A model generated the notes under the pieces. The model searched no databases. It saw only the letters and a program-made list of their open reading frames with translations, and had not been told where the DNA came from. Position numbers and translations under genes: made by a program. This document shows positions 1 to 64,000 of a DNA stretch of 64,000 nt, in pieces; the stretch's first letter is position 1, and each line of letters starts with the position of its first letter. This DNA comes from Narcine bancroftii (Eukaryota): positions 303,614,001 to 303,678,000 of the forward strand of contig NC_091471.1 in the NCBI RefSeq assembly GCF_036971445.1, in the 5' to 3' direction.

Positions 1-25724: not shown

Positions 25725-26054
25725 AAAAGGGATGGGAAACCAACTCCCATGTCTCCATTTATACCAGAAGTAGTTTGATGTTTACAGCCATTTTCATATT
25801 CATACACTTCAGGTATATGAATTCCCTCAAATTTCAGAACCATTCTCTGCCTACACTGAATAAATCATTCTTTGCTTGAAGGATGTCAGGAAGGAATGCG
25901 CAGAAAAATATTAGAAGTATAAATTACATCACACAATGTGTTGCATTCTCATGACTGGTTTAATGGGGATAATGTATGCCTTTTAAAAAATGCCAGTTCT
26001 TGTTTGAATGAGACAATCTCATTATATCTAACTGAGAGTCAGGAATTACTATGT

Positions 26055-26305
26055 TAGTACAGGGACAGGAACTGATCAAGCCTCTGAAACAATGAAATAA
26101 GGTGGCGCTTGTGCTCCTCTTCATCCACACTTGCGACCAGAATATCGTCCATGTAAACAAACACAAAATCGAGGCCAGTGAGTCCATAAACTGCTGGAAT
26201 GTCTGAGCTGCATTCTGTTGACCAAATGGAATTCGCAGAAACTCAAACGTGCCAAGAAAGGTCTTTACTGCCATCTTAGCAATATCACAAGGCTGTGTGT
26301 TCATA
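26055..26305 (-). mobile_element. Gypsy/Ty3 reverse transcriptase fragment (decayed)
   Basis: GTFEFLRIPFGQQNAAQTFQQFMD and, in a shifted frame, FVYMDDILVAS (YxDD). Confidence 0.85.
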
Positions 26306-26499
26306 TCACGTTGGGGTCACCACTTGTATTGGCACTAATTTACCACACCTTACAAACAAATAAAGAATAAATCGTTTCTTTCAGCACACCTTGAAGTTGA
26401 CTTTCTTTTTTTTATCATTCACTAGACTCAACATTGCATTCTTCAACTCCCCAAACACCACCCAACTAAACTCCTCTGATCTTCTCATTGACTCACCAC

Positions 26500-26825
26500 C
26501 ACATGGATGATCCTGACAACATCTTCCAGCTACTCCCATCAGAAGAGGGATGCAGTGTTAGAGCCAGGCAGCAGGCTGAGGAGTAGCTTCTTCCCAAGGG
26601 CAGTGAGACGGGTGAATGACTGTTCAACTGCTCTCCGAGACCCCACTATTTGTTAATAATATTTATTTTAATATATGTAAATAGGTTCTGTGCATATCTA
26701 TTAATTGCCTGGATGTGTGTTTTGTCTGTATCTATATTTGCACTGTTTTACACCATGAACCAGAGAATGCTGTTTCATCAGGTACAATTAGATGATTTAT
26801 AAACTTGAACTTGGACTTGAAATCT
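26500..26825 (+). mobile_element. Rex1/Babar-like 3' end
   Basis: FQLLPSxxG..RLRSSFFPRAVR and (acttga)n tail. Related to 41915-42490. Confidence 0.65.
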
Positions 26826-29800
26826 AATGATGGTTCCTGAACAGTGGGACAACGCTCCTATGTCATGTGCCCTCATGGCAGAGGAAGACATTGGTATATG
26901 TACCAAATGTTGCAGCAATTCCAACTACTGGGATGTTATCTTCAAGCAAAGTTAACAATGAAAAGAAGTGAGATATATAGATTTAAAACTTTATATTCAG
27001 AGATGCTTCTCGTCTGCTGTGGTAAATCTTTTGCAGATCATTCAGTCCATGATGTCTGAGGTATTTAAATTTCCTCAAAATTGCCTTCAAAACTCTATAT
27101 AAACCAACGTCTTCCTTTTATTTCATGGTCACACACATTGAATGTGCAATTGATGAAACAATACTTGCCTTAATATAACAGCAAACTGCTGGAAATAAAG
27201 AAAGACAAATGAATGCATCTGTTAAAGATCAGATGTGGGAGATTAACCCATCTGAGATCCTGGCTGTTGGGCTGTGAAATGTGATAATTTGTTGGGTACA
27301 GCAAGTTGCAACTTGCCTGGTAGTCTCCACAATGTTCACATAACTCATGCCATCTGCATAATTAGGAAGGGGTGCAGTGCATGTCACACTTGCTAATGGT
27401 GAATGTATGCAGTGGTGATGCCAAAACTTGGCCTTATTCTTTGCTGGTCACTGAAGTGATTACAATGAGTCGGCAGCATAGAATTTGTCTGAGGGAGATG
27501 ATTAGTGAAAAGAGAGCACAGAGAAGATTTAGAGTTGGACAGGATTGAGTGGAGGTTAAGAGGGGGAGGTTGTCAAGAGGACAAGTGGGGAGGAAGAGGT
27601 GAGGTTGGGGGAAAGGGAGGGAAGGAATGAAGGAGCGGGAAGTTGGAAAGAAAATGGAGAGAAGGAAAAATGGAAGAAAGAATGATTAGAACGGGAAAGA
27701 GAAGGAGAAAGTTGGGGGAATGAAAATGGATGGCAAACATAGTCATGCAGAGAAGCTGAAGTGCCAAGAGAACCTGGTCCAGCTTCTGTTTCTAGCCATC
27801 TCTTTTAGTCCCTTGAGTGTCAAAATGACTCTTACATGAATTTATTGATAATAGAATCAGTGGCCTTGAAGGTTGTATATCTTACCCTGGAGCTAGTTTT
27901 AGCAATTTAGAGAGTCAAATATTTTCTTCTCAGAATGTTAAATAGTTGGAACCTGTTGTTCCCCGATTAACAGTTCTTATTTTGTCATACCCCACTCCCA
28001 CATTAGAAGCTGAAAGATTCTTGAAGCAGGCATGTAAGTAAAATATTAACAAGAATCTGGGCTGCAGTTTTAATGGCGTAATACACTTCCTTTCAGAACT
28101 CGATATGTGAAAGGAATATACAAGCAATTTTGTAAAGGCTCTCAGGCAACTGAAGATGTATTGGTGACAGAAGGCAAGAAATAAAAAGGATTTAGTTGGG
28201 GCTCAGTTCATGACACAGAACAGGTAAGAAGTCTGAGATTGAATCTTGAATTCTGCCACAATGAAGTCAAGAGGTTTAATGTAAAGCTTTAATCTATCTC
28301 TCAAGAGCTTCATGTACGGCACTCATGAGAAGCTTTGATCATGCAGGAAGATCATTGAGATGATCGGGACTAACAAAATGAATAGAGGCTAAATGTGGCA
28401 AGTGCTACAAACCTAATATAAAATCAATATTCTTAAACATTCAGCTGGCCAAGCAGAGCCCATTGAGTGAAAAGCGGAGTTAACTGTTCACTTTCTATCA
28501 GAACCGGGGAAAATTTGATGTACAACTCTCCTCAGGAAGCGTGAAGGCAGAGTGGGGGAGGGGGGGCGGTGGGGGGTGGGGGGTGAAGGAAGAACTGTGG
28601 AGGCACGATGGATCATTGTGTAAGTCAAAAATTGGTAGTAAAATGGACAAGCTATGGAGAGGTGGGGTCTGGAAGAGGTGTAAATGGAAATAACAGAGTC
28701 ATTTCAGGCAGTGAGTTAATGGGGGAGTTGGCTTTCATTGACAAATGGCAGGGTTGGAGAAAGCAGAAAGTAAAATGGACAACTCTGTACAGGGAGGATG
28801 AACCAGAAGTCATAACCAGGAAAGGCTGCGAGGAAAAATGTATTTCTTGTGCAGTAGCAGCTGTAACGTTGGGAGGTCCTGACAAAAGCAGCAGTGAAAG
28901 CAGAATATTAAATAGCCTTTTAAAAGAAGGTGATAAATATTTGAAGAACTAAACATAAGGAGGAAATGAAAGGGCAGGAAAACATGAATAGAATTAAATG
29001 GCCCTTGTGGAACTGGCCTGGTGTATTAAAATGAGTGCGGATGAGTTCACTTTATCCTTTGAGTTTAGCAGAGGGTGGAATATTGGGAAATAATTATGGA
29101 GATATATATGCTTGTTAGGGCAATTAAAGTAGAAGACAAACACTTATGTCCCTATATCACTGCACAAGAATGTCTTAGTTATGTCCTGTTTTAAAATATC
29201 AGGATAAATCCAATCATGTTAATTATCTGGTTAGACATCTACATGCTGCCTCAAGAAGGCAGCTAACATCATAAAGGACCCCCTCAACCTGGTCACAACC
29301 TCTTCTCACTGCTACCTTCAGGCAGGAAAAACAGACCAGATCCTTTTGGTTCAACAAGTTTTTTCAACATGATCAGGCTCTTATCTTAACACAACTGCAA
29401 GACTACCAAAGATCTGTCTGTACCACAAACCCAGCACTACATTTTCAATGTCTATCTATCTATTTATTTATTTATGTTTTCATTATATATTAATATCTAT
29501 ATTTTTCTCTTCTTATGTGTTGTTGTTTGTTTTATGTACCTGGAAAGCTGCAGCAAGGAAGACTTTTAACACATCTCTAAACTGGTATTGGAACTGGGAT
29601 TTGAGAGGATGCCGAGGGCACGAAGGCTCCCAAAAGACCTTGGAGGTTTGGATCTGAGCTCAGGTTATCGATGGTTTGAATTGAATTGAAGTCTTGTACA
29701 GCTGCAGAGCATGAAGAAAAACTGGAGGTGAATCCATGGTGGGGGTGGGGGTGGGGGTCTCTCTTTTGATTCGATTTCTCTGATTGTAATAAGTGTAACG

Positions 29801-29851
29801 AGAGAAATGCAAATGGTGAATCTTTGCCTTATGGCAGGCTAAAGGCAATCT

Positions 29852-29977
29852 CCTGCAACCGCTGCAACCGTGTCTGCCTGTCCCGCATTGGACTTGTCAG
29901 CCACAAACGAGCCTGCAGTGGACATTTACCCCCTCCATAAATCTTCGTCCACGAAGCCAAGCCAAAGAAGAAGAAGA
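29852..29977 (+). mobile_element. Young RTE 3' fragment inside the unclassified retroposon copy (29580-30030)
   Basis: cctgcaaccgctgcaacc ... gccaagccaaagaagaagaag. Confidence 0.9.
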
Positions 29978-30196
29978 TGACACATTTCTTTTTTATTAGA
30001 TGACAATAAATTGCATCTATCTGATCCATATTTGACAATAATCTTCATTTATTACTCACAATTAATTTATTTCCACTCATCAGTGAGGTATCATTATAAA
30101 TGCTATCAAGCAGCATTTACTCTCCAATAATCTGGTCACACATCCAATTTGAGGTTCATTCCAGATTTCATGTCAGCCTTGGTCCAAACACTTCCC

Positions 30197-30629
30197 AAAA
30201 AAAATGTATTATGTCAACCTGGAAATCAGAAGAGAGCCTGAGACTACAGCAATGGTACATAGAAATGAATAAATGTATTCCATTGGAAAAAATAACATAT
30301 AATTTAAGAAATAACATCACAGTACTTGAACAAATTTGGGAACCGTACGAGGAACACAACAGAGAAGTCCTACCGCGGACCTAAAATGACAGAAGGAGAA
30401 GAAGACGAAATGAACTGACCCAGTGTGTAAAAGTAATGACACAATTTTCTTGTTTATTTTCATTGTGTGATGACATTGTTTAATGGGTTTAATAGGTTGA
30501 ACATTGAGTGGGTGGGAAGGGGGGGTGAAGGAGAGAAAATGACTCTGTGTATATTCAAGAGGGAAATGTTTGTGTGTATTTTGGTTAGTATGATTCATAG
30601 TGTGAAAAATAAAAAAAATTAAAAAAAAA
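30197..30629 (+). mobile_element. L1 3' fragment with poly(A)
   Basis: KKCIMSTWKSEESL..EKITYNLRN..QIWEPY, aataaa and A tail. Homologous to 20743-21210. Confidence 0.9.
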
Positions 30630-33480
30630 GAATTCTAGAGATGAGGTGAGAGACACTGGCTTTTAAATGAAGGCAGCGTGTGACCGGTGTGGCATGAAAA
30701 GACCCTGTAAACTGAAATAAATGGCCTTCAGTGGAGAAACAACTCCAGAGGTTGAGGTATTACTTTCCATAAAGGAAGATGGTTGTGATTTTTAAGGCCA
30801 ATTCCTCAGCCCAACTCCTTCCTCAATGACTTTCAGCTCAAGGACATCAATGGGGATGCAGCAATATCAACATATGCTCACTTCCTGAGGAGAGTTCCAC
30901 ATCAAATTTTCCAAGAAACTAGAAGAACAAATGTGCACATCTTCTTGAATACGGTATTTTGCATTTCCTTGCCTGCAGGAAAAAGCTCAGGGATACATGT
31001 ATATCTGAAATCTGTACTTTGAACATTGAACCAATAACACTTAAAGGAGCAGTTTCAACGATGGCAAGAATTGGTTTGAGGAGGGAGCTCTTGGCGACCA
31101 TTTGGAATGAAATTTGGATGGATAATAAAATTGGTTTTGTCAGCAAAATGAATAAACAAAGCAAAATGAGGTGAGGAAGACTAACGAAGTTTTATGGATC
31201 ACCAGAAGCGTAATCTCCCTTCACAGCAGGTTAAGGATGCATTGACCCTATGGGCTGGCTGTAAGGACCACCTTTTTAGTGAAATAATTTAAATAAGAAG
31301 TCACCTAAGTCATGGATCCAGATGCTGATGAAGTGTCCTCCACACAATCTAATCTTGAAAATCAAAAACATGAAACAGAAAGTATACAGGGAGCCCAAAA
31401 TGGACTGAGACGCGGTTGTGGAGGATGGTGGCATTAGAGGAGATGATGGGCACTCTATTCACAGAAACTCTGAAGTGACTCTCTTTTTTTCTCTTCTTGG
31501 TAGGAGGAATGAACTCGGCATTCAGGGCACCCAAAAGCGAACATATCCTGTGTGATGATAAAGGAACCTTGAACTTTGATGAATGGAGACAATTCCTCAT
31601 ATCATCCTTTGCAGAGCCATCTGTGCAGATCAAAAGGTATCAACAAATAAACAAAAGTAACGAGGACAAAGAATTTCCTGTCACAGAGTCGTAGAGTCAT
31701 TGAGAGGTCCAGACCAATAAAGAAAAGCACCTCAGTCACTCCACTCTGTCCATCAACCATCCTATTTACATTAATCCTACACTAAACCTGTTTTTATTCT
31801 CTTCATATTCACATTGACTCCACCCCCCACTATTTCAAATCCTTCTAGTCACCAAAATAGTTGGGCAATTTATTGCAGTCGATTAACCTACCAAAGCACA
31901 AATCTTTGAGCCATGGGTGGGGGAAACCAAAACAGCCAGAGGAATCATGAGTCTTCTCTGGGTGGATATGCAAACTCCACTCCAACAGCACCAACATGAA
32001 GAGTGAATCCAGGTCTCTGGAGATGCGAGGTCTCTAGCTCTAATAGCTCTATGACTATACTGCCCACATTTGGCATGGCCTTGCATAGGCTCTCATTCTC
32101 CGAGGTGGCTGAGCACCAAATGATATATGTGGCTGCTGACTGAGTTTGCAGCTGTTAATGACGGAAGCAAAGGAAGAGATAAACCTCTTTAACCTTCTCC
32201 TCACCATTCCACATGTGGTTGATGTACCTAGCCATCATTGCATTGATGGAAGGGAGCTCTGCATGGTTGACATGGAATTAAAACCCTTCCTTCAAATGAA
32301 AACCATCTTCCACTTCCCTATGCTTCTCGACAATTGTGCCTAAATAGGTTAGCGAACAGTTCTTGCAGCTTAAAAACTAGCATCTACGGTATGTGCAATG
32401 ATCTTATTGAATAGTAGAGTAGATAGGAGGGGCTGAATGGCCAGTGCATCATTATTTCTAATCTGCAGTGCAGGAGATTGCAACATCTGGACTTCACAAG
32501 TTGGTTGACATCAACGTGCAGTCAAGAAATCCATGGCGCAGCAAGTTCAAGACGCCTGTTCATATGGGAGTGCAGCGAACTTGCTCATAGAGCTTGGCAT
32601 GGAAGTTGGCATTTCTATTACCAGTTCTGGCTCATTATCTATATGGCTGGAATATGGAGCAGTGATTACAAAAGGTATTTAATTGGCTAGAATAAGCTTC
32701 AAGACACCCTAGGGCTGTGAACGATATTTCTTTTTGTAGTGTTGATCTGCTTTCAATTTAAAGTTTTCTCTGTCAATTCCTTTTAAGATATATCTCTTGA
32801 GAGAGCTGCTGCCAATCAGTTATTAGGATGTTATTGTGAAGCTCATTTGCACAAACTCCTGTCCTGAAATGGTGTAACAACAAGTCAGCGAATTGAGAAC
32901 AAAACCTTTTCGTAACACTTTATAATGATGCTTCAGTCAATTTCAGTGTGACAGAATCTTTTCCTCTGTGAGATTCCTGTTTCCCATATGAAAACTTTTT
33001 TTGCAGTGTCTTTAATTAATCTCTAAGTTCTAGGTTTGTTCATCTTCCTTAATTATTGCTTGTTAATATCCAAATTAATGCATCAAAAATGAAGAGTGAC
33101 GTGATTGAAATATTAATGTGATTTGAAAAACCTGGAAGCTGATTGCCAAGGTCAGCTTTTGCAACATTCCTGAATATGCAAAATGCTTCATGGGTTACTC
33201 ACCTGTTCTATGCATGAGTGTCAGGTATCAGGAAAGGTGCGGACATCCCAGTGTTAAAGATTCATGTTGTTCTCTTGCAAATACCTCAACTTGTTTTCCC
33301 AGAAGCTCAGTGCTTTAGTTGAATGAAGCAACTTATAGGCCTTTGCCATAAAAAGGCAAATTCGCCATTTTGTTTTCGTTGAGCTACCTTTATGGACCAT
33401 AAAAAGAAACCCTAGTGAAAGTGCATATCAAGAAGTGTGAGCTACTCTGATTTGAATTTTTTGCCCTCGTTCAATCCTGG

Positions 33481-34007
33481 TACTTTGGTCACTCCATCGG
33501 TAGTCAGTACGAATTGTAAACAATGTCTCCTCCTGACTGACTATTAACACAGGTGCATCTCAAAGATGCGTGCTTAGCCCACTACTCTACTCACTATGCA
33601 CCCATGACTGGGTGGCCAGGTAAAATTCCAATGCTACCTACAAATTTGCCAATGACACCACAGTTGTCGGCAGAATCACAAATGGGAATGAGGAAGTGTA
33701 CAGGAGGGAGGTAGATCAGTTAGTTGAGTGGAGCACACCAGCAACCTTGCACTCATTGTTAGCAAAACCAAGGAGATGATTGTGGGCTTCAGGAGGAAGT
33801 CAGGAGAACATGTTCCAGTTCTCATTGAGGGCTGCGTAGTGGAGAGGGTCAAGAATTTCAAATTTCAGGGTGTCAACATCTCCGAGGATCTGTCCTCAAG
33901 CCTCCATGTCGATGCAATCATGAAGAAGGCTTGGTAGCAGCTATACTTTGTGAGGTGTTTTTGCGAGACTGATTACATCACTGTCTGGTGTGGACGTGCC
34001 AAGAAAA
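33481..34007 (+). mobile_element. Rex1/Babar-like RT fragment
   Basis: QRCVLSPLLYSL, KFANDTTVVG and NLALxVSKTKEMIVxFRRK..VERVKNFKFxGVNISEDL. Confidence 0.85.
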
Positions 34008-34164
34008 CTGCTGCCATTCGGTTAATAGGATGTTATTGTGAAGCTCATTTGCACAAACTCCTGTCCTGAAATGGTGCAACAACAAGTCAGCGAATTGAGA
34101 ACAAAATCCTTTCGTAACATTTTATAATGAGTATTCACTGAGGCTTCAGTCATTTATGTCAGCG

Positions 34165-34357
34165 TGTAGTGAACTGGAATTCACTAGAAGTGTGCTGTAC
34201 TGACGACCTCCTGCCTCCTGATTCCTGTATGTAACCCTGGTTTCCCGCCTAAACCCAGAACCCCTCTGAAGCCTGTTCGTGAACCCTACCTATGTTGTAA
34301 ACTAATAAAAACGTTTGTTCTCCCTCCAGTCGAGTGTGATATTTTATCTATGCTGCA
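34165..34357 (+). mobile_element. Short solo LTR (about 193 bp)
   Basis: TGTAGT...GCTGCA termini, aataaa near 34304, near-TSD cagcg / cagct. Confidence 0.55.
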
Positions 34358-34359
34358 CA

Positions 34360-34909
34360 GCTTGGGCAACTTCAGCAGTGTCGCTTATGTTCTCTTTCGA
34401 AGATCACCTGGCAAGACAAGATCCCCGATATTGAGGTCCTTTCTTGAGCCGGAATGCCAGCAGTTTCAACCTTTGAGATGTCAGCTCAACTGCGCTGGGC
34501 AGGACATATTGTCAGAATGCCTGATGGAAGACATCTGCAAGGCCAACTGTCCAGTGGTACCCGGAAATGAGGAGGTCAGTGACTACGGTACAAGGATGTT
34601 CTGCACAGGATCCTCAAGAAAGCTGATATTGCCCCATCAACATGGGAGAATCTGGCTCAAGATCACTCACAGTGGAGGGACTCCATCAGAAAAGGTGTGG
34701 ATACTGCTGAGAACAAGATCAAAGAGGCAACAGAGCAAAGGTACAGGAGGCGTCCCTCTGTCCTCCAGGCCTCACCTGCCAAGTATGTGGCAAGTGGTAC
34801 CTGTCAAGGATTGGAATGTACAGCTACTCCAGGACGCACATATCAACCCCCACAAACTGATGAAAGGACCCATCATCATCCTACAGGATGGATAGCCAGA
34901 AGAAGAAAA
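34360..34909 (+). mobile_element. Older, second RTE family 3' fragment
   Basis: KITWQDKIPDIEVL, QLRWAGHIVRMPDGR, RYKD, SRIG and (gaa)n tail. Many frameshifts. Confidence 0.8.
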
Positions 34910-35094
34910 TTTATACATTCAAAGGATTTGAAACACAATGAATCGTCTTCTTGTACTTTAAAAAGGGGTAGTTTAAGAGTTTCAAAATCCGACTAGCAAA
35001 TACCATTAGCAGAAATTCATAAATGCTATCTTTATTCAGACAGGCTGGTCAGTTTTTTTTAAGTCAAGCTGGCTTCTTGTACAATTATTTTAAA

Positions 35095-35530
35095 TCTTTG
35101 GAAGGGGGTTCAGAAGAGATTTACCAGGATTTTGCCTAGCTAATAAGGTATTTTATGGGAGAAACAGATTGTTTTCTTTGCAACTTAAGAGGCTGAGAGG
35201 AGAACTTATAGAGGTTTATGAGATCATGATAAGGTGGACAGTGATAAACTTTTCCCCAAGGTAAAAGCCTCACACAGTGGAGGATATACGTTTAAAATGA
35301 GCAGGTGTGTTTAAGGGAAATGTGTGATGCCAAGATTTCACGCAGGGAGCAATGGAGCAATGGATGCCTGGAAGGAGCTGCTGGGGGTAATAGTGGGGGC
35401 AGATACTATAGTCACATTAAATAGACACTGGAATATGAAAGGAAATGGTGGTACATCTATCACGTTCAAATAGCAGAGTTTGATTTGGGCATCATGTTCA
35501 GCACGGATAGATGGGTCGAAGGGCCTGCAG
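35095..35530 (+). mobile_element. Old CR1 3' fragment
   Basis: gggttcagaagagatttaccagg and aggctgagaggagaacttatagaggtttat. Confidence 0.75.
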
Positions 35531-36159
35531 AAACCTAATTTGCACCGCATGTAAGTTTGTGCTTGTAATCTTCTGAGCCGATTTGGTGGAAATCCGCAGG
35601 GCTTTCTGCCCTTTGCGTTTGATCTAAGTTAAGCTTTCAAGGTTTTGTAGGGAATTGATCAAGGGAATGGTTTCAGGAACATAGGTCAAAAATGAAAAGG
35701 TTAAGAGCACAAAGAGGAATTTTCTTTTCAGACACAAGATAATGGAATCACAAGATAAATTACAAAGTCAGCCTTTGAAGTGTACTACATAAATGGTTTC
35801 CCAGACAGTGAGAGGTGTTGCTAGAGAGAGAAAAACATTGAGGAATAAAATACATTTTTATTTATATACAGTATGAAGTTACACTTGTTCGTCTTTCCCT
35901 ATTTTCTGTATAATTGAGACTGCTTTAAAAAAGGGGTTTTAAATTAGTGATTGTTAGAGAAGATATCTATACCCAGTTCATAGCATTTCCTTTTGTTGAT
36001 GTAAAAATTTTATTTTATATTGTATTTATGTTGTGCATCTCACATTCATGTGTGGATGGCAGGACCCTGGGGAGAGCTGTCGAACCTAGTTCCCTGAACA
36101 TTGTGCATAGTTTGCTAAAAATGGCGACACAGAGAAATAGAAGATGTTAGTGAGATCAT

Positions 36160-36652
36160 GCTTTAGCATATCATGCGCCATTCTGCTCACCGTGCCATGG
36201 GAAGGATGTGATTCAGTGAGGGGTGGTGCAGAAAAGACATAGAAGGACTGGAGGGCTTCAGTTACAAGGAGAGATTGGGTATCCTATGCAAAAGAGGCGG
36301 CTGAGGGGTGACATTATAAAAGTTTATACATTTCTGTTGAGCATAGATAAGTTGGTGGCCACAGTTGTTTTTTTCCCCAGAAGTTTAAAACCAGAGGGCA
36401 TAGGTTTAAGGTGAATAGGGAAAGATTTTTTTCTCACAGAGGATGGTGAGCACATGGAATGAGCTATCAGTGGAAGTTTTAGAGGCGGATACAATTGCAA
36501 TGTTTAAAAGACATTTGGACAAGTAAATGGATTGGGAAGGTTTGGAGGGATATGAGCCAAATGGAGGCAAATGGAACAAGTCTACGGAAACACCTTAGTC
36601 AGAATGAACATGTTGGGCTGAAGGTTTAGTTTCCATGACTCTAAGATTCTAT
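36160..36652 (+). mobile_element. Old CR1 3' fragment
   Basis: RRLRGDIIKVY and CR1-type 3' end. Confidence 0.75.
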
Positions 36653-37620
36653 ATTCCTTGGGCGCTTTGATCATGTCTTTGCAGTTAACTAACAGTAGAA
36701 AAAGTTGTATTCTCAATAACAGTGTGATGGAATGAACAAGAGGTGTGGGAACTTCATACAGCACAGATTTATGGTAAAACGATTTGAATTTGCTGTTTGG
36801 ATTACATAATTTTAGCATGCTTTGCCCACATATTCACAATGGTGATGAGGTACCTAAAGAAAAGTGCAAGCCTATAATTTAATTCAAAAATTGACGTGAT
36901 GCTACAAAACTATGAAACAAATCATTTTGCCAAAACCACCTAAATTCTAAGACAGAATTATTTGTTTGTATTGGACATAGTCACAGAGCAGTTTATCATC
37001 AATCAGAGTGAGCCTTTGCTTTGCAAATAAGATTAGCATGGACAGGCAAAATAAGTGTTGGATTGGAGGACATTGTGATAATATTCCATTTAATTAACAA
37101 TTCCTGTTTAATCAGTTTGCATGAGAGAGGAATTTCAGGCAATAATGAATTTTGAGCTATTAACATCTTCAAAAATGGGGCTATTTGTTGAGGCAAGGTG
37201 GGTGGGAGTAGCTGAGCAAGCAAGGAGTAAAGAGGTATTTGAATGATTGGGTGGGAAATTGATCAATGTTGGAGGCACAAATCAAATATAGTTAATCAGC
37301 AGGCTCCTTCATGCTCCTTCCCCACCCATTCCCCCCCTTCCCCACCCTTTCCCCATCCCTGACCATTTTGGCTTCAGATTTCTTTCTTTTTGTTCCTGAG
37401 GAAGGGTTTTGGCTCATATTGTTGGCTCTTTATTGCCTTCCGTGGATGGTGGTGCCTGACCTGCTGAACTTCCCCAACATTTTGTGTGATCCTTTATATC
37501 TTAAGTGGAAAGAAAAATAATGCATCAAGTAAAAAGATCTTGATTCTCTACAAATTAAGCAAACACATTAGCTGGGGTCGAGTCGAGTACACAAAGATGA
37601 TGAACAAACTCAGCAGGTCA

Positions 37621-39728
37621 CTATGATGTCATCTGCAAATAAACTGATTTTATACTATTTCTCCTTTATTTTTATCCCTTTTATTTTATTTTCTATTCTT
37701 ATCAGTTCTGCCAAAGGTTTTATTGCTAAGGCGAACAATGAGGGGGATAGTGGACATCCCTGTCTAGTTGACCTACTTAATTTAAAGTGACTCGATACAT
37801 ATCCATTTACTGTTACCTTCACCAACGGTCCATTATACAATGCTTTTTATCCAATTTATATATTTTTCTGGTAGATTGAACTTCTGTAATAATTTAAATA
37901 AGTAGTTCCACTCTACTCTGTCAAAGGCTTTTACTGCGTCTAGAGCAACAGCCACTGTTGGTTTCTTATTTCCTTGAACTCCATGAATTAGATTAATAAG
38001 TTTGCAGACATTGCTGCTGTTCGTCTTTTCTTAATAAATCCAGTTTTATCTTGTTTTACTATTTTTGGTACAGAGTTGGCCAATCTGTTTGCTGATAATT
38101 TCGCTATTATCTTATAGTCTGAGTTAAGTTGAGATATTGGTCTATATGATGCTGGTGTTAATGGATCCTTCCCCGTCTTTGGTGTAACTGTAATTATTGC
38201 TGTCCTACATGAATCTGGCAAGTTTTGTGTTTCTTCTATTTGGTTCATTACTTCCAGGAGAGGAGGAATTAATAACTCTTCAAATGTTTTATAAAATTCT
38301 ATTGGAAATCTATCCTCTCTTGGTGTTTTATTGTTCAGCAGCTTTTTTAATATATCCTGTACTTCCTCTATTTCAAATGGTTTTATTAGTTTGTTTTATT
38401 CCTCTTCTTGCAATTTCGGCAGTTCAATTTTAGCTAAAAATTCCTCTATTTTATCATCTTTCCCCTCGTTCTCAATTTGATACAATTGTTCATAAAATTC
38501 CTTAAAATTTTCATTAATTTCTGTTGGATTATATGTAATTTGTTTGTCCTTTTGTCCTTTTTCCTTGATGCCAATACAGTTCTTTTAGCTTGTTCTATTT
38601 TAAGTTGCCAGGCTAATATTTTATGTGTTTTTTCTCCCAGTTCGTAATACTTTTGCATTGTTTTCATTATGTTCTTCTCCACTTTGTAAGTTTGTAATGT
38701 TTCTTGTTTAATTTTTTTGTCCGCCAATTCTCTCCTTTTCATTATATCATCCCCTTTTACTAATTCCTTTTCTGTACTTACTATCTCCCTTTCCAACTGC
38801 TCTATTTCCCGATTGTAGTCCTTCTTCGTCTTAGTCACATAACTTATTATCTGCCCTCTAATGAAGGCTTTCATTGCGTCCCATAATATAAATTTGTCTT
38901 TCACTGATCCTGTGTTTATTTCAAAAAATGTTTTAATTTGGTGTCCAATAAACTCCTTAAATTCATGTCTTTTAAGTAGCATGGAGTTTAACCTCCATCT
39001 ATATGTTCTTGGTGGGATGTCCTCCAGTTATTGCTAATAACAGGGGTTAATGATCTGATAGTAGTCTAGCTTTATACTCAGCTTTCCTAACTCTCACTTG
39101 ACTATGGGCTAACAACAAAAACATATCAATCCTTGAGTAAGTTTTGTGCCTACTCGAATAATATGAAAATTCCTTCTCTCTTGGGTGTTGCCTCCTCCAT
39201 ATATCCACAAGTTTCATTTCCTGCATTGATTTAACCATATATTTGGCTACTTTATTCTTTTTACTTGTCTTTTGTCCAGTTTTATCCAACATTGGGTCCA
39301 AATTAAGGTTAAAATCCTCTCCTATCAATATATTTCCTTGTGTGTCTGCAATCTTCAAAAAAACATCCTGCATAAACTTTTGATCCTCCTTGTTAGGTGC
39401 ATATATATTGAACAAATTCCAAAATTCTGAGTATATCTGACACTTTATCATTGCATACCTCCCTGTCGGATCTATTATTTCCTCCTCTATTTTGATTGGT
39501 ACATTTTTGTTAACTAGTATGGATACACCTCTAGCTTTTGAATTATAGGATGCTGCCGTTACGTGTCCTACCCAGTCTCTCTTTAGTTTGATCCACTTCA
39601 GTTAGATACGTTTCCTGCACAAATGGTATATATATTTTTTCCTTCTTCAATAAATTTAGTAGCCTCTTCCTTTTAATTTGGTTATGTATTCCATTAATGT
39701 TTATAGTCATATAGTTCAACTTTGCCAT
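37621..39728 (-). pseudogene. L1 ORF2p (APE endonuclease and partial RT), frameshifted
   Basis: TININGI..QET, NIYAPN, xDFN, SRIDMF, SDH, SYRPIS, QGCPLSPSLF and FADD. Confidence 0.92.
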
Positions 39729-40179
39729 CTTATATCTTGCTTACACCTCTTTTCCACCTCTTTGCCACCTCCATCCCCCTTTTCCCCATTTTCATCTCTT
39801 AGTTTTCTCTTATTACACCTAATGTACGACAACACATTTAAGACATAAAGTACCCTCACAGTTCCCACATCCACTAATACCTTAACCCCAAAAGTCCCCC
39901 CCACTCTGAGTTGCCCCATATCCCTTGCCAGGCAACCACAACTCCCCTTTTCATTTGGATTGTGATCTTGTTCGCAGCGACAACTGATTTTGCAGTGACA
40001 GTTATTCCCCCTCTACCCAACCCTCTCCAGAAAACACTTTTTTTAACACATAACAAAGCTCTCTCTCTTCTTTTTTCCCCCCTTACTCCCTTCCTTCTCT
40101 TCTCTTTTTCCTCTTTAGTACTTTACATATACATTGTTTTTATGTCTTTATATATACTTTATCGCCATTCTTCATTCTT

Positions 40180-41260
40180 GTCACATCTCTTCATCTCTTC
40201 TCCTGTCCTGCAAATGTTCTGTGAATTCTTGCGCTTCCTCTGGATCTGAGAACAGTCTGTTTTGCTCCCCTGGTATAAATATTTTAAGCACGGCTGGATG
40301 TCTTAACATGAATTTGTAACTTTTTTCCCTAAAATCAATTTCGCTGTATTAAACACCTTCCGCTTCTTTAAGAGTTCAAAACTTACATCTGGGTAAAAAA
40401 ATATTTTTAGACCCTTGTATTCCAATGGTTTATTATCTTCTCTAACTTTATTCCTTGCCCGTTCCAGTATATTTTCTCTGTCGTGTATCTCAAAAATTTT
40501 ACTAAGATGGATCTTGGTTTTTGATGTGTCTGTGGTTTCGGAGCTAATGCTCTGTGTGCCCTTTCTATTTTCATTTCTTCCTGCATTTCTGTCATTCCCA
40601 GGACCTTTGGGATCCACCCTTTTATAAATTCCTTCATGTCTGTGCCGCCTTCACCCTCCTTCAGGCCCACTATTTTTATGTTGTTTCGCCTACTATAATT
40701 TTCCAACATATCAATTTTCTGAGATAACTCTTGTGTCTCTTTAATTTTTTTGTCACTTTCTTCCAATTTTTCTCTTCATTTACTTCCATTCCTACAGTCA
40801 TTTCCCGCTCTTCCACATTCTCTACTCTTTTCCCTATTTCTGTCATTACCAGTTCTAACCTTTACATTTTATCTTCTGTTCTTTTCATTTTCATTTTAAT
40901 TACATTAAATTCTAATGATGACCATTCTTTTAGTGATCTCATTTGTTTTTCAAAAAATACTTTATCTATATTCCGTTCATTAGTTTTACATTTTATTTCT
41001 CTTTGTCCATCAGTTTTACCTTCTATTTCTCTGTGAAGATCTTGGTCTTCTTCTTCTGTGTCTGTACCTGTGTTTCAGTCTTCTTCTCTTCTTTGTGTCT
41101 GTGTCTCTTCTGCTTTTCCTGATGAGCTGCTTGTATCTCTTTGTCAGGCCTCTTGTTGCTGGGCCTCTTGTTGCTGGTCCTCCCCTCCTGGGCTGCTAGT
41201 CTGTTGTGGTTCCTGACATTGATCTTGTCGGGCATTCCATCTATCTCCCACGTCTGTTTC
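40180..41260 (-). pseudogene. L1 ORF1p (coiled coil and RRM), frameshifted
   Basis: LENYSRRNNIKIVGLKEG, IERAHRALAPKP..PRSILVKFLRY and IFFYPDVSFELLKKR. Confidence 0.88.
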
Positions 41261-41914
41261 ATCGCTTCCTCTTCTGCTGCCTTCCTCGTCCTCCAGCTGA
41301 GTGCCCTGGTGTCAGGCATCCCTCAGCTGTTCGCTCTGTGGCAGCCCCTTCTGCTGAGCCCCCTCCTGCTGGTGTCCTCTTTCTCCTTTGATTGTGCACT
41401 TTTGTTTGGCTCCGAGAGCTATTTTTGCAGTCCACCGGCTAGTGAATCGGGACTCCGCCGGGTAGAAACTGACCTCGAGGGTCGGGCGCTCCTCACCACC
41501 ACAGTTCCTTCTTGCAGGTAAGGCCTTCTTCTTTCTTCCCAGTTGTTTTTACTTTCTCCTTCTTGGAAGCCATCTTCTTTCTCTTCTCTGTATCTTTATC
41601 TTCTATTTCTTATATTTTATTTTTGTTATGCTTTGCTTTTTCCTAACTTTTTTCCTATTTTCCTGGAGAAGGCTGGTTTTCCTGACCGGCCTCTACTCCA
41701 TCACGTGACTCCTCCATTCTCAATGATTCTTAATCCCAGCCGTTTATGTGGGAATCCACTTTCAATGAAGCTATGTGACCTGCTGAGTTTCTCCAGTACT
41801 TTTGATTCTCTACAAATGTGTTTCATGTTACTCAAGTAACTAGTCCCAAATAATGACGTCAATGTTTTCTCGCACGCCTCAACAACCAATGCTCTCTAAT
41901 TTACCCTACCTCCT

Positions 41915-42490
41915 GAACACCCTCCACTACACATCAACAACTCTATGGTAGAAAGAGTGGAGAGCACTAAATTCCTTGGAGTTCACTTAACTAATGACCT
42001 ATTGTGGACACTCAACATCTCACTTGTCAGGAAGGCACAACAGTGACTGCACTTCCCGAGAAGAATGAAGCAGGCAAAGCTACTGGCCGCCATTATAGGA
42101 GCTCTACCGAGAGCATCCTGACCAGCTCCATCACAGTGTGGATGATTGCTGCAGAGAAATGAATCAGATACCAATCTACAGGACCATAAGAGTGGGAGAG
42201 AGGATCACTGGTGTCTCCCAGGCTGAGGAACTGCTTTTTCCCCACGGCCAGTGAGAATGTTGAACAACCAAAGGAACTAGTCATGCTAACCATTCGAAAC
42301 TCTCATTTGTACAAAACAATATGTATTTATTTATTTTTATAGATAAAATACTTGTCCTGCATATGTATTGTTTGTCTGTACATGTGTTATGTCTGGTTGT
42401 GTGTCTGCATGTTTTGCACCGAGGACCGGAGAACGCTGTTTTGTTGGGCTGTACTTGTACAATCAGATGACCATAAATTTGATTTGAATA
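41915..42490 (+). mobile_element. Rex1/Babar-like 3' fragment with internal deletions
   Basis: VERVESTKFLGVHLTNDL and RLRNCFFP. 3' UTR resembles 26600-26825. Confidence 0.75.
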
Positions 42491-43714
42491 TCCTCTTGTT
42501 CTCCTTCAAGTTGTTCCATATCTTTCGATGTGGAATATTATCAACTATTGATAATGTGAAGGTAGGCTTTCTGTCAGCTGGGTGGAATGGAGCTGATGTG
42601 CTGAATGTTAAAACGTAGAAATGCTGAAGGAACACTGGCTCAGGCCCGAACCTTCAGTACTGCAATATATCTTTACCTCCTATGGATGCAGTGAGACCCC
42701 CTGAGGTCCTCCAGCATTTCTGTGTTTTTACTGCAATCACAGCATCTGCAGGCTTTTGTGTTTCACTCTGATTTGCTGAATGAAATCTCTGGAAGACAAA
42801 ATAAAGGGACATGGTAAATATTTCAGCTTTGGTCAGTAGGATTAGAAGAGGGCATCAAATGAAATGACCCTGAAACTTCATTTTCTGGAGTTCACATTAC
42901 TGTAAGTATGGACCCTTCCTGATTGTCATTGCTGTGCTAAGGGGTAAAAATTCAACTTGATGCACATTGAAAATAAACCATTTGGAACATTGATTGATGG
43001 AAAACAGGTCTGGCAAAAATCTTTATCACTAAATTCAAATATCTTGATCTGCCTTTAAAACATTTTCATCATTCACTCTCCCCATTATGACAGAAGCCTG
43101 TTTATGGTGGTCTGCTTTTGACATGAGTTTTCAGGTAAGAGAAAGGATTTTTGAAAAAAAGCTTATAATCTTTTAAGACATAATTGGCTGCTGTGAGGAG
43201 AGCACAAATGAAGTTCTATGCCCCTGTCTTACATAAAACTCCTGATTCCAAGAGAATTTCTCAACATTTTCACCATTAAGGCAGTGTCTGTGTATTTTAT
43301 TAATGCAAACATATCAGCGATTTCATTCAGACTGATGAAATATCGGGGCCATTATCAACTTCGATTACACAGCTACACAGCCAGATGGAAAGGCAAGCAA
43401 AATGAACAGGCATTTATATTGTACTTTATCACACCCTTTACACATTGCTTATGTAATGAAGTGCCTTTCAACTTCAGTGACATGGTTATATGGTCACCAA
43501 TTTGAGTTCTGCAATGAGATAAATGACCACTTTAGGTAGGCTTTTTTATGAAAGGGAAGAGTTAGCACCAAGATTCCTCAATTTCTTTGCAGAGTAACTG
43601 TGAGATGTTTAATGCTGTCAAGAAACAGTAGACCCACCATAATATCTAAGCTTAAGGACATCATCTCTGGCAATGTTATATTCACCAAGTATTAACCTAA
43701 TATATTTTGCTCAT

Positions 43715-44930
43715 GAGAAAAGAAGAATGTGCTGGAAGAAATCAATGGTTCAGGCAGAATCTGTGGAGGCAAAGGGATGGTCAATGTTTTGTGTCAAGCT
43801 CCTACATGAAGACTGAGAGGGTAGAAGTAAAATAGCCAGTGCACAGCAACGAGGTGGAGAGGTGAGGCTGATGAGTGGTGGGTGGAATGAGATAAGGGAG
43901 GGATGATGGGCAAATCGAACCAGGTGGAAGAGGATAAAGGCAAGATGAATGAATGGAGAAGAAAAGAATGTGGGTGATGAGCAGATGGGGAGAAGATAGG
44001 TCATGAGGTGGGGAGGGATGGAATAGATGATTAAGGGGGAGAGAGATGTTACGTGAACTGGTGGGAGTGGGAAAGGAACACAGTGGGAATAGGTTAAAAT
44101 GAGAATTTCAGCATTCATAACATTGGGTTGTAGGAAGACCAATAGAATTCAGGTTAGCCTCAGTGTGGTGCTGGGGAAAGTTGAGGATAGACAGCTTGGC
44201 ATGGCAATGGGAAGCAGAGTCGAAATGACAAACAATCGAAAGCTCAAGATGGTCACTGCGGACAAAACCAAGGAGGTCCGCAAAACTGTTTGTTCTCACC
44301 TGTGTAGAGGAGGCCATGTTGTGAGGAATGAATGCAATAGACTAATTTGGGAGAGATATGCGAATCTACTCACCTGGAAGGGCTGTTTAGGTCCTTAGAT
44401 GATGTTGAGGAAGGAGGTGATGGAACAAGTGTGGCACCTCCTCCAATTGCAGCGGTAAGTTTCAAGGGATGGGAAGAGGTGAGTGGGAAGCAATGAGCAG
44501 ACTGCGGTCACAGTCGGAGTGGTCTTTGCAGAAAGGGGTAGAGGGGGCATAGCTAGGAGCAAGATGTAGTGGGATCCCATTGGAAATGACGAAGGATGAT
44601 ATGTTAGCTGCAAAAACTGGTGGAGTGAGAGGTAAGGACCACAAAACTCCACGTCTGTTCTGTCTGGGAGAATGGAGAGAAGAAAAAGCATGTGAGTTCT
44701 CTCCCGAATATTTCCCGAAGAAAGAAGGTATTTCAGAAGACCTGGAGCGGAAAGCCTTACCTTGTAAACAGAAGTAGTGGGGATGGGGATACTAAGAAAA
44801 GGGGTGTTCCCCTTATCAGAGAGAGGGTAGGACAAGAGTGGAGGTAGCTATGGGAGATATAGAATATATCTGTGGATATATATCTGTATATATTTCTGGA
44901 TATTTTATCTCCTGAGATGAGATCTAGAAA
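43715..44930 (-). mobile_element. Penelope-like element remnant (RT C-terminus, GIY-YIG region, 3' purine-rich arm)
   Basis: Minus strand FLDL, HPSSF-like, CNWRRCHTC and QGPKQPFQV-like motifs. Terminal tgctggaagaaatcaa..tcaggcag arm. Confidence 0.65.
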
Positions 44931-45499
44931 AGAAACCCACATTAATGCACTTCATATGCTCAATGTTTTACTCATAATGCTTCGTACTTTCTCATTGTAA
45001 AAGTGCTACCAACTGAACAAAATAACAAAATATAGATCTGGACATAAATTCAAGGCACTCACATTGTGGTACTTTCAGGGAGGATATTTTACAACATGTC
45101 TTGGACTGCGATTTAATTAAAACAATCACTTTAGTGGATAACACCTTCATATTTTTACAAAAATCGTGCATGAAAGTTGCTTTGCCAATTCTTTGGTCAT
45201 CTGTAAACTGACATAGAAATCTACATAATGAGATTACGTTGTCAGCTGTACAAATCTTTGGAATTATTCTTGCAGAACCATTTTCCCGTTAAACATTATT
45301 TAAATGTTATTGCTGTAACCTTTTCTTTATTTATAGTCTTCAGCCTCAGAACATGTCCTGCATATATGAAAATGGATCATTTCGTTGAGGATCACAGCAG
45401 TTTGAACATGTTTGTGAGTGAATCTAATGGGCAGTGCTGTACTTGGCTGCTTCTCAGAAATAGTCCTTTTAAAGAAGGTTATCCTCGCTCGAGTAAAAG

Positions 45500-45845
45500 G
45501 GAATAAAGACCTTGCATTTCTCTAACGGCTTTTAAACCACAGGACATGCAAAAGTGCCTTGTGATAACTGTCTCGAATCTGCCTATCTGTACATAGCAGG
45601 GACCCTCACACAGCACTGAGGTACTGATCAGAGTTCAGGATATCCAAGAGAAGTCCCCTTTTCAGTTTTGAAATACTGCTGGAGGATCATATCCAGTTAA
45701 GTGGAAACATAGAGTTTCTCTCTGGCTTTTTAAATAAAATACAGCACTTGCCCCCAGGACTGTACTGAAATGCCTGGTCTGGATGTAATATTCGAGTTAC
45801 TGCAGTGGGATTGAAAGCAATCCATCAAGTTCAGAGGCAAGCAGT
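45500..45845 (-). mobile_element. Ancient Deu-domain-like SINE remnant
   Basis: aaagaccttgcattt tail, cagcacttgccccc..actgtactg and tgcagtgggattgaa (reversed B-box). Similar decayed copy at about 48095-48650. Confidence 0.5.
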
Positions 45846-45849
45846 CTCC

Positions 45850-46237
45850 AGCAGTCTGGGCTGTGGACTGCTCAAGACTAGCTCAAACTGGCTGGAGGGG
45901 TACCAGGTATCAGAACCAGGATGCAAGGAGGTGCCAAGGGCACTGAGGGGTTCCTGACTGTGTCGGAGGTTCAGATCTGGGTTGCCAATAGTTTGGACTG
46001 GTCTCTATGTGGCTGTGGGGGCTGCGAAAGGGCTGGAGGCAAATCTATGAACTCTCGATGGCTCTGGGAGGGGGGGGGGCTCTCTTTTGCTTCTCTCTGT
46101 AAGTCTGTAAGAGGTGCTTAGGCAATTCCTGCTGGTGGTGAATCTGTCTGCCTTGCAGCAGACAAAAAAGAAATTTCATGTAATATGACACTGTTTTATT
46201 ACTATCTTAAATCTTGAGTTTCTTGAATCTTGAATCA
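45850..46237 (+). mobile_element. Unclassified retroposon, same family as 10135-10546
   Basis: Colinear similarity along the whole length and (tcttgaa)n tail. Confidence 0.75.
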
Positions 46238-46444
46238 ATACATGGAAGCTGAGTCTGTTATTTAACACTTAATATCTGATCTGTTTCAGCTGTGAATGTT
46301 GCCTGCTACTTGCTAGGAAAAAGGTTTCACAACTGAGGCCAACCATGATAAACTTGCCCTCACTTCCTCAAGCACTCACATGTGGAGCTCCCTGCCACAG
46401 AAAGTTGTTGAGGTAACGTAATTGGATAGATTTAAACAGGATAG

Positions 46445-46948
46445 GGTCTCTTCTACATCGGAGAGACTGGGATATCACTTTATTGAGTACCTCGGTTCAG
46501 TCCGCTCCAATAACGTGGATCTCATAGTGACCGCCCATTTCAATTCCCTGTCCCATTCTCTTGCTGACATGCCTGACATGTCTGTCCATGGTCTCATGCA
46601 CTACCGGACTAAGACCACCTAGACATTGGAGGACCAATACCTCATCTTCCATCTGGGCCCCCTCCAACCAGATCCCTCTCTCTCTCTCTCTCTCTTTCTC
46701 CCCCTCTCCCCCTTTACCTCTTCTTCTTTCACAGAGCCAAGATCAATTCTCACCTCTGCTCTTATCATATCCAATTGACACCTTTTGTTGGTCTGGACAC
46801 CTCCCCTGACCAGTCTTCAGTCTTTATTCTGACATCTGCCTGTACTTTATTTATTCCTTGAGGAAGGCCTTGAGCCCAAAACATCAGCAACACATTTTTA
46901 CGCTGCGACACTGGCTGAGCTCCTCTCTAGTAAATCTGTGTGTTCTTA
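46445..46948 (+). mobile_element. Penelope-like element GIY-YIG endonuclease fragment and pLTR
   Basis: YIGETG..F.EYL.SVR..VTAHFNS..H..DMSVHGL..LEDQYLIFHLG. Confidence 0.8.
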
Positions 46949-48679
46949 TTAGATTCAAAAAGTTGTTGGACATGGACCCTATTGCTCAATGGATCAAAGA
47001 TGTGGGGAGAAAGAAGGAATAGGGTACAGAGGTTGTAAGATTATCCATCATTGTGTTGAATGGTGGTGCAGGCTCAAATGGCCTTCAAATGGATCTTTTC
47101 TCCAATTTTGTGAACAGTCCATGTACGTAGCAGCACTGAGGCAACTTGTGGATTCACAGTCAGCTTCAGCAAGCTCGTCAGATGCCTGTTACAGGACCTG
47201 GAACCTTTTGCACTGCTGATGCATTTGTCCCTTGGGCAATGTGGTTATCACAAAACTTCAGGAAAATTCAATGATTACTGACCGACTCAATGTTATTGCT
47301 TTGATATATCTCGCCCTACACGTTTTTAATTGGAAAAAAAGGTCACGTTTACTGCTGTAGTGATACCCACTCCACATTGATTCCCTCCACCAACGTAACT
47401 CCCTAGGACAGAAAAAGGTTCTCCGATTCACTGCTGTGAAACATTGTAATTCCCACTCAGCCCTGTAGCCTCTTGATCAGAGTTCCAGCAGACTGCCAAA
47501 TTAACCCTGAGCCTCTTTTAATAGCTTTTTACTTCAGGCAGTTGGAGATCAGTTTTGAAAAGGGTAGCCTTACGCAAGATTGATTGAGATAAAGAATACT
47601 CCTCAGCTTGTATGGTACCATCTGCATGTTACAGACACAAAGCATCTCTTCAATAACACTTCACTGAGAAATCAATGATGTAGCGTTTTCTTCGGTAATG
47701 ATATTGGTTATAAGAGAGGGAAATGTGAGGTGAGCGATGCCTAGAAGAGTCCCAATGAAGCATAGAAGATCCTTAAAAGACTAGTGCTGCTTTTGGAGAA
47801 TGAACATTTAGGGCCTCATTTACCTCCTTCAACAAAGCCCAGTTCCGTGAAACACTTGTTCACAATCTGTGCCCTCAAAGAACAATCCAGAATGAATGAA
47901 TAAGCTGATTCACTGTCCAGAGATCCACAACTAACTCATTCATAATAAAATCTTAAAAATCACTGCACTGATCATAAATACCGCATTGGGGGGTCAGTCC
48001 CTTTCTGCCAACCTCTTGGTAATAAAATCAATGATAAAATGTTCAGTTGACAACGTTACCCTACTGTATGTCCATGCTGTGATTAAACAGACGGATTAAT
48101 ATTTCTAAAGCAACTTTCATGATGGACTTTTCAGTTCCTTTTCAGCTAATAAAGTAGTTTTGAAGTGCAGTTGCCGTTGTATTCCAGGAATAGTGACAGC
48201 CAATTTGCATTATCTTCTGAAATGCCACATACAGAATATAACAACCAAATAAACTCTTTTAGATAATAGTGGAGATTTCTCAAAACCTGCAGCTGGTTGG
48301 GCTGCATCTACGGATCGACCCGACATTTCAATTCTGATTCTCTCTCCCTGCCGTGCTGATCATTTCCAACTTATCCTGCTTTGTATTTCAGATTTAAATG
48401 AGGCTTCTGATTTGTTTTTAAGGTTGATCTAAGGTAATTTTCTTTTAAAATAGTTTGAGATAATATTCGGCGTCCATCTGAGAGTTTTCTGATAAACGCT
48501 CATTTCAACATCTCATCCAACATCCAGCTCTGCTGACTTTGAGACTCCCTCAAGTGTGGCATTGGAGGGCCAGTCTGATTTTGCATCGTGAGTCTCTGGA
48601 TTGGGAATCCACAAATTTTAACATAGAGATTGCCTTCTCAATGAGACTAACATTACCTGATTTCGGATTTATCGTCAGA

Positions 48680-48680
<1 letters not shown>

Positions 48681-48715
<35 letters not shown>
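48681..48715. repeat. (TA)n microsatellite at the RTE 5' junction
   Basis: Directly visible. Confidence 0.95.
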
Positions 48716-48717
<2 letters not shown>

Positions 48718-49973
48718 ACTGCACGAAAACCAACAAGGTCGGGTCAGATACAGCAATGAGCTCTCTAAACCCTTCTCCATTAACAATGGCGTGAAGCAAG
48801 GCTGTGTTCTGGCACCAACCCTCTTTTCAATCTTCTTCAGCATGATGCTGAACCAAGCCATGAAAGACCCCAACAATGAAGACGCTGTTTACATCCGGTA
48901 CCGCACGGATGGCAGTCTCTTCAATCTGAGGTGCCTGCAAGCTCACACCAAGACACAAGAGAAACTTGTCCGTGAACTACTCTTTGCAGACGATGCCGCT
49001 TTAGTTGCCCATTCAGAGCCAGCTCTTCAGCGCTTGACGTCCTACTTTGCGGAAACTGCCAAAATGTTTGGCCTGGAAGTCAGCCTGAAGAAAACTGAGG
49101 TCCTCCATCAGCCATCTCCCCACCATGATTACCAGCCCCCCCACATCTCCATCGGGCACACAAAACTCAAAACGGTCAACCAGTTTACCTATCTCGGCTG
49201 CACCATTTCATCAGATGCAAGGATCGACAATGAGATAGACAACAGACTCGCCAAGGCAAATAGCGCCTTTGGAAGACTACACAAAAGAGTCTGGAAAAAC
49301 AACCAACTGAAAAACCTCACAAAGATAAGCGTATACAGAGCCGTTGTCATACCCACACTCCTGTTCGGCTCCGAATCATGGGTCCTCTACCGGCACCACC
49401 TACGGCTCCTAGAACGCTTCCACCAGCGTTGTCTCCGCTCCATCCTCAACATCCATTGGAGCGCTTACATCCCTAACGTCGAAGTACTCGAGATGGCAGA
49501 GGTCGACAGCATCGAGTCCACGCTGCTGAAGATCCAGCTGTGCTGGATGGGTCACGTCTCCAGAATGGAGGACCATCGCCTTCCCAAGATCATGTTATAT
49601 GGCGAGCTCTCCACTGGCCACCGTGACAGAGGTGCACCAAAGAAAAGGTACAAGGACTACCTAAAGAAATCTCTTGGTGCCTGCCACATTGACCACCGCC
49701 AGTGGGCTGATAACGCCTCAAACCGTGCATCTTGGCGCCTCACAGTTTGGCGGGCAGCAACCTCCTTTGAAGAAGACCGCAGAGCCTACCTCACTGACAA
49801 AAGGCAAAGGAGGAAAAACCCAACACCCAACCCCAACCAACCAATTTTCCCCTGCAACCGCTGCAATCGTGTCTGCCTGTCCCGCATCGGACTTGTCAGC
49901 CACAAACGAGCCTGCAGCTGACGTGGACTTTTTACCCCCTCCATAAATCTTCGTCCGCGAAGCCACGCCAAAG
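48714..49973 (+). mobile_element. 5'-truncated young RTE LINE; about 400-codon uninterrupted RT C-terminal frame ending at 49921
   Basis: GVKQGCVLAPTLF, LLFADD, FTYLG and LxWMGHVSRME, with no stops or frameshifts. No endonuclease domain and no true start codon. Confidence 0.95.
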
Positions 49974-50285
49974 ATATACATGAGATCACATACAACCCAC
50001 AGATGAGGCAGAATTACCACTTACTGGTGGTGCAAAACAAAACTATACGATGTACGCATGTAAACAAATAAACAAATGTAAATGACTGACTGCAATACAG
50101 AGAGGGGGAAAAAAACAAACAATAAAGTGCAAAAGTAGAGTCCTTAAAAGAGTCCCTGATTGAGTTTGTGGTTGAGGAGTCTGATGGTGGGGGTAGCAGC
50201 TGTTCCTGAACCTGATGGTGTGAGTCTTGTGGCATTAAATCTCTTTCCTGACGGTAGCAGTGAGAACAGAGCGTCTGTTGAGGGG
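49974..50285 (-). mobile_element. Rex1/Babar-like 3' end hosting the RTE; its tail continues at 48660-48680
   Basis: Reverse complement of 18950-19280. Confidence 0.8.
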
Positions 50286-50580
50286 TGTGAGATGATTAAA
50301 GCACACAAGTCCTAAAATGAACAAAAGCTGTGGCTGACGTGCTCCGGAATCAGGAAATAAGCAAGATTCTGAGTTCAGATCCTGCCATGTCTCAGTTGGT
50401 GCGCAAACAATTGACTTTCACCTGCAAATTTCTCAGGCTACCTTGCTGAAGAACAGGGAGGATTTTTGAATCTTGCACTTTTTAAGTGCGGCATCAATAA
50501 CTCAGCTTTTTACATCATCAACTTCTAGCATTTATTTCTGGCACTTATGAAGTCATGCAAATCTCAAATATTCAGTGATA

Positions 50581-50820
50581 TTTTAAATTTAGACATATAG
50601 CATGGTTACAGGCTCTTTTAGCCCATGAGCCTGTGCCATCCAATTACACCCAATTGACCCACAACCCCCATACATTTTTGAATGTGGGAGGAAACCGTAA
50701 CCCCTCCCCCCGGGGAAAACACGCGCAGACACGGGGAGAATGTACAAACTCCATATAGATAGCAAGGGATTTGAAATCACTGGCGCTGTCATGGCACTGT
50801 GCTAACCGCCACGCTAACAA
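50581..50820 (-). mobile_element. tRNA-derived SINE
   Basis: cgcagacacggggagaatgtacaaactcc. Confidence 0.8.
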
Positions 50821-52514
50821 AGTGTAAATTGTGAGATGCTATATCAGATAGCACCTTGCAGTTCACACTTTGAGCTTGCAGTCATCTGTGTCACCAAAAT
50901 TTTGAGATGCTGCAACTCAGCCAAGATAGGAAGTTGGAAATATCCAAATAAAGTAAATGGCTTGTATGGGGAGGGGATGGAGAGGGCATTTATGATTAGC
51001 CATTAAGGCTCAGGAGATGTTTCGAACATCTCTCCTGATGACTCATTCTTTGTTGTTCATTGATGGTGTGCTGGGATGCTTCCCTACAGTATAGGTGCTA
51101 TGGTGAAGTCATGCAAATCTCAAATATCCACATCGTCATGCATGGTGCTTCAGGACTGCAACTGATTCCAGCATCATGGGTTTCTGCTGTCATGGCCGTG
51201 TATACCTTGGTTATATCACTGACACTCAGGGAACAAGCAGTAGGTGAATTATTAAAAATGAAGAACACATTTAAATATTTTAAGAGTCTTCTGAAGACTC
51301 TTCAATAGAATAAATATAGTTGACACACCAAAATATACTTTACGACAAACATGCCAGTGTACAATATTCCAGAGGTGGACTCATATCAGTGAGGGAAGGT
51401 GGTGGCAGCGTGAGAGCGAGCGGGGGGGGGGGGTGGGGGGGGTGGACCGCATAGGGGTGATTGGGGTAGCGGCCGCGTCAGAGCAAGGGGGGAAAGGAGT
51501 CTTTAAGAAAAATAATTTAAATTCTATTCAACTATGCTTGAACCGGAAGTTAACCCCAATCTTCTTCAGGTCGGCTTGCTGATTTGTACAGATTACTGGT
51601 GAGGTATGGCGGGCTATGGACTGTGTGCAGGTCAGTGGGACTAGGTAGAAATATGGTTTGGCACATACAAGAAGGGGTGACGGGGCCTTTTTCTGTGCTG
51701 TAATGTTCTATGGTTCTCTGGATCTCATATTCCAAGAAGATCTTGGTTTCCAGAAGTGGGCATTAAATGGTCATGAAGGGTGTGAATCAAATATTTTTGG
51801 GGTTGTCCAAATGCCAGATGCTCAAAGATACAATTGAGTTCCTTCCAAGAGGACTTAACATCGCAGAAACAAGTCAAGCACGCAAGTAGGATCTTGAAGC
51901 TTTGTTTGCAGGGAATAAAACACAGACTCCAAACTGTATAGCTATATTTCAACCAGAGAATGATTTTATTTATTTTTCATCAAGTAAATTCTCAGAACAA
52001 AGTCACTGTTTTGCATTTGGTGAGCTCCAACTAGGAAATTGCTGTTCTTTTCAAATTCCCCATTAACACTTAACAATGAAGATAATCAGGATTTGCAGTT
52101 TCCAATGATTCATCCTATCCCCTTCCCCTTCCTGGTATGTGTGGATTGCTAAAAGAAAGATTCAACAATTTAAGAAAAGAGAACAAAAGATAACCGATAA
52201 CACTTGGAAAATTTTCAGACACTGGTGACAAATCTGGCCTGAGGATCTCTATGATTAGAATGCAGCAATTTATTTTAAAATTGGGACATTTTCTCTACTT
52301 CCTTACTTAAACTAAAATCCATAGATCCCAATGAATAAATATATCTGCTTTATCTGTCACTGTTGACAGGTGTCCGTGTGTATTTTCCTCTATCAATGCT
52401 AATTAACCAATAGTTGTTTGACATCGTTACTTGTTTGCTCAGCATATTGAGAACAGAAATCTCTTGTTTGACAGTTTCAATGAGGCTTTCCTTTTTCCAA
52501 AATAAACCAAAAGC

Positions 52515-52920
52515 AATTATTGCAACGATCTTCCTTCATATTCGTTTGGAAAGACTAGAGTGTCGCTGTTTATGACTCGTTCAAAGAAAAGTCCGAACTA
52601 AAGTTGCATTTGAGTTTTTCCACAGTTTATTAAACCTTATCAGTTACTACATTGTTACTACTTTCTTATACATTACTAAAAACTATGATAAAACAATTAA
52701 ACATGAGGATTAAAACAATTATTATAATGGTCAATAAAAATATTCAGACCATCTCCATTCTTCACAGAACAAAGGAAAATTCAAAACTTATGCTTTATCT
52801 TAAACATGCAGAAAACTAGCCACAACCTTGAAGCTGGCTGTTACTAGGAGACACTCAAAGATGTCACAATATCTGCTGGCTTCTTGCAAAATATACTTTC
52901 AAGTTATTTTAACCCTTACA
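52515..52920 (-). mobile_element. 3' LTR of a BEL/Pao element
   Basis: Minus strand ggggcagtat (PPT-like) followed by TGTAAGGG at 52920, just downstream of the integrase C-terminus. AATAAA near 52630. Homologous to 58492-59132. Confidence 0.6.
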
Positions 52921-52989
52921 ATACTGCCCCTATTTATTATATCTAAAAAATAACAATTACCATTATAAAGAAAAAAATCAAACATAGTA

Positions 52990-55210
52990 ATATATTGGTT
53001 AAATATTCAGAAGAAGGTGAAAGTTAATTGACTTCTGCTTTCTGCTTCTTGTAAAAGACAGGTTTTGGTAAACTGGCCTGTTCAGAATGCCAGTTTTAGT
53101 CTTAATCCGAACTCGATGTACAAGTTCTTTTTTGTCCTGAATGGTATCAACAATTATCCTCATCAACTCCGAGGCATTGAATGGATTATGACAGTGGTTC
53201 TCAACGTTTTTCTTTCCATTCACATACCGCCTTAATTATTCGCTATGCCATAGGGGCTCTGTGATTATTAAGGGATTGCTTAAGTTTGGTATGTGAGTGG
53301 AAAGAAAAAGGTTGAAAACTACTGTTTTAATTGTACCTAATTGACTTGTTATGTGCACGATTTCATAACTCCAAAGGAAATGGGCCAACTTTTCTCGAGC
53401 AAATTATTTCAGAAACAATTGGGTCTAGAACAGTGGTACTCAACCTTCCCTTCCCACTCACATACGACCTTCAGCAATCCCTTACTAACCACAGAGCACT
53501 GAAGGCATAGGGATTACATAAAGTCGTATGTGAGTGGAAAGAAAAAGGTTGAGAACCATGGGCATACGATGACCACGACATCCCCAGCCATGAAATTGTG
53601 CCTGATCTTAAACCATTTCTGTCACTCCTGCAATAGTGGAAGATATTCTTTCACCCATCTTTTCCAGAACAAATCCGATATAAAATGCACCTGCTTCTAC
53701 CTGCGAAGTGCACATATATCTTCCTTTTGAAACTGTCCCTTCATGAAGCAAGGGTGGTTTGGGATAGAGCTTCAAGATCATTTGGATCGGTTGAAGTTGT
53801 GATTGGACGACTGTTGAGGATAGCTTCAACTTCACATAGAACTATCTGAAGTCCATGAAGACCATGAAGGAAGGGTGGTTTGGGATAGAGATTCAAGATC
53901 ATTTGGATCAGTTGAAGTTGTGTTTGGATGACTCTTGAGGATAGCTTCAACTTCACATAGAACTATCCGAAGACCATCCTCATTAAAATTTTGTCCATTG
54001 AAGATTGAATTAAGAACTTTCTGCACTGATCTAATCAACCTTTCCCATACACCACCATGGTGTGAGCCAGAAGGGGGATTGAAGTTCCAAATCATTCCTT
54101 TCTGAACTAGTTTATTTTGGATTTGAGTTGGATTCCAGTTTAAAATTGCATATCTTAACTCGTGCTGAGCTCCCACAAAATTAGTGCCATTGACAGATTG
54201 TAGTTCCTTCACTTGTCCAATAAAACCTCACAGGACGTTGATGAAAGAGTCATCCCACTTCATGTGAAATTGCTCTTAAGACTAAACATGTGAAAAATGA
54301 CACCATAACACTTCACAACACTCCTTGCACGTTTCACTTCAAAGGCTCCAAAATAATCAACTCCAACATATGTGAAACAAGGTTTTTCTGGAGTGGCTCT
54401 GTCCAGAGGCAAATATGTCATCAGCTGCTGTCCAGAAGGAATATTTACACATCAACAAACATTTCATTACCATTTTTATGCTTATTCTAGTGGCACCACG
54501 TCCAATATTAGTCGGGATAACATATGGTCACAACCACCATGACCTAGCTCTTCATGAACATGTTGAAGAATTAGATCTGAAATGTGAAAATATTTGGCCA
54601 GTATGACAGGATGTTTCATTTCTTCTGGTATGGCTGCTCTAGCAAGGCGCCCACCAACTCGCCCACTCTTCTTGTGAATAGGGTTGAGTTTGCAAATATG
54701 ACATGCATTCCTTTTTTCAGACTTGAAATTTCATCTGCAAATCTCTTCCTCTGGCTAAAGCAGATTAGTTCCATCTCAGCATTAATTAATTCTTTAACTG
54801 TGAGATGTCCCTTTTCTTGCGTCTCAAGATTACCTGTCTTCAGTTGTGGTAGAAACTTCTGATAGATGTTATCCGATTGAAATTTTGCAAGAACATCATT
54901 TGTTTGTTTGTTTCTGCTACAATTTTAAATCTCAGCATCCCTGCTGTTGCCCTTTTCAAACCATTCCAGGACAAGAAATAATGAATTAAGCAGGAAATGG
55001 AATTCATTTGCTCAGACATTATCTGAACTGTATTTGCAGTTTTACTCCTGATTTCAGGGTCTTCTGTTAAAAGTTCTTCTAATTTATCAGGATTTTGAGG
55101 CCACTCCTTTTGAGACTGTAGAAGAAATCAAGGCCCTCACACCCACATTTCATTCTTCAGAAAAATCTTGACCTTCAAACCTTGGGAAGCCAGATTGGCA
55201 GGATTGCATC
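52990..55210 (-). mobile_element. BEL/Pao LTR retrotransposon pol remnant (RNase H end, integrase, C-terminal domain)
   Basis: NPANLASQG, NGTNFVGA, WNFNPPSGSHHGGVWERLIRSV, CEVEAILNSRPIT and VRIKTKTGILNRPV. Confidence 0.9.
53192..53560. mobile_element. Composite hAT/Charlie-like MITE (two palindromic units) inserted in the BEL element
   Basis: cagtggttctcaac-type TIRs starting at 53192 and 53431, with reverse copies ending at 53324 and about 53560. Confidence 0.8.
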
Positions 55211-55211
55211 C

Positions 55212-55512
55212 CAATCCACACACTAGATTCTTTCTCATTTCCTCAAAACTGGCCTTTCTCCAATTTAGAATCTCAACCTGAGGCCCATAATTAACTTGAA
55301 TCTAGTGGCATTATGATTACTGGACCCAAAATGTTCCCCTACACATACTTCTGTCACCTGTCCTGTCTCGTTCCCTTAAAGGAGAACCAGTATTGCACTC
55401 TCTCTAGTTGGAACCTCTATATATTGATTTACAAATTCCTGAATACATTTGACAAACTCCAAGCCATCCAGCCCTTTTAAAGTGTAGGGGTCCCAGTCAA
55501 TATGTGGATATC
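55212..55512 (-). mobile_element. CR1 endonuclease-region fragment
   Basis: Reverse complement of 2975-3067 plus 4705-4940. Confidence 0.8.
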
Positions 55513-55719
55513 CTTTGTTGTTTCCATTTTCATCTAGAAACTTCACTTTACTAGTGAGATGGTGCTCCTCTTTCTGTAGTAATCTGGATGTCTGGACTTA
55601 AATGCCTGCAACCTGGCGTTCAGCAGGTTCCGGATTTCAATGTTAATCAAGGACCTGATCGGGTAAAAACCCAAAAAATTTGATGGGGTCACACTTGAAA
55701 TGCTGATTATTTTAGAGGT

Positions 55720-55992
55720 TTAGAACATAGAACACTACAGCGCAATACATGCCCTTTGGCCCTTGATGCTGTGCATCATATATTCCTTAAAGAAAGTACT
55801 AAACCCTCCCTACCCTGTAACCCTCTATTTTTCTTCCATCCTAAGAGTTTCTTAAGTGCCCCAAATGTTTCAGCCTCCACCACTATCCCTGTCAAGGCAT
55901 TCCAGGCACCCACAACTCTGTGTGTAAGAAAAACTTACCCCTGATGTCGTCCCCTAAACTTCCCTCCCTCCACTTTGTTCACGTGTCCTCTG
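55720..55992 (-). mobile_element. CR1 3' end
   Basis: agaacatagaacactacag tail and gcattccaggcacccacaactctg. Confidence 0.75.
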
Positions 55993-56144
55993 GTTTTCAT
56001 GGTTTCTTCCTGTCTGCACTCTTAACTCAAATTAATATTTCAAAGGGATTTAACTTGTTACAGGAAAAAAGAAGTAAAATCAACATTAAAATAAATTCAG
56101 AACAATTGAACCAACAAGCTGAGGAACTGCAGATGTGTTTAACA

Positions 56145-58365
56145 TTCTTCTTCTTTGGCTTGGCTTCGCGGACGAAGATTTATGGAGGGGTAATGTCCAC
56201 GTCAGCTGCAGGCTCGTTTGTGGCTGACAAGTCCGATGCGGGACAGGCAGACATGGTTGCAGCGGTTGCAAGGGAAAATTGGTGGGTTGGGGTTGGGTGT
56301 TGGGTTTTTCTTCCTTTGTCTTTTGTTAGTGAGGTGGGCTCTGCGGTCTTCTTCAAAGGAGGTTGCTGCCCGCTGAACTGTGAGGTGCCAAGATGCACGG
56401 TTTGAGGCGATATCAGCCCACTGGCGGTGGTCAATGTGGCAAGCACCAAGAGATTCCTTTTTTTTTAAATTTTTTATTTTTTACACAATAAACCATATTG
56501 ACTAAAATACATACAGACATTTTTCTCTTGAATATATAGTGTCATTTTCTCCCCTTTTTCCCCCTCCCTTCCCTCCCTCCTTCTCTCCCCTTCCCATTTA
56601 TTCAAAGTTTAATCTATAAGATACATTAAATCCATTAAACAATGTTGTCACTTAATAAAATAAACAAGAAATTTTTATCTTTTACTTTTATATACTGAGT
56701 CAGTTCATTTTGTTGTCTTCTCCTTCTGTCATTTTAGGTAGTGGAGGTTCATGGTAGGATTTCTCTATTGTATTTCATGTATGGTTCCCATATTTGTTCG
56801 AATATTGTGATGTTATTTCTTAAATTATATGTTATTTTTTATAATGGAATACATTTATTCATTTCTATATACCATTGTTGTATTCTCAAGTTGTCTACTA
56901 ATTTCCAGGTTGATATATTACATTTTTTTGCTACAGCTAGGGCTATCATAATAAATCTTTTCTGTGCTCCATCCAAATCGAGTCCAAATTCTTTATTTCT
57001 TATATTACTTAGAAGGAAGATCTCTGGGTTTTTTGGTATATTGCTTTTTGTGATTTTATTTAATATCTGGTTTAGATCTTCTCAAAATTTTCACATGTCC
57101 AAACTTCTCACATGTCCAAATTGCATGTATTGTTGTTCCCGTTTCCTTTTTACAGCAAAAACATCTGTCTGATACTGTTGGGTCCCATTTATTTAACTTT
57201 TGGGGTGTGATTACTGGACCCAATGTGTAACCAATTATATTGTATCACGCGTAACCTCGTGTTTATTGTATTTCTCATGGTTACGGAGCATAACTTCTCC
57301 CATGTTTCATTCTTTATCTTTATGTTTAGATCTTGTTCCCATTTTTGTTTAGGTTTACAGTTTGTTTCCTCGTTCTCCTTTTCTTGCAGTTTGATGTACA
57401 TGTTTGTTATAATTTTTTTAATTATCATTGTGTCTGTAATCACATATTCAAAATTGCTTCCTTCTGGTAACCTCAGACTGTTTCCCAATTTGTCCTTCAA
57501 GTAGGTATGCAAACCTTGTATCGTGAGTTATATTATATTTGTCCTTCATTTGTTCAAAAGATAATAATTTATTTCCCGAAAAACAATTTTCTATTCTTTT
57601 GATCCCTTTTCTCTCCCATTCTCTGAAGGAAAGGATATTTATTGTGAAAGGGATTAGTTGATTTTGTGTCAATATTAATTTTGGTCGTTGATAATTTATT
57701 TATTCCTTTCTATGTGAATCTTCTTCCAAATGTTGAGCAGATGGTGTAATACTGGTGAATTCCTACATTGCACCAATTTTTCATCCCACTTATAGAGTAT
57801 ATGCTCAGGTATCTTCTCCGCTATTTTATCTAGCTCTAATCTGGTCCAATCTGGTTTTTCCCTTGTTTGATAAAAATCTGATAGGTATCTTAATTGCGCT
57901 GCTCTATAATAATTAAAGTTTGGTAGTTGTAAGCCTCCTTGTTTGTACCATTCTGTTAATTTATCTAGTGCTATCCTCGGTTTCCCCCCTTTCCATAAAA
58001 ATTTCCTTATTATTTTCTTTAGCTCCTTGAAAAATTTCTGTTAGGTGAATTGGTAAAGATTGAAATAGGTATTGTATCCTCGGGAAGATGTTCATTTTAA
58101 TACAGTTTATCCTTCCTATCAGTGTTAGTGGTAAGTCTTTCCAGTGCTCTAAGTCATCTTGTAACTTTTTCATTAATGGCTGATAATTTAGTTTATATGA
58201 ATAATGCGGATTTCACAAAGTTTAAGGAAGAATCACCATTTAGATGGCAAACACAAGCAATTTGATACCTAGGTATACAACTAAATAATAATCTCGACCA
58301 AGAGATTTCTTTAGGCAGTCCTTGTACCTCTTCTTTGGTGCACCTCTGTCTCGGTGGCCAGTGGA
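56145..58365 (-). mobile_element. Young RTE 3' fragment split by an L1 (parts 56145-56460 and 58297-58365)
   Basis: The two parts are contiguous in the 48.7-kb copy ([22 protein letters not shown] | GACHIDHR). Confidence 0.92.
56461..58296 (-). mobile_element. 5'-truncated L1 with an inverted 100-bp 5' segment
   Basis: Poly(T) at 56457-56467 and ORF2 post-RT region (LPLTLIGRINCIKMNIFPRI). 16-bp TSD accaagagatt[c/t]cttt at 56445-56460 and 58297-58312. Confidence 0.93.
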
Positions 58366-58491
58366 TATAAAATGATGCACATCAGACCAAATGTGGCTGC
58401 ATGACAACGAGGTTCTATTTGTAGATGGAAAAAGAGTTGGATCATTCACTGCAGTTCAAGGCAAATGAAAGATGTAACCATGAATGCTAAT

Positions 58492-60590
58492 CGTTAGGGC
58501 TAAAATGACTTATAAATGTATTTTTTGCCAGTTTCTAGCAGCTAAAAGTTTCTAGCAGTCTGCAAAACATTGTTTCCTTTGAGTGTTTCTATAGTTATTG
58601 CCTTACAGTCAAGGTTAAAAAGCTGTGTTTTTGATCATATTACTGTGCATCTTGGCGCCTCATAGTTCGGCGGGCAGCAACCTCCTTTGAAGAAGACCGC
58701 ACTGACAAAAGACAAAGGAGGAAAAACCCAACACCCAACCCCAACCAACCAATTTTCCCCTGCAACCGCTGCAACCGTGTCTACCTGTCCCGCATCAGAC
58801 TTGTCAGCCACAAACGAGCCTGCAGCTGACGTGGACATTACCCCTCCATAAATCTTCGTCCGCGAAGCCAAGCCAAAGAAGAAGAGAGAGAAACAAAGTT
58901 TAGTTTTGAATTGGTTATAAAGCCAGTTTAGACAATTCTCTTTGATTGTGTACATTTGAATGTATTAATATCGTATTGTTCATTTATTAATTGTTTCAAG
59001 GATAAGTTTACTGTTTAGAGTGCAAATAAAGTGAAAAACTCAATGTTATTGGAAATGTCTTTTTCATTAACAAGTCAAATCAACCGGCTGTATGTTTTCA
59101 AGTGATTATAGAGGGAGATGGTCACAATAATTAAGTCAATAAAAAATCTGGATTATTGACTCATTAGTCAATAAAAGAGACTATTTAGTCAAAACAAATT
59201 TGGACTATTGACTAGTTAGTCAATAGAAGATGGATCTTCAAGCAAGACTAATTAAGTAAAAGAAATTTTGGACTATTGACTCATAAGGACAGATTGGAAG
59301 AAATAGAAAATTAGAAATCGAATTTGGAAGAATTCTGGATCAATTTGGCTCTGTTTAGAGCTGCTTGATAAGGAGAAACGAACACCAATCAAAACCATTG
59401 CTAGAAGCGGTAAACCTTCTAAGTTTATTACAGATTAGAGCACAGATGGGGGCATTGGATCTGCTTGTCCTACGAGAACTGTTTTGGGTTTGGAGAGATT
59501 GTTGTGCATGTTTGATATCTGAGTGTGATGAATGACACTATGGAGGAAAGAGCAGCTATGGCTACTAGGGAGCGATGTTTCAAGAAGATGAAAAAGGCAA
59601 AACTAAAGATGAATTTCAAAAATGGCAATTAGATGGGAAGGGAAACAAGGCAACTCTTCAAGCAAGACTGAGGGATGATATGAATAAGGTTTCAGCTGTG
59701 GGGATATGGATCCCACAGAATTACTGCCAGAAACATTAACGGAAACTAAGATTAGTCACGGGGCAGTGGCTAAAGCTTTACCACATGATGGTGGTGTGAA
59801 GGATGAACTACCTAAAATGGAGTCATTGTCAGAGATTAAAGCATTGTTTGACTTACAGGACCTAATAAGATTTCCTGATATTTCCAGCAGGAGGAGCTCT
59901 AGAGCAGGCGCCAGTTTCAAGTACTGAATCTTTGCATAGAAGAATTCAAATGGACGCGGCGGCTCTTAAAGTAGAAAAGAAAATGCATCAGTTTGAGTTG
60001 GACTTAGAAGATAAGAAAGCGGAGCTAAAAAAGCAAAAGAAGCAAATGGAACTGGACAAAAAAAAATTGCTGTTAATGAGGCCAGGTCAGAGGCACCAGA
60101 AAGTCCAGTGAACAAAGTAAATTATTGAAAACATCAAATTCTGATGAAGGACTTCAGGGAAGTAAACTATTAGATACCAGCATTAGAACCACAATATGGG
60201 CCTGGTCTTGGTACAAAGCTGAGCCAGTGTTAGAACCACAACGTGGGCCTCATCTTGAATTAGTCAGGTCTAGGTACAAAGCTGAGCCAATGCTAGGACA
60301 ACAAGAAGTGATTGGTCAAGGACTGAGCCAGTGCCTTAGCCTCAATATGGACTTGGTTTTGAAACAGGCAAAGGACGGGCTGATCCAGTGACGTGGCTCA
60401 GAGATCCCAAATTAATGAGTTTGATCCAAAGAGCTAGATTTGCCAGCATATGACTCCAAATCAAGGATTCAAAAGGACTAATGATTATTAGAGAAACATT
60501 TTGGTGGCAAATATAGGTGGAATGATCTAGTCACTATATAACATAAAACTGATTTTGTCAGTTTGGCTCTGAAAAAAATTCTGATCATTG
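58492..60590 (+). mobile_element. Probable BEL-related LTR (58492-59132) followed by a decayed leader and gag-like region
   Basis: Colinear similarity to the 52515-52920 LTR (cgttagggctaaaatgactt vs tgtaagggttaaaataactt; aataaagtgaaaaactcaatg vs aataaactgtggaaaaactcaaatg). E/K-rich coiled-coil-like coding remnants at 59700-60120. Confidence 0.55.
58642..58884 (+). mobile_element. Young RTE 3' fragment inserted in the LTR
   Basis: Near-identical to 49722-49973 apart from a 12-bp deletion. gaagaag tail. Confidence 0.92.
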
Positions 60591-60597
60591 AGGATTT

Positions 60598-60762
60598 GGA
60601 AACATAGAAACATAGAAGATAGGAGCAGGAGTAGGTCATTCGGCCCTTCGAGTCTGCTCTGCCATTGAATGAGATCATGGCTGATCTTAAAGTTCAGTAC
60701 CCCATCCCCGCCTTCTCTCTGTAGCCCCTAATTCCCTTATACTGAAAAAATATTTCTAATTG
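60598..60762 (-). mobile_element. CR1 3' end
   Basis: (aaacatag)n tail and ggagcaggagtaggtcattcggccc. Confidence 0.8.
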
Positions 60763-60982
60763 TTTTGGATATCGTAATTTATCCAAAATTTTTTGGAGGT
60801 GAAATTATGTCATTTTGGCTTCGAAAATTTTTTGGATAAATGAGGATTTCTGATTTTTCTGAAATCCTGACATTAAAAAAAAACTTTCTGAGCTGAACAG
60901 TTGTCACTTCCGGGTCCAAAAAAATTTTGGATGACTGAGGATTTTGGATAATCCAATTTCATATAATCGGAGTTGCATTGTA
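60763..60982. mobile_element. Partial Tc1/mariner (Tigger-like) MITE
   Basis: Repeated ttttggataa motifs ending in cggagttgcattgta. Confidence 0.45.
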
Positions 60983-61588
60983 ATTGTAAAAATGTATAGA
61001 CGATGCAGAAAATTTAGAATAATGTCCAATTTTGACTTGTTTGGGAACATTCAGAGAAGGGCAACACAAATTCAGTTATCAGGAAGGATCACTGGGTTAA
61101 ACCTCTTTCAATGGAAAAGAAAGCTGAAAATAATTGCGATCTTTCAAATGACAGAACTATGAGCACGGAACTAAATGTTCAAAGTTGACAGGCACCAACA
61201 AGTTTAAAATGTAAAATGTAAAGATATAAGTGTAGTGATAAATAGATATTCTTATTTAATTAATCCCCATGCTGATGCTCATTGCACCTTGGTGTGCCTT
61301 TACAACTGGAAAAAAGTGACAAATTATAAATATTATCATGTTCTGTGTGCTATGAGCGACCTGACAATAAAGGAGTCTTAGTTTTATTTCCTTGTTGGAT
61401 TTTTTAAAAATTTCTTTCTTAAATCTTACTGGATTTCGAACTGGAATGAATGAAGAGTTGTGTAGTGATAACACTGCACTGTTTTCACAGTGGAATGGAA
61501 TGGTCTATTCATTGATATTAAGGAGACAGAATTGAATACAATGGAAATGATAAACTAATTTAAGACGTTTAATATTTGGAAAGTTATA

Positions 61589-61734
61589 NNNNNNNNNNNN
61601 NNNNNNNNNNNNNNNNNNNNNNNNNNNNNNNNNNNNNNNNNNNNNNNNNNNNNNNNNNNNNNNNNNNNNNNNNNNNNNNNNNNNNNNNNNNNNNNNNNNN
61701 NNNNNNNNNNNNNNNNNNNNNNNNNNNNNNNNNN
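61589..61734. other. Assembly gap
   Basis: Run of N. Confidence 1.
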
Positions 61735-61849
61735 AAGAAGGGAAGGAGATTGCACATGATCTAACATCATTTTCCAATCATATTTTCCTCCTGAAGAAGG
61801 CTGGTGCACCAATACTGTTTTAAAAAATGGGTTAGAACAGTGTAACAAG

Positions 61850-62135
61850 TAACTACAGGCCAGTCAGGCTAACAACAGTTGACAGATTATTGAAAACATT
61901 TCTGAGGGACAGAATAAATCAACGTTGAGAGAGGTATAGGCTAACCAAGGAGATCCATCATGGATTTGCTAAAGGAAGGTCATGCCTGATTAACTTGATC
62001 GAATTTTTTCAGAAGGTAGCAAGGAGAGTTTACATGGATTGCAACATGATGTTAGACAATGTTCCACATGGCAGATTGATGAGCAAAATAAAGGCCTGTG
62101 GGATTCAAGGCAAAGTCATAAATAGGATTAAACAG
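61850..62135 (+). mobile_element. Old CR1 RT fragment
   Basis: NYRPVRLT, HGFAKGRSCLINLIEFF and VPHGRL. Confidence 0.8.
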
Positions 62136-62690
62136 GTTTAAGTCCAGTTGAATGAAGCCGGCAATGTTTAAAGATCAATGGGAGTTTTACTTACCAGAGG
62201 AATGCGTGCATTGAAGGTCTGTAGGACTTGGACCTGGGTCTTTGTTTTTTTTAGACATACATTGATGCTTTGGAATGAAGTACATGAGCCATGATTAAGA
62301 TATTTGGCATGTGGCAGATAGGAGAAAGGTTCCCAGCAACAGGAAGGACTGGTTAAGCAGTTCATGTTGGTCTGATTGGCCTGGAGTTACTTTTTGCATT
62401 GCTCTATCCCAATGTTTCAGCAGAATCGATGCACCAACCTTCTTCCAGTCATGGTAAATGGAGTTCAGTTCATAACTATGTGTAGTGATTGGACAAAGGC
62501 AAACTAATCAATGACTATATGACAAATGATAGCTTGCAAAAATGTTCAAAGAAACAGAAGGATCTTAGAGTCCATGTCCACAGTTCCTTAAAAACAGCAG
62601 AGACTTGATCATTTGGTTAGAAAGCATAGTTTTTCTTGCCTTAATTAACCAATGGACAGAATAGAAGAGCAGTGAGATCATATAAAAAAT

Positions 62691-62941
62691 GGGCAGCTCA
62701 GTTAGCATAGCAGCTAGCGCAATGTTGTTACAGCACCAGTGATTGGGACCAGGGTTCGAATCTGGTGCTGTCTGTAAGGAGTTTGTACATTCTCCCCATG
62801 TCTTCCCCGGGAGGGGGGGGGTCCGTTTTTCTCCCACCGTTCAAAACATATGGGGGTTGTAGATCAATCTGGTGTAATTAGGTGGCATGGGCTGGTGGGC
62901 TAAAAGGGCCTGATACAGTGCTGCATGTCTAAATTTAAAAA
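62691..62941 (+). mobile_element. Full-length tRNA-derived SINE
   Basis: B box ggttcgaatct, core ctgtaaggagtttgtacattctcccc and A-rich tail. Confidence 0.85.
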
Positions 62942-63849
62942 GTTTGTAAGTGTTGCTGTGCGAATAATTCTGTCGCAAAGTCCACAGACTGTACAACAGG
63001 CTTCAGTTAGCTTAAACTTGTACACACCAGTCTCAGTATCTTTGCTGGCTCCACGTGTCTGACTGTCCCCGCAGGGGCCGGCTCAAGTCTTTGTATGGCC
63101 AACAGATGGGGCCAGCCTCCCAGGTTGTCTACCTGCAGGTAGAGTGGATGCCCCCTGAAGTAGGCTGGTAGGAGTGTGGCCAGTGTAGTGGTTGTATCAC
63201 CACAAAGTTAAAAATTTTAAAGATTATTCATCCCTCTGTTTCGTGCCAGCTCCCAGTCCCATGTCCCATCTCTTCGTATTTTCTTGTACTCCAGCAAATT
63301 CATCTTTCTCAGTCATGTACAACAACCGTCCTTTCATTCATATCTTTCCATTGTCATTACCCTGCATTATGTTTAGCCTATTACCCTACCAGTACTTCTT
63401 TGGCATCTGGAAGGAAATTCATGGTGCAGGGAAGATGTGGGGGTGGTGTGAGAGCACACAGTGCATGACCCAGAAGGGCTAGGGCTTTCCCATAGATACT
63501 GGTTAGAATGAGTTCATGAAAATAGAGGTGTCCCATCACATTTCTCTGCAACTGGAATGATGTTAGTGAACTATTGCACTTGGGAGCAATGCATTTTGTG
63601 TTGAAATGTGTACCATGGAATTGACGATTATGCTATCACTGAGACAGAACTCTGGAGTATGACTGAAGCTAGCAGGAAATGTTTTCATTTCTTTTTTATA
63701 CTTCCTTGTTTTGGAAAATGATGCTGGGGTATGGTGACTTTTTTGCCAGTCTTTGAATGGGCCTGTGAAAGAAAGCTTTTTCATTGTCTCTCAGCGAATG
63801 TGACAATAATAAATAGATATAAATCTACTTTCCATTAATGGCTGGGACA

Positions 63850-64000
63850 GGGAATACAAAGGAGAGATGTTAGGATGCATAATTGTATAAATCATGCATT
63901 AGATCACACCTGGAGTACTGTGTACAGTTTTGGTTGTCACGGTATAAGCTGTGAGGTTGCAGAGGGAGATTCACCAGGATGTGGCCAAGAAGGAATATCT
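63850..64000 (+). mobile_element. CR1 3' fragment running off the window
   Basis: cacctggagtactgtgtacagttttgg (HLEYCVQFW) and gcagagggagattcaccagg. Confidence 0.75.

What the first reader, a model, noticed from the sequence alone, without database searches (positions are those of the whole stretch)
56445..58312. Twin-priming-type 5' inversion in a non-mammalian (probable chondrichthyan) L1
Seen: the L1 reads on the minus strand from 58198 (YKLNYQPLMKKLQDDLEHW...) to its poly(A) at about 56460. In contrast, 58197-58296 reads on the PLUS strand as MNNADFTKFKEESPFRWQTQAI*YLGIQLNNNL, the RT-domain-7 YLG segment that normally lies immediately upstream of YKLNY. The two segments share 2 bp (AT, 58197-58198), and the whole insert is bounded by a 16-bp TSD inside an RTE. 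Established: TSD, then an inverted segment whose downstream end abuts the target, then sense segment, poly(A), TSD is the signature of twin priming, characterised mainly for mammalian L1. Inference: this L1 lineage also uses twin priming, so the mechanism may be older or more widespread than usually assumed.
Basis: partly seen in the sequence, partly recalled or inferred. Interest (0 to 1): 0.72.

Follow-up and report, generated by a model that had tools for sequence, protein, structure and literature searches.

The report
Front-flipped L1 copies common in ray
A dead copy of an L1 jumping gene in a ray-like fish has its front 100 letters flipped, as do about one in six sampled copies of its family, which likely means the "twin priming" copying route known from human L1 runs about as often in cartilaginous fish.

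Summary
Confirmed. The insert is target-site duplication (TSD), 100-bp inverted segment, 1.74-kb sense segment, A-tail, TSD, inside an RTE copy. In 28 of 29 family copies the two segments are neighbours separated by 7 nt, which this copy lacks; they share 2 nt. The TSD is 16 bp with one mismatch; the target matches the L1 at 3 of the last 4 priming bases. It is not a one-off: 20 of 117 copies sampled by their 3' end are inverted (17%, 95% CI 11-25%; human germline 18%). Across 21 TSD-bounded inversions, priming-site microhomology sums to 41 nt against 15 by chance (0 of 20,000 simulations). The host is electric-ray-like and the element groups with fish L1s. Twin priming is inferred from these footprints, not shown. 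Reads could not confirm this locus. The scan noted single cases in three other genomes before; the rate is what this adds. No non-mammalian genomic report turned up in nine searches, but three key papers were not held. Verdict: known mechanism, new lineage.

The parts
56152..56444 (-). 3' part of the host RTE copy (target)
   Evidence: 94% to another RTE copy of the window, reference positions 1064-1375 with the TSD
56445..56460 (.). TSD, copy at the tail side (one derived mismatch at 56456)
   Evidence: RTE halves overlap by 16 nt in the RTE reference (1064-1079)
56461..56482 (-). A-rich 3' end and short poly(A) tail of the L1
   Evidence: sequence; same A-rich end in full-length copies
56461..58198 (-). 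non-inverted L1 segment: ORF2 C-terminal part with stops and frameshifts, 3' UTR; family positions 4288-6035
   Evidence: 96% to family majority; translation
58197..58198 (.). 2-nt microhomology (AT) at the head-to-head inversion junction
58197..58296 (+). inverted L1 segment, 100 bp, family positions 4181-4280, includes the YLG codons; 7 nt missing between it and the sense segment
58297..58312 (.). TSD, copy at the 5' side; 58297-58300 is the inferred second priming end (3 of 4 bases match the L1)
58313..58365 (-). 5' part of the 5'-truncated host RTE copy
   Evidence: 96% to RTE reference positions 1011-1079 with the TSD

Best explanation
This is a dead, 5'-inverted copy of a fish-type LINE-1 in an electric-ray-like genome, likely made in one insertion event by twin priming, and about one in six sampled copies of the family has the same build. 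Shown: the geometry, the 7-nt loss, the 2-nt junction overlap, the TSD, the recurrence and the excess of priming-site microhomology. Inferred from the human model: the L1 endonuclease nicked the plus strand at the T-rich end of the target and that end primed cDNA on the poly(A) tail; a second nick 15-16 nt away freed the other strand, whose last 4 bases (3 matches and a terminal T-G wobble) paired with the same RNA just upstream of the first cDNA's end and primed a second cDNA of 100 nt; the RNA was removed, the two cDNAs were joined at AT, and fill-in made the TSD.
For: Adjacent segments in 28 of 29 copies. 20 of 117 3'-sampled copies inverted head-to-head; 15 of these 20 have a TSD of at least 11 bp, against 22 of 77 plainly truncated copies (Fisher p = 2e-4) and 14 of 19 full-length ones. 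In 21 TSD-bounded inversions the inverted piece starts flush with the TSD in 18 and with one odd base in 3; TSDs 11-17 bp, median 15; strict microhomology sums to 41 nt against a two-sided null mean of 14.9 (maximum 38 in 20,000 runs); 14 of 21 match at least 3 of the last 4 bases against 2.3 expected; same without the window copy. Matches fall off from the primer end: 16, 15, 12, 12, 9, 5, 5, 8 of 21. 20 of 26 have the two breakpoints within 40 nt, 7 overlapping, as in human (46% within 20 bp; PMC12016303). Rates match human: 17% v 18.4% germline (p = 0.8); 15 of 52 TSD-bounded v 30.9% (p = 0.9).
Against: The window copy has strict microhomology 0 and sits at a weaker target site than most of the family. 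5 of 21 inversions have no strict microhomology and 2 match none of the last 4 bases. 5 of 20 sampled inversions lack a clear TSD. 6 of 26 have gaps of 0.3-3.8 kb, and 11 of 26 junctions carry 1-15 extra bases rather than overlap. No read-level confirmation of this locus. Sequence footprints cannot tell RNA-templated second priming from repair-driven capture of a cDNA fragment. The sample is the best-scoring 40 hits of each of four searches (545-2,348 candidates), not a genome-wide count.
Confidence: 0.88

Rival explanations
1. Same insertion event, different chemistry: one long cDNA was made, broken, and its 5' piece was attached backwards by host microhomology-mediated end joining, or the free target end primed DNA synthesis on a DNA template.
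For: Short microhomologies and 1-15-nt junction insertions (11 of 26) are also marks of end joining (established knowledge); PMC4245944 finds that inversion depends on the host cell; large gaps in 6 of 26.
Against: Inverted copies keep full 15-17-bp TSDs far more often than truncated ones, which argues for an unprocessed overhang used early, as PMC4245944 proposes; 7 of 26 overlap in the L1, so part of the template was copied twice; terminal or near-terminal T-G pairs in 3 cases (window, L021, L010B) suit a DNA-RNA duplex, though the number is small. A split twin-priming intermediate is reported in human cells (10.1101/2024.12.14.628481).
Confidence: 0.08
2. An ordinary 5'-truncated L1 whose first 100 bp were inverted later by DNA repair.
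For: The family does suffer later rearrangement: 11 of 98 non-inverted copies have internal deletions over 50 bp and 2 of 117 carry internal inverted pieces (L194, L124).
Against: One breakpoint would have to fall on the TSD border each time: it does in 21 of 21 within 1 base, while internal inversions, with thousands of possible positions, number 2; it does not explain the microhomology excess.
Confidence: 0.02
3. Assembly or read chimera at this locus.
For: No independent reads cover the locus.
Against: A chimera would not give a TSD that restores the host RTE, a private mismatch in one TSD copy, and 26 further cases on many contigs with the same junction rules.
Confidence: 0.02

Closest known systems
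5'-inverted (twin-primed) L1 insertions of human and chimpanzee (model of Ostertag and Kazazian 2001, not held; known here through passages of PMC2912911, PMC4245944 and section 8 of PMC12016303)
   Same: Head-to-head geometry, TSD peak near 15 bp, 2-5-nt priming microhomology, breakpoints mostly within tens of bases with gap or overlap, rate 17% of all and 29% of TSD-bounded copies, truncated copies poorer in long TSDs.
   Different: Host is a chondrichthyan; ORF2 RT region only 40-41% identical to mammalian L1 and far from them in the tree; target preference is TC|AAG rather than TT|AAAA; 71% of truncated copies have no long TSD; many junctions carry extra bases.
Teleost L1 families (e.g. 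Kryptolebias marmoratus ORF2, P0005)
   Same: Closest named relatives, 45% identity; same branch with SH-aLRT 100 in a quick tree; zebrafish L1 TSDs of 13-15 bp are cited in PMC6007223.
   Different: No statement on 5' inversions in fish or lizard L1 was found in the passages searched of PMC5381506, PMC3381678, PMC5389967.
Zebrafish Nimb-2_DR insert with a 5' inversion in chicken DT40 cells (PMC4245944, passages)
   Same: A non-mammalian LINE in a non-mammalian cell can invert its 5' end.
   Different: One engineered insert of another clade; the same study saw none for human L1 in DT40 or for ZfL2-1. Here the events are natural, germline and frequent.

Membership tests
Vertebrate LINE-1 | ORF1p of the L1 type (coiled coil, RRM, CTD) | tested here: met
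   ORF1 piece of copy L171 matches human LINE-1 ORF1p structure 2ykp, E 2e-13; Pfam gave no ORF1 family
Vertebrate LINE-1 | ORF2 with APE endonuclease, RT and C-terminal zinc region | tested here: met
   Exo_endo_phos E 5e-12, RVT_1 E 2.5e-41, zf-RVT below cut-off; 1264-aa frame in the family majority
Vertebrate LINE-1 | About 6 kb full length, A-tail, TSD near 15 bp | tested here: met
   6.0-kb copies with 12-17-bp TSDs in 14 of 19
Vertebrate LINE-1 | RT groups with vertebrate L1 | tested here: met
   Nested among teleost L1 in a quick tree of 23 rows; no Tx1 rows were included, so Tx1 is excluded only by ORF1 and best hits
Mammalian L1 lineage | Falls in the mammalian L1 clade | tested here: not met
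   Five mammalian rows form their own branch (SH-aLRT 100, length 2.0) without it
Twin-primed 5'-inverted insertion | TSD, inverted segment, sense segment, poly(A), TSD, joined head to head | tested here: met
Twin-primed 5'-inverted insertion | Inverted segment lies just upstream of the sense segment in the RNA, small gap or overlap | tested here: met
   7-nt gap here; 20 of 26 within 40 nt
Twin-primed 5'-inverted insertion | Complementarity between TSD 3' end and the internal priming site | tested here: met
   Family level p < 5e-5; this copy 3 of 4 with terminal wobble, weak alone
Twin-primed 5'-inverted insertion | Microhomology at the inversion junction | tested here: met
   2 nt here; 1-5 nt in 12 of 26, none in 1, extra bases in 11, later large insertions in 2; no null computed for this junction
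Twin-primed 5'-inverted insertion | Insertion at an endonuclease consensus site | tested here: inconclusive
   A-rich TSD start with a T-rich nick strand, but it departs from the family's TC|AAG preference at the base before the nick
Twin-primed 5'-inverted insertion | Second strand primes reverse transcription on the same RNA | not testable with these tools
   needs a retrotransposition or in vitro assay

The most novel reading that the evidence does not exclude
Twin priming is an ancestral, rate-conserved property of jawed-vertebrate L1: it gives about one in six insertions (about 30% of TSD-bounded ones) in rays as in humans, despite 60% protein divergence and a different endonuclease target, so it follows from the 15-nt staggered cut itself and not from mammal-specific host factors, and this is not yet in print.
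Probability: 0.4. Interest if true: 0.6.

Novelty: new member of a known kind. Interest (0 to 1): 0.42.

Why it matters
The 5' joining step is the least understood part of L1 insertion. Cell work suggested that inversion needs both L1 and a mammalian cell (PMC4245944). A ray L1 that inverts at the human rate shows that neither the mammalian L1 lineage nor a mammalian host is required, and makes the question testable by counting across vertebrate genomes. It also matters for repeat annotation, since inverted copies are split in two. The single copy has no sign of function.

Tried and rejected
Read support: 8 runs listed, best share 0.39; four laid, none covered unique flank 58380-58499 and no listed piece spanned the junction; the 'opposite strands' joints 58198-58296 are ordinary uninverted copies: no verdict either way. 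No read-level test of inversions in relatives was obtained. RTE inversions claimed in earlier notes: a genome search with an RTE 3' end returned nothing (too common); among roughly 55 RTE segments in 1.08 Mb of fetched DNA none showed a head-to-head inversion, but the reference covered only the last 1.26 kb and pieces under about 25 nt would be missed: inconclusive. L010 first looked tail-to-tail; it is two nested copies, both inverted (only one could be scored). L030, L124 have later insertions at the junction. L194 (internal inverted insert in a full-length copy) was not counted as twin-primed. My first one-sided null (mean 8.6) understated chance and was replaced by a two-sided one (mean 14.9). 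First TSD finder gave spurious calls and crashed; replaced. Pfam did not recognise ORF1. The careful tree did not finish; the quick tree is cited. Ostertag and Kazazian 2001, Ichiyanagi and Okada 2008, Kojima and Okada 2009 were not held. No supplements were read.

Full report
Observation. The region was read and translated. A search of the own genome with 58197-58296 gave 40 scored matches of 1,008 candidates; 30 loci were returned, one being the window. In the 29 others the segment is always followed by GCCA, and in 28 by a 7-nt stretch and then the first bases of the window's sense segment (two of the 29, L018 and L019, are duplicates). So the window copy is inverted at adjacent family positions (4181-4280 inverted, 4288 onward sense), lacks 7 nt and shares AT at the junction. 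The flanks are two halves of one RTE copy that overlap by 16 nt; the two TSD copies differ at one base, the tail-side copy being the changed one.

Element and host. Full-length copies are 6.0 kb; the majority of 13 long copies has frames of 471 and 1264 codons. ORF1 matches human L1 ORF1p; ORF2 has endonuclease and RT domains. Best named relatives are teleost L1 (45%) ahead of mammalian L1 (40-41%), and a quick tree of 23 rows nests it among fish L1. A host acetylcholinesterase exon scores 1031 bits against PDB 1gqr/1acj (29 differences in 460 by my count of the printed alignment), 746 against 4qww, 654 and 647 against 1j06 and 4ey4. That these entries are Torpedo, snake, mouse and human enzymes is recalled, not printed by the tool. 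The host is therefore an electric-ray-like chondrichthyan.

How common. Four searches with 3'-end queries (40 scored each, of 2,348, 1,075, 847 and 545 candidates) gave 119 distinct copies; all were fetched and extended where needed. I dropped the window copy and one duplicate (L184, same TSD as L216), leaving 117: 19 reach the 5' end, 19 are inverted, 78 truncated, 1 has an internal inverted insert. One truncated copy (L227) proved to carry a 15-nt inversion with 5 of 6 priming matches, giving 20 of 117 (17%, CI 11-25%), or 15 of 117 if a TSD is required. Limits: copies close to the window copy and with intact 3' ends are favoured; very short inversions in copies without a TSD are missed; later deletions may have turned some inverted copies into apparent truncations. 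Seven more inverted copies came from the loci (six scored). Human values: 165 of 897 germline (PMC12016303) and 639 of 2,068 TSD-flanked (PMC2912911); neither differs from this sample, though methods differ.

Junction rules. Of 26 scored inversions 21 have a TSD of at least 11 bp (five set aside: L117 with 9 bp, L077, L187, L099, L124). The inverted piece begins at the TSD edge in all 21 within one base; one case (L045) was re-anchored by 2 nt at a homopolymer. Strict microhomology sums to 41 against 14.9 under a two-sided null, never reached in 20,000 runs; five have none. Gaps: 15 of 26 within 20 nt, 20 within 40, 7 overlaps, 6 over 300 nt. Inverted lengths 100-4,893 bp. Long TSDs are found in 15 of 20 inverted, 14 of 19 full-length and 22 of 77 truncated copies (false-call rate 4 of 400), the same direction as the human trend in PMC2912911 and PMC4245944, though later deletion may add to it. 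Identity to the majority is about 96% in all classes, so inverted copies are not an older set.

Mechanism. Twin priming explains flush borders, intact TSDs, priming microhomology that decays from the primer end, and near-adjacent breakpoints. The steps themselves are inferred from the human model. Repair-driven capture of a cDNA piece during the same event remains possible (0.08). Later inversion and misassembly are unlikely (0.02 each). Public contigs did not hold the locus.

What is known. Nine paper searches were answered; none listed a genomic survey of L1 5' inversions outside mammals. Seen: passages of PMC2912911, PMC4245944, PMC5389967, PMC4476161, PMC13174262, PMC11371274, PMC3747384, PMC5381506, PMC3381678, PMC6007223, 10.1101/2024.12.14.628481 (80), PMC2718515; passages and section 8 of PMC12016303. 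PMC4245944 reports inversions only for L1 in human cells plus one Nimb-2 insert in chicken cells. Three papers most likely to hold an earlier non-mammalian count were not held, so absence from print is unproven. Earlier AI notes of this scan record single L1 cases in three other genomes and RTE cases in this genome; they are leads, not support, and my RTE check was inconclusive.

Verdict. Real, family-wide, best explained by twin priming (0.88); a new member of a known kind; interest 0.42.

Noticed in passing
59 TSD-bounded insertions, e.g. L176, L180, L103, L067: Target sites favour C-x-T-C|A-A-G (TC|AAG in 22 of 59; C four bases before the nick in 39 of 59; the first A is fixed by my alignment), unlike human TT|AAAA: a different endonuclease preference.
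   Followed up: partly
77 truncated copies of the 3' sample: 55 of 77 have no TSD of 11 bp or more, against about a quarter of inverted and full-length copies; short TSDs, target deletions or later loss.
   Followed up: partly
L063, L067, L075, L217, L065, L192 and others: 11 of 98 non-inverted copies have internal deletions over 50 bp, six with 7-14 nt of overlap at the join.
   Followed up: partly
L201 (G000:C16:84643000-84651500): An inverted L1 copy inserted, in opposite direction, into another inverted L1 copy.
   Followed up: partly
L194:3902-3995: Full-length, TSD-bounded copy with a 94-bp inverted piece of a downstream position inserted internally.
   Followed up: no
L210, L021: Inverted segments that run back to the first bases of the element (4.9 and 2.3 kb), so the second cDNA can copy to the RNA's 5' end.
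   Followed up: no
L203:2066-6375: Copy that starts at the 5' end and stops at an internal A-rich stretch near family position 4330, with no clear TSD seen; possible early polyadenylation or later loss.
   Followed up: partly
L216 (C1) and L184 (C259); L018 and L019 (C8): Same insertion present twice: an unplaced duplicate contig and a likely segmental duplication.
   Followed up: no
window 37629-41715, 20746-21598, 30198-30632: Older L1 copies, 75-86% identical to the young family.
   Followed up: no
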